Shown piece by piece: positions 1-64,000 of a DNA stretch of 64,000 nt (position 1 is the stretch's first letter; each line of letters begins with the position of its first letter). The position numbers and the translations under genes are program-made. This DNA is from Anaerolineae bacterium (GTDB lineage: Bacteria > Chloroflexota > Anaerolineae > UBA1429). Where the stretch lies: positions 864,001-928,000 of the forward strand of contig OY776562.1 in NCBI GenBank assembly GCA_963675785.1, in the 5' to 3' direction. The notes under the pieces were generated by a model that made no database searches, was not told where the DNA came from, and saw only the letters and a program-made list of their open reading frames with translations.

Positions 1-401
1 ACGCCGCGGCCTGCGCTGAGATGGGCATGGGCTGTGTGGAGATCAGCCACGCGGTGGGGGAGATGGAAGGTTTGCCCGCGGGCGAAGGGGCGTTCATGCC
101 GATGGCGCGGGTGGTGCGCCGGGCGATGCCGGCGAATACTGAACTGGCGCTGGTGAAGGGCTTTGCTACGCTAGAAGGGATGGAGGCGGCGCTGAGCGAG
201 GGCGTGGTGCAGATGATCAGCATGTGCCAACCGCTGATTGCCGAGCCGGACCTGCCGAACAAGCTGATGCGGGGCGAGACGACCAAGGCGGCCTGCGTGC
301 GCTGTAAACAGTGCTGGCCCAAGGACCCGTTGGGGACGGTGGGGTGCCGGAATGCGGGCGTGCGGCGCAAGCTGGGATTGGCGCCTTTGAAAGAAACGTA
401 A
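1..401 (+). CDS. NADH:flavin oxidoreductase (Old Yellow Enzyme family), 3' part, truncated by window edge
   Basis: C-terminal motif SMCQPLIAEPDLPNKL followed by CVRCKQC, typical of OYE-like flavoproteins; the frame is open to the window start. Confidence 0.7.
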   Translation, partial: AAACAEMGMGCVEISHAVGEMEGLPAGEGAFMPMARVVRRAMPANTELALVKGFATLEGMEAALSEGVVQMISMCQPLIAEPDLPNKLMRGETTKAACVRCKQCWPKDPLGTVGCRNAGVRRKLGLAPLKET

Positions 402-528
402 GCATCTGGCTGGAGGGGCTTGTGTGAGCGAACAGTATACTGAGAATACTTGTTGCTATAAAGTTAGTATATCAAGTATTTTGCTCATTGGAATTGACAA
501 GGGATATGTTGAGTAGGGTGGGACGACT

Positions 529-879
529 TTGAAGCACACCATGAGCTTGTACGCCGAGCCTTTTGAGCGGGTGAAGCGCGGCGAGAAGACAAGGGAATAC
601 CGGCTGTATGACGAAAAGCGGCAGAAAGTCAGGGTTGGCGATACGATCACGTTTTATAGGCTGCCGGACAAGGCGGAGAGCGTGACGGTGGTGGTAAAGG
701 GGCTGCGGCGTTATGCGGACTGGCACAGTTGCTATGCCGAGTTCTTTGAGGCGGATTTGAGCGAGTGCTATGGAAGCATCGAGGAGGCGGTGCAGGCCAC
801 TTACGACCATTGGTGGCCCAAGGAGAAGGAAGAAGAGTACGGCTGCCTGGTGATGGAGATCGAGAGGGTGGGGGCGTGA
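529..879 (+). CDS. ASCH/PUA-like domain protein
   Basis: MSLYAEPFERVKRGEKTREYRLYDEKRQKVRVGDTITF matches the ASCH GxKxxExR motif. Confidence 0.85.
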   Translation: MKHTMSLYAEPFERVKRGEKTREYRLYDEKRQKVRVGDTITFYRLPDKAESVTVVVKGLRRYADWHSCYAEFFEADLSECYGSIEEAVQATYDHWWPKEKEEEYGCLVMEIERVGA

Positions 880-971
880 GGCAAGAGGGGAAGGTCATCG
901 CTGTGTTGGACAAGCGCGGCGAAAGGAATCGTACAAGGGCCTGCTGAGGGGCGCGGTGGGCGTGTAAGGAA

Positions 972-1058
972 AGCATCGGGCTGGACCCGCGCCAGTAGAC
1001 TGGCGTTGGCTATGGCTGCAAACCTTATCCTACGGGCAAGCTCGGTAGGTGTAGGTGG
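972..1058. repeat. ~87 bp structured intergenic repeat, copy 1
   Basis: agcatcgggctggacccgcgccagtagactggcgttggctatggctgcaaaccttatcctacgggcaagctcggtaggtgtaggtgg; near-identical to 1142-1228. Confidence 0.9.
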
Positions 1059-1141
1059 GTTGCGTTTGTGGTTTAGGTGCTGTTGTGCGCCTGGAGTTCA
1101 GAGCGGGCTTCCGGCATACGCTGTGGAACGTAGCGCCATAG

Positions 1142-1228
1142 AGCATCAGGCTGGACCCGCGCCAGCAGACTGGCGTTGGCTATGGTTGCAAACCTTGCCC
1201 TGCGGGCAAGCTCGGTAGGTGTAGGTGG
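1142..1228. repeat. ~87 bp structured intergenic repeat, copy 2
   Basis: Direct repeat of 972-1058 with a few substitutions; hairpins cgccag-caga-ctggcg and ttgccc-tgc-gggcaa. Confidence 0.9.
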
Positions 1229-1382
1229 ACGCTTTAGGTGGCATAGTTTGCGCGGTGTGGCGACGGTTAGATTTGAACTAGTGATCAAGGGTGTAAGGCT
1301 TGCTTTGGTTTGCAGATGAGTAGAGAAAATAGCAACGTCTCTGACCAAGCTGATAATGCTTAAACTGACACTAGTGCTGTTT

Positions 1383-2222
1383 CTACCTAAGCTCTAGTCG
1401 GAATCCAGGGATGGCACTTGATCTATCCTTGTGTACAGTTTGATCATTTGGAATATGGAGTTCAAAGTCTTTTTCGTACGTTCTCCCAAGAGTCACGATT
1501 ATTATTTTGCCACTGTGCTTAGAATGTTTGAGCTCTAAATCATAGTGATACTCATCCATATACGGCTGATCACCTAAATATACAGACATCCTATCATTCC
1601 AGAGATAGTATTCATCCTTCTTTTTATCTTGTTTATCATTGTCTGATTCGTTCTTGTCGTAGGGCTGTACAGCCACGTATACAGTGCGAGTAACCCCTTG
1701 TGGAATATCTATCTCGTGCTGAATGAAACTAAAACGAAAGTCATGGCGTTCCCCCGGAATCCTGTCAGGGTCGTTAATTTGTGGTGCTACAGCCCCATTC
1801 CATCGTCCGGGAATCCCCTCCTTATCAGAATAGTCCTGATAGGATTTAACGCCGTCTTTTTTCTTAGGGCCAGTGTCGTTGCGTTTTTCAGAAAGAGTGT
1901 CATCAAACTGAAAATACACGCGACAAGACATGGCTGGCTCACGATCAAAGAATAGGGCCAGAAAATCACCCATCTTGGGATTACTTACTTGAAAACCGAC
2001 GTAGATGGAACCTGATTCTTGATCAAGATACTGCCGAAGTTCCTTTGGCTCTAGTGCTCCTGATAGCTCCAGTGGCTCGATCTTTAGTTTTGCTTTCCGT
2101 TTTCTTTCTACAAGCCAAAGCACGATAAAACTGCCAACGAGACCGCCACCTACCTGCATAATCACATCGTATATTACGCTATCATACAACTGTATAAGGT
2201 GCATAAGCCATATTATTGCCAT
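1383..2222 (-). CDS. Hypothetical membrane-anchored protein, AT-rich
   Basis: 279 aa ORF with an N-terminal hydrophobic helix (VGGGLVGSFIVLWLV) followed by a basic stretch; visibly lower GC than its neighbours; no family recognised. Confidence 0.7.
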   Translation of the reverse strand: MAIIWLMHLIQLYDSVIYDVIMQVGGGLVGSFIVLWLVERKRKAKLKIEPLELSGALEPKELRQYLDQESGSIYVGFQVSNPKMGDFLALFFDREPAMSCRVYFQFDDTLSEKRNDTGPKKKDGVKSYQDYSDKEGIPGRWNGAVAPQINDPDRIPGERHDFRFSFIQHEIDIPQGVTRTVYVAVQPYDKNESDNDKQDKKKDEYYLWNDRMSVYLGDQPYMDEYHYDLELKHSKHSGKIIIVTLGRTYEKDFELHIPNDQTVHKDRSSAIPGFRLELR

Positions 2223-2497
2223 TTGCAGCCTCCTTTTAGACGGTCTAGGGTGATATTTTTGGTAATGGTTACATATCTCCTACTCATTGAGCTTGTTGAG
2301 ATCATAACGACTATAGCTCAATCGCACCTTATTCGAACTGCTCAAAAAACAACATCTATAGGTAGTATTATCTGTTTACAATAATACTAGAATCTTGGTC
2401 GTTCATCAATGAAAAACAAGATAAAAGCTCTGCCGAACTGATAACAAGAAGGGATCAGACGCAGGTTAAAGCTTGCGTTGAAGTTGGCCTTTTCAAG

Positions 2498-2580
2498 GCA
2501 TCAGGCTGAACCCGCGCCAGCAGACGGCGTTGGCTACGGTGCAAAACTTGTCCTATGGGCAAACTTGGAGGGCTAGGTGT
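2498..2580. repeat. ~87 bp structured intergenic repeat, degenerate copy 3
   Basis: gcatcaggctgaacccgcgccagcagacggcgttggctacggtgcaaaacttgtcctatgggcaaacttggagggctaggtg; same orientation as copies 1 and 2. Confidence 0.85.
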
Positions 2581-2598
2581 GAGTTAATGTGGTTTGAT

Positions 2599-3498
2599 CT
2601 AGTCCGCCAACTCGCGGTCGAGGGCAGAGATGCTGGTCGTTAGTTCCTGCGACCACCAATCGCCGCCCTCGATGGTGTCGGCAATGGCGAGAGCTTGCTG
2701 ATAGGCCTCTCTGGCTTGCTTGTAGCTGTACTGGGCGCTGTACACATAGCCCATACCGCTGAGCGCAATCATCTCGCCCTCCTGATAGCCCACCTCGCGG
2801 GCGATTTCCAGCGCCTGCTGGTAGGTTTCCAGGGCATCGGTGTATTTGCTAGAACTGCTGAATGCTCCGGCGGTGCTGTTGAGGATTATCGCCTCGCCAA
2901 CCCTGTCATCCTCTTGGCGGGCAATGGCGAGGGCCTGGTCGTAGGCTTCGAGGGCCCTGCGATACTGGCTCTGGCGTTGATAAGTAATGCCGATGGCGGT
3001 GAGAATGCGCCCCTCGGTCGCTGGAGGGTAAACCTCGCGGACGATAGTGAGGATCTGTTTGTAGCTTTCCAGGGCCTCGTCAAGCTTGTCTTGCATCTCG
3101 TACACAGAGGCAGTGTTCAAAAGCGCTGTTGCCTCGTCCATCTGGTTTTCTGACTCGCGAGCAAGGGTTAGGGCACTTTGGTAGTAGGCTAGGGCTAGGC
3201 GGTAGTGTTCTTGTTCATAGGCGTCATAGCCCTGGATCATGATATCCGCAAAGGTGTCGTTTGTTGTGGTGATGGAGATGGTGAAGGTGATGAGTTGGTC
3301 GAGCCTATCGCTTATCCAGTCCAAAGGGTGGAGGTGGAGATCTGCGGCCATCAATCCCAGGAACATAAGTGCGCAAATGGCACCGTTAATGATGATTCTT
3401 TTAAGAATCTCTGACTTGTGGCTCCAGCAGAATCTCCCTAACAGGGCTCGTTTTTGGCATCTATCGCCATTGCTGGTTACGTGCTGGCATTGAGCCAT
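2599..3498 (-). CDS. Tetratricopeptide-repeat membrane protein with N-terminal Cys/His finger
   Basis: N-terminal CQHVTSNGDRC...FCWSH, a TM helix, then ~40 aa TPR units (ALEAYDQALAIARQ, ALETYQQALEIARE). Confidence 0.85.
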   Translation of the reverse strand: MAQCQHVTSNGDRCQKRALLGRFCWSHKSEILKRIIINGAICALMFLGLMAADLHLHPLDWISDRLDQLITFTISITTTNDTFADIMIQGYDAYEQEHYRLALAYYQSALTLARESENQMDEATALLNTASVYEMQDKLDEALESYKQILTIVREVYPPATEGRILTAIGITYQRQSQYRRALEAYDQALAIARQEDDRVGEAIILNSTAGAFSSSSKYTDALETYQQALEIAREVGYQEGEMIALSGMGYVYSAQYSYKQAREAYQQALAIADTIEGGDWWSQELTTSISALDRELAD

Positions 3499-3629
3499 TA
3501 TCTACCTCTGGGTGTATTGCCGTTGAGGTTCGGGCAATCTTTGTACTATGCGGCCATAATACCAGAGGTCTGTTCATTCATCAACAAAAAACGAGAAAAA
3601 GATATGCTGGCTTGTAGGGGGCTCGAAGA

Positions 3630-3657
3630 GAGCCCCTTTCTAGTAAGAAAGGGGCTT
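3630..3657. terminator. Stem-loop downstream of the MFS gene
   Basis: agcccctttct-agta-agaaaggggct perfect 11 bp stem; weak U-tract. Confidence 0.5.
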
Positions 3658-3683
3658 GGGGGTGAATTAGGATTTGGCTCTCA

Positions 3684-4988
3684 TCAAACTCGGGCTTTGT
3701 CGTCCTCCAATTGGCGGATGTGACGGTTGCGGTACCAAAAGATGCCTGCCGTGGACCCCAGAATGCTGGTGCAGAGGAACATGACGGCCATGCCGCTGCC
3801 GGATCCGGTGCCGACTAGTTTATGCAAAAAGGCGACAATGGGCGAGGCACTGTTGGCCATGAGGGGCTCAAAGACGTAATCGGCGAGGGCGCCGCCGAGC
3901 AGGATGCCGAGGGGAATGGTGAAATACTGCAGGGCGTTGCGCACGGCAAAGACGCGGCCCTGCATTTCTTGGGGGATGGTGTTATACATCAACACATTTA
4001 GACCTGCGCTGATAAAGGGGATGGGGATACTCGCCGCCAGCGCGGCCACGATCCACACGAAAGTGCTTTGCCCCAGGCCCATGAGCAGGTCGCCAAACAG
4101 AAAGGAAATGGCCGCCGAGGCATAGATGAGCTTGACCTTGCTGCGAGGCAGGCGTCCCGTGGAGACGATGAGGCCGCCGAGGACGCCGCCCAAGCCGAGA
4201 ACGCCGCTGACGATGCCCAGCACGGTATCCTGCCCGCCGCTACGAGCGAGGATCATGGCGGGGAGGATGTTCTCGTAGGTGAGACGAGAAAAGAAATTCA
4301 GCATGGCCATGCTGAGCATGAGATAAAGCAAGCCCTTGTGCTGGCCGAGAAAGGCAAAGCCCTCTTTGCAACCACGCAGAACGCCCGAAGGCTTGCTCTC
4401 ACGAGGCTTGCGAGACTCGGGAATCTTGATGAGCAAAAGCAGGGCGGTAAAGGCAAAGACAAAGGTGGCCATATCGATGAAAAGAACGCCCCTGAGCCCC
4501 CAAAAGGAACTGACAAAAGCTGCCAGCATGGGTGTGACGACTGCAATCAGCGAGCTGGAAAAGGAGTTCAAGCCGCTTACCCGGGCGTATTTTTCTTTGG
4601 GCACCATCATGCCGACGGATACGGCGGCGGCAGGGGATTGAAAGGCGTTCATCAAGCCGGTGATGGTGTTGACGATATAGATGTGCCAGATCTCTAGCCT
4701 GCCAGAGGCGAGTAGAATGAGAACTGCGATGGAACAAACAGCGGCAATGGAATCTGCCCAGAGCATGATGGGCTTTTTGCGGTGGGCATCGACAAATGAT
4801 CCGGCAAAGAGGCTGACCAGAATGAACGGCAGGTAGGAGAAGAAGGTAAGCAGCGATACCGCCATAGCGGAATTTGTCTGCTTGTAGGCCCAGATGATCA
4901 AAGCAAAGCTGGTCATGGAGCTGCCGAGCTGCGAGACGGACTGGCTGAGCCAAAAGAGGATATAGTTTTTGTTGTTAACCATTCTCAT
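3684..4988 (-). CDS. MFS transporter, MefA-like (drug:H+ antiporter-3) family
   Basis: FWLSQSVSQLGSSMTSFALIIW start, multiple TM helices, IPQEMQGRVFA motif. Confidence 0.85.
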   Translation of the reverse strand: MRMVNNKNYILFWLSQSVSQLGSSMTSFALIIWAYKQTNSAMAVSLLTFFSYLPFILVSLFAGSFVDAHRKKPIMLWADSIAAVCSIAVLILLASGRLEIWHIYIVNTITGLMNAFQSPAAAVSVGMMVPKEKYARVSGLNSFSSSLIAVVTPMLAAFVSSFWGLRGVLFIDMATFVFAFTALLLLIKIPESRKPRESKPSGVLRGCKEGFAFLGQHKGLLYLMLSMAMLNFFSRLTYENILPAMILARSGGQDTVLGIVSGVLGLGGVLGGLIVSTGRLPRSKVKLIYASAAISFLFGDLLMGLGQSTFVWIVAALAASIPIPFISAGLNVLMYNTIPQEMQGRVFAVRNALQYFTIPLGILLGGALADYVFEPLMANSASPIVAFLHKLVGTGSGSGMAVMFLCTSILGSTAGIFWYRNRHIRQLEDDKARV

Positions 4989-5046
4989 AGGTTTCTCCCT
5001 TGATAGTTTCGTTTAGCGAGGGGACTATCAAGTACAAAACCTAATG
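4986..5046 (-). promoter_or_regulatory. Hairpin sequestering the MFS ribosome-binding site and start codon (translational attenuator)
   Basis: Minus strand: cattaggttt..ttgatagt pairs with actatcaa-gggag-aaacctatg. Confidence 0.65.
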
Positions 5047-5091
5047 CGGACGATGGTGTGGTTTACTCTCTGTAAGGGCATCGCCCAGGCA

Positions 5092-5148
5092 TTAGGCCCT
5101 GTACAGAGAATGATTGGCGTAGATGCGGATAAGAACTGGTGCTGGCAT
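5092..5148 (-). CDS. Putative 18-aa leader peptide MPAPVLIRIYANHSLYRA
   Basis: Strong SD aaaggaggt a few nt before ATG; its 3' end forms the left arm of hairpin tctctgta-c-agggc...gccct-tacagaga; not in the ORF track. Confidence 0.65.
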   Translation of the reverse strand: MPAPVLIRIYANHSLYRA

Positions 5149-5277
5149 GGTGATTACCTCCTTTCGTTGACTGGTGCGTACAGTATGGCAACAAAGGCGA
5201 CATCTGCCAAAATGGGGAGATAACGACGGGGCCGATCTGTATAGATCGGCCCCGTGAAGGTGTTGACGATGAGTGTA

Positions 5278-6510
5278 CTAATCCACCTGACCGATGACCA
5301 AGAGCCAATCCTCACCCGTGGGTGCGGAGAGGGTGTCTTGGGTGATCCACTCGCCGGTGCGGGGATCGACGCGGTGAATGCGAGCACCAGCCGGGGCGGC
5401 GGTTGCGACGAGTTCCAGCTGGCCGCCGAGGGGCAGATAGGCGACGAGCAAGCCAGCAGGCGTACGGGCCAGGGATACCCAGGTTTCCAAAGCACTCTCA
5501 CCTGGTTGGAGGGCGAGCAGCTCTGGCGCGGGGCGCAACTGCGGCCAGGGCAGCTTGTCCATGATGTCTACCATGACCGACATGGAGGCGATGCCGGGCG
5601 TTTCTAGGCCTTGGCGCCATTGGGGTGCCACCCAAAAGTCGCTGTGGCCCTCGGCGTGTTCGCCTTCGGTCGCGGCCCACACCCAGATGGCGTTGTTGCC
5701 ATAGGTGATGCCGGCGGTGGGTGCTTGCAGCAGCGACCAATAGGAAGCGCGACGGACTGCATAATCTGTGAACTGGCGACCACCACCATAGCCATAGGCG
5801 AACTCGTAGTTGGGTTCCAGGTTGATAAAGGGTTTGGCGATGCGGCGCCAGGCCGAGCTGTAATCGCCCTGCAACAGGAACTCGAGGTCTTGGGGACGGC
5901 TGCCGTGGCCGCTCTGGATGCCCACAAAGGAATACCAGGGCTCGGCGGCGAAACTATCGCCCACCCAACTGAGGCCGCAGGGGTGCATGGTGACGATCTG
6001 CTCGGGGGCATCGGCAAAGATGCCGCGGCCGATGGCCGACCAGCGCTCGACTGCCTCGGGGGATTCGTAATTGCCATCGCCTGCGAGAATCCAAACGATC
6101 TCGCCATCGCCCCAGCGCTGGAGCATGTGGCGGCCCAGGGTGATGCAGTGTTCCTCAGAGAGGGTCTGGCCCGGGCAGGTTGGCGTGTTGGCCCAGAGCA
6201 TGACCGGCGCCGGGACCATGCCGTATTCACGGATCAGCGCTATCCAGCGATCGAGATGGGCCAGCGCAGCCTCATTGATGATCAGTTCGCCATCTTTGAT
6301 GCTGTAGGTGACCCCAGCGAGCGGTGCACTACAACCCCGCCATTGGGTGGCCACGAACTGGATGACGGTAAAGCCCTGACGGGCGCGCAGAGACAGGTAA
6401 TCGTGCCAGGCGGGTTCATCAGCGCGAAGGGCGGTGTTCCAGGCGGTATCGGCCAACCAGAAGAGAGGCTTGCCGTCGTCTCGCGTGAAAAAGGTGTCGG
6501 CTATGCGCAT
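5278..6510 (-). CDS. DUF4038 / apiosidase-like (GH140-related) protein
   Basis: DGKPLFWLADTAW, RARQGFTVIQ, WILAGD, KPFINLEPNYE, VRRASYWSLL, GITYG motifs. Confidence 0.8.
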   Translation of the reverse strand: MRIADTFFTRDDGKPLFWLADTAWNTALRADEPAWHDYLSLRARQGFTVIQFVATQWRGCSAPLAGVTYSIKDGELIINEAALAHLDRWIALIREYGMVPAPVMLWANTPTCPGQTLSEEHCITLGRHMLQRWGDGEIVWILAGDGNYESPEAVERWSAIGRGIFADAPEQIVTMHPCGLSWVGDSFAAEPWYSFVGIQSGHGSRPQDLEFLLQGDYSSAWRRIAKPFINLEPNYEFAYGYGGGRQFTDYAVRRASYWSLLQAPTAGITYGNNAIWVWAATEGEHAEGHSDFWVAPQWRQGLETPGIASMSVMVDIMDKLPWPQLRPAPELLALQPGESALETWVSLARTPAGLLVAYLPLGGQLELVATAAPAGARIHRVDPRTGEWITQDTLSAPTGEDWLLVIGQVD

Positions 6511-6513
6511 GGC

Positions 6514-7239
6514 TTATTCGGCCCCGTAGCGTTCAAAGAAGGAAGCCACCGATTTAACGATCTTGTCCATGTACATGAGCGGTGTATGGGGAGCGCCCTC
6601 CAGGGTGAGCAGCTCGCAAGGCACGCCGAGTTGTTCCAGACGGGCTAACAAGCGGGTGCTGTTGGCATAATCGACCAGTTGATCGGCGGTGCCGTGCACG
6701 GTAAAGGTGGGCGGATAGGACGAGGTGATTTCGCCTACCATAAAGCCAGGTGCCGGGCTGCCCCACAAGTTGGCTATGGCAGCGATATCTTGCTCAAGGG
6801 CGCCAAGGCTGACGGCGGTCATACCACCGGCCGAGCCACCGCCGACATAGATGCGCTGGGGATCGACGTGCAGGCGCTCGGCGTTCTTGCGCAGCCAGGC
6901 CAAGGCCGCACGGCAATCGGTTACGGCGTCTTTGAGGGCCTCGAAACGCACAATGTCGGTCTGTTCACGCACGCGGTAATCGGGGGCGACGCAGACATAG
7001 CCCAGCTTGGCAAAATCGCCGCAGAGCCAGGGGACATAGATTTGATGGCGGTCGTTGCCATAAGCAAAGCCACCACCGTGAATCCACATGACGGCGGGGC
7101 GCAGGGCGTCGGTCTCTTTTTCGGGCAGATAGACATCGAGATGCAGCGTCTCTTGTTCACCTTTAAAGTTGGTGACAGTGCTAAAAGGAATGGCTGCCTC
7201 GGAGGGTTCATGGTGCGGCGGTTGGATTCGTGGGTCCAT
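6514..7239 (-). CDS. Alpha/beta-hydrolase esterase (HSL/BD-FAE-like)
   Basis: HGGGF, GGSAGG nucleophile elbow, HGTAD and GAPH. Confidence 0.9.
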   Translation of the reverse strand: MDPRIQPPHHEPSEAAIPFSTVTNFKGEQETLHLDVYLPEKETDALRPAVMWIHGGGFAYGNDRHQIYVPWLCGDFAKLGYVCVAPDYRVREQTDIVRFEALKDAVTDCRAALAWLRKNAERLHVDPQRIYVGGGSAGGMTAVSLGALEQDIAAIANLWGSPAPGFMVGEITSSYPPTFTVHGTADQLVDYANSTRLLARLEQLGVPCELLTLEGAPHTPLMYMDKIVKSVASFFERYGAE

Positions 7240-7253
7240 AGCAGATGCTCCTT

Positions 7254-8372
7254 TCAGGCCATGCGCTGCCAGCCCATACGTCCCGGTTCTCGGGGAGGCA
7301 GGCCCAGCAGTTCACGTCCCAAGTCTACATAATACCGATAGTTTTCAATGGGTACGCCATTGGGAATGCGATGATCGAGGCCAAAGACCATGCCGCCATG
7401 CTGCATGAGCGGCTGTGTTTTGTATTCCAGCTCACGGCGGATGTCTTCGCGCGTGCCGCGCAGGGCCATCTTGTCGAGGCCCCCTTTGAAGGCGATGGTT
7501 TGGCCGTAACGCTGGCGAAGCTGTACCACGTCCATACCGGCGGCGGGCTCGCAGGGGTAAAAGACGGTGACACCACCAGCGATAAAGGCATCGATGACGG
7601 GAGCCATATTGCCGTCGGAATCCTGTTGAAAGATGCGCGTGCCTCGGCTGGAGAGCAGATCCCAAATGGCCCGGTAATAGGGGACGATCCAACGGTTGAC
7701 CTGCCTGGGGCCCACGAGCGGCCCGGACTTGCCGGCCATATCCTCGTGCACGGCCAGTTGATCGATGGTGACGACCTCTGATATCTGCTCGAGCACGCGC
7801 AACGAAGTTTCGGTCAGGGTTTGCATGATGTCGGCCATGAGTTCGGGCTGTTCGTAATAAGAAAGGCAGGCGACCACTTCGCCCATCAGCTCTCGGGGGA
7901 TATCAAAGCCACCGGGGATATCGGCTGTGACCATGACCCCGTGCTTTTGAGCCTCGCGCGCCTTTTCCACCCGCTCCCAATCGATGCGCTCATCACGATA
8001 CGTAAAATAGGGCTTGATCTCGAGCCAGCTATCCATGTCTGTGACAGGAAAATCTTGCGGAAGCGCAATGGTGGCGCGGCCTTTGGGCAGTTTTGTGGTT
8101 CGACCCAGGTGGTCACGGATGAGTTGGTATTCGGCGGTATCCTCCAAGGTAACGGGATCGGGTGTGCCAAAGGGGCCGGTATCGCCACCACAAGCGATGC
8201 GCGGCACGTAATCCCAATCAAAGGCGATCATGTCGATCTCGTCTTGCGAGGCACCCTGAGCGCGCCATTCTTCGGGCAAGCCGATTAGAGGGCCAAAGAG
8301 TTCGACAAACATCTGCCGCTCGCTGCCGCCAAAGGTCATCAGGCTGATATATTCTTCGCGCGTCCAACGCAC
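7254..8372 (-). CDS. Uroporphyrinogen decarboxylase-family (URO-D/MtaA-like) protein
   Basis: EDMAGKSGPLVGP, DSDGN, GGLDK, LDHRIP motifs. Confidence 0.85.
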   Translation of the reverse strand: MRWTREEYISLMTFGGSERQMFVELFGPLIGLPEEWRAQGASQDEIDMIAFDWDYVPRIACGGDTGPFGTPDPVTLEDTAEYQLIRDHLGRTTKLPKGRATIALPQDFPVTDMDSWLEIKPYFTYRDERIDWERVEKAREAQKHGVMVTADIPGGFDIPRELMGEVVACLSYYEQPELMADIMQTLTETSLRVLEQISEVVTIDQLAVHEDMAGKSGPLVGPRQVNRWIVPYYRAIWDLLSSRGTRIFQQDSDGNMAPVIDAFIAGGVTVFYPCEPAAGMDVVQLRQRYGQTIAFKGGLDKMALRGTREDIRRELEYKTQPLMQHGGMVFGLDHRIPNGVPIENYRYYVDLGRELLGLPPREPGRMGWQRMA

Positions 8373-8517
8373 GTCAGGTCTCCTTGTTCATTGACACTGC
8401 CAGTATACGCATTCCTACGGATGAATGCGAGAGCATATGCATCGTGCTCTTCCATTGACAGTAAGGGGGGCGGCAATCTATTATAGGAGTAGCATCATCG
8501 AGAGATGGAGGTCAATC

Positions 8518-9105
8518 ATGGTCGGTCGTGTTATCAAGCCGGATAGCAAGTACGGCACCAAGATGATTATCAACACCCTGTTGATTTTCGTCTTTTTCGT
8601 GTTCCCCTGGGCATTGATGGGGCTGATCCCAGATCTCGGCTGGATCTTTTTCATCATCTATGCCATTTGCTCTTTTGTTGTGATGCTCATGTGCTTTGCG
8701 CTCATCTATTTTTACGTGCCGACGATCTCGTACGAGATTGGCGACCAGGATGTCATCGTGCGCAAAGGGTTGATCACACGCACAGAGCAGGTGGTGCCCT
8801 ATCGCACCATCACTAATGTGGACGTCAAGCGGGGGCTCATCGAACGCTGGATGGGACTAGGGTCGATTGTGCTGCATACGGCGGGCTACAGCCAGACGGC
8901 GGAAGCCGAAGGACGCCTGGCGGGCCTGGCCAACTATGAAGAAGTTCGCGCCGGCGTGCTGGAAGCCCTGCGTCAGTACCGGGGTGGTGTTGAGGGGGCT
9001 ATTTCGCCCACTGTGGGAATGTCTGCCTCGGGCGGTGCCACGCTGGACGACGTGGTGGCCGAGTTGCAGGCGCTACGTGCGTTGTTGGAAAAACAAAGTA
9101 AGTGA
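8518..9105 (+). CDS. Bacterial PH-domain (bPH_2) membrane protein
   Basis: Two TM helices, then VRKGLITRTEQVVPYRTITNVDVKRGLIERWMGLG; SD ggagg before ATG 8518. Confidence 0.85.
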   Translation: MVGRVIKPDSKYGTKMIINTLLIFVFFVFPWALMGLIPDLGWIFFIIYAICSFVVMLMCFALIYFYVPTISYEIGDQDVIVRKGLITRTEQVVPYRTITNVDVKRGLIERWMGLGSIVLHTAGYSQTAEAEGRLAGLANYEEVRAGVLEALRQYRGGVEGAISPTVGMSASGGATLDDVVAELQALRALLEKQSK

Positions 9106-9130
9106 AGCACACGAATGATACGGAGCATCT

Positions 9131-10237
9131 GTGGATATAGAACGCACTAGACTCGATCTACCAAACGGGCAGCTCAGGCTGCCCGCTTTTCTTCCCGATG
9201 CAACCCATGGGGTGGTGCGAGCGACCGACGCCGCCGACATGCGCGCCTGCGGGATTCAGGCGCTGGTGATGAACGTCTTTCACCTGATGCAGAAGCCAGG
9301 GTCTACCACCATCAAGGCGTTGGGGGGGCTGCACGCCATGAGCGGCTGGGATGGCCCCATCATGACGGATTCGGGCGGTTTTCAGGCCTATTCGATGATT
9401 CGTGAGAATGCCAAGTATGGCAGCCTGACCGACAAGGGGCTCATTTTTCGGCCAGACGGCGCCCGAGACAGAATCCTGTTGACTCCTGAAAAGAGTATCC
9501 AACTGCAAATGCAGTTTGGGGCCGATATCGTGGTTTGTTTGGATGATTGTACCCATGCGGATGACCCTTATGAGGTTCAGCGCAAGTCTGTCGACCGCAC
9601 GGTGGCTTGGGCCAAACGCTGTAAGGACGAATTCGAGCGGCGCCTGGACAAGCATCAGGAGGGCTTGCGCCCACTGCTGTTTGGGGTAGTGCAAGGCGGT
9701 GGCGATTTAGCCTTGCGCCAAGAGTGCGCCGAAAAGTTGCTGGAAATCGGTTTTGACGGCTATGGCCTGGGCGGTTGGCCCCTCGATGGCGAGGGCAAAC
9801 TGCTGACGGAGGTGATCGCCTTTTTGCGGCGCATCATCCCCGCGGAGTACCCCATGCACGCCCTGGGGGTGGGGCATCCGAATCACATCGTCTCGCTTTG
9901 TCGCATGGGCTATGAACTTTTTGACTGCACCCTGCCGACGCGAGATGCCCGCCAGGGGCGGCTATACACCTATAACAGCGCTTTGGAGGGCATTGACCCC
10001 GATGCCGAGCGTTGGTTCTCTTTTATCTATATCAAGGACGACGTTCACAAACGCGATGGTCGTCCCCTCGATCCGAGCTGCGATTGCCCCGTATGCCAGC
10101 GTTATTCTCGCGGTTTTTTGCACCATCTCCATGATATCGGTGATGTGGCTTACCAGCGATTGGCGACTATCCACAACCTGCGCTTTATGACCCGCCTGAC
10201 CGAGTACATGCGGACAGAGGGGCGTGCTGGTGGCTGA
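9131..10237 (+). CDS. tgt: tRNA-guanine transglycosylase (queuine tRNA-ribosyltransferase family), divergent
   Basis: TDSGGFQ, LDDC, GVVQGG, HALGVG, FDCTLPTR, CDCPVC...HN zinc site. Confidence 0.9.
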   Translation: MDIERTRLDLPNGQLRLPAFLPDATHGVVRATDAADMRACGIQALVMNVFHLMQKPGSTTIKALGGLHAMSGWDGPIMTDSGGFQAYSMIRENAKYGSLTDKGLIFRPDGARDRILLTPEKSIQLQMQFGADIVVCLDDCTHADDPYEVQRKSVDRTVAWAKRCKDEFERRLDKHQEGLRPLLFGVVQGGGDLALRQECAEKLLEIGFDGYGLGGWPLDGEGKLLTEVIAFLRRIIPAEYPMHALGVGHPNHIVSLCRMGYELFDCTLPTRDARQGRLYTYNSALEGIDPDAERWFSFIYIKDDVHKRDGRPLDPSCDCPVCQRYSRGFLHHLHDIGDVAYQRLATIHNLRFMTRLTEYMRTEGRAGG

Positions 10238-11039
10238 GGCCGAGGCTAGAATCCAAGGCCTGACTGAGCAAGTGCGGCAGGGCAGAAACTATGCCGATAT
10301 CGCCGAGGATGTGGCGCGCCATGCGGTGGAGCGTGAGCTGCCCCGACGCAAGAACGATCGCGAGGTGGTACGTGCGGCCCGTTCGCGGTTGCACCAGATT
10401 GCCGGTGCGTATATCGCTGGTGTGGATTGGCAGGAACGTACGGCTCAACTGGTGCAGGCGGCGGCAGAGGGCGAGGAACCATTACGTGCGGCCTGTCTGC
10501 GCCTCATGGCCGAACACGCCTCGACCCGCGAGCGGCTGGGCGAGCTAGAAGCCTATTATGCGGCGGTGTTCGCCGGGTTGGGGCCGGTGCAGAGCGTGCT
10601 GGATGTGGGCTGCGGCCTGAATCCGTTGGCTATTCCCTGGATGGCGCTGGCCGCGAATGCGCGCTATATGGCCTGGGATGTTTACGAGGGCCTGGCGGAG
10701 ATGCTCAACACCTACTTTCCGCTGGTGGGCGTGGCGGGACAGGCCCTGGCCTGCGACATGACGACAGCATCCGCCGGAGATAGCTTTGACCTGGTGCTGA
10801 TGCTCAAGGTACTCAACAATGCCGAGCAATTGCAGAGCGGCAGCGCGAAGGATATGCTGACCCGCATCAATGCGCGCCATGTGGTGGTTTCTTTTCCGCG
10901 CAAGAGCCTGGGCGGCAGGGACGTAGGGATGAGCGAAAATTATCGCCGCCAGCTCGATGAATTGGCCGACGGCGATGATTGGATTGTAAAAGAACTGCCC
11001 TTGAAGTGTGAGTTGGTCTTTCGATTGAGCCGCAGTTAG
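10224..11039 (+). CDS. ArmA/Rmt/FmrO-family 16S rRNA (G1405-N7) methyltransferase homolog
   Basis: LHQIAGAY, HASTRERL, LDVGCGLNPLA, VVVSFPRKSLGGRDVGM..NY, ELVF: the signature motifs of the family. Confidence 0.9.
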   Translation: MLVAEAEARIQGLTEQVRQGRNYADIAEDVARHAVERELPRRKNDREVVRAARSRLHQIAGAYIAGVDWQERTAQLVQAAAEGEEPLRAACLRLMAEHASTRERLGELEAYYAAVFAGLGPVQSVLDVGCGLNPLAIPWMALAANARYMAWDVYEGLAEMLNTYFPLVGVAGQALACDMTTASAGDSFDLVLMLKVLNNAEQLQSGSAKDMLTRINARHVVVSFPRKSLGGRDVGMSENYRRQLDELADGDDWIVKELPLKCELVFRLSRS

Positions 11040-11815
11040 ACGTCGAACTCGGCTACCACAAAAGTGTGATCCGAGGGGCGTTCGGCACGACGGGCGTCTT
11101 TGTCGATCCAGGCCCTGGTGCAGGCTTTGGCCATTGGGTCGGTCGCCAGTATCAGGTCGATGCGCCAGCCAACACCCCGGTCGATGGGGTTACGCGCCCG
11201 ATAATCCCAGTAGGAATAATGCCCCGGTTCGTCAGGGTACTGCTGGCGGTAGACATCCGTCAGCCCCCAGGATAGTGTCTCCTGAAGCGCCTCACGCACG
11301 CGCGGGTGAAAGTCTACGTGTTCGGCCAATGCCTTGGGGTCATAGATGTCGATGGGTTGAGGGGCGACGTTGATATCGCCAGTCCAGATGAGCTTGTCGC
11401 TGGGTTCGAAATGCCTCTCCATGTAGCTACGCAGACGCTTGAACCACTCGAGCTTGTATTCGAACATCTCGTGTTCGATATCGCGGCCCTGGGGCACGTA
11501 GGTGTTCAGAATCCAAGTATCGCCGACGCGCAGGCGAATGAGACGGGGCTCGTCGGGTTCACCGCCGTCATCCAGGCCAAAGGCCACATCCTGCGGCTCT
11601 GCTTTGGTAAGGGTGGCGACACCGGCATGTGATTTCTGCCCCTTGAAGGTAACGTGATAGCCGCTATCGGCAAAGGCGTCGAGGGGGAAATCCTGATCCT
11701 GCACTTTGGTTTCTTGCACACAGAGCACATCCGGCTGATTCTCCGCCAGCCAGCCAACGATCTGATCCAGCCTGGCGCGAATCGAGTTGGCGTTAAACGT
11801 GGCCAATTTGAACAT
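11036..11815 (-). CDS. xth: Exodeoxyribonuclease III
   Basis: ATFNANSIRAR, VQETK, GDINVA, YSYWDYR, GWRID, PSDH. Confidence 0.95.
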   Translation of the reverse strand: MFKLATFNANSIRARLDQIVGWLAENQPDVLCVQETKVQDQDFPLDAFADSGYHVTFKGQKSHAGVATLTKAEPQDVAFGLDDGGEPDEPRLIRLRVGDTWILNTYVPQGRDIEHEMFEYKLEWFKRLRSYMERHFEPSDKLIWTGDINVAPQPIDIYDPKALAEHVDFHPRVREALQETLSWGLTDVYRQQYPDEPGHYSYWDYRARNPIDRGVGWRIDLILATDPMAKACTRAWIDKDARRAERPSDHTFVVAEFDV

Positions 11816-11924
11816 ATAGGGGCTCCTTTTAGGTTTTGTTGGCAGTATTGAACCCAGTTTAGCGGGCTAGAGACGAGGCGTCAATGGTCTTGCTTGTGGG
11901 CTGGGGCAGGTCTACAATGCGTTT

Positions 11925-12725
11925 ATGCTGCCCTTTGCGATGATAGACCATGACAAAAGAAACGAACTGGCACAGGAGATTGTCACCCGAATCGCCGACC
12001 GGCTGGGAACGGCGCTGCTGTTAGGCGGCGTGTATGGTTCCACAGCGCGCGGCAGTGACACGCCCTGGTCGGATTTGGAGTTGCTGTTCATCACTCGCCC
12101 CGAAGCGCCGCTGAAGAAGCGGTGTTTTATGGAGGCGGGCGTTTGTGTGGGCACCACGGTGATGGCGGAGCCCGAACTATTGACCTTGCTCTCTCAACCC
12201 TCGGACGATTGGGCCTTTTGGATGGGTGTACTGGAGGCGACGCGAGTTTTACACGGCGAGGCGGGGCAGATCGACCGCTGGATGACGATAGGCAAAACAG
12301 TGCCTATCGCGGCCTTTGCGGATTATGTTCAGGCCCACTGGCCGGGGTATGTGGTGGAATCCTACGGACGCATCCATTCCTGCTTGCACCGGGGAAACAC
12401 CGACGACCTTTATTGTGCCGTCATTGAGGTGTTGATGGAGATGCAGCAGGTGATCTGCCTGCTGAACCAACGCTGGGTGACCCACGATTACGCGCAGGGT
12501 TTGGCCGATACCTTTGATTACGAAAGCTTGCCCGAGCTGTGGCGCGAACTGGCGCTGTCGCTGTGGCGTGAGCGGGATCCCCAGGTTGCCGCCCCGAACG
12601 CCGACAAGCTGGTAACGGCCTATTGGCACTGGCTGGGCGAGCGGGGTATCGATATGAGCGCATCTGCGGCGTCTGACATCTACGATGTTGGACGTTCTGA
12701 CCAACCACAGATATGGAGAAGTTGA
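11925..12725 (+). CDS. Kanamycin nucleotidyltransferase-like (ANT(4')-I family) protein
   Basis: GVYGSTARGSDTPWSDLE parallels ANT(4')-Ia GVYGSLGRQTDGPYSDIE; helical C-terminal domain of similar length; start may be 11940. Confidence 0.75.
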   Translation: MLPFAMIDHDKRNELAQEIVTRIADRLGTALLLGGVYGSTARGSDTPWSDLELLFITRPEAPLKKRCFMEAGVCVGTTVMAEPELLTLLSQPSDDWAFWMGVLEATRVLHGEAGQIDRWMTIGKTVPIAAFADYVQAHWPGYVVESYGRIHSCLHRGNTDDLYCAVIEVLMEMQQVICLLNQRWVTHDYAQGLADTFDYESLPELWRELALSLWRERDPQVAAPNADKLVTAYWHWLGERGIDMSASAASDIYDVGRSDQPQIWRS

Positions 12726-12726
12726 T

Positions 12727-14043
12727 ATGAAAGAACGAATCGAGATCAGCGCGCAGTATCCGGCATACTGGGCCTATGATTGTCAGCCGCTCATGTTGTT
12801 GGGCGGCAGTGTGGAAGACAACCTCTTTCAGATTCCCAATTTGGAAGAGCAGCTCGATTTGCTGCAAAAGTGCGGCGGCAATTACGTGCGTTGCACGATG
12901 TCTAGCCGAGATGATGGCAACGTGTGGCCCTTTGAACGACTCGACAGTGACCTGTACGATTTACGCGTGCCCTCGCAGCAATTCTGGGGGCGGTTTGACC
13001 GGTTTATGCAGCTCACTGCCGAGCGCGATATCATCGTGCAGTTCGAGGTGTGGGCTACGTTCGACTTTTACCGCGACAACTGGGATGTGAACCCCTTTAA
13101 CCCCAAGAACAATGTGAACTATGACGAGGTTGAATCGGGGCTGCCGTTGGAAGTGACTACGCATCCCACCAAGACGGAGAATCCCTTTTTCTGGTCGGTG
13201 CCGAACGAGGCCAACAACACGGTGGTGCTCCAGTATCAGCAGGCCTTTGTGGATGAACTCATGGCACATTCACTGGAATGCCCCAACGCGCTGTATTGCA
13301 TGGATAACGAAACTTCGGTGACACCGGAATGGGGCTGGTATTGGGCCAGGTACATTCGCGAGGCAGCCGAAGCCCGAGGCCTGAAGGTACAGACCACAGA
13401 GATGTGGGATGCCCATGACCTGGCTGGTGTGCAGCATACCTATACCTTTGACCATCCCGAGGTCTATACGTTTGTGGATATTAGCCAGAACAATCACCAG
13501 GTGGGCCAGGTACACTGGGATAACGCGCAAAAGCAACGGGCGCGCATCAGCGGGCAGGTGCGGCCGCTGAACAATGTCAAAATCTATGGCTCGGATGCCT
13601 ACAGCTATGGCACCGATGTGGACGGACAAGAGCGTTTTTGGCGCAATGTGATGGGCGGCATGGCTTCGGCGCGTTTCCACCGACCGCCGGCGGGGTTGGG
13701 TATCTCGGAAAAAGCGCAGGCCAACATTCGCAGCGCGCGCATGTTGTGCGAGGCGATGAGCTATTTTTACGAGGCTGAGCCGCACAATGAGCTGTTGAGC
13801 GGTAACCAGGAAAACCTGGCTTACTGCAAGGCCTGTCCCGGCCAGGAGGTGGCAGTGTACTTTGCCAGATCAGGCAGCATCCAGCTCGATGCCAGCTCGA
13901 TGGCGGGCGATTTGTTGGTACGCTGGCTGGATATCACGCAAGCCAATTGGCATCAGGCCGAGTTGGTAGAAGGCTGTCCCAGGATCGAACTGGTTACCCC
14001 CGCCGAGGGCCCACAGGTGGCCCTGGTTCAAAGGAGCTCGTGA
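12727..14043 (+). CDS. Putative glycoside hydrolase-like TIM-barrel protein
   Basis: GGNYVRC, DNE acid/base-like motif, C-terminal beta domain (VAVYF..VRWLD); SD ggag before ATG 12727. Confidence 0.6.
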   Translation: MKERIEISAQYPAYWAYDCQPLMLLGGSVEDNLFQIPNLEEQLDLLQKCGGNYVRCTMSSRDDGNVWPFERLDSDLYDLRVPSQQFWGRFDRFMQLTAERDIIVQFEVWATFDFYRDNWDVNPFNPKNNVNYDEVESGLPLEVTTHPTKTENPFFWSVPNEANNTVVLQYQQAFVDELMAHSLECPNALYCMDNETSVTPEWGWYWARYIREAAEARGLKVQTTEMWDAHDLAGVQHTYTFDHPEVYTFVDISQNNHQVGQVHWDNAQKQRARISGQVRPLNNVKIYGSDAYSYGTDVDGQERFWRNVMGGMASARFHRPPAGLGISEKAQANIRSARMLCEAMSYFYEAEPHNELLSGNQENLAYCKACPGQEVAVYFARSGSIQLDASSMAGDLLVRWLDITQANWHQAELVEGCPRIELVTPAEGPQVALVQRSS

Positions 14044-14050
14044 TAGCCGT

Positions 14051-14830
14051 ATGGAAAACGAAGGTCGTATTGTGCGCATCGGTCTCATCAAGGCGATGCC
14101 GAAAAAGTGGGATTTGACCTACAATTGGACGCTGTTCGCCGAGTTGTTCGATCGTGCTGTAGAACGCGGCGCGCAACTCGTTTGTACCCCCGAGTGTTTC
14201 CTGGATGGCTATGTGAGTACGGATGAAGCGGGTTGGCCCGAGCCGGGGTTCCGCGATGTGGCCCAGACGCTGGATGCGGGTTATGTGGCCAAAGCGCGGG
14301 AGCGAGCGGCAAAGGCTGGGGTGCATCTGGTGTTTGGCTTTACCGAGCGGGCGGAGGCGGGCTGCTATAACGCTGCGGCGCTCATCGGGCCAAGCGGCGA
14401 GGTGATCGGTTGTTACCACAAGACGCACCTGTTGGACCACGATACACGCTATTTGCCGGGGGACAACCTAGGGGTCTATGATACTGCGCTGGGGCGCATT
14501 GGCATGATGATCTGTGCCGACCGGCGCTGGCCGGAGACGGCGCGCACGTTGCGGGTTCGCGGGGCTGAGCTAATCATGAATCCCACCTATGGGATGTGTC
14601 ATCTCGAAAACGAATGGTGGATGCGCACGCGCAGTTATGAGAACGAGACGTGGATTTGCTTTGACCATCCGCAGGTGGCTTTTATGACCGATCCGCGCGG
14701 CGGGATACCGGCCAAGCTCGAATCCAATATCCCCGACGTGCTGGTGCACGATGTGGATCTGGGCCAGACGCGCGAGGTGATGTTCTCACATCGTCGGCCC
14801 GAACTGTATGATTTGGGGATGCCCCAATAA
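14051..14830 (+). CDS. Carbon-nitrogen hydrolase (nitrilase superfamily)
   Basis: E-K-C triad in TPECFLDGY, YHKTHL, ICADRRWPE. Confidence 0.9.
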   Translation: MENEGRIVRIGLIKAMPKKWDLTYNWTLFAELFDRAVERGAQLVCTPECFLDGYVSTDEAGWPEPGFRDVAQTLDAGYVAKARERAAKAGVHLVFGFTERAEAGCYNAAALIGPSGEVIGCYHKTHLLDHDTRYLPGDNLGVYDTALGRIGMMICADRRWPETARTLRVRGAELIMNPTYGMCHLENEWWMRTRSYENETWICFDHPQVAFMTDPRGGIPAKLESNIPDVLVHDVDLGQTREVMFSHRRPELYDLGMPQ

Positions 14831-14914
14831 TCGACGCCTCAACGGCGTTTTTGCCGCATGACTCGTTTTGTACACAATAGTCCGGTGTGTCCAACGCAAT
14901 CAGGAGGGTGGAAC

Positions 14915-15307
14915 ATGAGCTACAAGATTAGTGAGCGTTGCCTCTATGCCGATTCCCACGAGTGGGTTCGGGCAGAAGGGAACACTGCGGTTGTAGGTAT
15001 CAGCGATTATGCACAAAATGAGCTGAGCGATGTGGTTTTTGTGGACTTGCCCGATGAAGGCGACACCTTCAAGGCGGGTGAGGCTTTTGGCGTGCTCGAA
15101 TCGGTCAAGGCTGCTTCGGACGTCTATCTGCCCATTAGCGGCACCATTATTGCGGTCAATAGCGCATTGGAAGATTCGCCAGAGCTGGTCAACGAGGACT
15201 GCTACGGCAAGGGCTGGCTGGTCAAGATCGAGATCAAAAAGCAGGCCGAGCTGGACGAACTGATGGATTCTAGCGAGTACGAAGAGAGCCTTGAAGAAGA
15301 GGACTAG
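14915..15307 (+). CDS. gcvH: Glycine cleavage system H protein
   Basis: SHEWVR, GISDYAQ, ESVKAASD lipoyl-lysine motif; SD aggagg. Confidence 0.97.
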   Translation: MSYKISERCLYADSHEWVRAEGNTAVVGISDYAQNELSDVVFVDLPDEGDTFKAGEAFGVLESVKAASDVYLPISGTIIAVNSALEDSPELVNEDCYGKGWLVKIEIKKQAELDELMDSSEYEESLEEED

Positions 15308-15322
15308 ATTGGAGCGGTCATT

Positions 15323-16642
15323 ATGACCTTTGTGCCGCATACGCGGGCGCAGGTCGACGAGATGCTCGAAACAGTGGGCGTCGAAAGCGTCGAGGCGCTC
15401 TTTGAGGCTGTGCCTGCGGCCGTGCGCTTTCCTGCGCTGGACCTGCCGCCGGCTCTATCCGAGCTGGAGCTGCGCAACGAGCTGAACGCTCTCAGCAAGG
15501 CTAATGAGAATCTGGACGATACGCCGAGCTTTTTGGGGGCAGGCAGCTATAACCATTTTGTGCCCAGTCTGGTCGATGCCATTATCAGCCGCTCCGAGTT
15601 CTATACGGCCTATACGCCCTATCAACCCGAGATCAGCCAGGGCACATTGCAGGCCATGTTCGAGTACCAATCGATGATTGCGGCGTTGACGGGCATGGAG
15701 GTGAGCAATGCCTCTATGTACGACGGGGCCACGTCTCTGGCCGAGGCGGTGCTGATGGCCTGGCGCATGGCTAAGGGCAAGCGTTCTCAGGTGGTGCTGG
15801 CTGGGGCTATTCATCCCGAATACGTCGAGGTGGTGCGCACCTATATTCAGGGGATGCCGCTCGAACTGGTATCGGCGGAGATGGACGCGTTGACTGTGGA
15901 CACCCACACGGCTGCGGTGGTAGTGCAATACCCAGATTTTCGCGGCGAGATACAAGATATTGCTACGCTGGCTGAGGCTGCCCATGCGGCGGGGGCCAGT
16001 TTGATTGTGGTGGCCTATCCCATTGCTCTGGGGATGCTCAAATCGCCGGGCGAATTGGGCGCTGACATTGTGGTGGGAGAGGGGCAGCCGCTGGGCAATG
16101 CCCTCGCTTATGGCGGGCCCTATTTGGGCTTTTTCGCTTGCCGTAAAAAAGATGTGCGCCGGATGGCCGGGCGTGTGGTGGGACAAACCACGGACGTGCA
16201 CGATGAGCGCGGTTTTGTGCTGACCCTCTCGACGCGAGAGCAGCACATTCGTCGGGAAAAGGCCACCAGCAACATTTGCAGCAACGAAGGCCTCAACGCG
16301 CTGGCGGCGGCGGTGTACCTGTCGGCTATGGGCGAGTGCGGCCTGCGACAGGTGGCTCAATTGTGTTATCACAAGGCGCACTATGCGGCACAGGAAGTTG
16401 CCAAGATTCCGGGGCTCTCGGTGGTGAACGAGCGGCCCTTTTTCAACGAGTTCGTGGTGCATTCGACGCGGCCAGCGGCAGAGATGCTGGAGGCGGTGCG
16501 AGCGCGTTCGGGCATTCTGGCGGGCTGCGATATGGCCCGTTGGGGCATGGATGCACACGAACTGTTGGTATGTGTGACCGAGATGAACACCCGTGAGCAG
16601 ATCGACCGCCTTGTGGATGTGCTCGGGGAGGTGTTGGCGTGA
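15323..16642 (+). CDS. gcvPA: Glycine dehydrogenase subunit 1
   Basis: FYTAYTPYQPEISQG, NASMYDG, REQHIRREKATSNICSN. Confidence 0.97.
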   Translation: MTFVPHTRAQVDEMLETVGVESVEALFEAVPAAVRFPALDLPPALSELELRNELNALSKANENLDDTPSFLGAGSYNHFVPSLVDAIISRSEFYTAYTPYQPEISQGTLQAMFEYQSMIAALTGMEVSNASMYDGATSLAEAVLMAWRMAKGKRSQVVLAGAIHPEYVEVVRTYIQGMPLELVSAEMDALTVDTHTAAVVVQYPDFRGEIQDIATLAEAAHAAGASLIVVAYPIALGMLKSPGELGADIVVGEGQPLGNALAYGGPYLGFFACRKKDVRRMAGRVVGQTTDVHDERGFVLTLSTREQHIRREKATSNICSNEGLNALAAAVYLSAMGECGLRQVAQLCYHKAHYAAQEVAKIPGLSVVNERPFFNEFVVHSTRPAAEMLEAVRARSGILAGCDMARWGMDAHELLVCVTEMNTREQIDRLVDVLGEVLA

Positions 16643-18090
16643 TAGAACCGCTCATTTATGCATTCTCAGCGCCAGGACGCTGTGGCGCCTCGCTACCGGC
16701 CCTGGATGTGCCCACGGCGGAGACGCTTGATCCGGCGCTGTGCAGGGAAGAGATTGGCCTGCCGCAGGTGAGCGAAGTGGACGTGATGCGCCATTTCGTG
16801 CGCCTCTCGCAGATGAATTACGGCGTGGATACGGGTATGTACCCCTTGGGGTCGTGTACGATGAAGTACAATCCCAAGGTGAACGAGGCGGCAGCACGGC
16901 TGCCGGGCATGAGCAGGGTGCATCCCTATCAGCCGCTAGACACGGTGCAGGGCTGTTTGCAGGTGATGTACGAGACCCAGCGCATGTTGGCAGAGATCGC
17001 TGGTATGGCGGCGGTGAGCTTGCAGCCTTCGGCGGGAGCCCACGGTGAACTGAGCGGCGTGTTGATGATCCGCGCCTACCACTTGGCCCAAGGGGACACC
17101 AAGCGCAAGGTGATACTCATCCCCGATTCGGCCCACGGCACCAACCCGGCTTCAACGGCTATGGCGGGGTACGAGGTCAAGCAGGTGGCCACCGATACCC
17201 GCGGCAACGTGGACTTGGATGACCTGCGACGGTTCATGAACGATGAATTGGCCGGCATGATGCTCACCAACCCCAATACCCTGGGGTTGTTCGATGAGCA
17301 GGTGATGCAAGTAGCGCGATTGGTGCACGCGGCCGGCGGTTTGATGTACGGCGATGGCGCCAACATGAACGCCCTGTTGGGCATTGCCAAGCCGGGCGAA
17401 CTCGGCTTTGACGTAATGCACTATAACCTGCACAAGACTTTTTCCACGCCTCACGGCGGTGGCGGGCCCGGCTCGGGGCCGGTGGCCTGCACGGCGCAGT
17501 TGGCGGATTTTCTGCCCGGCCCGCTGGTGGTATGTGACGAGAAGGTGAAGGATTGCGCGTACCGCTTTGAGATGCCGGTGCGATCGATTGGTCGGGTCAA
17601 GGCCTTTTACGGCAATTTCGGCGTCATTGTGCGGGCGTATGCTTATCTGCGCATGATTGGCGCCGACGGCCTGCGCGAGGTCAGCGAGATCGCTGTGCTT
17701 AATGCCAACTATGTGGCGGCACGCCTCAAGGAGACCTACAGACTGGCTTTTGAGCGCACCTGTATGCACGAGTGCGTGCTAGAGGGCCTTGTCGAGGGGG
17801 CAGAGGGTGTGCACGCGCTGGATATTGCCAAGCGCCTCATCGATTACGGCGTGCATCCGCCGACCAACTATTTCCCGCTCATTGTGCCCGAGGCACTGAT
17901 GATCGAGCCGACGGAGACGGAGAGCAAGGAAAGCGTGGATTATTTCTGCGAGGTGATGCTGACTATTGCCCAGGAGGCGCGGGAGAACCCCGAACTGCTG
18001 CATGGCGCGCCGCACAAAGCGCCGTTGGGCAGGCTGGACGAGGTTAAGGCAGCCCGCGACTTGATCCTGACCTATCAAGACAACGCCTGA
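16639..18090 (+). CDS. gcvPB: Glycine dehydrogenase subunit 2
   Basis: [36 protein letters not shown]. Confidence 0.97.
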
Positions 18091-18152
18091 TTCATCACCA
18101 TAGCAAAACAACACGGCTCGCCAATCGGCGAGCCGCCTGTAAGGGGGCATTC

Positions 18153-18836
18153 TTGCTTTATCTTGTGGCCACACCTATTGGTAACCTCGGCGACATGACC
18201 CTGCGCGCCATTGAGGTGCTCAAGGCGGTGAATATCATCGCCAGTGAGGACACGCGCAACACCGGCAGGCTGCTCAAACACTATGGCATCGAGACATCGC
18301 AGACGCCCTTTCATGAGCACAACAAGGATGCTGCCGCGCCGCGATTGGTGGCGCGTATGCTGCAAGGCCAAGATGTGGCCCTGGTGACCGATGCGGGCAC
18401 ACCGGGCATCTCGGACCCGGCGTTTTCGCTGGTACGTGCTGCTTTGGATGCGGGCATTGAAGTAACGGCCATACCGGGGGCTACTGCCTTTGTGGCAGCT
18501 CTGGTTATCTCGGGGCTGCCGGTGCACAGTTTTTGCTTTCGCGGATTTCCGCCGCGCAAGTCCGGCAAGCGGCGTCACTTTATCGAAGCGGATATGGCTA
18601 TTCCCTATACCCTCATCTATTATGAGAGCCCCCATCGCCTGGCGGCCTTTTTGCAGGACCTGTACGCGGTGCTGGGCGACCGGCGGGTGGTGCTGGCCAA
18701 CGACCTGACCAAGATGTACGAGCAGGTGGAACGGGGCACGTTAGCTGAGATATCGGCCTCGGTGGGTGAGCGAGACAAGCTATTGGGCGAGTATGTGGTG
18801 CTAGTTGAAGGGGCAGAAGCAGCAGAAAAGGATTGA
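18153..18836 (+). CDS. rsmI: 16S rRNA (cytidine1402-2'-O)-methyltransferase
   Basis: [33 protein letters not shown]. Confidence 0.95.
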
Positions 18837-18893
18837 CCCACAGCCCACAGCGGGTAAAATGGCTGTAGCGGATTTGTGTGAGGAGGATGGCGT

Positions 18894-21059
18894 ATGCCAG
18901 AGCAGCCGGATTACGAGCTGGTCTTGCAGCTAGTAGAGGGTGACGAGCCCCGCTTTATTGAGGCAATGAAGGCTTTGGGCGTTCTGTCTCAGGTTCGGGT
19001 GAATGAACTTGCCTTTGCCGCCCTGTTGACTGCGCCCCTCGATCGCCATCCCCATTTGTATGCCGTATTGAACGGCGCTACCAGTGATGGCTTGATCGAG
19101 CGCCTGCGTGAGGGCATGCGCAGCGAGGACCAGGACGTGCGCTTTGAAGCTGCGCTGGCTGCGGCGCGTATGGCCGTTTATTCCGATTCTACGCAGCGCC
19201 TCAAGCTGTTGACGCTTCTCTCTGTGCTTCCTCTGGACGATATTTCCGCGCTGCTGACCCTGGGCCTCTCTCGTTTGGAAATGGTGGCCTATACCCTGTT
19301 TTGGGATGCCCTCTTTGTGACGGCTCCGGTGCAGGCGGCGCGCAGTCTAGCCGACGCCATGGACACCCATCGCGATGCCGGGGCGGCGGCCTATGTGTTG
19401 TACCGCGAGACCAGCATGGAGCTGATGATCTCGGCGTTGGCCGAATCCCAAGCTATTTCCCTTGCGCCCATCTTGGGCCTGGTGGCACGCTACTTGTTCG
19501 ATGAGGGTACGATTGCGATTGGCCCGGCGGCTGGCCTGTGGGAGCGCAGCATCGAGGCTTTTATCCAGGCATATATTGTCAGCAGCACTGCTGAGGAACG
19601 CGCTTTGCTGGTTAGTGGGTTGGAGATCATGGGCCAGGAGGCCCTGGATTATCTAGCGGTGCAGTTGGAGTTGGCCGATGATGAACGTGCCAACTGGCTC
19701 TCGCAGATATTGGCTGACCTGCATTGGGAACCGGAAGCCAATTTGGCAGGCATCCGTTACTGGATTCATCAGGATGACTTTGATGCCTGTGTGGCCGCGG
19801 GATCGCTAGCCATCGAGCCGTTGCGCCAGGTTTTTGCAGGCACCGATCTCAAACGGCGTGATGCTGCTGCCCGGACGTTGGATCATCTCGGTTGGGCACC
19901 CTCGGATGAGGAGCAAGTGCTGCCCTTTCTCGCTGCTCTTGGTCGTTGGGATCAACTCTCACTGGTGACCAGCCGTGCGGGGCAGGTTTTTGAAGAGATG
20001 ATGACCACTGAGCGCCGGGCTGCCCTCGAGCGCAACCCCGCTTACCGGCAGGGTATCCGTCGGGAGATGATCGCTCGTTCCCAGACCTTGCTTTCCAAAG
20101 CAGCACGCCTGCGCTTGTTGCGCGATGCCCTGCTGGCCGATCCTTCGCCGTTGGTGCGTACAGATGCGCTGGATGCGATTGGCGAGGAGGGCTTGACGGT
20201 CGAGTTGGTACGGCAGAGTCTTTCCCATGAGCTATGGTTGGCCGTGAACGGCGCAGAAGCGCTGGCCGACGTGGATATTCGCGCTCGATTGGTTGACTGG
20301 CTCATTGAACAAGTCAAAGCCCTGCAGGATGTGGCCAGTCTGGAGGCTTTGCTGCAGGTTGCCGTGGATGATCCTGAGGAAAGCTTGCGCGAAAGGGTGA
20401 CCGATTCGCTGCTTTCCATGTACAGCGCCAATACAGAGACCCTGTGGCCCGCCATACGGCGGGTGCTCTCTCGCAAAGAATGGCGCAACGCAGGCTATTT
20501 GCTGATGGCCATCGGTGACGAGGCCCGCGAACGCCTGATCAAAGATATTACCGACGAAGCGGCAGAAGCCAACCGCACAGCCCTGGGGTTGGCGGCGGGC
20601 ATATTGGCCGGCTGTGATTGGCTGCTCTCGGTAGACAAGTTGTGGTTCTCGGATCACCCCCTGCGCTGGGAAGTGGCGGCACGGGTCTATGATCTATGTG
20701 AGCGCTACCCGCTGGAGCCAGAGATGCTGGCGGCTTATTGGATTACGCGGGGCGACCTGGACGAGTGTAAGCGTATCGGTTCGGCTGCCGTGCCTGCGCT
20801 GCTGCGGGCTCTGGCGATGGCGGAGCCCCTCGATCGTGGGCGCATCGCTGCAGTGATGGTGGAGATGGGCAAGGCACCGGGGCGCAAGGTGTTGGATGAC
20901 ATTTGCACCGATCTTCAAGTTCTGGCCGAGATGCCGGATGAATCGGTTGAACAGGTTGTGGATGCGGCACCCGAACATCACGTGACGCTGACGGTGAGCC
21001 GCGAGCAAGATCGTTTGCAGGCGCGTAAACTGTTGGCGCGTTTAAGGCACGAGGAGTAG
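18894..21059 (+). CDS. HEAT/PBS-lyase-like repeat protein
   Basis: All-helical, with HEAT-like units (DQDVRFEAALA, DPSPLVRTDALDAI) and internal repeats YWI..DFD.C...G..A...L. Confidence 0.7.
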   Translation: MPEQPDYELVLQLVEGDEPRFIEAMKALGVLSQVRVNELAFAALLTAPLDRHPHLYAVLNGATSDGLIERLREGMRSEDQDVRFEAALAAARMAVYSDSTQRLKLLTLLSVLPLDDISALLTLGLSRLEMVAYTLFWDALFVTAPVQAARSLADAMDTHRDAGAAAYVLYRETSMELMISALAESQAISLAPILGLVARYLFDEGTIAIGPAAGLWERSIEAFIQAYIVSSTAEERALLVSGLEIMGQEALDYLAVQLELADDERANWLSQILADLHWEPEANLAGIRYWIHQDDFDACVAAGSLAIEPLRQVFAGTDLKRRDAAARTLDHLGWAPSDEEQVLPFLAALGRWDQLSLVTSRAGQVFEEMMTTERRAALERNPAYRQGIRREMIARSQTLLSKAARLRLLRDALLADPSPLVRTDALDAIGEEGLTVELVRQSLSHELWLAVNGAEALADVDIRARLVDWLIEQVKALQDVASLEALLQVAVDDPEESLRERVTDSLLSMYSANTETLWPAIRRVLSRKEWRNAGYLLMAIGDEARERLIKDITDEAAEANRTALGLAAGILAGCDWLLSVDKLWFSDHPLRWEVAARVYDLCERYPLEPEMLAAYWITRGDLDECKRIGSAAVPALLRALAMAEPLDRGRIAAVMVEMGKAPGRKVLDDICTDLQVLAEMPDESVEQVVDAAPEHHVTLTVSREQDRLQARKLLARLRHEE

Positions 21060-21062
21060 AAC

Positions 21063-21881
21063 ATGCCCGAGCTTCCCGAAGCCTGTACCATTGCCAGCCA
21101 GCTCAATGAAGCTGTCGTGGGGGCGCGCATCGTCTCGGTGGAGCTGGGTCAGCCCAAATGCCTGAACCTGGAACCGCAAGTGTGGGAAGAGCGCATCGTG
21201 GGCCAGCGCATTACGGGTGTAGTTTCACACGGCAAGTGGATTCGGTTCACGCTGGAGCGCGATTACTGGTACGTGAGCCTGGGCATGGGTGGCGAATTGC
21301 TGCTGCTCGATGAAGGAGACGAACTGCCGGAAAAGCGGCAGGCGGTGGTGCGATTGGACGATGGGCGTAAGCTCTGCATCCATTTCTGGTGGTTTGGCTA
21401 TTTGCATCTGGTGGACATGGCCGATCCCGAAGCACATGCCATGACGGCGACGCTGGGGCCGGATGTGATGTCTGACGCGTTCGATCTGGATTTTTTGACC
21501 CAGTTATTGCAGGGCAGCCGGGCAGGCGTGAAGAACATTTTGCTGGACCAAAAGCGATTGGCGGGGATCGGCAACATGTACTCGCACGACATCCTGTGGA
21601 CGGCGGGCATTCATCCGTTGCGGGCGGCGAATACGCTCAGCGAGGAAGAGATCAAGGCGCTATACGCGAGCATTCGCGACCGCTTTGAAAAGGCTATTGC
21701 CTTGGGCGGGAGCTATTGGGAGGTCGATATTCACGGGCAGCATGGCGGCTATGACAAATCGCACATGCAGATTGGCTACCGCAGTGAACACCCCTGTCCG
21801 CGGTGCGGCGGGCCGATTGAGGAGATTCGCACGGGGAGTAGGTCGGCATTTGTGTGCCCGATATGCCAGCCGCTGGAATGA
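21063..21881 (+). CDS. mutM: Fpg/Nei family DNA glycosylase
   Basis: N-terminal PELPE, GK, H2TH LLDQKRLAGIGNMYS, C-terminal CPRC..CPIC zinc finger. Confidence 0.85.
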   Translation: MPELPEACTIASQLNEAVVGARIVSVELGQPKCLNLEPQVWEERIVGQRITGVVSHGKWIRFTLERDYWYVSLGMGGELLLLDEGDELPEKRQAVVRLDDGRKLCIHFWWFGYLHLVDMADPEAHAMTATLGPDVMSDAFDLDFLTQLLQGSRAGVKNILLDQKRLAGIGNMYSHDILWTAGIHPLRAANTLSEEEIKALYASIRDRFEKAIALGGSYWEVDIHGQHGGYDKSHMQIGYRSEHPCPRCGGPIEEIRTGSRSAFVCPICQPLE

Positions 21882-21904
21882 CCAGCGACTGGCTTTTTTT
21901 GTTA

Positions 21905-22819
21905 TTACAGACGTGAACGGGCTTGTTCCCAGGTGGGTTGACCGTTGAAACCGCCCAATTGTTCGGTCGTGGCCCCGCCGCAGATGGTCCCCAGACGCAG
22001 GCACTGTTCCAGCGGTAGCTCGCGCAGCCAGCCAGAAATGAACCCCGCATCAAAGGTATCCCCAGCACCAGTGGTATCGACTACCTTGGCCGGGCAGGCT
22101 GGCACCTGAACGGTGCGACCAGCGGCCACGCCAGTGGCCCCTTTTGCACCACGCTTGACGACCAGTACGGAAACCCGTCTGGACATGGCGGCAATGGCTG
22201 TATCCAAATCCTTTTCACCGCTGATGGCCAACAACTCGTTCTCGTTGGGCAGCAAGATGTCAGTTTCGGCTATGAGGTCATCCACCTGCCAGGCCTCATC
22301 GGGGTCCCAGTTGGTATCCAACGAGACGGTCATGCCGTGGGCGCGGGCCTTGTGCATCAGTTCGGGCAGCGCCGGGCGCAGCCTGGTCAGCAAAAAGGGG
22401 CTGGCGACGTGAAGGTGCTGGCACTGGTCGAACCAGGCCTCGTCGATGATCTCGGGGCCGATTTCGGCCATGGAGCCCAGATAGGTGAGGCCAGCACGAT
22501 CCTGGCCGCGAGAGAGCATGACGGTAACGCCGGTTTTGATGGCGGGATCCACGATGATGTGCTCGATCGAGCCGCCGACGTCCTCCAGGCGTTGCAGCAG
22601 GAAACGGCCATAGAGGTCATCGCCGACAATACTGGCGAAGAGGGGATTCAACCCTTGCCGACTGCAACCCGCCGCGAAAATGCCACAGGAGCCGCCGGCC
22701 AGCAGGGCAATGTCGTCGATGATTTTTTCCACCTGGCCGAACTCGGGCGTTACGTCACCGGTCAGGATGATGTCGACGTTGTATTCGCCAATGATCAGCA
22801 CGCCATGGGGCCGCTTCAT
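21905..22819 (-). CDS. PfkB-family carbohydrate kinase
   Basis: PNENE, VKRGAKG, VVDTTGAGDTFDAGF. Confidence 0.93.
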   Translation of the reverse strand: MKRPHGVLIIGEYNVDIILTGDVTPEFGQVEKIIDDIALLAGGSCGIFAAGCSRQGLNPLFASIVGDDLYGRFLLQRLEDVGGSIEHIIVDPAIKTGVTVMLSRGQDRAGLTYLGSMAEIGPEIIDEAWFDQCQHLHVASPFLLTRLRPALPELMHKARAHGMTVSLDTNWDPDEAWQVDDLIAETDILLPNENELLAISGEKDLDTAIAAMSRRVSVLVVKRGAKGATGVAAGRTVQVPACPAKVVDTTGAGDTFDAGFISGWLRELPLEQCLRLGTICGGATTEQLGGFNGQPTWEQARSRL

Positions 22820-23883
22820 GAGGTCATCTCCGTCCCGTTCAGCTTGATGGCCATGACCACGTTGCGCGGGCGATCGGGGTTGAGGCCCTTGGCCAGGGAG
22901 CGGTAATAGGCCATGAGTTGCACAAAGGGCAGATAAAGCACCGGGAGAGCGTCCTCGCTGACGGGGGCTTGCAGGTCAAAGCTATCGTAGGCCCCGACGC
23001 CGGTTGTGTCGTTGGCGATGACGGCAATGGCAGCCTGACGCTGGGTCAGGTCGTCAAGGACGGCCAGCTCGTAATCGCGGGTACGCTCAGAGAGCAGGCC
23101 CACCACCAGATGTTGCGGATCTACCAGTGACATGGGGCCGTGCCTGAACTCCATGAAACGGTAGGGTTCGGCAAGTGTAAGCGACATCTCTTTCATCTTG
23201 ACGGTGGATTCGGCGGCTAGGCCATAGTTGACGCCGGAACCGAGATAGGTGATGCGCTGGTAGTCCAGATTGCTGCCCAGCTTTTTGGCCAATGGTTCGG
23301 CGCGAGCGATGAGGTCGCCGGCCATATCTGGCAGAGACTCTAGCTCGGCAAGCAACTGCTCGTTGCCAGCCAGATGGGCGGCCATGGCCTGTACAGCTAT
23401 GAGCATACCGGCGAAGGAGCGCGTTTGGGCAAAGCTCTCTTCGCGGCCTTGCACGATCTCGACGGTGATATCCGAAGCATCGGAAAGGCCGGTTTCGCTA
23501 TAGCAACTGACGGTGATGACCCGAGCGCCGCGTTCTTGAAGGTGCTTGACGGCCAAGATGGTCTCGGTGGTATCACCCGAGCGAGACAGGGCAATGACGA
23601 GAGGTTTTTCATCGGCAGTGAGCAGGGTGTCGGTTTGCAGCAACAGTTCGGACGAGGCGACGCCACGGCAACTGCGTCCGGTGATGCGCTGAAAATAGGG
23701 CGCCGCAAATTGGGCTAGATAATGGGTCGAGCCACAGCCGCAAAAGATGTGCGGGGCGCCCTCGAATTCGGCGAACAGCCTGGCCAGCTTGGGCCACTGC
23801 TCTTCCACGTTTGCCAGGGCGCAGCGCCAGCTGGCAGCCTGTGTGGTGATCTCACGATAGGAAAACACACCTGCTTGTGTCAC
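22816..23883 (-). CDS. Two-SIS-domain sugar-phosphate isomerase/deaminase (AgaS/FrlB/GlmS C-terminal-like)
   Basis: GCGST, SRSGDTTET, EESFAQTRSF, KMKEM, EFRHGP, GLNPDRPRN. Confidence 0.9.
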   Translation of the reverse strand: MTQAGVFSYREITTQAASWRCALANVEEQWPKLARLFAEFEGAPHIFCGCGSTHYLAQFAAPYFQRITGRSCRGVASSELLLQTDTLLTADEKPLVIALSRSGDTTETILAVKHLQERGARVITVSCYSETGLSDASDITVEIVQGREESFAQTRSFAGMLIAVQAMAAHLAGNEQLLAELESLPDMAGDLIARAEPLAKKLGSNLDYQRITYLGSGVNYGLAAESTVKMKEMSLTLAEPYRFMEFRHGPMSLVDPQHLVVGLLSERTRDYELAVLDDLTQRQAAIAVIANDTTGVGAYDSFDLQAPVSEDALPVLYLPFVQLMAYYRSLAKGLNPDRPRNVVMAIKLNGTEMTS

Positions 23884-23917
23884 GAATGCCTCCTCAATGC
23901 CTATTTACTACAACCCG

Positions 23918-23947
23918 CTTATCGGGCCTTATCGGGCCTTATCGGGC
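23918..23947. repeat. 3x 10-bp tandem repeat cttatcgggc
   Basis: cttatcgggc x3; the last copy contains the stop codon of the minus-strand hydrolase. Confidence 0.9.
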
Positions 23948-24673
23948 GTCTTGCCAACTCTCCAAAGGAGAGAGGATTTCCACATGGGCCTGTGGGCAGC
24001 GCACGCCCACTTGTCTGGTCAGATCGTCGGTATCAGCCTCTTGCCCGGGGAAGGTGTTATAGTGGCCGGGGATCAACACCTCGGCGCCGAGCAACTCCAT
24101 GGCATAGGCAGCCTCGCGCACGCCCATGGTGTACTTGCCGCCGATGGGCAGCACAGCCACCATCGGCTTGTATAGCTTACCAATGAGGGCCATATCGCCA
24201 AATACGCCGGTATCACCCGCAAAATAGATGGTGGGGCCGGCCTCCTGCTCAATGACCATACCGCAGGTGCCGGAGCCTGGTGTTACCTGGCCGCTCTCGG
24301 CGTATTCACGCCCCATGATATCCGAGCTATGCAGGGCAAAGACGGCATTGATGCGCACATCCAACTGTTTGATGCTGCCACCGGTGTGCAGGGTGCCGCC
24401 ATTGTGGTCATAAGGGATGCCGTGGCGCTCGCAGTAGGTGGCAATCTCGGGCAGGGTGACCAGTGTGGCGCCGGTTTGGGCCACAATCTCGATGGCGTTG
24501 CCCAGGTGGTCGTTATGGCCATGGGTGACGCAAACGAGGTCGGCGTCATCGATTTCTTCAAGAGTGATGGGGCAAGCCGGGTTGTCGGTGATCCAGGGAT
24601 CGAGGTAGATGATGGTGCCCTTGCCGGTGATCATTTTCCAGGAGCCGTGGCCGAGCCAGGTGATGGTGGTCAT
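23939..24673 (-). CDS. Metallo-beta-lactamase-fold metal-dependent hydrolase (UPF0173)
   Basis: ITWLGHG, THGHNDH, AGDT, LPIGGKYTM, PGHYNTF. Confidence 0.9.
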   Translation of the reverse strand: MTTITWLGHGSWKMITGKGTIIYLDPWITDNPACPITLEEIDDADLVCVTHGHNDHLGNAIEIVAQTGATLVTLPEIATYCERHGIPYDHNGGTLHTGGSIKQLDVRINAVFALHSSDIMGREYAESGQVTPGSGTCGMVIEQEAGPTIYFAGDTGVFGDMALIGKLYKPMVAVLPIGGKYTMGVREAAYAMELLGAEVLIPGHYNTFPGQEADTDDLTRQVGVRCPQAHVEILSPLESWQDAR

Positions 24674-24677
24674 ATTA

Positions 24678-25622
24678 TCAGGCCTCCTTGTGCGGCGCTG
24701 ATTGCGGCGTGGAATGCGGCGCCAGGCCGCGGCGATAGTCTTTTTCCGTCCAGATGCCCAAACCGCTATTGACATAATCTTTACAGGCGGTTACTGAATC
24801 CAGCGGGCGATACCCCGTGAAATCGAGATCGTCGACGATCCAACCATCATAGCCGGCCTCACGCAGGATGGCGGTTACGGCGGGGAAATCGACACAACCG
24901 CGACCGAGTTCCACCCAACGCCCGCGCGAATCGACGCCGTAGGCGCCCTCGTCGCTGGGCACGGCTGGACCGTTGGCCCATAGCGGCGCCGTGGGGCGCC
25001 CGGCAAAGGTGACATCCTTGTAATGTACATAGGCAATGCGCGGCGCGTATTTGCGAATGGTGGCGTTCACGTCGAAATCGCCCAGCACGAGTTGGCCGAT
25101 ATCGGGACAGAACTTTAGCAGGGCCGGGTCGGTGCGGGCCATGAGCTGGTCAAAGGTGGCGGAGATCTCGAAAATGCTGCCCCAATGCTGATGCCAGGCC
25201 GTGGTCAGGCCCAGTTTGGCAGCATAGTCAGCCAGTTCGTTGGCGGTATCGGCTACGCGCCCAATGTGAGCGTCGAGGGTATCGGGCGGCAATTCGGGGT
25301 GCTTGCGGCCGCCGTCCAGTAGCATGACCTGCATACCCAGCTCGGCGCAAAAGCGGCAGCGCTCACGAAAATGCTGCATCCCGGCCAGGCGGGGTTCGTC
25401 GTACCAGTAATCCATGGAGGTGTAATAGGTGGAAAGCTCCAGATCGTGCATGCGCAGCAGGGTGGCGAGTTCGCCCACCCGATTGCTGTAGGCATCATAT
25501 AAAAAGGCAAAACACATCTCGAATCCGTCAAGGCCAGCGAGGGACATCTCGTCTAGCATACGATGCCAGTTCTCAAGGTGGTTATCTCTGAGCCACAGTT
25601 GCGTGCCGAATCCAAACTTCAC
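24678..25622 (-). CDS. Sugar phosphate isomerase/epimerase (IolE/xylose-isomerase-like TIM barrel)
   Basis: WHQHWG, CPDIGQ, YVHYKD, WVELGRGCVDF, GYDGWIV. Confidence 0.85.
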   Translation of the reverse strand: MKFGFGTQLWLRDNHLENWHRMLDEMSLAGLDGFEMCFAFLYDAYSNRVGELATLLRMHDLELSTYYTSMDYWYDEPRLAGMQHFRERCRFCAELGMQVMLLDGGRKHPELPPDTLDAHIGRVADTANELADYAAKLGLTTAWHQHWGSIFEISATFDQLMARTDPALLKFCPDIGQLVLGDFDVNATIRKYAPRIAYVHYKDVTFAGRPTAPLWANGPAVPSDEGAYGVDSRGRWVELGRGCVDFPAVTAILREAGYDGWIVDDLDFTGYRPLDSVTACKDYVNSGLGIWTEKDYRRGLAPHSTPQSAPHKEA

Positions 25623-25692
25623 TTGTTACCCCCTCTCATTATGATGATGGCATGGTGCCACGCTCTATTGGGCATGTCAAACAAAAGTTGTA

Positions 25693-25721
25693 TTGACAAG
25701 AGGCCCTCAGACTAGTATATT
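25693..25721 (+). promoter_or_regulatory. Sigma70-type promoter
   Basis: TTGACA-17 nt-TATATT. Confidence 0.75.
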
Positions 25722-25732
25722 TACACAAAATA

Positions 25733-25773
25733 CAGGCGAAGACGCCAATGGCGGCGTGTTCGCCTGCTTTTTT
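25733..25773 (+). terminator. Promoter-proximal intrinsic terminator (leader attenuator)
   Basis: caggcgaa-g-acgcc-aatggc-ggcgt-g-ttcgcctg followed by ctttttt. Confidence 0.75.
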
Positions 25774-25867
25774 ATACCCGTGAACAAGGCCGAAGTTTGA
25801 TCTACTTTGATAAAGACATGTGGTGCGGTTGGGCAGATGTCACTTTGGTGACAGGAGTGTGGGTCGT

Positions 25868-27253
25868 ATGTTAGAGTTCAACAAGAGAAGTAATACGCTG
25901 GAAGAGAACGAGTACGAGTTTGAGCTGCAAGATGTTGAGAATCCCCATCTTTACAGGCTCTTGTACACCTATGACCAAGTGCCCAAGATCCCCTTCAACC
26001 ATCGCCATGTGCCCATGCGTACTCCTGATGAACTCTGGATCACGGATACGACCTTTCGCGATGGCCAGCAGGCTCGCGAACCTTATTCCACCGGGCAGAT
26101 CGTGCAGTTGTTCGAGTATTTGCATGCTCTCAGCGGCCCCAAAGGCATCATCCGCCAGAGCGAGTTCTTTTTGTACAGCAAGCGCGACCGCGACGCCGTA
26201 GAGGCTTGCCGCGCCTTGGGTTACGAGTTCCCCGAGATTACCGCCTGGATTCGGGCGCGTAAAGAGGATTTCGAGCTAGTCAAGAGCATGGGCATTGCCG
26301 AGACGGGCATTTTGGCAAGCTGTTCGGACTATCACATTTTCAAGAAATTGCACATGACTCGCCGCCAGGCCATGGATCAGTTCCTGGGGGTGATCAAGGA
26401 TGCGCTTTCGGTGGGGGTGCGGCCGCGCGTCCATTTCGAGGATATCACTCGCGCCGATTACTATGGCTTTGTACTGCCCTTTGCCAGTGCCATCCGTAAA
26501 CTAGGCGAAGAGGCGGGCGTACCCATCAAGATTCGCGCCTGTGACACGCTGGGCTACGGTGTCAGTTATCCGGGTGCGGCGCTGCCACGCAGTGTGCCGG
26601 GTATTGCCTACGGGTTGTGGCACCATGCCCGCATTCCCAGCGAGCAGCTCGAATGGCACGGCCACAACGATTTTTTCAAGTCGGTTACCAACTCGGGTAC
26701 AGCCTGGCTGTATGGCATGTCGGCTGTGAACTGCACTCTGTTGGGCATCGGCGAACGCACGGGCAACACGCCCACTGAGGCGATGGTGTTCGAGTATGCG
26801 GCACTGCGTGGCACCACGGACGGCATGGATACGACGGTGATTACCGACATTGCTGATTATTACCGCAAAGAGCTGCATTACGAGGTACCGCCGATGTCGC
26901 CATTGGTTGGTGAGGATTTTAACACCACGCGCGCGGGCATTCACGCCGACGGCCTGGCCAAGGATGAAGAAATTTACAATATCTTTGATACGACGGCACT
27001 GCTCAAGCGCCCAGTGCGCGTGCTGGTCAATCAGTCTTCGGGCGCTGCCGGCGTATCTCACTGGATCAACACCTACTTTGGATTGCTCGAAGCCGAGCGC
27101 ATCGACAAACGGGATAATCGGCTGGCGCCGTTGATTGATTGGGTGGCCCAGGCCTATGAAGAAGGGCGTGAGACGGCTTTTAACGATCACGAGATGACTC
27201 TGGCGCTGCAAATGATTTGCCCGGATGTGTATGCTGAGGTAGCAGTAGAGTAG
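25868..27253 (+). CDS. Re-citrate synthase-like DRE-TIM metallolyase
   Basis: LWITDTTFRDGQQAR, SCSDYHIFKKL, HFEDITRAD, EWHGHND, GIGERTGN, TRAGIHADG; resembles clostridial/Syntrophus Re-citrate synthase and lacks the LeuA regulatory domain. Confidence 0.75.
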   Translation: MLEFNKRSNTLEENEYEFELQDVENPHLYRLLYTYDQVPKIPFNHRHVPMRTPDELWITDTTFRDGQQAREPYSTGQIVQLFEYLHALSGPKGIIRQSEFFLYSKRDRDAVEACRALGYEFPEITAWIRARKEDFELVKSMGIAETGILASCSDYHIFKKLHMTRRQAMDQFLGVIKDALSVGVRPRVHFEDITRADYYGFVLPFASAIRKLGEEAGVPIKIRACDTLGYGVSYPGAALPRSVPGIAYGLWHHARIPSEQLEWHGHNDFFKSVTNSGTAWLYGMSAVNCTLLGIGERTGNTPTEAMVFEYAALRGTTDGMDTTVITDIADYYRKELHYEVPPMSPLVGEDFNTTRAGIHADGLAKDEEIYNIFDTTALLKRPVRVLVNQSSGAAGVSHWINTYFGLLEAERIDKRDNRLAPLIDWVAQAYEEGRETAFNDHEMTLALQMICPDVYAEVAVE

Positions 27254-27313
27254 TAGGCGGATAGTTCCGCGAATACATGGCTGCATGGCGATGTGTCAAG
27301 ATAATCAATATGC

Positions 27314-27357
27314 TTTACAATTACACTGATATGGAGTATGATATCAGTGTAATTGTA
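27314..27357 (+). promoter_or_regulatory. abiE promoter with perfect 17-bp inverted-repeat operator
   Basis: tacaattacactgatat-ggagtatg-atatcagtgtaattgta overlapping TTTACA-17-TATGAT. Confidence 0.85.
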
Positions 27358-27376
27358 TTATTGGGAGAATGTGGCC

Positions 27377-27964
27377 ATGAATATGACAACGGAACTGAGC
27401 CAATTAATAAAAGACAATAATGGCATTCTGCTTGCTTCTGATGCAGAACAGGCTGGGGTGTCGAGAACTCGTCTCTCCAAGTTAGTAGAACAGGGCTTAC
27501 TTGAACGTACATCCTGGGGGGTCTATGTGCTCGCTGGTGCCATGGATGATGAACTATTTTCTATGCAACAACGGGCTCCAAAGGTTGTCTATTCGCATGA
27601 GACAGCACTATTTTTGCATGGATTGAGTGATCGGACCCCGTTTCATCATTCCATTACGGTGCCCAGTGCGTACAAACCCTCTCAATTGCTGCGAGAGAGG
27701 TGCAAGGTCTATTACATCAAACGTGGCTTGATTGATTTGGGCAAGACCATTGCCAAGACTAACTTGGGCAACACAGTCACTGTGTACGATATAGAACGGA
27801 CCATTTGCGATGTTGTCAGGAGTCGCAATAGGATGGATGCGCAAATTGTTAGTGAGGCGCTAAGGCGGAGCGCCGACTCTCTTGATCTGAACAGGCTCTA
27901 TAGCTACTCGAAAGAGTTTGGTGTAACGGACATGCTTCGCTGCTACTTGGGGGTGCTGTTGTGA
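27377..27964 (+). CDS. abiEi: Type IV TA antitoxin, AbiEi family
   Basis: wHTH (GVSRTRLSKLVEQGLLER..GVY), SHETALFLHGLSD, YDIERTICD. Confidence 0.88.
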   Translation: MNMTTELSQLIKDNNGILLASDAEQAGVSRTRLSKLVEQGLLERTSWGVYVLAGAMDDELFSMQQRAPKVVYSHETALFLHGLSDRTPFHHSITVPSAYKPSQLLRERCKVYYIKRGLIDLGKTIAKTNLGNTVTVYDIERTICDVVRSRNRMDAQIVSEALRRSADSLDLNRLYSYSKEFGVTDMLRCYLGVLL

Positions 27965-28794
27965 GCTCCAAGGCGATGAGCTTGAAAGCAAAGATCCGCA
28001 ACTTGGCTGCCAAGCAGCATATCACTGCTCAAGTCGTTTTGCAGAACTATATGTTCGAACGCTTGCTAGAGCGTATTTCTGTTTCGCCATATAAGGATAA
28101 CTTTATTCTCAAGGGTGGCATACTGATTGCAGCAATGGTTGGCCTAGATACTCGATCTACTATGGATATGGATGTGACGATCAAGGCCTACCCTTTGGAT
28201 GAAGAACGGATTCGAGGCTTGTTGGAAAGAGTCTGCGCAATTCGATTGAATGATGACGTGAGTTTTCGTGTGCTCAGCCTTGAATCCACCCGAAAAGACG
28301 ATGAATACGGTGGATTTCGCGCTAGCCTGGAGGCAAGGTACGATACCTTGATCACGCCGCTATCACTAGATATCTCGACAGGCGATATCATTACACCTCG
28401 AGAAATTTTGTACCCATTCAAAGCGATTTTTGATGAGGGGAAGCAAGTCGAATTGTGGGCCTATAATGTCGAAACGATTTTGGCGGAGAAAATAGAGACT
28501 ATACTTCGCCGAGGCGTGTTTAACACTCGTCTCAGAGATTTTTATGATGTTTATATTCTGTCCGAAACCCAGCAGTTCGATATGGAATTGTTTGTTCAAG
28601 CGTTTGCAGCAACAGCAGCGCACCGGGGAACTAGCGAGCAAATTGCCGATGTCTCGATGATTTTAGAAATGATTGAGAACAGCGCTGACTTGCAAGTGAT
28701 GTGGGCAAGATATCAACAGGAATACGAATATGCATATGGTATCACCTATGGAGATACTGTGGCGGCAGTTTTGGGATTGGTGAGTATAAAATAG
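27961..28794 (+). CDS. abiEii: Type IV TA toxin, AbiEii nucleotidyltransferase
   Basis: FILKGG, RSTMDMD, LDISTGD, AEKIET, RLRDFYD; 4-bp overlap with the antitoxin. Confidence 0.9.
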   Translation: MSSKAMSLKAKIRNLAAKQHITAQVVLQNYMFERLLERISVSPYKDNFILKGGILIAAMVGLDTRSTMDMDVTIKAYPLDEERIRGLLERVCAIRLNDDVSFRVLSLESTRKDDEYGGFRASLEARYDTLITPLSLDISTGDIITPREILYPFKAIFDEGKQVELWAYNVETILAEKIETILRRGVFNTRLRDFYDVYILSETQQFDMELFVQAFAATAAHRGTSEQIADVSMILEMIENSADLQVMWARYQQEYEYAYGITYGDTVAAVLGLVSIK

Positions 28795-28962
28795 TTCGTA
28801 CAGGGTTGCCTTTACAAGAAGGCAGTTTATGGGTTGCTGAAAGCCCGATAAGGGGAAGGGTCAACCGACCTTTCCCCCTGTCGTTTTGTGCCGATTATGC
28901 ATGTGGCACAGTGCTGGCTGATGTGGTATCTTACGGCTAATGGCAGATTACTTGGAGAGATC

Positions 28963-30873
28963 ATGAAAATGTTTCCCGCATTTCTCGATAGTCCTGTTTC
29001 ACCCGCATTTGTTGCAGCAGGCAAGCGTTTGGGGTGTGTAACCTGGTCGCCAGATGGTCGGCATCTTGGCTGGCTGGAGACGCGTTCCGGGAAGGGTATC
29101 GTCGTGGTGGGGGACGGCAGTGCCGATGCGCCGCGCGATTTGAACTCGGACATTTCTGTGCGGGCTCGCGTGGGTTACGGCGGGGGTGATTTGACGTTGA
29201 CCAACGAGGCCGCCATTTACGCGGCTGATGGGCAGCTTTGGGTACAGCCGCTGGAGTATGGTTGCCGTTCACTGCTCTGTGCCGAATCAGGCAACGGGGC
29301 CTCGGTTGCTGTTTCTCCTGATGGCCGCTATGCCATCTATGTGCAATCCGATGGTGTTGTGGACCGTCTGATGAGCCTTAGCCTCACAAAGGGCGCTTCA
29401 GCCACTCCTCGTGTTCTCGCAAAGGGCGCCGATTTCTATATGCAGCCGGTTTGGCATCCTACGGGCAATCGCATTGCCTGGGTACAGTGGAATCACCCCA
29501 ACATGCCCTGGGATGGTGCCGAGTTGCATCTTGCTGATGTTTCTGTACGTGACGACGGTCTGCACATCGATAAGGATCGCGTTGTTGCCGGTGGCGCGCA
29601 TGTAATGACTCTACAGCCCGAGTTCTCACCCGATGGGCGTATGATAAGCTATATCAGTGACGAAACCGGTTGGAGCGGCCTGTATGTGATGGACCCGGAT
29701 AACGGCCTGAGCCAACCCCTTTTGGTGGGTGAGTTTGAGGTGGGCGTGCCGGCTTGGAGTCAGGGTGTTCGTACTACCGGTTGGAGCCCCGACAGCAAGG
29801 GACTTTATGCCATCATCAACGATAAAGGCGTCATGCGCATCGTCTATGCCGATCTTCCCTCGGGAGAGACGCATCCTGTAGAATCGCTAGCGCAATATAC
29901 GTTTGCTTCGGGCTTGACAGTCTCGTCTCGCGGAGAGCTGGCTTTTGTGGGCGGCAGCGAGACTATTCCTAACCGCGTCGTTACGTATGCCCCGGCTACT
30001 GGCAAAGTAAGGATTCGCGCCCGGTCCGAGGGCGAAACACTGCCACCAGAAATCCTCTCTCGTGCCGAACCCATTACCTGGCAAACTGCGGATGGCAGTG
30101 ATGTCTATGGCCTCTTGTACAGACCTGCACGCCTTCCGAGCGGCATTTTGCCGCCACTGCTGGTGCATGTGCATGGAGGGCCCACGGGCCAGGCTTTGGC
30201 ATCCTACAGCGCGGGCAATCAGTTCTTTACGACGCGGGGTTTTGTGGTGCTGGAGGTCAACTATCGCGGCAGCTCTGGCTATGGACGCGAATACCTACAA
30301 AAGCTGCGCGGCCAGTGGGGAGTGGCAGATGCCCAGGATGCCATGACAGGGGCGCGTTATGTGGTAGAGCGCGGCTGGGCGAATAAAGATCAGGTGATGA
30401 TTATGGGCGGCAGCGCTGGCGGCCTGACGGTGCTGCAGTCGCTCATTCTCTATCCGGGGTTCTATGCTGCAGGGCTTTGCCTCTATGGCGTTACTGACCT
30501 GGAATCCCTCACTCGCGATACCCACAAATTCGAGCTGCATTACACAAATTCGCTGGTTGGTGTGCTACCTGGCGCTCAACAAGTCTATCGCGATCGTTCA
30601 CCGCGGTACCACGCCGACCAGATTCATGACCCGGTGGCCATCTTCCAGGGTGCGGACGATGTGGTTGTTCCCCCCTCGCAGGCTGAGGCGATTGTGCAAG
30701 CACTGCAAGAGAACGATGTGCCCCACATCTACCACGTGTATGAAGGCGAAGGGCACGGTTGGCGCAAGTTCGAGACCATTGTGGCCTTTTACGAGACGGC
30801 ACTGGACTTTATCGCCGAATACGCTATGGATAACTATGCGGAGCCTGATCCGGCGGCAGAAGGGGTGGATTAG
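28963..30873 (+). CDS. S9 family peptidase (dipeptidyl aminopeptidase/acylaminoacyl peptidase)
   Basis: Beta-propeller, HGGPT, NYRGSSGYG, GGSAGG, QGADD, GEGHGW. Confidence 0.92.
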   Translation: MKMFPAFLDSPVSPAFVAAGKRLGCVTWSPDGRHLGWLETRSGKGIVVVGDGSADAPRDLNSDISVRARVGYGGGDLTLTNEAAIYAADGQLWVQPLEYGCRSLLCAESGNGASVAVSPDGRYAIYVQSDGVVDRLMSLSLTKGASATPRVLAKGADFYMQPVWHPTGNRIAWVQWNHPNMPWDGAELHLADVSVRDDGLHIDKDRVVAGGAHVMTLQPEFSPDGRMISYISDETGWSGLYVMDPDNGLSQPLLVGEFEVGVPAWSQGVRTTGWSPDSKGLYAIINDKGVMRIVYADLPSGETHPVESLAQYTFASGLTVSSRGELAFVGGSETIPNRVVTYAPATGKVRIRARSEGETLPPEILSRAEPITWQTADGSDVYGLLYRPARLPSGILPPLLVHVHGGPTGQALASYSAGNQFFTTRGFVVLEVNYRGSSGYGREYLQKLRGQWGVADAQDAMTGARYVVERGWANKDQVMIMGGSAGGLTVLQSLILYPGFYAAGLCLYGVTDLESLTRDTHKFELHYTNSLVGVLPGAQQVYRDRSPRYHADQIHDPVAIFQGADDVVVPPSQAEAIVQALQENDVPHIYHVYEGEGHGWRKFETIVAFYETALDFIAEYAMDNYAEPDPAAEGVD

Positions 30874-30879
30874 CCAGAT

Positions 30880-33237
30880 ATGCTGCACAGGCGACTAGAG
30901 GAGATTGGCCCGGATGATTTAGCGCTTTACGGGGGCAGGGCTTACCATCTTGCTGAAGCACGGCGGCTGGGTTGTCCTGTTCCCGATGCGATGGTGCTCT
31001 CGACACAATTGTACACTCGGTTTCTGGAGCAGGGCGGACTGGATGGAGAGATACTCTCCATTCTCTCGACCATGCAACCCAGCGCCATGCACCAGTTTCG
31101 TGCAGTAGAATGGGCTATCAACTCTGCCTTTGCCGTGCGCAGGCTTCCCAAGAGTGTACGCGAAGCGATTTTGGATCTGGCGCCTTTGTTGGATGATGGC
31201 CCAGTGGTGGTGCGTTCTTCGGCTACCACCGAAAGCGGATCAGCGCACAGCTTTGTGGGTCAGCATAGCAGTTATACGGATATCCACACGCCGGAGGAGC
31301 TTGTTCAGGCCGTTGTGGACTGCTGGCAATCGATGTACAGCGCTCGTGCCCTGCATTACGCACACCATTTTGGGGTAAATCTCTCACGTTCGGCTATGGC
31401 AGTTATGGTTCAGCGCCAAGTTGAGATTGTGAACAAGGGAGCACTCTTTACAGTCAACCCGATCTCGGGCAATCCTGATGAATTCGTGATGCAATCGTTA
31501 GAGGATGGAGCATCTACTGTTCGTACATTGAATCCATATGATCCCAGCTCTTGCGAAAGCTTTCTCGAACGCCAGATGTTGCGTTACGGCCTCTTGTTGG
31601 ACGAACATTTGAAGCAGTATCAAGTGGTCGAGTGGACAGTGGATGCATCTCAGATTTGGATATTGGGGGTGCGGCCGATTACCGGGGTGCCGCCTTATCT
31701 GCCAGCCCGGCCGGATGCACATGAGGCGGTTGCCCAGTGGAACTTGGTCAACCCCCACGGCTGGGATGGGCGTGAGCTTCCGCCTTATTCGTGGTATCAT
31801 CGCAGCCGGGCGCGCGATATTCGCTATGCTTTGGAAGAGGGACTATCGCGGCAGCAGGTGCGAGCTGCCGATGACAGATTTTTGAGGGGATATCGTTATT
31901 TGCCTGCGAATGCTGCAAAGCGGGCGCAGGGAAGCAGCAGGATTTCACGCTCGGTACCAGCGGTGGTTCGACAACTGGCGATGACCACGCGCACAGAACG
32001 GGATTATGTGAGCCAACGGCATGTGCATGACCCGATTTTGGATGAGGTGTGGAATCGCGATTGGACGCTGCTCGAAAATCGCGAATTGGGCGAGCAGCTG
32101 CACAAGGCAGTTTTCCTCAGCCACGCCTATATCAGTGCAGGGTCTTTTATTTCCACCGATACGGCAATGATCTGGAATCTTTTTATGCGCGTGCACACCG
32201 AATGGATTGGTGGAGACATCAATCCGCAGGAGCTTGTGGCCTCTCCATCTCGTTCCATGCTCGAACTCGATCGCAAGGCGGCGGCTTTATGTGCCAGAAC
32301 AGACGATGACGAGGATTTGGACAGGCTGTTGGTTGAATCCTTTTGGGATAAACGCTACCTGATGATTGATCCGGCGCTGATCGAACAGACGTGGGATATC
32401 GCGTTGTTACACCCCGATTGGGTTGGTTTCAAGCAGCGTATTCAGGCGTACGCTCGGTCGGGTGATCATACCCCCGAGGCTATCAAAAAAGACAGCGAAA
32501 GGCGCCAGAAACAAAAAAAGACAGCTCTGACTCGAGTTCGCGGCTTGCAAAAGCTGTTGTATGATAGGTTGCTGAACAGAACACAATCCCTGCTGCGACT
32601 GGATGCGTCTCGTCTTGAACCGGCTGCCTGCTCTATGCTTGTTGAACACGAGATTTTGGAAGAAGTGGGGACACGGCTAGCGCGCAAAGGGTTGGCCAGA
32701 AACAGGCAAGAGGCAGCACTGCTGGAATACCGCGAGGTGCAGGACTGGCTGCGTGGCCGATTGGGCGCGGAAGTTAAGGATCGTATTGCGGACCGGCGCG
32801 AACTCTATCGGCAATGGTGGCGTTACCGCCCGCCTCAGGTGCTGGTTATTGAACCAGCGCACGAGGCAGTTAGTGAGGATGCCGAGGAAAGCGCGCCAGG
32901 CGTGGCGGGACTTGCGGTTTCTCCTGGTGAAGTGATGGGACGGGTTCGTGTGCTGCATGGGCCGGGTGAGGGTACCAGTTTGTTGGCGGGAGAAGTGCTG
33001 GTTGTTGATGACCCACTATCAGAATACAGCCCGTTATTCAGTATCGCCTCTGCTATCATCAGTCGACAGGGCAGTCTGTTGGATCATGCTGCGACATTGG
33101 CGCGAGAATACGGCGTGCCGGCAGTGTTTTCGCTGCCCAACGCCACTACTGTTTTCAAGACGGGGGATATTGTCCATGTGAATGCCCACGACGGCATCGT
33201 TACCTCTCCACATCGGGCAGTCTCGTGGGATTCCTAG
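30880..33237 (+). CDS. PEP-utilizing dikinase family protein (ATP-grasp, central domain, C-terminal phospho-His domain; RPH/PigC-type architecture)
   Basis: VVRSSAT.E, SFVGQH, MAVMVQ, RPIT; C-terminal LDHAATLAREYGVPAV. Confidence 0.8.
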   Translation: MLHRRLEEIGPDDLALYGGRAYHLAEARRLGCPVPDAMVLSTQLYTRFLEQGGLDGEILSILSTMQPSAMHQFRAVEWAINSAFAVRRLPKSVREAILDLAPLLDDGPVVVRSSATTESGSAHSFVGQHSSYTDIHTPEELVQAVVDCWQSMYSARALHYAHHFGVNLSRSAMAVMVQRQVEIVNKGALFTVNPISGNPDEFVMQSLEDGASTVRTLNPYDPSSCESFLERQMLRYGLLLDEHLKQYQVVEWTVDASQIWILGVRPITGVPPYLPARPDAHEAVAQWNLVNPHGWDGRELPPYSWYHRSRARDIRYALEEGLSRQQVRAADDRFLRGYRYLPANAAKRAQGSSRISRSVPAVVRQLAMTTRTERDYVSQRHVHDPILDEVWNRDWTLLENRELGEQLHKAVFLSHAYISAGSFISTDTAMIWNLFMRVHTEWIGGDINPQELVASPSRSMLELDRKAAALCARTDDDEDLDRLLVESFWDKRYLMIDPALIEQTWDIALLHPDWVGFKQRIQAYARSGDHTPEAIKKDSERRQKQKKTALTRVRGLQKLLYDRLLNRTQSLLRLDASRLEPAACSMLVEHEILEEVGTRLARKGLARNRQEAALLEYREVQDWLRGRLGAEVKDRIADRRELYRQWWRYRPPQVLVIEPAHEAVSEDAEESAPGVAGLAVSPGEVMGRVRVLHGPGEGTSLLAGEVLVVDDPLSEYSPLFSIASAIISRQGSLLDHAATLAREYGVPAVFSLPNATTVFKTGDIVHVNAHDGIVTSPHRAVSWDS

Positions 33238-33255
33238 TTAGGAAGGGCATGTTAA

Positions 33256-34155
33256 ATGAGTTTGTTATACGGCGGTATTGAGGCTGGCGGCACCAAATTC
33301 GTTTGTGCGATTGGCTCTGGCCCTGATGATATCCGCGCGGAGACGCGCTTTGCGACGACCACGCCGGAAGAGACAATTGGTCGCGCCGTCGAGTTCTTTG
33401 TGCGGAACAAACGTCTGGGGACGCTGAGCGGCCTTGGCATCGCTTCTTTTGGTCCGGTCGACCCCGACCCGGATTCGGATACGTTCGGCTATATCACCAC
33501 GACCCCAAAAGAAGGCTGGGAAAACACGGATTTTGTCGGTCAGATGAAAAAGGCCATTTATGTGCCAATTGGCTTTGATACGGATGTCAATGGTGCAGCT
33601 CTGGGCGAATTTCGTTGGGGAGCGGCCGTGGGACTGGATACGTTCGTCTATCTGACGATTGGCACGGGCATCGGCGGAGGCGGCATGGCCAATGGCCAGC
33701 TACTTCATGGTATGATGCATCCTGAGATGGGCCATCTGATGCTGCCTCGCTCATCACAAGAAGAGGCTTTTTCGGGCGTGTGCCCCTATCATGGTAGCTG
33801 CCTGGAGGGCCTGGCTTCGGGGCCGGCCATCGAGGCGCGCTGGGGCGCTCCGGCCCACGAATTGCCGGCTGAGCATGAGGTCTGGCAGTTGGAGGCTCAC
33901 TATCTGGCGCTGGGCATCTCTTCTATCGTGCTGGTCCTTTCGCCGCAGCGAGTCATCCTCGGCGGCGGTGTGATGGGACAGGCACAGCTTTACCCGATGA
34001 TACGCCGTGAGCTTCAAGATGTTCTAGCTGGCTATGTGCGTACGCCCGAGATTACGGTGGGCCTGGATGATTACATCGTTGCGCCTAAATTGGGCCCCCG
34101 TACTGGCGTTTTGGGGGCCATTGCCCTGGCTCAACGTGCGGCGGCCAGTGTCTGA
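33256..34155 (+). CDS. ROK-family fructokinase
   Basis: [51 protein letters not shown]. Confidence 0.92.
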
Positions 34156-34159
34156 ACAG

Positions 34160-34723
34160 ATGGGTAACGACGCTCTGCTTGGCCGGCTTGTGACTGAAGG
34201 GCGTATGATCGTCTATGAAGGGGACATCACCCGTCTTGAGGTGGATGCCATTGTGAATGCGGCCAATTCGTCGCTGTTGGGCGGCGGAGGCGTCGATGGT
34301 GCCATCCATCGTGCGGCGGGGCCTGAACTGTTGGCAGAGTGCCAAACACTGGGCGGTTGCCCACTCGGCGAGGCCCGTGTTACAAAGGGGTATCGGCTGC
34401 CAGCGAGGCATGTCATCCACACGGTGGGGCCGATCTGGCACGGTGGCACGCACGGTGAGGACGAGACGCTGGTGCGCTGTTGTCGAAATAGCCTGAGGGT
34501 CTGTGAATTGGATGAGCTGGATACGGTAGCGTTTCCGTCCATTAGCACAGGGGCATACGGTTTTCCGATAGAGAGAGCAGCAAGCATCGCTGTGAGAACG
34601 GTGGCAGCTTATCTGGCCGAGCATGAACATCCGAGGCAGGTGATCTTTGTGACATTTGGTCACCTGGCGACAGAGATATATTGTGAGCTTTGTGAAAAAG
34701 ATAGAGGAGCGAATTGTGAGTGA
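34160..34723 (+). CDS. Macro-domain O-acetyl-ADP-ribose deacetylase (YmdB-like)
   Basis: [41 protein letters not shown]. Confidence 0.93.
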
Positions 34724-35585
34724 ACGCATAGCATATATCGAGGCCTTTTCCGGCGCGAGCGGTGACATGTTGCTGGGGGCCATGATCGATGCTGGTCTCA
34801 AGTTGGACGAACTAGAGGAAGCTATCAGCAAGCTGGGCCTTGCTGATGTGGAACTGGTTGCCAAGCCCGTCGTCAGCCACGGCATATCTGGCACGCATCT
34901 TGACGTGATCGATAACGGACACGACCGACCAGCGCATAATCTACCGGCTATCCGCAAGATTATTGGTGAGGCTGATCTGGATGCTGACGTCAAGCATGAT
35001 GCGTTGCATGTCTTTGAACTGATCGGCGTGGCCGAGGCGGCAGTTCACGGGGTTTCCATCGATCAAGTGCACTTTCACGAAGTTGGGGCCGTGGATTCCT
35101 TGGTGGATATTGTGGGATTCTGCTGGGCGCGTTTGCATCTAGGAATCAAAAAGGTGTATTGTTCAGCGTTGCCACTGGGCAATGGCACGATTCGCACCGA
35201 GCACGGCCTTTTGCCGGTGCCAGCGCCGGCTACTCTGGCCATCCTCACGGCGGCTCGGGTGCCAACAGTGCGCTCGGATGGGCAGAGCGAGATGGTTACC
35301 CCTACAGGCGCGGCTCTGGTGGCTTATCACGCCGAGTTTGTTCGTCCTTCCATGCGCGGCGAGTCGGTAGGCTATGGCTTTGGTACGCGCGAGATGCCCT
35401 GGGCCAACATGCTGCGTATCACCATCGGCGAGGCCCTGGATGAAACCTGGTGGGCCGCGGGGCAGGGAGCAGATGCTCATGTACACGAGCACAGTCATAC
35501 CCATGAGCACGAAGAACATAACCACACCCATGATCATGATCATGGCCATACGCATAGCCATACCCATGAGAGCGAATCGGTCTGA
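34716..35585 (+). CDS. larC: Nickel pincer cofactor biosynthesis protein LarC, N-terminal domain only, with His-rich tail
   Basis: [51 protein letters not shown]; ends in [11 protein letters not shown]... Confidence 0.85.
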
Positions 35586-35633
35586 ATAACGACGTGGGGT
35601 ATGGCGTCATTGATGCATTTTCTGGAGAAAAAG

Positions 35634-36854
35634 ATGATTATTAGAGAATATCGTGAAACCGATAAAGAAGCCGCTCACCGCATCTGGAAAGAGGTTGGCT
35701 GGCTCGATGAAGGCGAAGAAGCCGTCATCGATTTTATGCTGGGCATTGGCCATAACATGGTGGCTGATTTTGACGGCACGGCCGAGTGCCTGGTTTTGAG
35801 CATTCCTGGCGATTTGGACTATTTGGGCGAGCGTCTGCCTTTTTGCGGTATCAATGGCGTGACGACGAGTCAAATCATTCGCAAACGTGGTGCAGCCGGG
35901 CGCGTTTTGGCACAGAACCTGGCCTGGAACGCTCAGCAGGGCGCGTTGGTGGCCGGTTTGGGCATTTTTGATCAGGGTTTTTACGACAAGCTAGGCTTTG
36001 GTACGGGGCCCATGGTGCACAGCACATCGTTTGATCCACGTGATTTGAATGTACCCATCACTGAGCGCTTGCCTGTTCGCCTGTTGGCTGAGAACTGGCA
36101 AGAAGTGCATGATGCACGGGTGGCCAGGCTGCGGGGACACGGCAGTGTGAGCTTTAAGGATGCTGATTTCACGCGTTCTGGGGTGGCTGAGGGCAAGAAA
36201 AAGGCTTACGGTCTAGGATATCGCAACGACGAGGGTGTGCTGACGCATTACCTCTGGATGAAGCCTGCGGCTGAGCATGGGCCGACGGATATATGGTTCG
36301 TCGTCTACCAGACTACTGAGCAGCTCATGGAGTTGTTGGGGTTGATCAAGAGCCTGGGGGATCAATACTATACGGTGAACTTGCAGGATCCTACAGGCGT
36401 GCAGCTTCAGGATCTGATCAGGCAACCCTTCCGCAGGGCACGTATTGGTGACAAGGCCAAGCACAGCACGGGAACGCACGCTGCTGCCTGGTGGCAGATG
36501 CGTATGCTGGATGTGCCGGGCTGCTTGGCTGAGACCCACTTGCCGACAGGAAAAGTTTCTTTCAACCTCGAGTTGACCGACCCCATCGAGCGTTATCTCG
36601 AAGAGTCAGAATGGAAGGGCGTTGGCGGCCAATATGTGGTAACACTGGGCACGGATTCCAGTGCTGAGCCTGGATGTGATGCGACATTGCCCACGCTCAA
36701 GGCATCGGTGAATGCCTTTACGCGGATGTGGCTTGGCGTGCTGCCAGCTACGTCTCTGGCCATCACTGATGATCTGACTGGTCCGAAAGAGCTGCTAGAG
36801 GCATTGGATTGGCAGTTGCGATTGCCCAAGCCCAGCCTTGAGTGGGGGTTCTAG
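35634..36854 (+). CDS. Eis-like GNAT acetyltransferase
   Basis: GVTT..IRKRGAA acetyl-CoA motif, GFYDKLGF, ~405 aa with a C-terminal SCP2-like region; SD ggag before ATG 35634. Confidence 0.7.
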   Translation: MIIREYRETDKEAAHRIWKEVGWLDEGEEAVIDFMLGIGHNMVADFDGTAECLVLSIPGDLDYLGERLPFCGINGVTTSQIIRKRGAAGRVLAQNLAWNAQQGALVAGLGIFDQGFYDKLGFGTGPMVHSTSFDPRDLNVPITERLPVRLLAENWQEVHDARVARLRGHGSVSFKDADFTRSGVAEGKKKAYGLGYRNDEGVLTHYLWMKPAAEHGPTDIWFVVYQTTEQLMELLGLIKSLGDQYYTVNLQDPTGVQLQDLIRQPFRRARIGDKAKHSTGTHAAAWWQMRMLDVPGCLAETHLPTGKVSFNLELTDPIERYLEESEWKGVGGQYVVTLGTDSSAEPGCDATLPTLKASVNAFTRMWLGVLPATSLAITDDLTGPKELLEALDWQLRLPKPSLEWGF

Positions 36855-36873
36855 CAAGTTATAGGGTATGGAG

Positions 36874-36914
36874 GAGTGCCGGTAGGCCCGAGAGAGCCTA
36901 CCGGCACTCTTTTT
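36874..36914 (+). terminator. Intrinsic terminator
   Basis: gagtgccggtaggc-8-gcctaccggcactc-ttttt. Confidence 0.9.
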
Positions 36915-36934
36915 GTTGCATCAAAAGGAGGTGA

Positions 36935-36975
36935 TTGACAGATACACGTCAGGCTGTATAATAAGGTGAACCTAA
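36935..36975 (+). promoter_or_regulatory. Sigma70 promoter with possible overlapping DtxR box
   Basis: TTGACA-16-TATAAT; tataataaggtgaacctaa matches 12/19 positions of the DtxR-type consensus TTAGGTTAGGCTAACCTAA. Confidence 0.6.
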
Positions 36976-36993
36976 AAATTGGAGCGTCATACG

Positions 36994-37680
36994 ATGGCTT
37001 GCCAAAAGAAACAACAAGAGAGTCTTTCCGCCAGCAGCGAGATGTACCTGGTGCATCTGGCGCGGCTCGAGGAAAAAGGCAATCCGGTGCCCATTCGACT
37101 GTTATCCGAGGCACTGGAGGTCTCGCCGGTCTCTGCCAACGAGATGTGCAGGCGCCTGGAACAACTGGGCATGCTCGAATATATTCCCTACCGTGGGGCA
37201 CGACTGCTCGAAAAGGGACGTGACATTGCCGACTATGTAGAGCGGCGCCATCGGCTGTGGGAGGTCTTTTTGGTAGACCGTTTGGGCCTGGAACCCGCCA
37301 GGGCGGATGCCATTGCCTGCGACCTGGAGCATGTAACTACCGATGAGCTGGAGGACCGCCTGGATGCCTTTTTGGGGCGCCCGGCGCATACGCCTGCGGG
37401 TTTGCCTATCCCTCCGGCAGAGCGTCAGCTTCGTACACTGCCGCTTTCGGCGTTGGCTGTGGGCACGCGCGCTGTGGTGGCGAATATAGGTGGCGGGGCT
37501 GGCATTCGCGAGTATTTGGCGCAGGCTGAGCTATCCGCCGGCGCCGAGATAGAGATTCGAGCGCGCTGTAACCACGGCACTTTGTTGATGGTGGGCGATA
37601 CTTTTATTACGGTAATGCCAGAGATTGAAGAGAGCGTTCGTGTAACGGTGAGCGAGGAAGGGCGATATGTTGCAGCTTGA
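36994..37680 (+). CDS. DtxR/MntR-family metal-dependent repressor with FeoA-like C-terminal domain
   Basis: EMYL, VSPVSANEM, RRHRLWEVFL, ACDLEH, P.G.PIP. Confidence 0.9.
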   Translation: MACQKKQQESLSASSEMYLVHLARLEEKGNPVPIRLLSEALEVSPVSANEMCRRLEQLGMLEYIPYRGARLLEKGRDIADYVERRHRLWEVFLVDRLGLEPARADAIACDLEHVTTDELEDRLDAFLGRPAHTPAGLPIPPAERQLRTLPLSALAVGTRAVVANIGGGAGIREYLAQAELSAGAEIEIRARCNHGTLLMVGDTFITVMPEIEESVRVTVSEEGRYVAA

Positions 37681-37930
37681 TGCGCTTCTTGCTGCTCTTG
37701 CGCATGGCGAGACCCAAGCCGATATTCTTATTGATAGCCAGATTACACCCGATCTACTGGACCAAATGATGCTCGACCTGGTTCGCGGCGGCTATCTGGA
37801 ACGGTTTGAGGCTGGTTGTGCATCCGGAGGCTGTTCGGGTTGCAGCCTCGCCGGTAGTTGCAAGGGCATTGTTGGTTGGAGCTTGACCGAGCGTGGCAAG
37901 TCCGTGGTTCAGGCTCGATTGCATAAATAG
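37667..37930 (+). CDS. FeoC-like wHTH protein
   Basis: LVRGGYL followed by CASGGCSGCSLAGSC. Confidence 0.75.
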   Translation: MLQLDALLAALAHGETQADILIDSQITPDLLDQMMLDLVRGGYLERFEAGCASGGCSGCSLAGSCKGIVGWSLTERGKSVVQARLHK

Positions 37931-37939
37931 GAGGTGGTT

Positions 37940-38701
37940 ATGGATACCACTTTGGAAGTACGGCATCTATCCGTCAAGGTTGGGAATGACCTACTTCTCA
38001 ATGATGTGAATATGTTGATCCCTTCGGGCGAAGTACATGCCCTTTTGGGGCCGAATGGCAGCGGCAAAACAACGTTGCTGATGACCATTATGGGCTACCC
38101 TTCCTACAATGTTGTCGAGGGGCAGATATTATTCGGTGGACAGGATATTACTCACCTGGATTCCACAGAGCGGGCTCGGCTGGGCATTCGCATCAGCCAA
38201 CAGCGACCGCCTACAATTGCGGGCGTCAAGCAACGCCAACTACTCGACTATATGGTCGGCGGCGACGCCATGGCCAAGCCTGAAGTGGCCAGGCTGGTCG
38301 AGATGACCGGCATGACCTCTTTTCTCGATCGTGACCTGAACGCCGGCCTTTCCGGCGGAGAGATCAAGCGATCCGAACTGTTGCACCTCCTCGTGGCAGA
38401 TCCGAGTTTTGTCATGCTGGACGAGCCCGAATCGGGCGTGGATGTGGGTTCAATGAAGATTGTGGGGCAGCTCATCAATAAGCTGTTCACGCGCGATACG
38501 GAGCATCCAGCTTTGCGGCGCACCGGCCTGGTTATCACCCACACCGGCCAAATACTGGACTATATTGAGGCGGACAAGGGGCACGTGATGTTGGGCACCA
38601 CCATTGCCTGCTCTGGCAACCCGCGCATCATTCTCGCCGAAGCCGGAGAATCTGGCTATGAGGCCTGTGTGCGCTGTCTCGCCGAAGGAGCCTGTCGATG
38701 A
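37940..38701 (+). CDS. sufC: SufC/SmsC-like ABC ATPase
   Basis: GPNGSGKT, LSGGEIKRSE, LDEPESGVD, ITHTG; C-terminal GYEACVRC. Confidence 0.88.
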   Translation: MDTTLEVRHLSVKVGNDLLLNDVNMLIPSGEVHALLGPNGSGKTTLLMTIMGYPSYNVVEGQILFGGQDITHLDSTERARLGIRISQQRPPTIAGVKQRQLLDYMVGGDAMAKPEVARLVEMTGMTSFLDRDLNAGLSGGEIKRSELLHLLVADPSFVMLDEPESGVDVGSMKIVGQLINKLFTRDTEHPALRRTGLVITHTGQILDYIEADKGHVMLGTTIACSGNPRIILAEAGESGYEACVRCLAEGACR

Positions 38702-39843
38702 GCACAACATACAAAGCTGAAACCAACGTTACGGGCTCACCGGTACAAGTAACGCCTGAAGAGGCCCGGGAATTGGAACAGGTCGGCGTGGTTGTGGATT
38801 CCCAAGAGCGGTCGGGAACCTACATTCTTAACGATGACCACAGCCAGTGTTCGCCCATTGTGGTAGGCGGCCTGGAGCTGTTGCCCATTGCCTATGCTCT
38901 CAAAAAGTATGATTGGCTATCCGAGTACTTTTGGCAGCTCGTTTCACCCGACAAGGATGAGATCACCCGTGAAATTGCCGCCCAACCAGAGCCGCAGGGA
39001 TTCTTCTTACGCGTGCGCAAAGGCTCCAAGATTACTATGCCTTTTCAGGCGGCCCTGCACATGACCAGTCCGGATTCGACCCAGGCAGTACACAACCTGG
39101 TCATTGTTGAAGAGGACGGCGAACTCAACTTTATTACTGGTTGCGTCAGTGGGCATCATGTGCACCGCGGATTGCATTTGGCTGTAACTGAAACTTTTGT
39201 GGGGCGTAGTGCTACGGTCACAAACTCGATGGTCCATAATTGGGGACCGGGGATCAAGGTGCGTCCGCGCGCGGCGACACTGGTTGAAGAAAACGGCACG
39301 TTTGTGAGCAACTATGTCTCTTTGGAGCCGGCCGGCGATATCCAAATGGATCCGTTGACCATTCTCAAGGGGGATAACGCGACGGCACGCTTTTATACGG
39401 TGATTCTCGGTTCAGCCGACTCTCTCATTGATACGGGCGGCACCATATTGTTACAAGGCAAGAACACCAGCGCAGAGGTGGTGCAGCGCGCCGTATCTGT
39501 TGGGGGGCATATGATTCAGCGCGGTCTCATTGTGGGTGAAAACGCCAGCAAGGGCCATGTCGATTGTTCGGGTATGCTTATGGGTAAGGCAGGGGCAGGG
39601 TCGATCAAGGCAGTGCCTGGCATAGAATCGAAACACGCAGATGCGCAGCTCAGTCATGAGGCCAGCATCGGCAAGATTGCGCAGGAGCAGATATCTTATT
39701 TACAGGCACATGGTATGGACGAGGCCGAAGCAGTATCGATGATCCTTCGAGGTTTTTTGACACAGGGTGTTGTTGGCCTGGGAGAGGATTTGGACGCTCG
39801 GATACGAGATATTACTGACCTGGCTCTTCAGGCCGAAGGCTAA
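38698..39843 (+). CDS. SufB/SufD-family (SmsB-like) Fe-S scaffold
   Basis: GHVDCSG, LSHEASIGKIAQEQISYL..G.DEAEAVSMILRGF. Confidence 0.88.
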   Translation: MSTTYKAETNVTGSPVQVTPEEARELEQVGVVVDSQERSGTYILNDDHSQCSPIVVGGLELLPIAYALKKYDWLSEYFWQLVSPDKDEITREIAAQPEPQGFFLRVRKGSKITMPFQAALHMTSPDSTQAVHNLVIVEEDGELNFITGCVSGHHVHRGLHLAVTETFVGRSATVTNSMVHNWGPGIKVRPRAATLVEENGTFVSNYVSLEPAGDIQMDPLTILKGDNATARFYTVILGSADSLIDTGGTILLQGKNTSAEVVQRAVSVGGHMIQRGLIVGENASKGHVDCSGMLMGKAGAGSIKAVPGIESKHADAQLSHEASIGKIAQEQISYLQAHGMDEAEAVSMILRGFLTQGVVGLGEDLDARIRDITDLALQAEG

Positions 39844-39855
39844 TTTGCAGATTTT

Positions 39856-39890
39856 CGAGGCGCATCCGCTGGATGCGCCTCGTTATATTT
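39856..39890 (+). terminator. Intrinsic terminator
   Basis: cgaggcgcatcc-gct-ggatgcgcctcg-ttatattt. Confidence 0.8.
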
Positions 39891-39954
39891 TACAGCTTGG
39901 TAAAGACAGGTGACGGGGTTATACTCTGCCTGTTCTGATTAAAGGAGGAATCGA

Positions 39955-41298
39955 GTGGGCGCTAGCATTCAAGACGGGGACCTAAAACGGTTTAGTGACG
40001 CATTCGAGTCGACCCCTGCAGGCCGGCTGGCAATGAACGCGGTAACACAGAACGGCGTTTCGGCAGTAGCAATCAATCGCAAGGTTGTTGTTTCAACGGA
40101 CCATACCTATTCGGTTCTGGTAGAAACTCCGGAAGCAACCAATCAAATGCGTTCGGGGCGCTGTTGGCTTTTCTCGGGCCTGAACACGTTGCGGCTCGAA
40201 GCCATGAAGAAGATGAAATTGGATAGTTTCGAGCTCTCTCAGGCCTATCTGATGTTCTGGGACAAGCTGGAAAAGGCCAATTTCTTTTTCGAAAACATCA
40301 TCGAGACGCGCGACGAGCCTTTGAACGGCCGATTGGTGATGTGGCTGCTAATGGCTCCTTTGGGCGACGGCGGCCAGTGGGATATGTTCGTTAACCTGGT
40401 GGAAAAGTATGGCGTGGTGCCCAAGAGCGTCATGCCAGAAAGTTTTGCCAGCAGCGAGACCCGCATGATGAACGCGCTGCTGACGGCTCGCCTACGCGAG
40501 GATGCAGCGATTTTGCGCGATATGAACGAATCCGGCGCTTCTGTTGATGCGCTGCGAGAGAAAAAAGATGAGATGCTCAGCCGGTTTTACCGTATGCTGG
40601 TGACGCACGTAGGCGAGCCGCCCCGCGAATTTGCCTGGGAGTGGCGCGATAAGGACAAGAAATTCCATCGCCACGAGGGCCTCATTACGCCGCGCGAATT
40701 CTTGGACAAGTATGTGGACGTCGATATGTCCAAAAAGGCTTGTGTGATCAATGCGCCCACGGCCGACAAGCCCTATAATCATATGTTCACCGTACAGTAT
40801 CTGGGCAACGTGGTGGGGGGGTACCCCGTGCGTTATTTGAACGTCGAGATCGAGACGCTCAAGCAGGCCGCTGTGGATCAACTGGTTGCCGGAAAAGTTG
40901 TCTGGTTTGGTTGTGATGTGGGCAAGATGCTGGAGCGCAAATTGGGCATCATGGACCTCGACCTTTACGATTACGAACTGGTATACGGTACCCCCTTTGA
41001 ACAGGACAAGGCGGGAAGGCTGGATTACGGCCAGAGCGTGATGACTCATGCCATGGTGTTAACGGGTGTCGATTTGGATGCCGATGGCAAGCCAACCAAG
41101 TGGCGTGTCGAGAATAGCTGGGGCACCGAGATTGGAGACAAGGGCTACATGGTCATGTCTGATGCCTGGTTTGACGAGTATCTTTACGAGATCACGGTGG
41201 ATAAGAAATATCTGCCTGCCAAGTTGCTGCCCGTGCTAGAGACCGAACCCATCGTGCTGCCGCCGTGGGATCCCATGGGCTCACTCGCCCGTTCGTGA
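39955..41298 (+). CDS. pepC: Aminopeptidase C / bleomycin hydrolase (C1B)
   Basis: NQMRSGRCW, DGGQWD, MTHAMVLTG, WRVENSWG, PPWDPMGSLA. Confidence 0.95.
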   Translation: MGASIQDGDLKRFSDAFESTPAGRLAMNAVTQNGVSAVAINRKVVVSTDHTYSVLVETPEATNQMRSGRCWLFSGLNTLRLEAMKKMKLDSFELSQAYLMFWDKLEKANFFFENIIETRDEPLNGRLVMWLLMAPLGDGGQWDMFVNLVEKYGVVPKSVMPESFASSETRMMNALLTARLREDAAILRDMNESGASVDALREKKDEMLSRFYRMLVTHVGEPPREFAWEWRDKDKKFHRHEGLITPREFLDKYVDVDMSKKACVINAPTADKPYNHMFTVQYLGNVVGGYPVRYLNVEIETLKQAAVDQLVAGKVVWFGCDVGKMLERKLGIMDLDLYDYELVYGTPFEQDKAGRLDYGQSVMTHAMVLTGVDLDADGKPTKWRVENSWGTEIGDKGYMVMSDAWFDEYLYEITVDKKYLPAKLLPVLETEPIVLPPWDPMGSLARS

Positions 41299-41303
41299 AG
41301 CGA

Positions 41304-42437
41304 ATGAAAGAAATGCCGTGGACCAAGATGCGCAACTATAGATGGCTGATGTCGTGTATGCTGGTGGCCGTCACTTTGTTGGTGATAGCTCCAGCTGTAC
41401 ATGCTGATAGCGAAACTGCCTTCAAGGCCGTCGTTGAGCAGATTCTGGACGAGCGCGAGAGCAACTCAAGCGGTGTGCCGCAGGTCTATCAGCAGTTGCG
41501 TATCCGGGCGCTTTCTGGCGAGCTCAAGGGCACAGCCCTGACTGTAGAGCAGACCTATTATCAAAATGGCCCGCAGAGTGCATATGAAGTTGGTGACCGC
41601 ATATGGGTAACGGTGCAAGAGGGGATAAGCGGGCAACCGGTCTATCTCATCTCGGGTCCAGAGCGGTCATCGACGCTGTATCTGGTTGCTCTGGTGTTTG
41701 TGGCCCTGGTAGTTTTTGTGGCTCAAGGACGCGGCATTCAATCTCTTTTGGGGCTGGCGATTTCTTTTGCGGTAGTGCTTCTCTATGTGATGCCCAAACT
41801 GAGCGAGGGAGCTAGCCCGATTGGCACAGCGCTAGTGGGTGGGCTCTTGTCTATGCCCATTAACTATTACCTCTCTCACGGGTTCAACCGCAAAACAACG
41901 ATTGCCCTGATGGGGTCGCTATTGGGCTTGGGGCTTACGGCCGTTCTGGCAGAAAACCTCATCTCTGCGACACACTTGACGGGGTTGGCCAGCGATGAAG
42001 CGGGCTTTTTGCTCACCTCCAGTCCGGGCTCATATGACCTGGTGGGCATTCTACTGGCCGGTGTGCTTGTGAGCATGATCGGCGTGTTGGATGACGTGAC
42101 TGTGGCACAATCGGCTGTGGTGGAACAGTTGGCCTCTACTGCTTCCAACGAAACGTGGCGTTCGCTTTACTGGCGGGCCATGTCGGTGGGTAAAGATCAC
42201 ATCACCTCTATGGTGAACACGCTGATGCTGGTGTATGCTGGCGCTTCGCTACCACTGTTGCTGTTGATCAGCGATCAGGCACTGCCGTTGGGTTATGTGC
42301 TCAGCCAAGAGATCGTCGCCGAAGAGGTGATGCGTATGTTGGTGAGCAGTATTGGCGTGATTGCTGTGGTGCCGGTTACGACGGTGATTGCTGCGCTGTT
42401 CTTTGGGCGACAAAACGAACGCCTCGAAGAGGAATAA
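41304..42437 (+). CDS. YibE/F family membrane protein
   Basis: IGVLDDVTVAQ, VGKDHITSMVNTLMLVYAG. Confidence 0.88.
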   Translation: MKEMPWTKMRNYRWLMSCMLVAVTLLVIAPAVHADSETAFKAVVEQILDERESNSSGVPQVYQQLRIRALSGELKGTALTVEQTYYQNGPQSAYEVGDRIWVTVQEGISGQPVYLISGPERSSTLYLVALVFVALVVFVAQGRGIQSLLGLAISFAVVLLYVMPKLSEGASPIGTALVGGLLSMPINYYLSHGFNRKTTIALMGSLLGLGLTAVLAENLISATHLTGLASDEAGFLLTSSPGSYDLVGILLAGVLVSMIGVLDDVTVAQSAVVEQLASTASNETWRSLYWRAMSVGKDHITSMVNTLMLVYAGASLPLLLLISDQALPLGYVLSQEIVAEEVMRMLVSSIGVIAVVPVTTVIAALFFGRQNERLEEE

Positions 42438-42447
42438 AGAGGATTAC

Positions 42448-42479
42448 AAAGGGCCAGCCTGCGGGCTGGCCCTTTTTTT
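42448..42479. terminator. Terminator between convergent genes
   Basis: aaagggccagcc-tgcg-ggctggcccttttttt. Confidence 0.88.
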
Positions 42480-42487
42480 GATGATAT

Positions 42488-45406
42488 CTACAGCACAGGC
42501 ACGATTTCTATGCCCAGACCGAGCTCTTGATCCGCCTTTTCGATGGCCTCTCGCGGGCCGACGATGACGGTGTGGGCGTTCTGAATAGCTTGTTTGAGCG
42601 CGCGGCCCATGGCCTGAAAATCGCTCTTGCTAGTGGCCAAAACCTGGTTGCGGCGGGCCTGTCGTGCCTCTAGCGTATCCCCACTCAGATGGCGGATAAG
42701 CGACGTATAGCCGCGCGCATCGGGCAGCATGTAGTGATCAATGCCGCCGATGGCCCCGATGATGTTTTTCACTAATTCTTGCTCATCTATCTCGGTATTG
42801 ATCAAATAGTCAGCTGTTCGGTCATATACATCCAGGGTGCGCACAATATTGGGATCACGGTAGGAAAGCTGTGTCACAGCCCCGGAATATCTATCAAAGA
42901 GGAAAAACGCGCCGTATGCGCCGCCCTGAACGCGGACTTGATCCCATAGCCAGGTGCTTCGCAAATAGTTCGAGATGACCGCCGAAGCGCCACTGTAGGT
43001 ATAGCCGGAATCATAGATGTTGACTGCGCGCCCCACATAGTTGACTGTACTGGGAACGGTGAGTCCTTCATTCGTGGAATCTATGCTGGAGACCCAATCA
43101 AGCAGAGGAGCATCTACCAAGGGCATCTGATCAATGGTCTTTTCGACCAGGGGACGAATGATCTGCCAGTTGTCCGAATCCAGCGTCACGTTGCAAAACA
43201 TGCGGTTGCCATTGATGACGAGCCGTCGGATGGTCTCCAGCCGTTCGAGTACGGTGGGCCAGGCATCTACCACTTCTTGAGCCAACTTGCGAATCACAAA
43301 CAAGTTGCTGAGCCCTGAGGTCTGTTCAGCGATCCAGCCAGCCTGGTTATAATTGGCTCGCAGGCGTGTGTTAACCAGAGCATGCCCTGCAGGGATGGCA
43401 CCGGCTTCCTGATCGGCCTTTTCTTCCATTACCATCTGGCGAAAGCGCTCGCGATTGTCGAGTTTCACCCTGGTAAGCACATCGCGCATGATGTCCAGCA
43501 TGTCTGCAGTTTGCTCAACCGTGGCCTTGCCGCGCAGTACGAACCATGTTTCACAGGTATCACGGCCTTCTACCGGCGTTACCAACATACTCTCATCAAT
43601 GCCACCGGTTTTGCGGCCAATGCGCTGGGTCAGCTCGACATAATCTTCATCTTCTGTACCCATTTCCAACAAGGCCTGACCAAAGAGCGGCACATAGGGC
43701 AGCAGTTCCTGGGGGAGCGCCCGCAAGTCAAAGCCTAAATCCAGGTAGACGATGCCGTTGGTGAACAAGTCGTGATGGAGAACCCTGGCCTGTCTGTGGG
43801 TGTAAACCTCGATAGGGATATCGTCCGTCTCTTTTTTCAGATCATCAATGGAGAGAGAGGGGATGGTGGCCAGATTTTCGGGCGCATCGGGCGCCTGCTG
43901 CCTCTTTTCGAGTATGGCCGTCTCTTGGATAATACGCTGCAATTCTTGAGGCGATAGAGAGGCTTTGACATCAGCCAGTTCTTGCTGATAGCGTGCTTCG
44001 GTTTTTGCTGCCAGTTCGGTATCTGGGCGCATGATGAGCGAGACCCGATGCGGGTTGTCGAGCATGTAGCGCTGAATACGTTTTTCAAAAAAACGCCCGT
44101 CGGCGGCGATGGCCTGTTTGAGGGCGCCGAGCGGTGCCTCAAAGGCGATAGTCGCTAAAGGGTTCTCGTTATAGAGCCAACTGCGCAATGAGCGCAGCAG
44201 CAGGGCCAGGCCACGCGGAAAACGCCCGGTATTGTTCTCGCGATAGGTGAATTCGGCTGTATTGACGGCAGCTTCGAGCATACCCGGGGCAATGCCCTGG
44301 GTCACAATGTCCTGGATGGACTGGATGACCAATTCTTGAATGGCGTCAAGATTTTCGATCTGTACGCCCTTTAATCCTGTGGAGAAATACATCTGCCGCA
44401 GATCGGTCTCAAGCCCAACGCCAGCCAAGTCTTCGCCCAGGTCGGAATCGATAAGCGCTTTGCGCAGCGGAGAGGCCGGGGTGCCCAAGAGGATGTAACC
44501 GAGGATGACCAGCGCGATGCGCTCCATGGGCTCTGTCACCTCGGGCAGGAGCCAGCTGACAATGGCCATACCCTTTTCGGCATCGGCGCTGCCCGGCGTA
44601 ACCGGATAGACGGTCTCTTCATAGGTGGGTTCAGTGAACAGGGGCTGTAGCGGTATCGCCGAATCGACATCGAGCTTGTCAAAGCCCTCGAGATAGGCGT
44701 CTACCTTGATCAGGCGCTGCTCTGGGTCATCGTCGCCATAAAAATAGATAAAGCTGTTTGAGGGATGGTAAAAGCGCCAGTGAAAGTCGATGAACTGCTC
44801 ATAACTGAGTTCGGGAATATGATCTGGGTGTCCACCTGATTCGACGCCATAGGGCGTATCTGGGAATAGGAGATGCTGGCATTCACGCGTCAGGATGGTA
44901 TCTGGCGAGGAGAAGGCACCCTTCATCTCGTTATAGACCACGCCCTTGATGGAGAGCGGATCAGCGGCGTCCTTGAGCTCATAGTGCCAACCTTCCTGCT
45001 GCCATGTTTCTTTGGAGATCAGCGGATGCAGGACGGCGTCCATATAGACGTCGATGAGATTGTAGAAATCCTGTGTGTTGGTGCTAGCAACGGGGTAGCA
45101 GGTCTTGTCAGGATAGGTAAAGGCGTTCAAGAAAGTGTTCAGCGACCCCTTGGCCAGTTCGATAAAGGGTTCTTTGACCGGATATTTGCTTGAACCGCAT
45201 AGCACAGAATGTTCCATGATATGGGCGACGCCGGTCGAATCTTGCGGAGGGGTGCGGAAGGTGATGGTGAACACCTTGTTCTCGTCAGCGTTTTCCAGCG
45301 ACAAGAGTTCAGCTCCGGTCCTGATGTGGCGCCAAAGCCGGGCACGAGTTTTCAACTCTTCGATCTGCTCGTCTCGTACGAGTTCGAATCCGTGTAACGT
45401 GGTCAT
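42488..45406 (-). CDS. M16C metallopeptidase (presequence protease/insulinase family)
   Basis: HIMEH inverted Zn motif, FLNAFTYPDKTCYP, GVVYNEMKG, RVQGGAYG, SYRDP. Confidence 0.95.
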   Translation of the reverse strand: MTTLHGFELVRDEQIEELKTRARLWRHIRTGAELLSLENADENKVFTITFRTPPQDSTGVAHIMEHSVLCGSSKYPVKEPFIELAKGSLNTFLNAFTYPDKTCYPVASTNTQDFYNLIDVYMDAVLHPLISKETWQQEGWHYELKDAADPLSIKGVVYNEMKGAFSSPDTILTRECQHLLFPDTPYGVESGGHPDHIPELSYEQFIDFHWRFYHPSNSFIYFYGDDDPEQRLIKVDAYLEGFDKLDVDSAIPLQPLFTEPTYEETVYPVTPGSADAEKGMAIVSWLLPEVTEPMERIALVILGYILLGTPASPLRKALIDSDLGEDLAGVGLETDLRQMYFSTGLKGVQIENLDAIQELVIQSIQDIVTQGIAPGMLEAAVNTAEFTYRENNTGRFPRGLALLLRSLRSWLYNENPLATIAFEAPLGALKQAIAADGRFFEKRIQRYMLDNPHRVSLIMRPDTELAAKTEARYQQELADVKASLSPQELQRIIQETAILEKRQQAPDAPENLATIPSLSIDDLKKETDDIPIEVYTHRQARVLHHDLFTNGIVYLDLGFDLRALPQELLPYVPLFGQALLEMGTEDEDYVELTQRIGRKTGGIDESMLVTPVEGRDTCETWFVLRGKATVEQTADMLDIMRDVLTRVKLDNRERFRQMVMEEKADQEAGAIPAGHALVNTRLRANYNQAGWIAEQTSGLSNLFVIRKLAQEVVDAWPTVLERLETIRRLVINGNRMFCNVTLDSDNWQIIRPLVEKTIDQMPLVDAPLLDWVSSIDSTNEGLTVPSTVNYVGRAVNIYDSGYTYSGASAVISNYLRSTWLWDQVRVQGGAYGAFFLFDRYSGAVTQLSYRDPNIVRTLDVYDRTADYLINTEIDEQELVKNIIGAIGGIDHYMLPDARGYTSLIRHLSGDTLEARQARRNQVLATSKSDFQAMGRALKQAIQNAHTVIVGPREAIEKADQELGLGIEIVPVL

Positions 45407-45424
45407 TTGATCTCCGTTCATGGG

Positions 45425-47290
45425 TTAGCGCACAATGACTCGGTAGCCGGTGCGGAAATAGAAATGAGGAGCTAGCGGCGCCTGCAGCAGGCAGCGCACA
45501 AAGCCCTCTTTATCGTAGGTGGGCGTCAGGCTCATGGAAATGGGTTCGCCCATATCGATGGTTAGAACGGCCTTGCCACGCCGCTCGATGGTGAGATAGC
45601 GGGTAACAATGCCGAGCAACCGCTCGCTCATGCTTTCTGCACGGCAGCGTCCGTAATCCATCACCAGTTCGTCGGTGGCACGCAGCAGCAAGGGGATGCA
45701 TTCCAATAACATGCGTCCGTCAGACGAAGCCTGGCCCTGAATCTGTACGTCGATGCCATCTGGCCGTACGATATAGGCTTTGCCAACCCCCAATTCGCTA
45801 TAATGCAGCCACATCTCGATGCCGCCGCGGCCTTCTCTGGTTTCGGCGTTGGCCAAAGCCTTGCCCGTACCCAGCTCACTGTTCATCAAGCGCGTTTCCC
45901 AGGCCGGGCCCTCGCCGTTGTGGGCCAAGATGATTGTGCCAGCGTCGGGGGTCCACAAATGAGCCGGACCGTACTGAGCTGCGGTGCGCTTTTGGCCAAA
46001 GGCAAAGGCTGTGGTGTAACGGGCACCGTTGTAAAAGACGTATTGATTGCCGCGATCATCGTCGAATAGCTCTGCCTGTCCGTTGGGATTGTTGCAGGGC
46101 AGTGAGGCTCGAGCTCGAGCCAATTCGTCGGTGGTTGGAGCATAGATCGGACAAGCCGATTCAGTGGATACGGGCGGATAGCCCAGCGAGCGGGTATCTT
46201 CCAGCACCTGAGCAAGGGCCTGCTGTGGGTTGGCCGCGATGGCGTTCTGGTATGATTCGATCTTTTCTTGGCTGAGGAGCATGAGCCGCAGCGGATCGGC
46301 CAGGTGCCCCGCTGCCTCGACTAGAGAGGATGCGCCTTTTTGAGCCGCCTGTTGTGAGCCCAGAAAAGAACGCGCATGGCCTACGCCAAGGCGTCCAGGA
46401 TCGACCAGATAGGCGCCCTTGCTGGCGGTACGCGTCTGGTGGGAGGCCGAAAGGAGAATGTGGTCGCTGTCGGGCTCGGTCAGCATCCAGCGGCTCATCC
46501 ATTCACAGTGTCGGGTAAAGGCTTCGAGCACGCGCTTGTCGGGCCACTCTTCATAGAGCGGCGCCAGCCGCTTGAGCGAGACAAAGAAATAGGAAAAGGT
46601 CTCGGGGCCATCGGCCTCGTATAAAAAGCCCATGGGCGAGATGAAATCCTGCACCAGGGCATCACCTGCCGCTGTCACCATGTCCATCAGCTCGTCATCA
46701 TCGGTCAAGCGTGCCAAGCGAGCACCACCGGCCATGGCCCCCAGAAACTGGTTGGTGTACGAACGGGCGTGTTCCCAGGATTCATCCGAGGTGAGCACAT
46801 AGACCGCTGCTTTGCGAGCATATTCACAGAGCCGACTCTTGAGTGGTTCTGGCAGCACAGGGCCCGCTGCCTCCAGCGCGGCGCTCATATACTCCATGCC
46901 AAAACTGCTGGGAGCCAGCATGGGTGTATCGAGTTCGGCCGGGGCGTATTCGGGGATGGCGCCGTTTTCAGCCATACGGGCAAAGGTGTATTCCAGCGTC
47001 AGTTCGAGGCGCTTGAGCACCTCCGCATTGCGATAGTAGGGATTCCAGGGGGCGTTGTACCCGTAAAAAAAGGCCAGCGAGAAATAGTTTTCCATGACGC
47101 GGCAGTTAAAGGGGGCATACGAATAATGCCGCCACAATGCTTCTTTGAACCAACCCTGCAGGGGGCCGGGCTCTACCTCAACTGCGTTGGCCATTCTGGC
47201 AAAGTTGGCCAGGTGAAACAAGAGATCATATTCCTCGGGATTCCACTGGTTTATATCGATGTGCGAGACGGGAGTAATGGCAGCTGACAT
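45425..47290 (-). CDS. Hypothetical protein (621 aa)
   Basis: Long ORF with SD ggagg; helical N-terminal half and beta-rich C-terminal half; no family recognised. Confidence 0.75.
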   Translation of the reverse strand: MSAAITPVSHIDINQWNPEEYDLLFHLANFARMANAVEVEPGPLQGWFKEALWRHYSYAPFNCRVMENYFSLAFFYGYNAPWNPYYRNAEVLKRLELTLEYTFARMAENGAIPEYAPAELDTPMLAPSSFGMEYMSAALEAAGPVLPEPLKSRLCEYARKAAVYVLTSDESWEHARSYTNQFLGAMAGGARLARLTDDDELMDMVTAAGDALVQDFISPMGFLYEADGPETFSYFFVSLKRLAPLYEEWPDKRVLEAFTRHCEWMSRWMLTEPDSDHILLSASHQTRTASKGAYLVDPGRLGVGHARSFLGSQQAAQKGASSLVEAAGHLADPLRLMLLSQEKIESYQNAIAANPQQALAQVLEDTRSLGYPPVSTESACPIYAPTTDELARARASLPCNNPNGQAELFDDDRGNQYVFYNGARYTTAFAFGQKRTAAQYGPAHLWTPDAGTIILAHNGEGPAWETRLMNSELGTGKALANAETREGRGGIEMWLHYSELGVGKAYIVRPDGIDVQIQGQASSDGRMLLECIPLLLRATDELVMDYGRCRAESMSERLLGIVTRYLTIERRGKAVLTIDMGEPISMSLTPTYDKEGFVRCLLQAPLAPHFYFRTGYRVIVR

Positions 47291-47454
47291 GGTCTATCCT
47301 CCGCGAGTAGGGGCCGATAGGGCAATATATCATCGCATTATACTATTTCTTGCTTGGGATGCCATCTCTTTTGCATCTCGTGTGGGCAGGGGGTTGTCAG
47401 GCACTCGGCAATGAAGCATAATGGACACGTCGACATACAAGGCGGGCGGGCAAC

Positions 47455-48018
47455 ATGAGCGATTCCGGAATGTCGTTGGCTATGCGCGAACAAGCGCGCG
47501 AAGATTGGCTACGCCTAATCAGCGAGTTCAGGGGCGAGAGTGATCGGGCAGCAGCCCTGGTTGGTGCTGCGCTGCTGGATGACAATCTTGAACGACTGCT
47601 CAAGCTTTATTTGGTGGATGACGACTTTCAGGTGGAGCGCATGTTGGGATCGGGATTGCGCACTTTGGGCGCGCGCATTCGTGCCTGTTATTGCCTGGGG
47701 CTCATCAGCCGGGACGAACGCGCCGATATGGCCTGTATTCAAGCCATTCGCAATTACTTTGCGCACAATCTTCATGTCTCGTTTGAGGACGAAGGTGTAA
47801 ATGATAGTTGCCGCCGCTTGAAGATGATTACACCGCTACTGCATGGGCGAGAGGTGAGCAAGCGCGTTCGTTTTGAGCGAACGGTTTGTATGCTCTCGAT
47901 GTTGATTGTGCAGCGGCAAGAGATTGCGGCTCAATCGCGGCTGCAGGTTCGCCCAAACCTTGCGCCAGAGCTGCTCTCGATGCAGTGCCCATTGTGGGAT
48001 GATAATGATATTGTCTAG
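47455..48018 (+). CDS. MtlR-like (HEPN superfamily) protein
   Basis: ESDRAAALVGAALLD, ARIRACYCLGLIS, IRNYFAH (Rx4H). Confidence 0.75.
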   Translation: MSDSGMSLAMREQAREDWLRLISEFRGESDRAAALVGAALLDDNLERLLKLYLVDDDFQVERMLGSGLRTLGARIRACYCLGLISRDERADMACIQAIRNYFAHNLHVSFEDEGVNDSCRRLKMITPLLHGREVSKRVRFERTVCMLSMLIVQRQEIAAQSRLQVRPNLAPELLSMQCPLWDDNDIV

Positions 48019-48030
48019 CCGGAGGTTGAG

Positions 48031-48945
48031 TTGAGCACCCTTGATCAAGGTCTGCCGATCGTCATTTTGATTCTGGTCGGCGTTTTTATCCGTGTTGCTG
48101 GTATTGTTGGCAGAGATGAACGTCTTGCGATTACCCGGTTGGTGCTTTATATCACCGTCCCCGCGGCGTTGTTTAATTCTTTGGCTCATTCCGACCTTAC
48201 ATCGAATATGGCCGGACTCTCGATAATAGGTTTTGTGCTACCGTGGGTTCTGGCAGGGGTCATGTATCTGGTTACGCCCGATCTAAAGGAGCGCCCCGAG
48301 CAGCGCGGTGTGATGCTTACCGGCATGGTGGTGCTGGGGGTGTTTGCTTATCCATTCTTTGAGGCCTTTTGGGGATCCGAGGGGTTGACTCATATCGGGA
48401 TGTACGACGTTGGCAATGCCCTCTTTGCGGGGTCGGGGGCTGTGTTGTTCTCTGGGGCCTGCGGTGCACGGCGTCAAAAGGGTATCACCTGGGAGAGCGT
48501 CAAGCGCATGATAACCTCTCCCGTGCTGTTGGGGGCGATGGCAGGGCTGGCCGTATCCTTGTTGAACATCCAACTTCCTTTGATTATCTCTACCAGTATC
48601 GATAAACTGGCGGCAGCCAACACTCCCATGGCCATGATTGGGGTGGGCCTCTTTTTGGAGCCCAAGGCAGCGCATTGGAGCCTCATTGGGCGTTATGCTG
48701 CGGTGCGCATGTTGCTGGGTGGCCTGCTCGGGTGGGCGGGCGCCCTCTTGTTGGGCCTGACCGGCCTGGAAATCGTCACGGCGGTCATCGCTTCGTCGCT
48801 GCCAGCGGGAACAATAGCCCTGGTGTATGCCGGTAAAGAGGGCATGGATACAGAATTCGCCGCCTCGATGATCTCGATGACCATTCTGATCGGCATCGTT
48901 GCCATCAATGTGTTGCCGCTCATTTTAGGGCCCATCTATCTCTAG
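48031..48945 (+). CDS. AEC (auxin efflux carrier) family transporter
   Basis: LVLYITVPAALF, AYPF, SPVLLG, NTPMAMIGVG; ~10 TM helices. Confidence 0.85.
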   Translation: MSTLDQGLPIVILILVGVFIRVAGIVGRDERLAITRLVLYITVPAALFNSLAHSDLTSNMAGLSIIGFVLPWVLAGVMYLVTPDLKERPEQRGVMLTGMVVLGVFAYPFFEAFWGSEGLTHIGMYDVGNALFAGSGAVLFSGACGARRQKGITWESVKRMITSPVLLGAMAGLAVSLLNIQLPLIISTSIDKLAAANTPMAMIGVGLFLEPKAAHWSLIGRYAAVRMLLGGLLGWAGALLLGLTGLEIVTAVIASSLPAGTIALVYAGKEGMDTEFAASMISMTILIGIVAINVLPLILGPIYL

Positions 48946-48966
48946 CAAAGCAAAGGTGTATTCACC

Positions 48967-50103
48967 GTGTTCAAAAGGGGCACGATCAGATTAGGTAAAA
49001 TTCAGGGTGTACCGGTCACGGTGCACTATTCGTGGCTATTTGTCATCATTCTGTTTATCTGGACATTTGGCGCCAATTTGTTCCCTGGTCTCTTTCCGGA
49101 ATGGTCCGAGTCGCTAACCTGGGGCATGTCGGTGGTGGTGACAGTGTTGTTTGTGGGCTCTGTATTCGTCCATGAATTGGCCCACACATTGGTCGCCTCG
49201 CGCAAGGGCCTTGTCGTTAAAGAAATTACCCTTTATCTCTTTGGGGGGCTTTCTCAACTCGAACAAGAGCCGAAAAAGCCAGGCGATGATTTCTGGGTGG
49301 CTTTTGCAGGGCCGGCGGCCAGTCTCATTCTGGGCGGCGTGTTTATGCTACTGGGCTTTTTGCTACCCTGGGAGCCGTTGGCTGCTGCGTTGGGTATTGC
49401 GGCAAGCCTTTCGCTAACCTTGGGGGCGTTTAATCTGTTGCCGGGCTTTCCACTGGATGGTGGACGTGTTTTGCGTGCCGCTATTTGGGCTGCAAAAGGC
49501 GACCGCGAGTTGGCAACACGCTGGGCGTCGCGTGTGGGCGAGTTTATCGCCATGGGCATGATGCTTTTAGGTATTGTGTTCATTGTTACGGGCCAATGGA
49601 TAGACGGCTTTTGGCTGATGGGGCTATCAGCAATCCTTAGTCGATCGTCTCGAACGGCGCGGGCACGCTCGTCGCTCGAGACCCTGCTCGAAGGCCACTC
49701 GGTACTCGAAGTAATGGAAGATGGCGGCGTTGCTGTGCCGCCTCAGCTCACCCTCGACGTGCTCATTGAGCAGTATATGTATCAAGGCAGCCCAGAATTT
49801 GCTGTCGGCCGAATCGATGAAGTTATCGGTTCGATCAATGTCAACCAGATACAGCAGGTGCCTCATGCAACATGGAAGACGTCGCGCGTTAAGGACGTTA
49901 TGACGGAGTTGGGTGGCGGCACCATCATTGCGCCGGAGACGTCGTTATGGCAAGCCCTGCAATATCTGGCTCAAAATAACCTTTCCGGATTGCCCGTCAT
50001 TCAAGAAACGCGGTTGGTGGGCACGCTCGATCGGGAACGCTTATTGCGGATGCTCAATCGGTTGCAAATTACGCGAGAATTCCCCTCCATGGAGAATGAA
50101 TAG
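48967..50103 (+). CDS. Site-2 protease (M50) with CBS pair
   Basis: HELAH, AGP, FNLLPGFPLDGG; C-terminal CBS domains. Confidence 0.93.
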   Translation: MFKRGTIRLGKIQGVPVTVHYSWLFVIILFIWTFGANLFPGLFPEWSESLTWGMSVVVTVLFVGSVFVHELAHTLVASRKGLVVKEITLYLFGGLSQLEQEPKKPGDDFWVAFAGPAASLILGGVFMLLGFLLPWEPLAAALGIAASLSLTLGAFNLLPGFPLDGGRVLRAAIWAAKGDRELATRWASRVGEFIAMGMMLLGIVFIVTGQWIDGFWLMGLSAILSRSSRTARARSSLETLLEGHSVLEVMEDGGVAVPPQLTLDVLIEQYMYQGSPEFAVGRIDEVIGSINVNQIQQVPHATWKTSRVKDVMTELGGGTIIAPETSLWQALQYLAQNNLSGLPVIQETRLVGTLDRERLLRMLNRLQITREFPSMENE

Positions 50104-50216
50104 GCGCGTCACTAGCCCGCAGGGCTAGCGGGATAAGTAGGCCATGATTTTGTAGAGTCGCTGGAGGGATCACAAAGCACTAGATTTATATTCAGCTGCA
50201 GGCGAGAGGAGGTTGT

Positions 50217-50705
50217 ATGAGCGGTGCGTTCGAGTTCAATGACCCTCTGTTTGATGTGCCCGCGTCGGCTCTGGAAGCGGACCCGGAAGCACAGATCCGC
50301 GAGCTGCTCTATCGTGTCAGCCAGCTAGAGGCGACATTAGCCGAGGAGCGGATGCAGAATGAGCAGGATATCAAAGAGTTGTTGCTCACGCATATCGCTG
50401 TGGCGGATGACGTGCGTGCGCTGCTGGAGCGTGTCGGCGTGCCGACAACAGCCTCTGAGGCCTTCCTTTCGCGCAACCTGAGTGCTCTTGGTTCCAAGGC
50501 GGCTGCTATTCTCAAGCGTTTTGGCGTAGAGCCGATCCACCTAACCGGGCAGCCTGCTGACCCCGATCTGTGTGATGTTGTGGGGGAGCGGGTTTCTGAC
50601 TTTCCGGCTGGTATGGTGTTGCGAGAGGACATGGCGGGGTATCGTTGGAGGCGCGGCGTTCTGCGCAAGGGCCATGTTACTGTATCGCGGGGGAGGGATG
50701 GTTGA
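50217..50705 (+). CDS. GrpE-like nucleotide exchange factor
   Basis: Coiled coil, then GVEPI..GQPADP..C.VV...GY....VLRKGHVTV, matching the GrpE head but divergent. Confidence 0.75.
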   Translation: MSGAFEFNDPLFDVPASALEADPEAQIRELLYRVSQLEATLAEERMQNEQDIKELLLTHIAVADDVRALLERVGVPTTASEAFLSRNLSALGSKAAAILKRFGVEPIHLTGQPADPDLCDVVGERVSDFPAGMVLREDMAGYRWRRGVLRKGHVTVSRGRDG

Positions 50706-51157
50706 TGGCCGGTCCCGTGATTCAGATCAAGTGTCCCTATTGCTCTAGCCTGTTACCTGCGGGCGAGACCATTTGCCCTGCTTGTCAGGAGGATCTGTCT
50801 GCCTTGGTCAAGCTGGCTTATGAGCATGTCATTCTTTATAATGAGGGCCTGGTATTTGCGCGTCAGGGCCGATTGACTGCGGCTCGCGACAGTTTGTTAC
50901 AAGCCATGGCGCTGATGCCCAGTTTCGCGCCGGCTCATATCGTGTTAGCCAAGGTATATGTTCATTTGGGGGATTGGCCTTCTGCGCTAGAGATGGCCGA
51001 GCGAGCCTATGCGCTGGCGCCGGGGGCGGATACGAACGGGTTACGCCAGGCTATTGCGGCCCATATCTTGACGCCCAGCGTTAGAACTGAACCGGTACAA
51101 GAGACAGAGCATCACGACGCTCAGTGGTGGAAGCGCAAACTTAGAGGTGAAGTGTAA
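50705..51157 (+). CDS. Zinc-ribbon + TPR protein
   Basis: CPYC..CPAC, then YNEGL..ARQG and AHIVLAKVY TPR units; TGATG overlap with the GrpE-like gene. Confidence 0.8.
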   Translation: MAGPVIQIKCPYCSSLLPAGETICPACQEDLSALVKLAYEHVILYNEGLVFARQGRLTAARDSLLQAMALMPSFAPAHIVLAKVYVHLGDWPSALEMAERAYALAPGADTNGLRQAIAAHILTPSVRTEPVQETEHHDAQWWKRKLRGEV

Positions 51158-51187
51158 CGAGGGAGCCGTTAAGGCTCCCTCGTTTTA
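51156..51187. terminator. Terminator between convergent operons
   Basis: aacgagggagcc-gttaa-ggctccctcgtt-ttatt. Confidence 0.8.
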
Positions 51188-53107
51188 TTATCTGGCGATA
51201 GCTTTCCAGGCTCCTCGGATGAGGCCGATGAGCAGCCCGATGACGCTGGTTATTGAATAGGCTGCCACAACGAGCCCAATCCAGGCAGCCGGAGGTGAGG
51301 CACCGGCAACGAGGATGCGCTCCAGATGAGCGATGAGCGGTTCTGCGGCCAGGGTAATGCCAAACAGCGATAGTACTTGATCGGCCTGGGTGGGTAGCAT
51401 ATAAGCGCCGTATAAAAGCAACCCAGAGAGTACAATCCAAAGAATGGCAACCAGCCAAGGGCGGTTATCAAAAGGCTTGTGCACCCTGGCAATGGCGGTT
51501 GTGATCGCTTTTTGGCCCGTGCGCATGGTCGACCAGGCACCGGGCACAGCGCCAGAGATGAGGCGTTTGAGCAGGCGCAAGGCTTCTCGCCAGAGGCTTA
51601 CCGTTGCCGTAACTGGCACCCGAACGGGATCGCGATCATCAGTCTCGATGATGACATTGCCTATCTGTTCTTTGCGAAAGGGCAAGTCTTCGGCATGAAC
51701 GTGTGCGGTGATGTTGGTGGGGATCCCCTTCCAAATGTGAAGCGTTGCTGGCTGCACCTCAAGCCAGGGCACATCAGCACTGAGCCGAGCAACAGTATAG
51801 CCTCGGGTGGCATTATGCAGGGTAGTATGGCGAATCAGTGCCGATTCGCGTGCAACTTTGCCCAACTCGATTTTCTCTGGGCGAGCGAGGATACGCGGCG
51901 TGGTCAAACCCATATCTACCCGGCGCAGGAATTGCTCCAAGCCAGCATCATGGTTCTTTTCCGAAGTGATGATCTCATCGCCGGCGATGACCAGGTCGAG
52001 ACGGTTGATATCGCGCAGCCAGCGCTGCAGGTCGCCTTTGTAAAGGAACGACTTGGCAGCATCCCAATGATCGTCGCAGAGGGAAGGCAGTGCCGAGACA
52101 CTGCGTATTTGCGTGCCGCCGGGAAAGGTAAAGGATTGCAGCTGGCGTTGAGGCATGGTCAGCGCTTCGAGCGCTTCACGCAGTTCTCGCACGGTGCTGC
52201 GCCGCGTTGGATCGGTGCGCAGGGCACGCTGCAGGGCCACAGAAAGTTCACGCGGCAACTGAGACAGGCGTGGCCACTTGAAAGGGTGATTGGTCGGATC
52301 GTCATCGGTAAGTAGATGGTAAGCAGTAGCGGCCAGGCCAAAGACATCCGAGGCGGCTTGCGGCATAGAGCGGTATTGTTCTGGTGCAGCATAGCCGCTG
52401 GTGCCATAGTTGTCTTCGCTGCCGTTGGCGGGTGTTGCAGCGTTGGCAGCTGCATCGGCTGTATGAGCCAGACGGGCTTTGGTAGCGCTTACTTTGGCGG
52501 TGCCAAAGTCTACCAGGCGGGAAAAGCCAAGCTGCTGTTCGACAATGATGTTGGCAGGTTTTACGTCGCCGTGGATGACCGGACGAGGACGCGAATGCAG
52601 GTATTCGAGAATCTGGCAGACCTCGATGATATAGCGAAGCGCTTCCTCCATGGGCAAGGATTGCGCCAGTACATGTTGTCCTTGTGAATCGGCATGGGTT
52701 ACAAAAGATTCCAGGGTTTCGCCCTGAATGTACTCCATGACAAGATAGTAACGGCCATCTTCTTGGAAAAAGGTATAGATTTCGGGGATGCCAGGATGGG
52801 CCAGGCCGGCCAGGGTTCGTCCCTCTTCTTCAAAACGTTCACGCGCCGCCTCCTTTTCCTCAAGGTCGGCAGCGTCATAATATTCGAGCATCTGCTTGAT
52901 GACGCAAAGCCGCTCAAAAGCCCGTTGATCTCGGGCAAGATAAACTGCACCCATGCCGCCGCGGGTAAGGCTGCGAACAATGACATAACTACCGTTTTGC
53001 AGCGCAGACCCCGAAGGGAGCCGCGCATCGAGGCGGCTCCCGCAGACTGGGCAAAATCTGGCCTCCGGACGTGCCGGTTGGCTGCAAACAGGGCAAAGAC
53101 GCGTCAC
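51188..53107 (-). CDS. Ser/Thr protein kinase (non-RD) with N-terminal zinc ribbon, Ig/BACON-like domain and C-terminal TM helices
   Basis: CPVC..FCPVCG; GGMGAVY, VIK, HGDVKPAN, DFG, YAAPEQ; ADVPWLEV; hydrophobic C-terminus. Confidence 0.9.
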   Translation of the reverse strand: MTRLCPVCSQPARPEARFCPVCGSRLDARLPSGSALQNGSYVIVRSLTRGGMGAVYLARDQRAFERLCVIKQMLEYYDAADLEEKEAARERFEEEGRTLAGLAHPGIPEIYTFFQEDGRYYLVMEYIQGETLESFVTHADSQGQHVLAQSLPMEEALRYIIEVCQILEYLHSRPRPVIHGDVKPANIIVEQQLGFSRLVDFGTAKVSATKARLAHTADAAANAATPANGSEDNYGTSGYAAPEQYRSMPQAASDVFGLAATAYHLLTDDDPTNHPFKWPRLSQLPRELSVALQRALRTDPTRRSTVRELREALEALTMPQRQLQSFTFPGGTQIRSVSALPSLCDDHWDAAKSFLYKGDLQRWLRDINRLDLVIAGDEIITSEKNHDAGLEQFLRRVDMGLTTPRILARPEKIELGKVARESALIRHTTLHNATRGYTVARLSADVPWLEVQPATLHIWKGIPTNITAHVHAEDLPFRKEQIGNVIIETDDRDPVRVPVTATVSLWREALRLLKRLISGAVPGAWSTMRTGQKAITTAIARVHKPFDNRPWLVAILWIVLSGLLLYGAYMLPTQADQVLSLFGITLAAEPLIAHLERILVAGASPPAAWIGLVVAAYSITSVIGLLIGLIRGAWKAIAR

Positions 53108-54099
53108 TAGTTTATCCTAAAGATGAATTTGACCCGGCCAGCCTGGATCTCGTCACCATCCTGCAGAGGCATACGCACGCCGGGCTGCAGCCTGGTCTGA
53201 TTGACGATGGTCAGGTTGGTGCTGTTCAGGTCCTCGATGGTGTACTGGTTGCCGATACCGTTGATTTTAAAGTGTCGGCGGGAAACGCCGCCATCTTCTC
53301 CGCCGTGCGGGGTCAGGTCGATATCGGGATAGATGCCGCTATAAGGGTCCTCACGGCCCACAACTGTCTCTGAACCAGCGGCAAGTGGCAGCTCTGTATT
53401 GTTGGCAACGACTACCAGCCGTGCGCTGCTCACTGTGGGAGCGGCGGTTAAGGGCTCGGCAAAGGCTTCTTGCGGTGCGCCAATGACGGCAGCACCACAG
53501 AACGGGCAAAAGGCCTGACCTTCAGGAACCTGGGCACCACAGGCTGCACAAATGGGGCTGGGTTGCGCTACAGCATCTACTGGCTCAACAGCCTGAATTG
53601 GTGCAGGCGCGGGAATCGGTTTGGTGGCTGGGGCAGCGGGTTGAGCGATCGTTGCGCCACCTGCAAGTTGTGCGCCGCAGGCATAGCAGAATTCGTCTTT
53701 GGGATTGGCTGCCGCACCACAGAACGGACACTGACCTTTTGATGCAGTTGCGACTGTTACAGGTTCAGGTGTCGCAACAGGTTCAGGTGCTGCGACAGGC
53801 TCGGGGGTTGGGGCAGCCAACCGAGAGCCGCACTCTGAACAAAACATCTCGCCAGGTGTTACAGATGCGCCGCACGAGGGACAGAGGTCAGCCTGAGACT
53901 GCATTGGTTGTGGCATGGGCATAGGTTGTGGCGCTGCCGGTGGTGCCACTGGCGGTGTCACCGCAGGGGCGGCAGGTATTGGCGCGACTGCAGCAGGTTG
54001 AGCTGCCGGTGCCTGTTGTTCCGAAAGGCGTGCGCCGCACTGATCGCAAAAAACTGCATCATCTGGAGACTTGTTTCCGCAGCGACTGCAGATAATCAT
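53107..54099 (-). CDS. FHA-domain protein with four zinc-ribbon units
   Basis: Four CxxC-x10-CxxC units separated by Pro/Ala linkers; VGRED, GVSRRH, DLNSTN. Confidence 0.92.
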   Translation of the reverse strand: MIICSRCGNKSPDDAVFCDQCGARLSEQQAPAAQPAAVAPIPAAPAVTPPVAPPAAPQPMPMPQPMQSQADLCPSCGASVTPGEMFCSECGSRLAAPTPEPVAAPEPVATPEPVTVATASKGQCPFCGAAANPKDEFCYACGAQLAGGATIAQPAAPATKPIPAPAPIQAVEPVDAVAQPSPICAACGAQVPEGQAFCPFCGAAVIGAPQEAFAEPLTAAPTVSSARLVVVANNTELPLAAGSETVVGREDPYSGIYPDIDLTPHGGEDGGVSRRHFKINGIGNQYTIEDLNSTNLTIVNQTRLQPGVRMPLQDGDEIQAGRVKFIFRIN

Positions 54100-54116
54100 G
54101 GTGAGCTCCTTGTGTT

Positions 54117-55388
54117 CTATTCGTCTTCCAGGGGAAGATCAACGAGTTTTTGAGTCAACTTGCGCGTTTCGTAACGAAGCCGCTTGGTGCCGCCCTGAGA
54201 CATCTGGCCGCTCTGTTCGAGATTATCGGCCTCCTGACTGGCAGCCTGGGCCAGGTCATCTTCGCCGAGTTCGAGCAGACGTGTAGCTGCGGCACGTAGT
54301 TTCATGGTGGCGCCAGCCACGTTGCCCAGTTTGGCTTCTTCAAGCGCCCGCGTTTGCAGGCGGTAGACAGTAACCTTTTCTACAATATTCATGATGCGCG
54401 AATCGTATTGACTCGTCAATGCCGGGTTACCGGTGTATTCGATGACGATATCATTGCGCACAGATTCACCTGTGCGCTGCTGAAGCGGCGCATCATAGGT
54501 GATCTCGCCTTGGGCGACGCGATAACGCCCTTCGGGGCGGGCGGGCAGCAGCAACTCAATGAGCACCGACTTGCCATCTTCGGCATCCAGATCGCCAAGC
54601 TGTACTTGCACGTCATGTTCGCCAAGGGGTGTATAGCCCAGGTTTGAGATGACGGGTGTGACCTGCCAGACCTGGCGGGGCACTACGCCCGATACGAGTC
54701 GCAGAGTCATGTAGGCATTGCGCATTACGGCCTTTTGCGAGCGTTCGACGGTCTGCGTAAAGAAAGGAACGATGTCATCGGCGGTCGAAACCATGTCTGA
54801 GCTGCCTCCGCTGAGGCGGCCGATCTCGTCCAGCAGGTTTTCGTTCCACTGTTCACCCAGGCCAAGTGCCTGAATTTGAATGCGGTGCTCGCCAGCCTCT
54901 TTTGCCAGACGCAAACACTGCGCCTCATCGCCATAGGTTTGGCCGTCGGTCATCAGCAACACCTGATTAGAGCGCGTCTCATCCCACTGGCGGTACACTT
55001 GGCGCAGCCCAAGTGACAAGCCGCGGGACATTTGTGTGCCACCACCGGCTCGCAGTTCGCGAATGGTGTTGTTTAGGGCACTCTGCCGCTGCAATGGTGA
55101 GTTGGAGGCTACGACTTTGGCTGCGTCGTTAAAGATGGTGACCGAAACGAGATCTTCGGGGGCCATCTTGGAGACAGCCATTAGCATAGCCTCTTTGAGG
55201 CGGTCGATCTTGGCGCCGCGCATCGAGCCGCTATGATCCAGCACAAAGCCAAAGTTTAGCGGCATGCGCTTTTGGGCAATCACCTGTGTGGGGCGCGCCT
55301 CAACCAGGACATAGACGAGCTGCTGTGTGCTCGAAACCGGGATATGCAATTTGTTTAGTGAAATGCCGAGTTCCAGTTCTCCGGACAT
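54117..55388 (-). CDS. vWA-domain protein
   Basis: MIDAS DHSGSM, GGT, LMTDGQ; C-terminal helical tail ending TKRLRYETRKLT. Confidence 0.92.
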   Translation of the reverse strand: MSGELELGISLNKLHIPVSSTQQLVYVLVEARPTQVIAQKRMPLNFGFVLDHSGSMRGAKIDRLKEAMLMAVSKMAPEDLVSVTIFNDAAKVVASNSPLQRQSALNNTIRELRAGGGTQMSRGLSLGLRQVYRQWDETRSNQVLLMTDGQTYGDEAQCLRLAKEAGEHRIQIQALGLGEQWNENLLDEIGRLSGGSSDMVSTADDIVPFFTQTVERSQKAVMRNAYMTLRLVSGVVPRQVWQVTPVISNLGYTPLGEHDVQVQLGDLDAEDGKSVLIELLLPARPEGRYRVAQGEITYDAPLQQRTGESVRNDIVIEYTGNPALTSQYDSRIMNIVEKVTVYRLQTRALEEAKLGNVAGATMKLRAAATRLLELGEDDLAQAASQEADNLEQSGQMSQGGTKRLRYETRKLTQKLVDLPLEDE

Positions 55389-55412
55389 TGCGATCTCCTT
55401 ACAAAATAGGTG

Positions 55413-56732
55413 CTAGGCTCTGGAAAGACGCACCACAATAACCGATATATTGTCTTCTCCACCGGCGAGGTTGGCCAGACGGATTAGTTCGTTGGCGGCT
55501 CGCGTAGGATCCATCTCTGTCAGCATGATGCGCTCAATGCCATCATCGCGAACCATCTCCCACAAGCCATCAGAACAGAGAATTAACCGATCTCCATCTT
55601 GCAGAATTTGCTCAAAGGTATCGGGCTTGATGTTGGGCCCATCGCCAATGCTCTGGTAGATCAGATTGCGTTGCGGATGGGAATAGGCATCTTCGCGGCT
55701 GATTTGCTTGGCATCGATGAGCTGCTGAACCAACGAGTGGTCGTGAGAAATCTGGCGCAGCCCCGATGCGTTCCACAGATAGGTACGGCTGTCGCCGACA
55801 TTCGCCACAAAAGCTCGCGAGTTGGAGATGAGCGCCATGGTGACTGTGGTGCTCATGGATGATCCGGCTTCAGTACGTTCGCTCAACACGGCATCGTTTG
55901 CCGCGATGACGCTCTCGGACAAAGATTTTTCAAGTTGTTCGTTGTCCAGCGTTTGTCCGGCCAGCAGCGGCTCCCATACGGCCTGGCGCATCGACTTCCA
56001 GATCGTCGTTGTGGTCAGTTTGCTGGCCACTTCTCCCGAATCCTGGCCGCCGAGGCCATCGGCTACGATGAAAAGGCCCAGACTGGCGCCGGCAGAGTCC
56101 GTGTAAAGGTGCCCCTCGACATAATCCTCATTGTGGTCGCGTGTGATGCCCTTGTCTGTAGCCCAACCCCAGGTGATCTTGAGCGGAAGCAGTTCATTGA
56201 TCTGCTCTTGCTCAACTCGCTCGATTTGATCAAGGGTCAAATAGTATTCGCGGTTGCCCACAGTAAAGGACAGATCAAAGCTATCGGGGGTGGAGGGCAC
56301 TTTTTCGACAAGGGTGGCATAGACCGGCTCGTTGAGATCCGCGCCGCAATCCAGGCAAAAGCGGTCGCCGCGCGTATTATCATCATAGCCGCAGTGCGGG
56401 CATCGGCACCAGTCGCGCACGCGATACGTGTTGAGGTTGTTCGTCTGCTCGATCACTTCTAACACTTCAAAGCGTTCGCCCAGCATATTGCCAGGTTCTA
56501 ATGACGCAGTCTGCGCCTCGGAGGTTAAAGGCACCTCGGGGCTTTCCTGAGCCTCTTGGCTTTTCGTTTCTATGGCTTGTGGGTTGTCTTTGCTGGCATC
56601 AGGTTCAGGTGATGCTGGCAAGGGTGAGCCGCAGAATGCGCAAAATGCTGCACTCTGGCGATTCTCACTCTGGCAGGCTGGACACTTCATGCTGGCCTCT
56701 TTTCTATTTCGGGCAAAAAGCCGAGTTATCAT
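55413..56732 (-). CDS. PP2C-family Ser/Thr phosphatase with two zinc ribbons
   Basis: RDHNED, VADGLGG, NVGDSR, DHS, LCSDGL, GGEDNIS; N-terminal CPAC..FCAFC and CPHC..FCLDC. Confidence 0.93.
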   Translation of the reverse strand: MITRLFARNRKEASMKCPACQSENRQSAAFCAFCGSPLPASPEPDASKDNPQAIETKSQEAQESPEVPLTSEAQTASLEPGNMLGERFEVLEVIEQTNNLNTYRVRDWCRCPHCGYDDNTRGDRFCLDCGADLNEPVYATLVEKVPSTPDSFDLSFTVGNREYYLTLDQIERVEQEQINELLPLKITWGWATDKGITRDHNEDYVEGHLYTDSAGASLGLFIVADGLGGQDSGEVASKLTTTTIWKSMRQAVWEPLLAGQTLDNEQLEKSLSESVIAANDAVLSERTEAGSSMSTTVTMALISNSRAFVANVGDSRTYLWNASGLRQISHDHSLVQQLIDAKQISREDAYSHPQRNLIYQSIGDGPNIKPDTFEQILQDGDRLILCSDGLWEMVRDDGIERIMLTEMDPTRAANELIRLANLAGGEDNISVIVVRLSRA

Positions 56733-58135
56733 CTTGTTTCAAACACCACGAGCACGCGGCCCATACGGACGCGATCGCCCGATTGCAGGGGGTAGGGTTG
56801 CCGCGGCTCTAGTTTTTTTCCGTTTATATAGGTGCCATTTGTATCTGGTAGGGCAATCAAGTAATAACGATCATTGTATACGATTCGACAGTGATTACGC
56901 GATATATAACCATGCGGATCATGGGTACCCAGGTCAATATCGACGGGCAGATCACCGCCGCGCCGACCGACAAGGGTGAACTTGTCTTGAAGCGGGTATT
57001 CGCGAGCCATGGTGCCAGTAGCTTCGGTCTGCAAGATGCGAAGCAAGCCCCGTACTCGCTCAGCCAACACCCGTCCGCAGTTCATACAATACTGCGCGTT
57101 TGCACGATTGGCTGCCCTGCATACTGGACAAAGGATCATTTGTATCGGTTTGGCCAATCCTGGCTCGGTCACTGTATTGGGTGCAGCAGGTGGGATTGTT
57201 GCTGTGGGTTCAGGTATAAACTGGCCCATCCGTCTGGCCTGGGCCTGCACTGTCCGCGTTCGCCGCTCGCAACGCTGTCTCTCAATCCAGGGAAGACAGG
57301 CGAGCAGGTCGGCTCGCATAGCCTGTGCCGATTGATAGCGGTGGGCTCGCTGCGGCTCCATGGCCTTTTCGATGACGCTGGCCATCTCTTCGGAGATGGC
57401 TGGATTGTAGGTGCGGGCGGGCACAGGGGTTTCGGGCACAAAAGCTGGCAATGGTGCTATGTTAGCCAGTAAATGGTACAATGTGGCCCCCAGGCTGTAA
57501 ATATCTGCACGAGGATCGGTCTGAGTTTTACCCCATTGCTCAGGGGCGGCATAGTTTTCCGAGCCCATGGTTACCGTATCCTGGCGTTTGCCCGCTTTGT
57601 AGGTTCGGGCAATGCCAAAATCGATGAGTTTGACGATGCCTTGCGGGGTTACCATGATGTTGCTCGGCTTGAGATCTCGAAAGATGACCGGTTGTGATCG
57701 TGTGTGCAAGTACTCGAGTACATCGCACACCTGAACGGCCCAATCGATGACGGTGTCTTCCAAGAGAGGGGCCTGGGCTTTTTCCAGGCTCTTTTGCAAG
57801 GATTCGCCAGTTACAAATTCCATGACCAAGTAGCTGCGTCCCCGCTCTTGAAAATAGGCGGCTACGCGCGGCAGGTTGGGATGGGCGAGCCGCACCAGGA
57901 TGTTGGCCTCTTGCTCAAAGAGATCCTGGGCTTCGTCTACCTGATTCTGCGTGCCGTCTTGGGCGCGCAACTCTTTGAGTGCCCAGATATGCGAATTGCC
58001 ATCGGGCAGTACTTCACGAATTTGGTAGATCCAGGCCATACCGCCGCCAGCAACGAGCCGCATGATGCGGTACTTTTCTCGGAGCAGCGTGCCTTCTGTG
58101 AGTGGCCCTGTGGTACCGGAATGTATGGCTGCCAT
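56729..58135 (-). CDS. Ser/Thr protein kinase with zinc ribbon and C-terminal FHA domain
   Basis: GGGMA, ALKE, FRDLKPSN, DFG, YAAPEQ; CPVC..YCMNC; VGR, ISRNH, TNGTYING. Confidence 0.93.
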   Translation of the reverse strand: MAAIHSGTTGPLTEGTLLREKYRIMRLVAGGGMAWIYQIREVLPDGNSHIWALKELRAQDGTQNQVDEAQDLFEQEANILVRLAHPNLPRVAAYFQERGRSYLVMEFVTGESLQKSLEKAQAPLLEDTVIDWAVQVCDVLEYLHTRSQPVIFRDLKPSNIMVTPQGIVKLIDFGIARTYKAGKRQDTVTMGSENYAAPEQWGKTQTDPRADIYSLGATLYHLLANIAPLPAFVPETPVPARTYNPAISEEMASVIEKAMEPQRAHRYQSAQAMRADLLACLPWIERQRCERRTRTVQAQARRMGQFIPEPTATIPPAAPNTVTEPGLAKPIQMILCPVCRAANRANAQYCMNCGRVLAERVRGLLRILQTEATGTMAREYPLQDKFTLVGRRGGDLPVDIDLGTHDPHGYISRNHCRIVYNDRYYLIALPDTNGTYINGKKLEPRQPYPLQSGDRVRMGRVLVVFETR

Positions 58136-58263
58136 GCACTTCTCTTGCTGTTTTCCTCGAATCAGTAATCACTTTACGTATTCGCTGCGCCCGGGGTTGC
58201 AGCATTCGCAAATTTGAAGCATTCTATTGGCACGTAAATTCGCGTCGTGGAGGGAATGCGCAA

Positions 58264-58758
58264 ATGAGCTACTGGGATAGCGCACTGCGGCTAATCGTTG
58301 CAGCATTATTGGGCGGAATTATTGGCTATGAACGTGAGACAGCTGGAAAACCTGCGGGGCTTCGTACGCAGTTGCTGGTGTCCATGGCTTCGGCGCTCTA
58401 TGTGGTTTCTTCTCAATATGCTGCTGAGATGGCTGGAGAGATGCTTGATCCGGTACGGGCTATGACCGGTGTGGCCGGGGGCGTAGGGTTTCTGGGTGGC
58501 GGTGTCATTCTCAAAGCGCGTCGTGAGATCCATTGGCTCACCACAGCAGCTGCATTATGGGCATCTGCTGCTGTAGGAATGTGTGCCGGTTTTGGCTTGT
58601 ACGCTCTTGGTGCTACAGCCACGGTTTTGATCTTTGTTACGCTGCACTGGTTGCCGGCTCTTAGCGATTATCTGGGCGCACATCCCGAACCTCGCGTGCC
58701 CAAGGACAAGAAAAAGAACGGCGCTAGTCCTCGTCCTCCGGATCCAGATAAGAGTTGA
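58264..58758 (+). CDS. MgtC/SapB family membrane protein
   Basis: IGYERE...KPAGLRT, DP.R, GVGFLGGGVI, LTTAAALW. Confidence 0.92.
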   Translation: MSYWDSALRLIVAALLGGIIGYERETAGKPAGLRTQLLVSMASALYVVSSQYAAEMAGEMLDPVRAMTGVAGGVGFLGGGVILKARREIHWLTTAAALWASAAVGMCAGFGLYALGATATVLIFVTLHWLPALSDYLGAHPEPRVPKDKKKNGASPRPPDPDKS

Positions 58759-59611
58759 GCCGGGCATAAAGCCGGCTTGCATCATCCTGTAGCATGGGCT
58801 TTTGTGTGGCGGAAAACCGCTGCATGCAGGCCTTGTGGATTGCAGTGCCAGCCAGCCGAACTATATCAATGGCGCGTAGCGTGTATTCGTCGTCGAGTTC
58901 TCGCTTGTCCCCGATTTCATAACCCATTTTGGGGGCGGTGCTGATGTACTGACGATTGATGATGCCGCCATTGTGCACCAGAATGTTGCGAGTCGCGTAG
59001 AGCTCGTTGATATCCGCCTTGGAATACCCTTTGCCTGTAAAGGTAATATTTAGGGTTTTCTGCAGGAATTTGATCTTGTTTTGGATGGAACGAAATGCCA
59101 GGTCGTCCATCTGGCGGTCGACAAGGCTGATGATGAGCTCATCGAGGTTTGCGCGGTATTCGGCTGGTTCTCGCTGAGCTTCCTGTTCGGTTTCATTCAC
59201 TTCTGTAATGATGGACATCATGACACTGCGCGCTATATCGACGAGATAGGCCTCAAAAAGAGTGGTGACATAAATCAGGATCATGTTGTTGCCAATGTGG
59301 GTGTAATTGTGCTCGATCTCCATGCCCATTCGTGCTGTACGCACCAGGTTCTGCGCCTCTGTTACCGAGAGTTCGATGGGCGTGTCTACATCTTCTACCT
59401 GGATGACAATCTGACTATCGACGTTTTCCTGGATGATCTGTTCTATCTTACTGATGGCCTCGTCTGAAAGCCGCGATTCCTGGATCAATTCTTCAGAGAC
59501 TCGATTGGTAAGGCCATGAAAGCGCTCGAGTTGCATGCAGCCCACAACGAGTTCTTCCAAGCGGCTGTTCAGTTCATCTGCCAGTGAATAGAGCCTGGCT
59601 TCTCTTTCCAT
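58724..59611 (-). CDS. HEPN-domain protein (putative RNase)
   Basis: TLFEAYL helix and TRNILVHNGG (Rx4H) motif typical of HEPN domains. Confidence 0.7.
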   Translation of the reverse strand: MEREARLYSLADELNSRLEELVVGCMQLERFHGLTNRVSEELIQESRLSDEAISKIEQIIQENVDSQIVIQVEDVDTPIELSVTEAQNLVRTARMGMEIEHNYTHIGNNMILIYVTTLFEAYLVDIARSVMMSIITEVNETEQEAQREPAEYRANLDELIISLVDRQMDDLAFRSIQNKIKFLQKTLNITFTGKGYSKADINELYATRNILVHNGGIINRQYISTAPKMGYEIGDKRELDDEYTLRAIDIVRLAGTAIHKACMQRFSATQKPMLQDDASRLYARLNSYLDPEDED

Positions 59612-59730
59612 ACGTTATTTCCTTTATGTGCTGGGGTGAATGATTTGTCTCCAACACAGTATCTATTTTACAAGTGGGAACTACTCGAAACTAGAGTATA
59701 CCACGATCTTGATTCAGCAGAGTAAACGGT

Positions 59731-59765
59731 AAAACAAGGGAGGGGGCGCTTAGGCGCCCCCTCCC
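59731..59765 (-). terminator. Intrinsic terminator of the SBP gene
   Basis: gggagggggcgc/gcgccccctccc stem; ttgtttt follows on the minus strand. Confidence 0.85.
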
Positions 59766-59787
59766 ATTTGTTGCGACCAGAATCGGT

Positions 59788-61806
59788 TTAGTGATTCTCG
59801 GGGTCGTCATAGTAGAACGTGGCGCAGTTGAGCACGGAGATACCGTGGGTCAACCATCCTTCAGGGTAACCAGCGACATAGTTGTGCAGATGCTTGTTCT
59901 TGATGACAGGAGTCGGTGCCTCACCCAGGTAGCCCTGCATGGGCATTTCTTCCTTCCAGACGTCGAGGATCTGATGGAACATGCTGGTGCGGGTGGCTTC
60001 GTCACCCTCGACCTTGATCTGATCCCAGAGGTCCCACATGGTGCGAATCCAGTGATCCGCAGGGGGCTCTTCGGCATTCGGCTGGGTTGGGTCATTGCGC
60101 CACTGACCCCAGGCGTCAGCCCACGGACGTTGGGTGTTGGTGCCGATAAAGATACCCGGGTCCAGCAGCGGCATGACCGTACGGTCGGCGCTCCAGGTGC
60201 CGCAGAGCATATCGTTAGCCTGCTGATGCTCTTCGTAGAGGGAGCGCTCAGAGTACTTGTAGACAGCCTTGATGCCGATGGCTCCCCAGTACTGGGAGAC
60301 GAGGATCATGGCATCTTCATAGGGTGAGCCAGAAGGCTCGAGGCCTTCCATCTCAAAGGAGATGATCTCGCCGGTCTCGGGGAAGAGGCGGTAGCCGTCA
60401 GCGCTCTTTTCACTATAGCCAGCAGCATCCAGCAGATCGTTGGCCTTGTCCGGATCGTACTCGAGGTTGGAATAGGCCTGCTCTGGGTAGAAGAGCGGGT
60501 CAACGCTCAAGGGGCTGTACTGCATGGGCGTGTAGAGGCCGTCATAGATGAGTTCGTTCATCTCATCGCGGTTGACGGCATAGTTCATGGCGAAACGGAC
60601 GTCACGGGTGTTAAAGAAGGTGCGCAGCTCTTCCTGCTTGCAGGTGAGGTTGGGCTGCACGGCGATGATGCCTGAGCCAAGAGCGATGAGTACGTCATAT
60701 CCGCCAGCGTCTTCATTCTCTTTGAAGAGGGTAAAGTTGGCCGAGTCGACGTGACGGGCCTGCATGTCGATTTCACCATTGACAATCCACATGTTGTAGA
60801 CGTCAACTGTCTCAAACAGGCGGTAGGTGATGTAGTCGATATAGGGGAGCTGATTGCCCTCTTCGTCGACCATCCAGCAGTAGTAGTTGCGCTCGGTGAT
60901 GACCAGTTCGTTGGCTGCTTCGTTGGTATAGAGCCAAACGTCGAGTCGGGGCACTTCAGGGTTGAGATGCTCCTGGCGCTTTTCTGTAAAGAGGGCAGCC
61001 CAGTCAGCGTACTGACCATCAGCGACCATAGCAGCCAGGGCAGTGGCGTCAGCAAAGTCGGCATGGTACTGTTCGAGATAAAAGCCCGGCATCATGGGGA
61101 ACTCACGCCAGATGACGGAGTAACCAAAGAGCGGGTTGGGGTCGGCAAAGGTGAGGATGAAGGTAAAGTCGTCGACTACTTCAAGGGTGCACATCTGCAG
61201 TGTGTCGCCCGAGCCGGTTTTGTAGGCGCCGATGCCGGAAGGGTTGAGTACCGTGTTCATGGCATAGTTATCCCACCACCACTGGACGTCTTCGGTGGTC
61301 AGGGGGGTGCCATCAGACCAGCAAGTGCCAGCACGGAGGTGCCAGGTCCAGGTGGTGGCGTCGGCGCTCATCTCCCATGATTCGGCCAACATAGCAGTGA
61401 TGGTCAGATCCGGGTTGAAGCGGGTGAGGCTGTTCCAGTTCATGTAGGTCTGGCCGGTGACGTCAGAGACGCCCTTGAATCCGCAGCGCCAGGTTCCGCC
61501 GTATAGACCGATGCTCTCTGCCACGGGGAGCACGGCCGGGTTTTCAGGGATACGATCTTCAACAGCAGGGATCTCTCCAGCTGCGACTTTATCTGCCAGC
61601 ATGGGGGCTTCGTTGAAGCGAGATACGGCGGTAACTTCGGTGGGGACTGCGGTTGCTTCACCGCCGCTGGCGGCAGTGGTTGCCGTTGGGGCGGTAGTCG
61701 CGGCAGCTTCGGGGGTGGCAGTAGGCTGTGCACAGGCTGCAGCTACGGTTGCTGCTGTTGCGAGAGCAGATACACGAACAAATTCTCTACGCGAAAGCTT
61801 TTCCAT
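59788..61806 (-). CDS. ABC transporter substrate-binding lipoprotein, family 5, with Tat signal
   Basis: SRREFV twin-arginine motif, AAAC lipobox, Ala/Thr/Pro linker, LAESWE, WSDGTPLTTEDV, GNQLPYID. Confidence 0.93.
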   Translation of the reverse strand: MEKLSRREFVRVSALATAATVAAACAQPTATPEAAATTAPTATTAASGGEATAVPTEVTAVSRFNEAPMLADKVAAGEIPAVEDRIPENPAVLPVAESIGLYGGTWRCGFKGVSDVTGQTYMNWNSLTRFNPDLTITAMLAESWEMSADATTWTWHLRAGTCWSDGTPLTTEDVQWWWDNYAMNTVLNPSGIGAYKTGSGDTLQMCTLEVVDDFTFILTFADPNPLFGYSVIWREFPMMPGFYLEQYHADFADATALAAMVADGQYADWAALFTEKRQEHLNPEVPRLDVWLYTNEAANELVITERNYYCWMVDEEGNQLPYIDYITYRLFETVDVYNMWIVNGEIDMQARHVDSANFTLFKENEDAGGYDVLIALGSGIIAVQPNLTCKQEELRTFFNTRDVRFAMNYAVNRDEMNELIYDGLYTPMQYSPLSVDPLFYPEQAYSNLEYDPDKANDLLDAAGYSEKSADGYRLFPETGEIISFEMEGLEPSGSPYEDAMILVSQYWGAIGIKAVYKYSERSLYEEHQQANDMLCGTWSADRTVMPLLDPGIFIGTNTQRPWADAWGQWRNDPTQPNAEEPPADHWIRTMWDLWDQIKVEGDEATRTSMFHQILDVWKEEMPMQGYLGEAPTPVIKNKHLHNYVAGYPEGWLTHGISVLNCATFYYDDPENH

Positions 61807-61926
61807 GTCTCTCCTTCTATTCTGCGAAACCTTTGTCTTGCTCTACCGCCGTTTAGGCGACGGCTTGCGGCAGAGATACGCAGTTTTACCCGCATATTGC
61901 ATCCTCCAACCACGCAGAGCATCTAA

Positions 61927-61955
61927 ATTATAAAGCCTACTAGAAACTCTGTCAA
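61927..61955 (-). promoter_or_regulatory. Consensus sigma70 promoter for the SBP gene
   Basis: Minus strand TTGACA-17-TATAAT. Confidence 0.85.
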
Positions 61956-62123
61956 CTAGGTATGATGGCCTAGTTAGCAGTAGGCGATGCGCACGGGCTT
62001 TGCTGGGGTTTAGGACGGAGTTTTATTTTATCTAGTTTATTACATATTTGGTCTTTTAATGATACTGTTCAAATTGTGATATGGCTTACTATGTGTAGAA
62101 AAACCATTGAATTTGAGAATAGA

Positions 62124-62257
62124 AAACGGATGTGCACATTGGATATTGCGCACATCCGTTTCTTTTACCTTGTTCGGTGGAACTCGTTTGTAGTAAACGA
62201 CCTGATTGCGATAAAGGTTAGCTACATGCCGGCCTCCAGAACTTTGAGGAGGCCGGC
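62124..62257. terminator. Two stem-loops downstream of the second SBP gene
   Basis: aaacggatgtgc/gcacatccgttt (62124-62161) and gccggcctcc/ggaggccggc (62228-62257). Confidence 0.7.
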
Positions 62258-62280
62258 TTTTGCTTACCGTTTACAAGGGT

Positions 62281-64000
62281 TTAGTGATTCTCAGGGTCGT
62301 CATAGTAGAAGGTGGGGCAGTTGAGCACGGAGATACCGTGGGTCAACCAGCCTTCAGGGTAACCGCCAACATAGTTGTGCATGTGCTTGTTCTTGATGAC
62401 GGGATAAGGTGCCTCACCCAGGTAGCCCTGCATGGGCATTTCTTCCTTCCAGACATCGAGGATCTGATGGAACATGCTGGTACGGGTAGCTTCGTCACCC
62501 TCGACCTTGATCTGATCCCAGAGGTCCCAAATAGTGCGAATCCAGTGATCCGCAGGGGGCTCTTCGGCATTCGGCTGGGTTGGGTCATTGTACCATTGGC
62601 CCCAAGCGTCAGCCCAGGGGCGTTGGGTGTTGTTGCCAATAAAGATGTTGTCCGGGGCGAGCAGCGTCATGACCGTACGGTCGGCGCTCCAGGTGCCGCA
62701 GAGCATTTCGTTGGCCTGCTGATGCTCTTCGTAGAGGGAGCGCTCAGAGTACTTGTAGACAGCCTTGATGCCGATGGCTTGCCAGTACTGGGAGACAAGG
62801 ATCATGGCATCTTCATAGGGTGAGCCAGAAGGCTCGAGGCCTTCCATCTCAAAGGAGATGATCTCGCCAGTCTCGGGGAAGAGGCGGTAGCCGTCAGCGC
62901 TCTTTTCACTATAGCCAGCAGCATCCAGCAGATCGTTGGCCTTGTCCGGATCGTACTCTAGGTTTGCGTAGGCCTGCTCAGGATAAGCGAGCGGGTCAAC
63001 GCTCAAGGGGCTGTACTGCATGGGTACCTGGAGGCCGTCATAGATGAGTTCGTTCATTTCATCGCGGTTGACGGCAAAGTTCAGGGCGAAACGAACGTCG
63101 CGGACGTTAAAGAAGGTGCGCAGTTCTGGCTGCTTGCAGGTTAGGTTGGGCTGCACGGCGATAATGCTGGCACTAAGAGCAAGGAGCACGTCATATCCGC
63201 CAGCGTCTTCATTCTCTTTGAAGAGGGTAAAGTTGGCCGAGTCGATGTGACGGGCCTGCATGTCGATTTCACCATTGACGACCCACATGTTAAAGACATC
63301 AATCGTCTCAAACAGGCGGTAATTGATATAGTCAACGTAGGGGAGCTGGTTGCCCTCTTCGTCGACCATCCAGCAGTAGGCATTGCGCTCGGTGATGACC
63401 AGTTCGTTGGCCGCTTCGTTGGTATAGAGCCAAACGTCGAGTCGGGGCACTTCAGGGTTGAGGTGCTCCTGGCGCTTTTCTGTAAAGAGGGCAGCCCAGT
63501 CGGCGTACTGACCATCAGCGACCATGGCAGCCAGTGCAGTGGCGTCAGCAAAGTCGGCATGGTACTGTTCGAGATAGTAGCCCGGCATCATGGGGAACTC
63601 ACGCCAGATGACGAGATAGCCAAAGAGCGGGTTGGGATGGGCAAAGGTAAGGATGAAAGTAAAGTCGTCAACGACCTCAAGAGCGCACATCTGTGAATCG
63701 TCGCCCGAGCCGGTCTTGAAGGCGCTAATGCCGGAAGGGTTAAGGACCGTGTTCATGGCATAGTTATCGTACCACCACTGGACGTCTTCGGTGGTCAGGG
63801 GGGTGCCGTCAGACCAGCAAGTACCAGCACGGAGGTGCCAGGTCCAGGTGGTGGCGTCGGCGCTCATCTCCCATGATTCGGCCAACATAGCAGTGATGGT
63901 CAGATCCGGGTTGAAGCGGGTGAGGCTGTTCCAGTTCATGTAGGTCTGGCCGGTGACGTCGGAGACGCCCTTGAATCCGCAACGCCAGGTGCCGCCGTAC
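62281..64000 (-). CDS. Second tandem family-5 ABC substrate-binding protein, 5' end beyond the window
   Basis: Near-identical paralog of 59788-61806; the frame is open to the window end. Confidence 0.93.
   Translation of the reverse strand, partial: YGGTWRCGFKGVSDVTGQTYMNWNSLTRFNPDLTITAMLAESWEMSADATTWTWHLRAGTCWSDGTPLTTEDVQWWYDNYAMNTVLNPSGISAFKTGSGDDSQMCALEVVDDFTFILTFAHPNPLFGYLVIWREFPMMPGYYLEQYHADFADATALAAMVADGQYADWAALFTEKRQEHLNPEVPRLDVWLYTNEAANELVITERNAYCWMVDEEGNQLPYVDYINYRLFETIDVFNMWVVNGEIDMQARHIDSANFTLFKENEDAGGYDVLLALSASIIAVQPNLTCKQPELRTFFNVRDVRFALNFAVNRDEMNELIYDGLQVPMQYSPLSVDPLAYPEQAYANLEYDPDKANDLLDAAGYSEKSADGYRLFPETGEIISFEMEGLEPSGSPYEDAMILVSQYWQAIGIKAVYKYSERSLYEEHQQANEMLCGTWSADRTVMTLLAPDNIFIGNNTQRPWADAWGQWYNDPTQPNAEEPPADHWIRTIWDLWDQIKVEGDEATRTSMFHQILDVWKEEMPMQGYLGEAPYPVIKNKHMHNYVGGYPEGWLTHGISVLNCPTFYYDDPENH

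Follow-up and report, generated by a model that had tools for sequence, protein, structure and literature searches.

What is the function of five adjoining genes that encode two protein kinases, a phosphatase, a von Willebrand A (vWA) protein and a zinc-ribbon (ZnR)/FHA protein in a member of the Anaerolineae? The genes lie on the minus strand at positions 51188-58135 of the window, that is, of the whole 64,000-nucleotide stretch of DNA that was analysed. The reading we favour, at a probability of about 70%, is that they form the bacterial equivalent of a phosphothreonine switch known from archaea, ArnA/ArnB, equipped with its own writers and eraser.

The ORF list placed all five genes in the same direction: P0001 (56729-58135, 468 aa), P0002 (55413-56732, 439 aa), P0003 (54117-55388, 423 aa), P0004 (53107-54099, 330 aa) and P0005 (51188-53107, 639 aa, GTG start). 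Read directly in the sequence, the P0001/P0002 junction is an ATGA overlap (AGATGATAA) and the P0004/P0005 junction a TAGTG overlap (AACTAGTGACG), while the coordinates leave gaps of 24 nt between P0002 and P0003 and 17 nt between P0003 and P0004. A divergent intergenic region (58136-58265) separates P0001 from an MgtC-family gene on the plus strand, with its ATG at about 58266; this is the presumed promoter region, in which a promoter consensus scan gave nothing above chance (5 found, 5.3 expected). At the other end, a G+C-rich hairpin with a 12-bp stem (51156-51184), between P0005 and a convergent TPR gene, is the likely operon terminator.

Since the whole gene order recurred in 10 of the 10 same-family loci examined, the arrangement is far beyond chance, and the operon is genuine and conserved in Anaerolineae. 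In L017, one of these loci, the first kinase gave no tblastn match for its FHA portion, and in another, L013, the fifth gene is cut off by the end of the contig. In a broader sample of 80 named loci, the vWA gene had a ZnR-FHA gene downstream, at most 1.5 kb away, in 63 of the 70 with enough flank, a PP2C gene directly upstream in 58/71 and an adjoining Hanks kinase gene in 41/48. The vWA/ZnR-FHA pair, in most cases accompanied by PP2C and a Hanks kinase, turns up repeatedly across Chloroflexota and also in Deinococcus and cyanobacteria; on plasmid B of Trichormus variabilis, a full-length vWA homologue is followed by ZnR-FHA and PP2C. In Fervidibacterota the vWA gene was solitary in five loci; there, another part of the genome encodes a 2xZnR-FHA protein that shares the FPDVDLTPHGG..GVSRRH signature. 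The first-pass annotation had thus described the minus-strand operon, its overlaps and its gaps correctly, and the gene order that it proposed to compare between genomes is indeed kept.

A regular-expression scan found exactly eight CxxC-x10/11-CxxC zinc ribbons, distributed 1, 2, 0, 4 and 1 over P0001 to P0005 and so present in four of the five proteins. The spacer is 10 residues in seven ribbons and 11 in one, a small departure from the uniform spacing first reported; the number and spread of the ribbons were confirmed, as were the intact kinase, PP2C, FHA and MIDAS motifs (Pfam and motif scan). The first writer, P0001, is a soluble Hanks Ser/Thr kinase (aa ~15-290) with a ZnR (aa 336-353) and a C-terminal FHA domain (aa 388-459; Pfam Pkinase 6.8e-41, Zn_Ribbon_1, FHA 8.6e-17). 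Its kinase motifs (K54, FRDLKPSN, DFG, APE) are all present, and orthologues with 49-54% identity occupy the same position in same-family loci. The second, P0005, begins with a ZnR (aa 5-22) and a non-RD (HGD) Hanks kinase (aa ~41-310; Pfam ZnR and Pkinase 2.2e-29), again with complete motifs (K71, HGDVKPAN, DFG, APE). A helical domain (aa ~337-397), a PapD/ASH/MSP-like beta-sandwich (aa ~406-503), a long helix and a two-helix membrane hairpin (aa ~550-638) follow. An AF2 model of aa 315-639 (pLDDT 86.2) matched HYDIN/ASH, PapD-like and MSP domains in Foldseek (7e-9 to 1e-5, ~100 columns), and hydrophobic windows were confined to 549-632. That the membrane kinase senses a ligand, as had been suggested, fits poorly with this model, in which the hairpin loop has ~9 residues and all folded domains lie on the kinase side. 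The eraser, P0002, has two N-terminal ZnRs (aa 17-34 and 111-129) and a PP2C domain (aa ~190-436; Pfam two ZnR and PP2C 2.5e-17) with the motifs RDHNED, DGLGG, GDSR, SDGL and DNIS.

These enzymes might mainly serve the whole cell as a Ser/Thr kinase/phosphatase pair comparable to Stk1/Stp1, PrkC/PrpC or PknB/PstP; the vWA and FHA proteins would then be two of many substrates or adaptors, and there would be no dedicated ArnAB-like switch. Indeed, at 230.2 bits P0002 attains the NCBIfam Stp1/IreP equivalog cut-off of 230. Because it is the sole PP2C_2 match in its genome, and four of the six Pkinase matches over the cut-off lie outside the operon (the other two within it), P0002 probably serves outside kinases too; the Deinococcus phosphatase DRA0334 is likewise described as dephosphorylating kinases from outside its own operon (10.64898/2026.01.23.701218). 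However, the kinases score far under every equivalog cut-off (PknB_PASTA_kin 193 and 120 versus 450), Pfam and NCBIfam identified no PASTA domain in either, and no RodA or PBP cell-wall genes lie next to the operon. Moreover, both FHA matches of the genome fall within the operon, and no linkage is tighter or more widely conserved than that of vWA with ZnR-FHA, which exceeds that of kinase with phosphatase. We consider a predominantly global role unlikely, and it overlaps with the ArnA/ArnB-like reading rather than excluding it.

In that reading P0003 is the putative scaffold. It matches Pfam VWA (1.3e-16) and has an intact MIDAS (DHSGS; D51/S53/S55/T118/D148), of which T118 and D148 are invariant in two alignments of its homologues (A1, 13 sequences; A2, 39). 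Its AF2 model (pLDDT 90.8, pTM 0.85) has three parts: an ArnB-like vWA domain, a beta-sandwich (aa ~220-319) and a helical bundle (aa ~322-408), followed by a disordered tail. Over model residues 1-415 it superposed on 4fx5 with VIA Z 37.3 (397 residues aligned), and over residues 3-413 on ArnB (8s05_B) with VIA Z 31.2 (373/380 aligned), at an identity of only ~17%. ArnE/VWA2 (5a8j) reached Z 25.8 and stand-alone vWA domains ~22, with ~180 residues aligned. Foldseek values were 8e-31 (4fx5), 2e-26 (ArnB 8s05) and 3e-21. When the A2 profile was compared with the PDB, 4fx5 matched over positions 48-370 (2.3e-27) and ArnB over 46-236 (1.3e-23), so that the ArnB sequence match is limited to the vWA part; no Pfam family of the ArnB_C type matched P0003 at E<=0.01. 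The ArnB-type fold is by itself insufficient proof of a switch, since it is described as widespread (YfbK, eukaryotic Sec23/24) and mostly untied to multi-site phosphorylation (PMC12852372), and since an inter-alpha-inhibitor heavy chain also matches P0003 structurally in VIA.

The Thr- and basic-rich vWA tail, singled out in the first-pass annotation, proved to be the best-conserved part of the C-terminus in A2. Its motif G-T-K-R-L-R-Y-E-T408-R-K-L411 includes a threonine (codon 54165-54167, minus strand) that is invariant in 39/39 sequences of A2 and 13/13 of A1, and L411, at pT+3, occurs in 90% or more of A2. In the model, T408 ends the last helix (398-408). This conservation makes T408 a candidate phospho-acceptor and FHA dock. 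Its conservation could instead be structural, because Fervidibacterota keep T408 just as strictly, and there no kinase, phosphatase or FHA gene lies within 7 kb of the vWA gene.

P0004 would provide the corresponding reader. It carries four ZnRs (aa 4-21, 73-90, 124-141 and 184-201), Pro/Ala-rich linkers and a C-terminal FHA domain (aa ~246-321; Pfam Zn_Ribbon_1 in four stretches, FHA 5.1e-14). In all P0004 orthologues examined, the gene after vWA opens with a ZnR at ~3-25 and closes with an FHA domain. Both FHA domains of the operon keep GR, SxxH and N[GS]T, and the pThr-pocket residues of P0004 (G248, R249, S273, R274, H276, T294, N295) are invariant in 17/17 orthologues. The P0004 FHA domain scores better against GarA, OdhI and a plant FHA domain (1.9e-11 to 3e-9) than against ArnA (1.4e-7), and so has no specific closeness to the latter. 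FraH of Anabaena PCC 7120 shares the P0004 architecture, with a zinc ribbon at the N-terminus, then a Pro-rich linker, and an FHA domain at the C-terminus. Remarks on DRA0333 in the Deinococcus preprint agree with this layout (10.64898/2026.01.23.701218), and published FraH primers translate to termini, MIVCPNC... and ...FLFKLA, that are P0004-like in style (PMC9035410). FraH is described as binding the phosphoprotein Alr4359 (pT362, pT410) and co-purifying with a kinase and a phosphatase (PMC9035410). The 120+120 cyanobacterial homologues retrieved included neither FraH nor Alr4359.

FraH also bears on a different possibility, in which the ArnB-like protein and its ZnR partners act as a membrane-organising or coat-like adaptor (a Sec23/24 'core motif'), recruited to the membrane by P0005 and controlling septum, filament or internal-membrane architecture. 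Loss of FraH is described as causing fragmented filaments and disturbed heterocyst membranes (PMC9035410, citing Merino-Puerto 2011), and filamentous cyanobacteria commonly encode homologous vWA/ZnR-FHA pairs. P0005 is predicted to be membrane-anchored with a cytoplasmic ASH/MSP-like domain, the title of PDB 8S05 refers to an orthologue of the Sec23/24 core motif, and Sec23/Sec24 chains were among the Foldseek matches to P0003 (E ~1e-14 to 1e-13, TMq ~0.5). ArnB and 4fx5, however, are far more similar to P0003 than these chains are; Pfam and the neighbourhood revealed no GTPase, coat or membrane-bending gene in the operon, nor an effector gene. Deinococcus, which is unicellular, has the module too, and FraH termini were present in none of the 120 homologues retrieved, leaving P0004 at most a candidate FraH orthologue. 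An architectural role of this kind seems very unlikely to us.

A further proposal, raised in the first-pass annotation, was an anti-phage or stress-defence module like TerY-P (vWA + PP2C + kinase-ZnR). The triad of vWA, PP2C and Ser/Thr kinase (STK) is present, and the ZnR of P0001 lies C-terminal to the kinase, as described for TerY-P kinases (PMC11090510; Anantharaman 2012 and Gao 2020 as described there). Both kinases also match PADLOC kinase models (PD-T4-6 5e-62, mad6), and the PP2C matches PDC-M21C (1e-12), but these matches are generic to the catalytic domains. The vWA and ZnR-FHA proteins had no PADLOC match at E<=0.01, the vWA protein none even at E<=10, and P0003 scored 19.1 bits against the vWA-TerF-like cut-off of 29.4. 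The TerY-P vWA component is described as a TerY-like vWA domain (PMC11090510), unlike P0003 with its additional beta-sandwich and helical bundle; the presence of FHA readers is a further difference. The flanks are housekeeping genes with an even G+C content (0.54-0.60), in a core-genome context rather than a defence island, and the flanking genes examined included no nuclease or other effector, ter or mobile-element genes. The vWA gene has an orthologue in 20/24 same-family genomes (62-73% identity among the rows listed) and therefore fits vertical inheritance. We regard a defence role as highly improbable. Most genomes of the family carry the vWA gene, and every FHA and PP2C_2 match of this genome falls inside the operon, which is therefore a housekeeping signalling hub, neither a mobile defence system nor a phage-defence island.

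The ArnA/ArnB-like reading retains the self-contained writer/eraser/reader operon around a vWA protein that had been recognised at the outset. In the archaeal system, the ArnA zinc finger is described as docking onto ArnB at its beta-sandwich and helical bundle; once ArnC has phosphorylated threonines in this bundle, the FHA domain binds tightly, with PP2A opposing the process (PMC12852372, PMC6509490). We infer the phosphorylation, binding and output of the bacterial system to run as follows. P0003 would be the scaffold, P0004 the reader, P0001 a soluble and P0005 a membrane-held kinase, and P0002 the phosphatase. At rest, zinc ribbons may tether reader, kinases and phosphatase loosely to P0003, like the ArnA zinc finger on ArnB. 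The kinases would phosphorylate threonines in the helical bundle or tail of P0003, the best candidate being T408 in T-R-x-L, and the FHA domain of P0004, perhaps with that of P0001, would clamp the phosphothreonine into a tight complex, which P0002 could reset. Switching might alter downstream binding by P0003, through its MIDAS face, or by the freed zinc ribbons.

How does this compare with known systems? The architecture had been thought uncharacterised, but its core pair matches ArnA/ArnB, which has been studied structurally and biochemically (PMC6509490, PMC12852372) in Sulfolobus acidocaldarius, with the kinases ArnC/ArnD and the phosphatase PP2A (PDB 8S05, 5A8I, 5A8J). Like ArnB, P0003 combines a MIDAS-intact vWA domain with a beta-sandwich and a C-terminal helical bundle and has conserved threonines in that helical part; like ArnA, the adjacent gene product P0004 joins an N-terminal Cys4 zinc ribbon through a flexible linker to a C-terminal FHA domain; and Hanks kinases and a Ser/Thr phosphatase accompany both modules, here judging from the genes. 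In contrast to the archaeal system, writers and eraser share one operon in a bacterium, with no archaellum to regulate. The phosphatase is PP2C and not PP2A, and the kinase architectures differ, one kinase having its own FHA domain and the other a membrane anchor. P0004 has four zinc ribbons to the one of ArnA, with others on both kinases and the phosphatase.

The best match to P0003 in both structure and sequence, across all three domains, is the structural-genomics entry 4FX5 (Caci_2163, Catenulispora acidiphila). A homologous operon, Deinococcus radiodurans DRA0331-DRA0334, is the subject of a 2026 preprint that describes its PP2C and FHA protein as antagonistic on kinases; in the available part of that text, the vWA protein is neither treated experimentally nor named ArnB-like (10.64898/2026.01.23.701218). 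It too unites vWA, STK (transmembrane in Deinococcus), ZnR...FHA and PP2C; its vWA protein aligns with P0003 residues 5-412 (26% identity, E 2e-28), and its FHA protein opens with a zinc ribbon. However, the order is vWA-STK-FHA-PP2C, there is one kinase instead of two, and the PP2C has a KI-FHA domain in place of zinc ribbons. Other Anaerolineae families have a sister variant, STK-PQQ propeller / PP2C / J-domain-vWA / ZnR-FHA (/ OmpR regulator), which keeps the PP2C, vWA, ZnR-FHA order and a vWA protein whose homology extends along the entire chain (29-35% identity). A single genome can have both variants, as for example in the contig pairs L053/L087 and L059/L089. Unlike the operon here, the sister variant has an N-terminal DnaJ domain on its vWA protein (PF00226, 4.8e-21), a beta-propeller on its only kinase and a single ZnR on its reader, with none on its PP2C or kinase. 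Multiplication of the zinc ribbons and a second, membrane-anchored kinase are the traits that distinguish the present variant.

The operon comprises five minus-strand genes whose products combine zinc ribbons (ZnRs) with signalling domains assigned by Pfam: P0001 (56729-58135; 468 aa) carries a kinase domain, one ZnR and an FHA domain; P0002 (55413-56732; 439 aa) two ZnRs and a PP2C domain; P0003 (54117-55388; 423 aa) a vWA domain; P0004 (53107-54099; 330 aa) four ZnRs and an FHA domain; and P0005 (51188-53107; 639 aa, GTG start) a ZnR and a kinase domain of the non-RD type (HGD). The first-pass annotation had described co-directional genes joined by ATGA and TAGTG overlaps, and both overlaps were read in the sequence; the coordinates give gaps of 24 nt and 17 nt, the latter separating the P0003 gene from the start of the P0004 gene. 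Its eight Cys4 ribbons were recovered exactly by a regular-expression count, with a spacer of 10 residues in seven and 11 in one, and the catalytic, phosphothreonine (pThr)-binding and MIDAS motifs that it had called intact were all found. Upstream the operon is bordered by a divergent MgtC-family gene; on the downstream side, where a strong hairpin lies at 51156-51184, its neighbour is a TPR gene in convergent orientation. G+C content is even over the region, and a consensus scan inside the operon returned neither promoter-like sites (5 against 5.3 expected) nor terminator-like sites (14 against 9.0 expected, sd 3.0) above chance. Besides MgtC, the TPR protein and a GrpE-like protein, flanking genes specify a solute-binding protein and an M50 peptidase; the GrpE-like ORF (PF01025, 2.3e-7, 162 aa; 50217-50705, plus strand) overlaps the start of the TPR gene (50645-51157, plus strand). 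Two long minus-strand ORFs in the window, 45425-47290 (621 aa) and 58724-59611 (295 aa), lack any Pfam match at E<=0.001.

Among archaeal phosphothreonine switches the best understood is ArnA/ArnB, a ZnR-FHA reader paired with a vWA scaffold. An AlphaFold2 model of P0003 built from a 39-sequence alignment (pLDDT 90.8, pTM 0.85) predicts a vWA domain to about residue 217, a beta-sandwich (220-319), a helical bundle (322-408) and a disordered tail, that is, the combination of vWA, beta-sandwich and C-terminal helical bundle seen in an ArnB-type scaffold. In a Foldseek search of the PDB the vWA protein 4FX5 from Catenulispora came first (8e-31, TM 0.72), followed by the ArnAB complex 8S05 (2e-26), the ArnB paralogue 5A8J (3e-21) and, after these, Sec23/24 and inter-alpha-inhibitor. 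Alignment of the model with VIA-align gave Z 37.3 for 4FX5 (397 residues), 31.2 for ArnB (8S05_B; 373 residues, model 3-413, rmsd 4.9) and 25.8 for 5A8J (ArnE; 352 residues), compared with about 22 for isolated vWA domains, which align over about 180 residues. The family profile matches 4FX5 across all three domains (2.3e-27); its match to ArnB is confined to the vWA part, positions 46-236 (1.3e-23). Pfam searches of P0003 at E<=0.01 returned no family corresponding to ArnB_C (InterPro IPR040929, as named in the available text of PMC12852372), and on the predicted model the likeness of the C-terminal part to ArnB is structural only.

The neighbouring gene extends the parallel. Like ArnA, the product P0004 has N-terminal Cys4 ribbons, a linker and a C-terminal FHA domain, and is encoded beside the scaffold; it differs in having four ribbons where ArnA has one. 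In related loci the gene following the vWA gene, wherever present, encodes a protein that opens with a ZnR (residues ~3-25) and closes with an FHA domain, which is the ArnA architecture. Judged by its residues, the pThr pocket of the P0004 FHA domain is intact: G248, R249, S273, R274, H276, T294 and N295 are invariant in all 17 close orthologues. Uncontrolled complex predictions pairing P0003 with P0004 residues 1-100 (from the 39-sequence alignment and a P0004 alignment, respectively) gave scores of 0.15 and 0.19, where the mark is 0.32, and speak neither for nor against ZnR docking. Taken by analogy, the operon would encode an ArnA/ArnB-like phosphothreonine switch, a reading that we hold with a probability of about 0.7.

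The first-pass annotation had likened the operon to the TerY-P triad of vWA protein, PP2C and kinase, and had suggested that it could act in defence. A PP2C and a Ser/Thr kinase with a C-terminal ZnR or OB fold, as in TerY-P, can be recognised in P0002 and in P0001, whose kinase domain is followed by a ribbon at residues 336-353. The vWA protein itself is not TerY-like: its PF10138 (vWA-TerF-like) score of 19.1 bits falls short of the 29.4-bit cut-off. PADLOC 2.0 contains TerY-P models, yet the vWA protein matched none of the PADLOC families at E<=10 and the operon received no defence-system assignment. Nor did the flanking genes include an effector, a mobile-element gene, or defence or ter genes, and the distribution of the vWA orthologue among genomes of the same family (20 of 24) shows no island-like patchiness. 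Nothing therefore supports a defence role, and we consider a TerY-P-like system highly improbable.

The names carried by homologues assign the genome to Anaerolineae (Chloroflexota). When 40 related genomes were searched in six frames, the P0003 orthologue (E <= 1e-175; 62-73% identity among the matches listed) turned up in those 20 same-family genomes; the four without it (G002, G007, G021 and G024) are 90-95% complete. Full-length relatives with 31-55% identity occur in 9 of 16 genomes from other families of the class. Gene-order conservation, proposed at first pass as a check, held up well: order and strand of the five genes are identical in 10/10 same-family loci fetched, with the reservations that no FHA domain was detected on the first kinase of locus L017 and that the contig of L013 stops inside the fifth gene. 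The wider flanks are not conserved among the related loci compared.

Scanning species-representative genomes with a vWA alignment yielded 582 relatives, the best 80 of which were kept for synteny; represented among them are Anaerolineae, Chloroflexia (Herpetosiphon, Roseiflexus), Ktedonobacterales, Caldilineaceae, Ardenticatenales, Thermoflexales, Fervidibacterota and one MAG labelled Cytophagia. Among these best 80, an FHA gene lies <=1.5 kb downstream of the vWA gene in 63 of the 70 loci with enough flank, the exceptions being five Fervidibacterota loci, L112 and L052 (where the FHA gene follows after a 980-nt gap); a PP2C gene ends <=1 kb upstream in 58/71; and a Hanks kinase is adjacent in 41/48. 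Of the best 80, the 48 fully flanked loci comprise 11 with the five-gene pattern, 21 with kinase-PP2C-vWA-FHA, 6 with PP2C-vWA-FHA-kinase and 10 with other arrangements. One or two further ZnR-kinase paralogues, at times with a second PP2C, directly follow the fifth gene in many related loci (L016:10629-13130, L021:11547-13199, L023:8877-11210; also L034, L039, L043, L045 and L050); this extension is absent from the genome studied here. The vWA genes of two relatives contain apparent in-frame stops (L061:7001-8263 and G020:C1:1368576-1369808), possibly pseudogenes or sequencing errors.

Ribbon numbers, counted by regular expression on the longest ORFs, divide these loci according to vWA identity to P0003. 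Where identity is >= 41%, the FHA reader carries 2-4 ribbons in 35/35 loci, the PP2C 1-2 in 25 of 28 uncut ORFs and the upstream kinase one in 16/18; where it is <= 39%, the reader has exactly one in 33/34, the PP2C none in 29/31 and the kinase none in 29/29. These clade-split counts indicate that the reader ribbons multiplied and the enzymes gained ribbons in one and the same lineage; as the loci are related by descent, the co-spread may reflect only one event or a few.

The sister clade has a propeller kinase, often an OmpR-type regulator, and, in 30 of 100 loci (some fetched twice), a J domain fused to the vWA protein. These fusions, found in other Anaerolineae families, place a DnaJ domain with its HPD motif at the N-terminus of the homologous vWA (L025:5889-7379, L027:5772-7256 and 28 further loci), and two loci, L027 (8944-10860) and L066 from Fervidibacter (3763-5673), have an Hsp70 gene one or two genes from the vWA gene. 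Together with the GrpE-like ORF 0.5 kb downstream in the window, these observations prompted us to consider an Hsp70 link as part of the operon. We rejected it, because the vWA protein here lacks a J domain and GrpE-like and TPR genes accompany the operon in just 2-3 related loci (L017, L018, L038). A chaperone link of the ArnB-like family is possible.

Residues 315-639 of P0005 were predicted (pLDDT 86.2) to form a small helical domain, a PapD/ASH/MSP-like sandwich, a long helix and a two-helix hairpin with a loop of ~9 residues; Foldseek matches to the sandwich ranged from 7e-9 to 1e-5 over ~100 columns. An assignment of residues 320-545 to DUF5717_N (ESM Atlas 0.87, below the 0.9 line) was discarded when folding gave this sandwich instead. 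Since the predicted hairpin leaves only so short a loop, P0005 is probably a membrane-tethered kinase, and the suggestion that it is a ligand-sensing receptor loses its basis, the model having no ectodomain. With a tethered component of this kind the operon might instead specify a membrane-organising adaptor, which we think very unlikely.

The tail of the vWA protein, rich in threonine and basic residues and noted at first pass as a plausible phosphosite or FHA dock, is real and contains a candidate. T408, which closes the last helix, is invariant in 39/39 homologues, and L411, K402 and T369 are each kept in >=90% of them. FHA domains prefer a hydrophobic residue at pT+3, and the T408-L411 spacing would fit that preference. 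A related motif, G-T-[RA]-K-T, terminates the helical part in cyanobacterial and Deinococcus vWA homologues. The candidacy of T408 carries the caveat that it is equally conserved in Fervidibacterota, whose vWA gene stands without signalling genes beside it; there, a 2xZnR-FHA protein that shares the signature of the reader is encoded away from the vWA gene. In one such genome (G043, Fervidibacter) three consecutive FHA genes (L117:922-3226), unlinked to its ArnB-like vWA gene, encode a 2xZnR-FHA protein, a small protein with an FHA domain, and a multi-TM FHA protein that has a ZnR at its end.

The 3.2-Mb genome contains two FHA matches and one PP2C_2 match, all in the operon, and six Pkinase matches over the cut-off, two of them in the operon. 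Since the sole FHA matches sit here, the operon is the cell's only pThr-reading apparatus. P0002 passes the NCBIfam model for Stp1/IreP (NF033484) by a narrow margin (230.2 bits against 230, residues 192-434), differs from that family by its two N-terminal ZnRs, and is probably the general PP2C eraser. Both features fit a housekeeping hub. They also invite the view that the operon supplies a purely global kinase/phosphatase pair, which overlaps with the ArnA/ArnB-like reading and which, as a full account, we regard as rather unlikely. With so few FHA and PP2C_2 domains, all in one operon, the genome offers a clean test case in which genetics or phosphoproteomics should be unusually easy to interpret.

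According to the available text of PMC12852372 and PMC6509490, in Sulfolobus the ArnA zinc finger docks on the beta-sandwich and helical bundle of ArnB, the kinase ArnC phosphorylates threonines of the bundle, tight binding by the ArnA FHA domain comes after that phosphorylation, and PP2A opposes the kinase. The operon encodes all four roles: docking ZnR, kinase, FHA reader and phosphatase. By analogy, we infer a cycle in which the ZnRs would tether the partners to the P0003 scaffold, P0001 and P0005 would phosphorylate threonines of its helical bundle or tail, the FHA domain would clamp the phosphorylated scaffold, and P0002 would reset it.

A bolder extension treats the ZnR as a shared address tag, with the eight ribbons of reader, eraser and both writers competing for, or co-occupying, docking sites on one ArnB-like hub. 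The hub would then be a stoichiometric 'signalosome' that P0005 anchors to the membrane and whose composition (ZnR-docked or FHA-pThr-clamped) computes the output. The rise from one ribbon to four on the reader, with the spread to the enzymes, would have raised the avidity of an ancient Sec23/24-like adaptor controlling envelope or filament organisation in multicellular Chloroflexota. We consider this proposal speculative and unlikely to be correct. The co-spread of ribbons onto every enzyme provides a concrete, testable idea for how writers and eraser are recruited to the scaffold.

A literature search, mostly outside subscription journals, found no published account of this ZnR-rich set of five genes, nor of an ArnAB-like operon from Chloroflexota. 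Related modules exist in other phyla. Searching plasmid and secondary-replicon records with tblastn recovered full-length vWA homologues (96-99% coverage, ~25% identity). On a 412-kb replicon of D. radiodurans the vWA gene is followed by a Ser/Thr kinase gene, a ZnR-containing ORF and an FHA ORF, and a PP2C gene, the DRA0331-0334 arrangement; in this isolate the annotation splits the ZnR-FHA gene into two ORFs (L113:9175-10118), which may reflect a pseudogene or a sequencing error. Plasmid B of Trichormus variabilis has a vWA gene followed by ZnR-FHA and PP2C genes, and the record annotates two more vWA-domain genes, an ARC6/PARC6-family gene and a serine hydrolase gene upstream of the trio (L114:1-5488). 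P0004 shares 29% identity with the Trichormus ZnR-FHA protein (P0125; E 8e-12), homologues of the two Trichormus proteins occur commonly among filamentous cyanobacteria, and the ZnR lies within the first 35 residues in 117 of the 120 cyanobacterial FHA homologues listed.

FraH of Anabaena (alr1603) has an architecture like that of P0004. Termini of FraH and of its partner Alr4359, deduced from primers printed in the available part of PMC9035410, matched 0/120 of the cyanobacterial ZnR-FHA homologues of P0125 listed and 0/120 of the listed homologues of the Trichormus vWA protein, respectively. The same text describes FraH binding to Alr4359, phosphorylation of Alr4359 at pT362 and pT410, and co-purification of a kinase and a phosphatase. 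A 2026 preprint, as far as its accessible text goes, presents biochemical work on the PP2C and FHA proteins of Deinococcus and describes DRA0333 as an orthologue of FraH (10.64898/2026.01.23.701218). The operon is real and its core conserved; the kind of core is already known and this variant is new. On the ArnA/ArnB-like reading, the ArnAB scaffold-reader pair would form the conserved heart of a Chloroflexota Ser/Thr signalling operon with homologues in Deinococcus and cyanobacteria. This points to an ancient, widespread module, and suggests interpreting bacterial vWA/FHA/PP2C/kinase clusters in terms of ArnAB and not as TerY-P-like defence.
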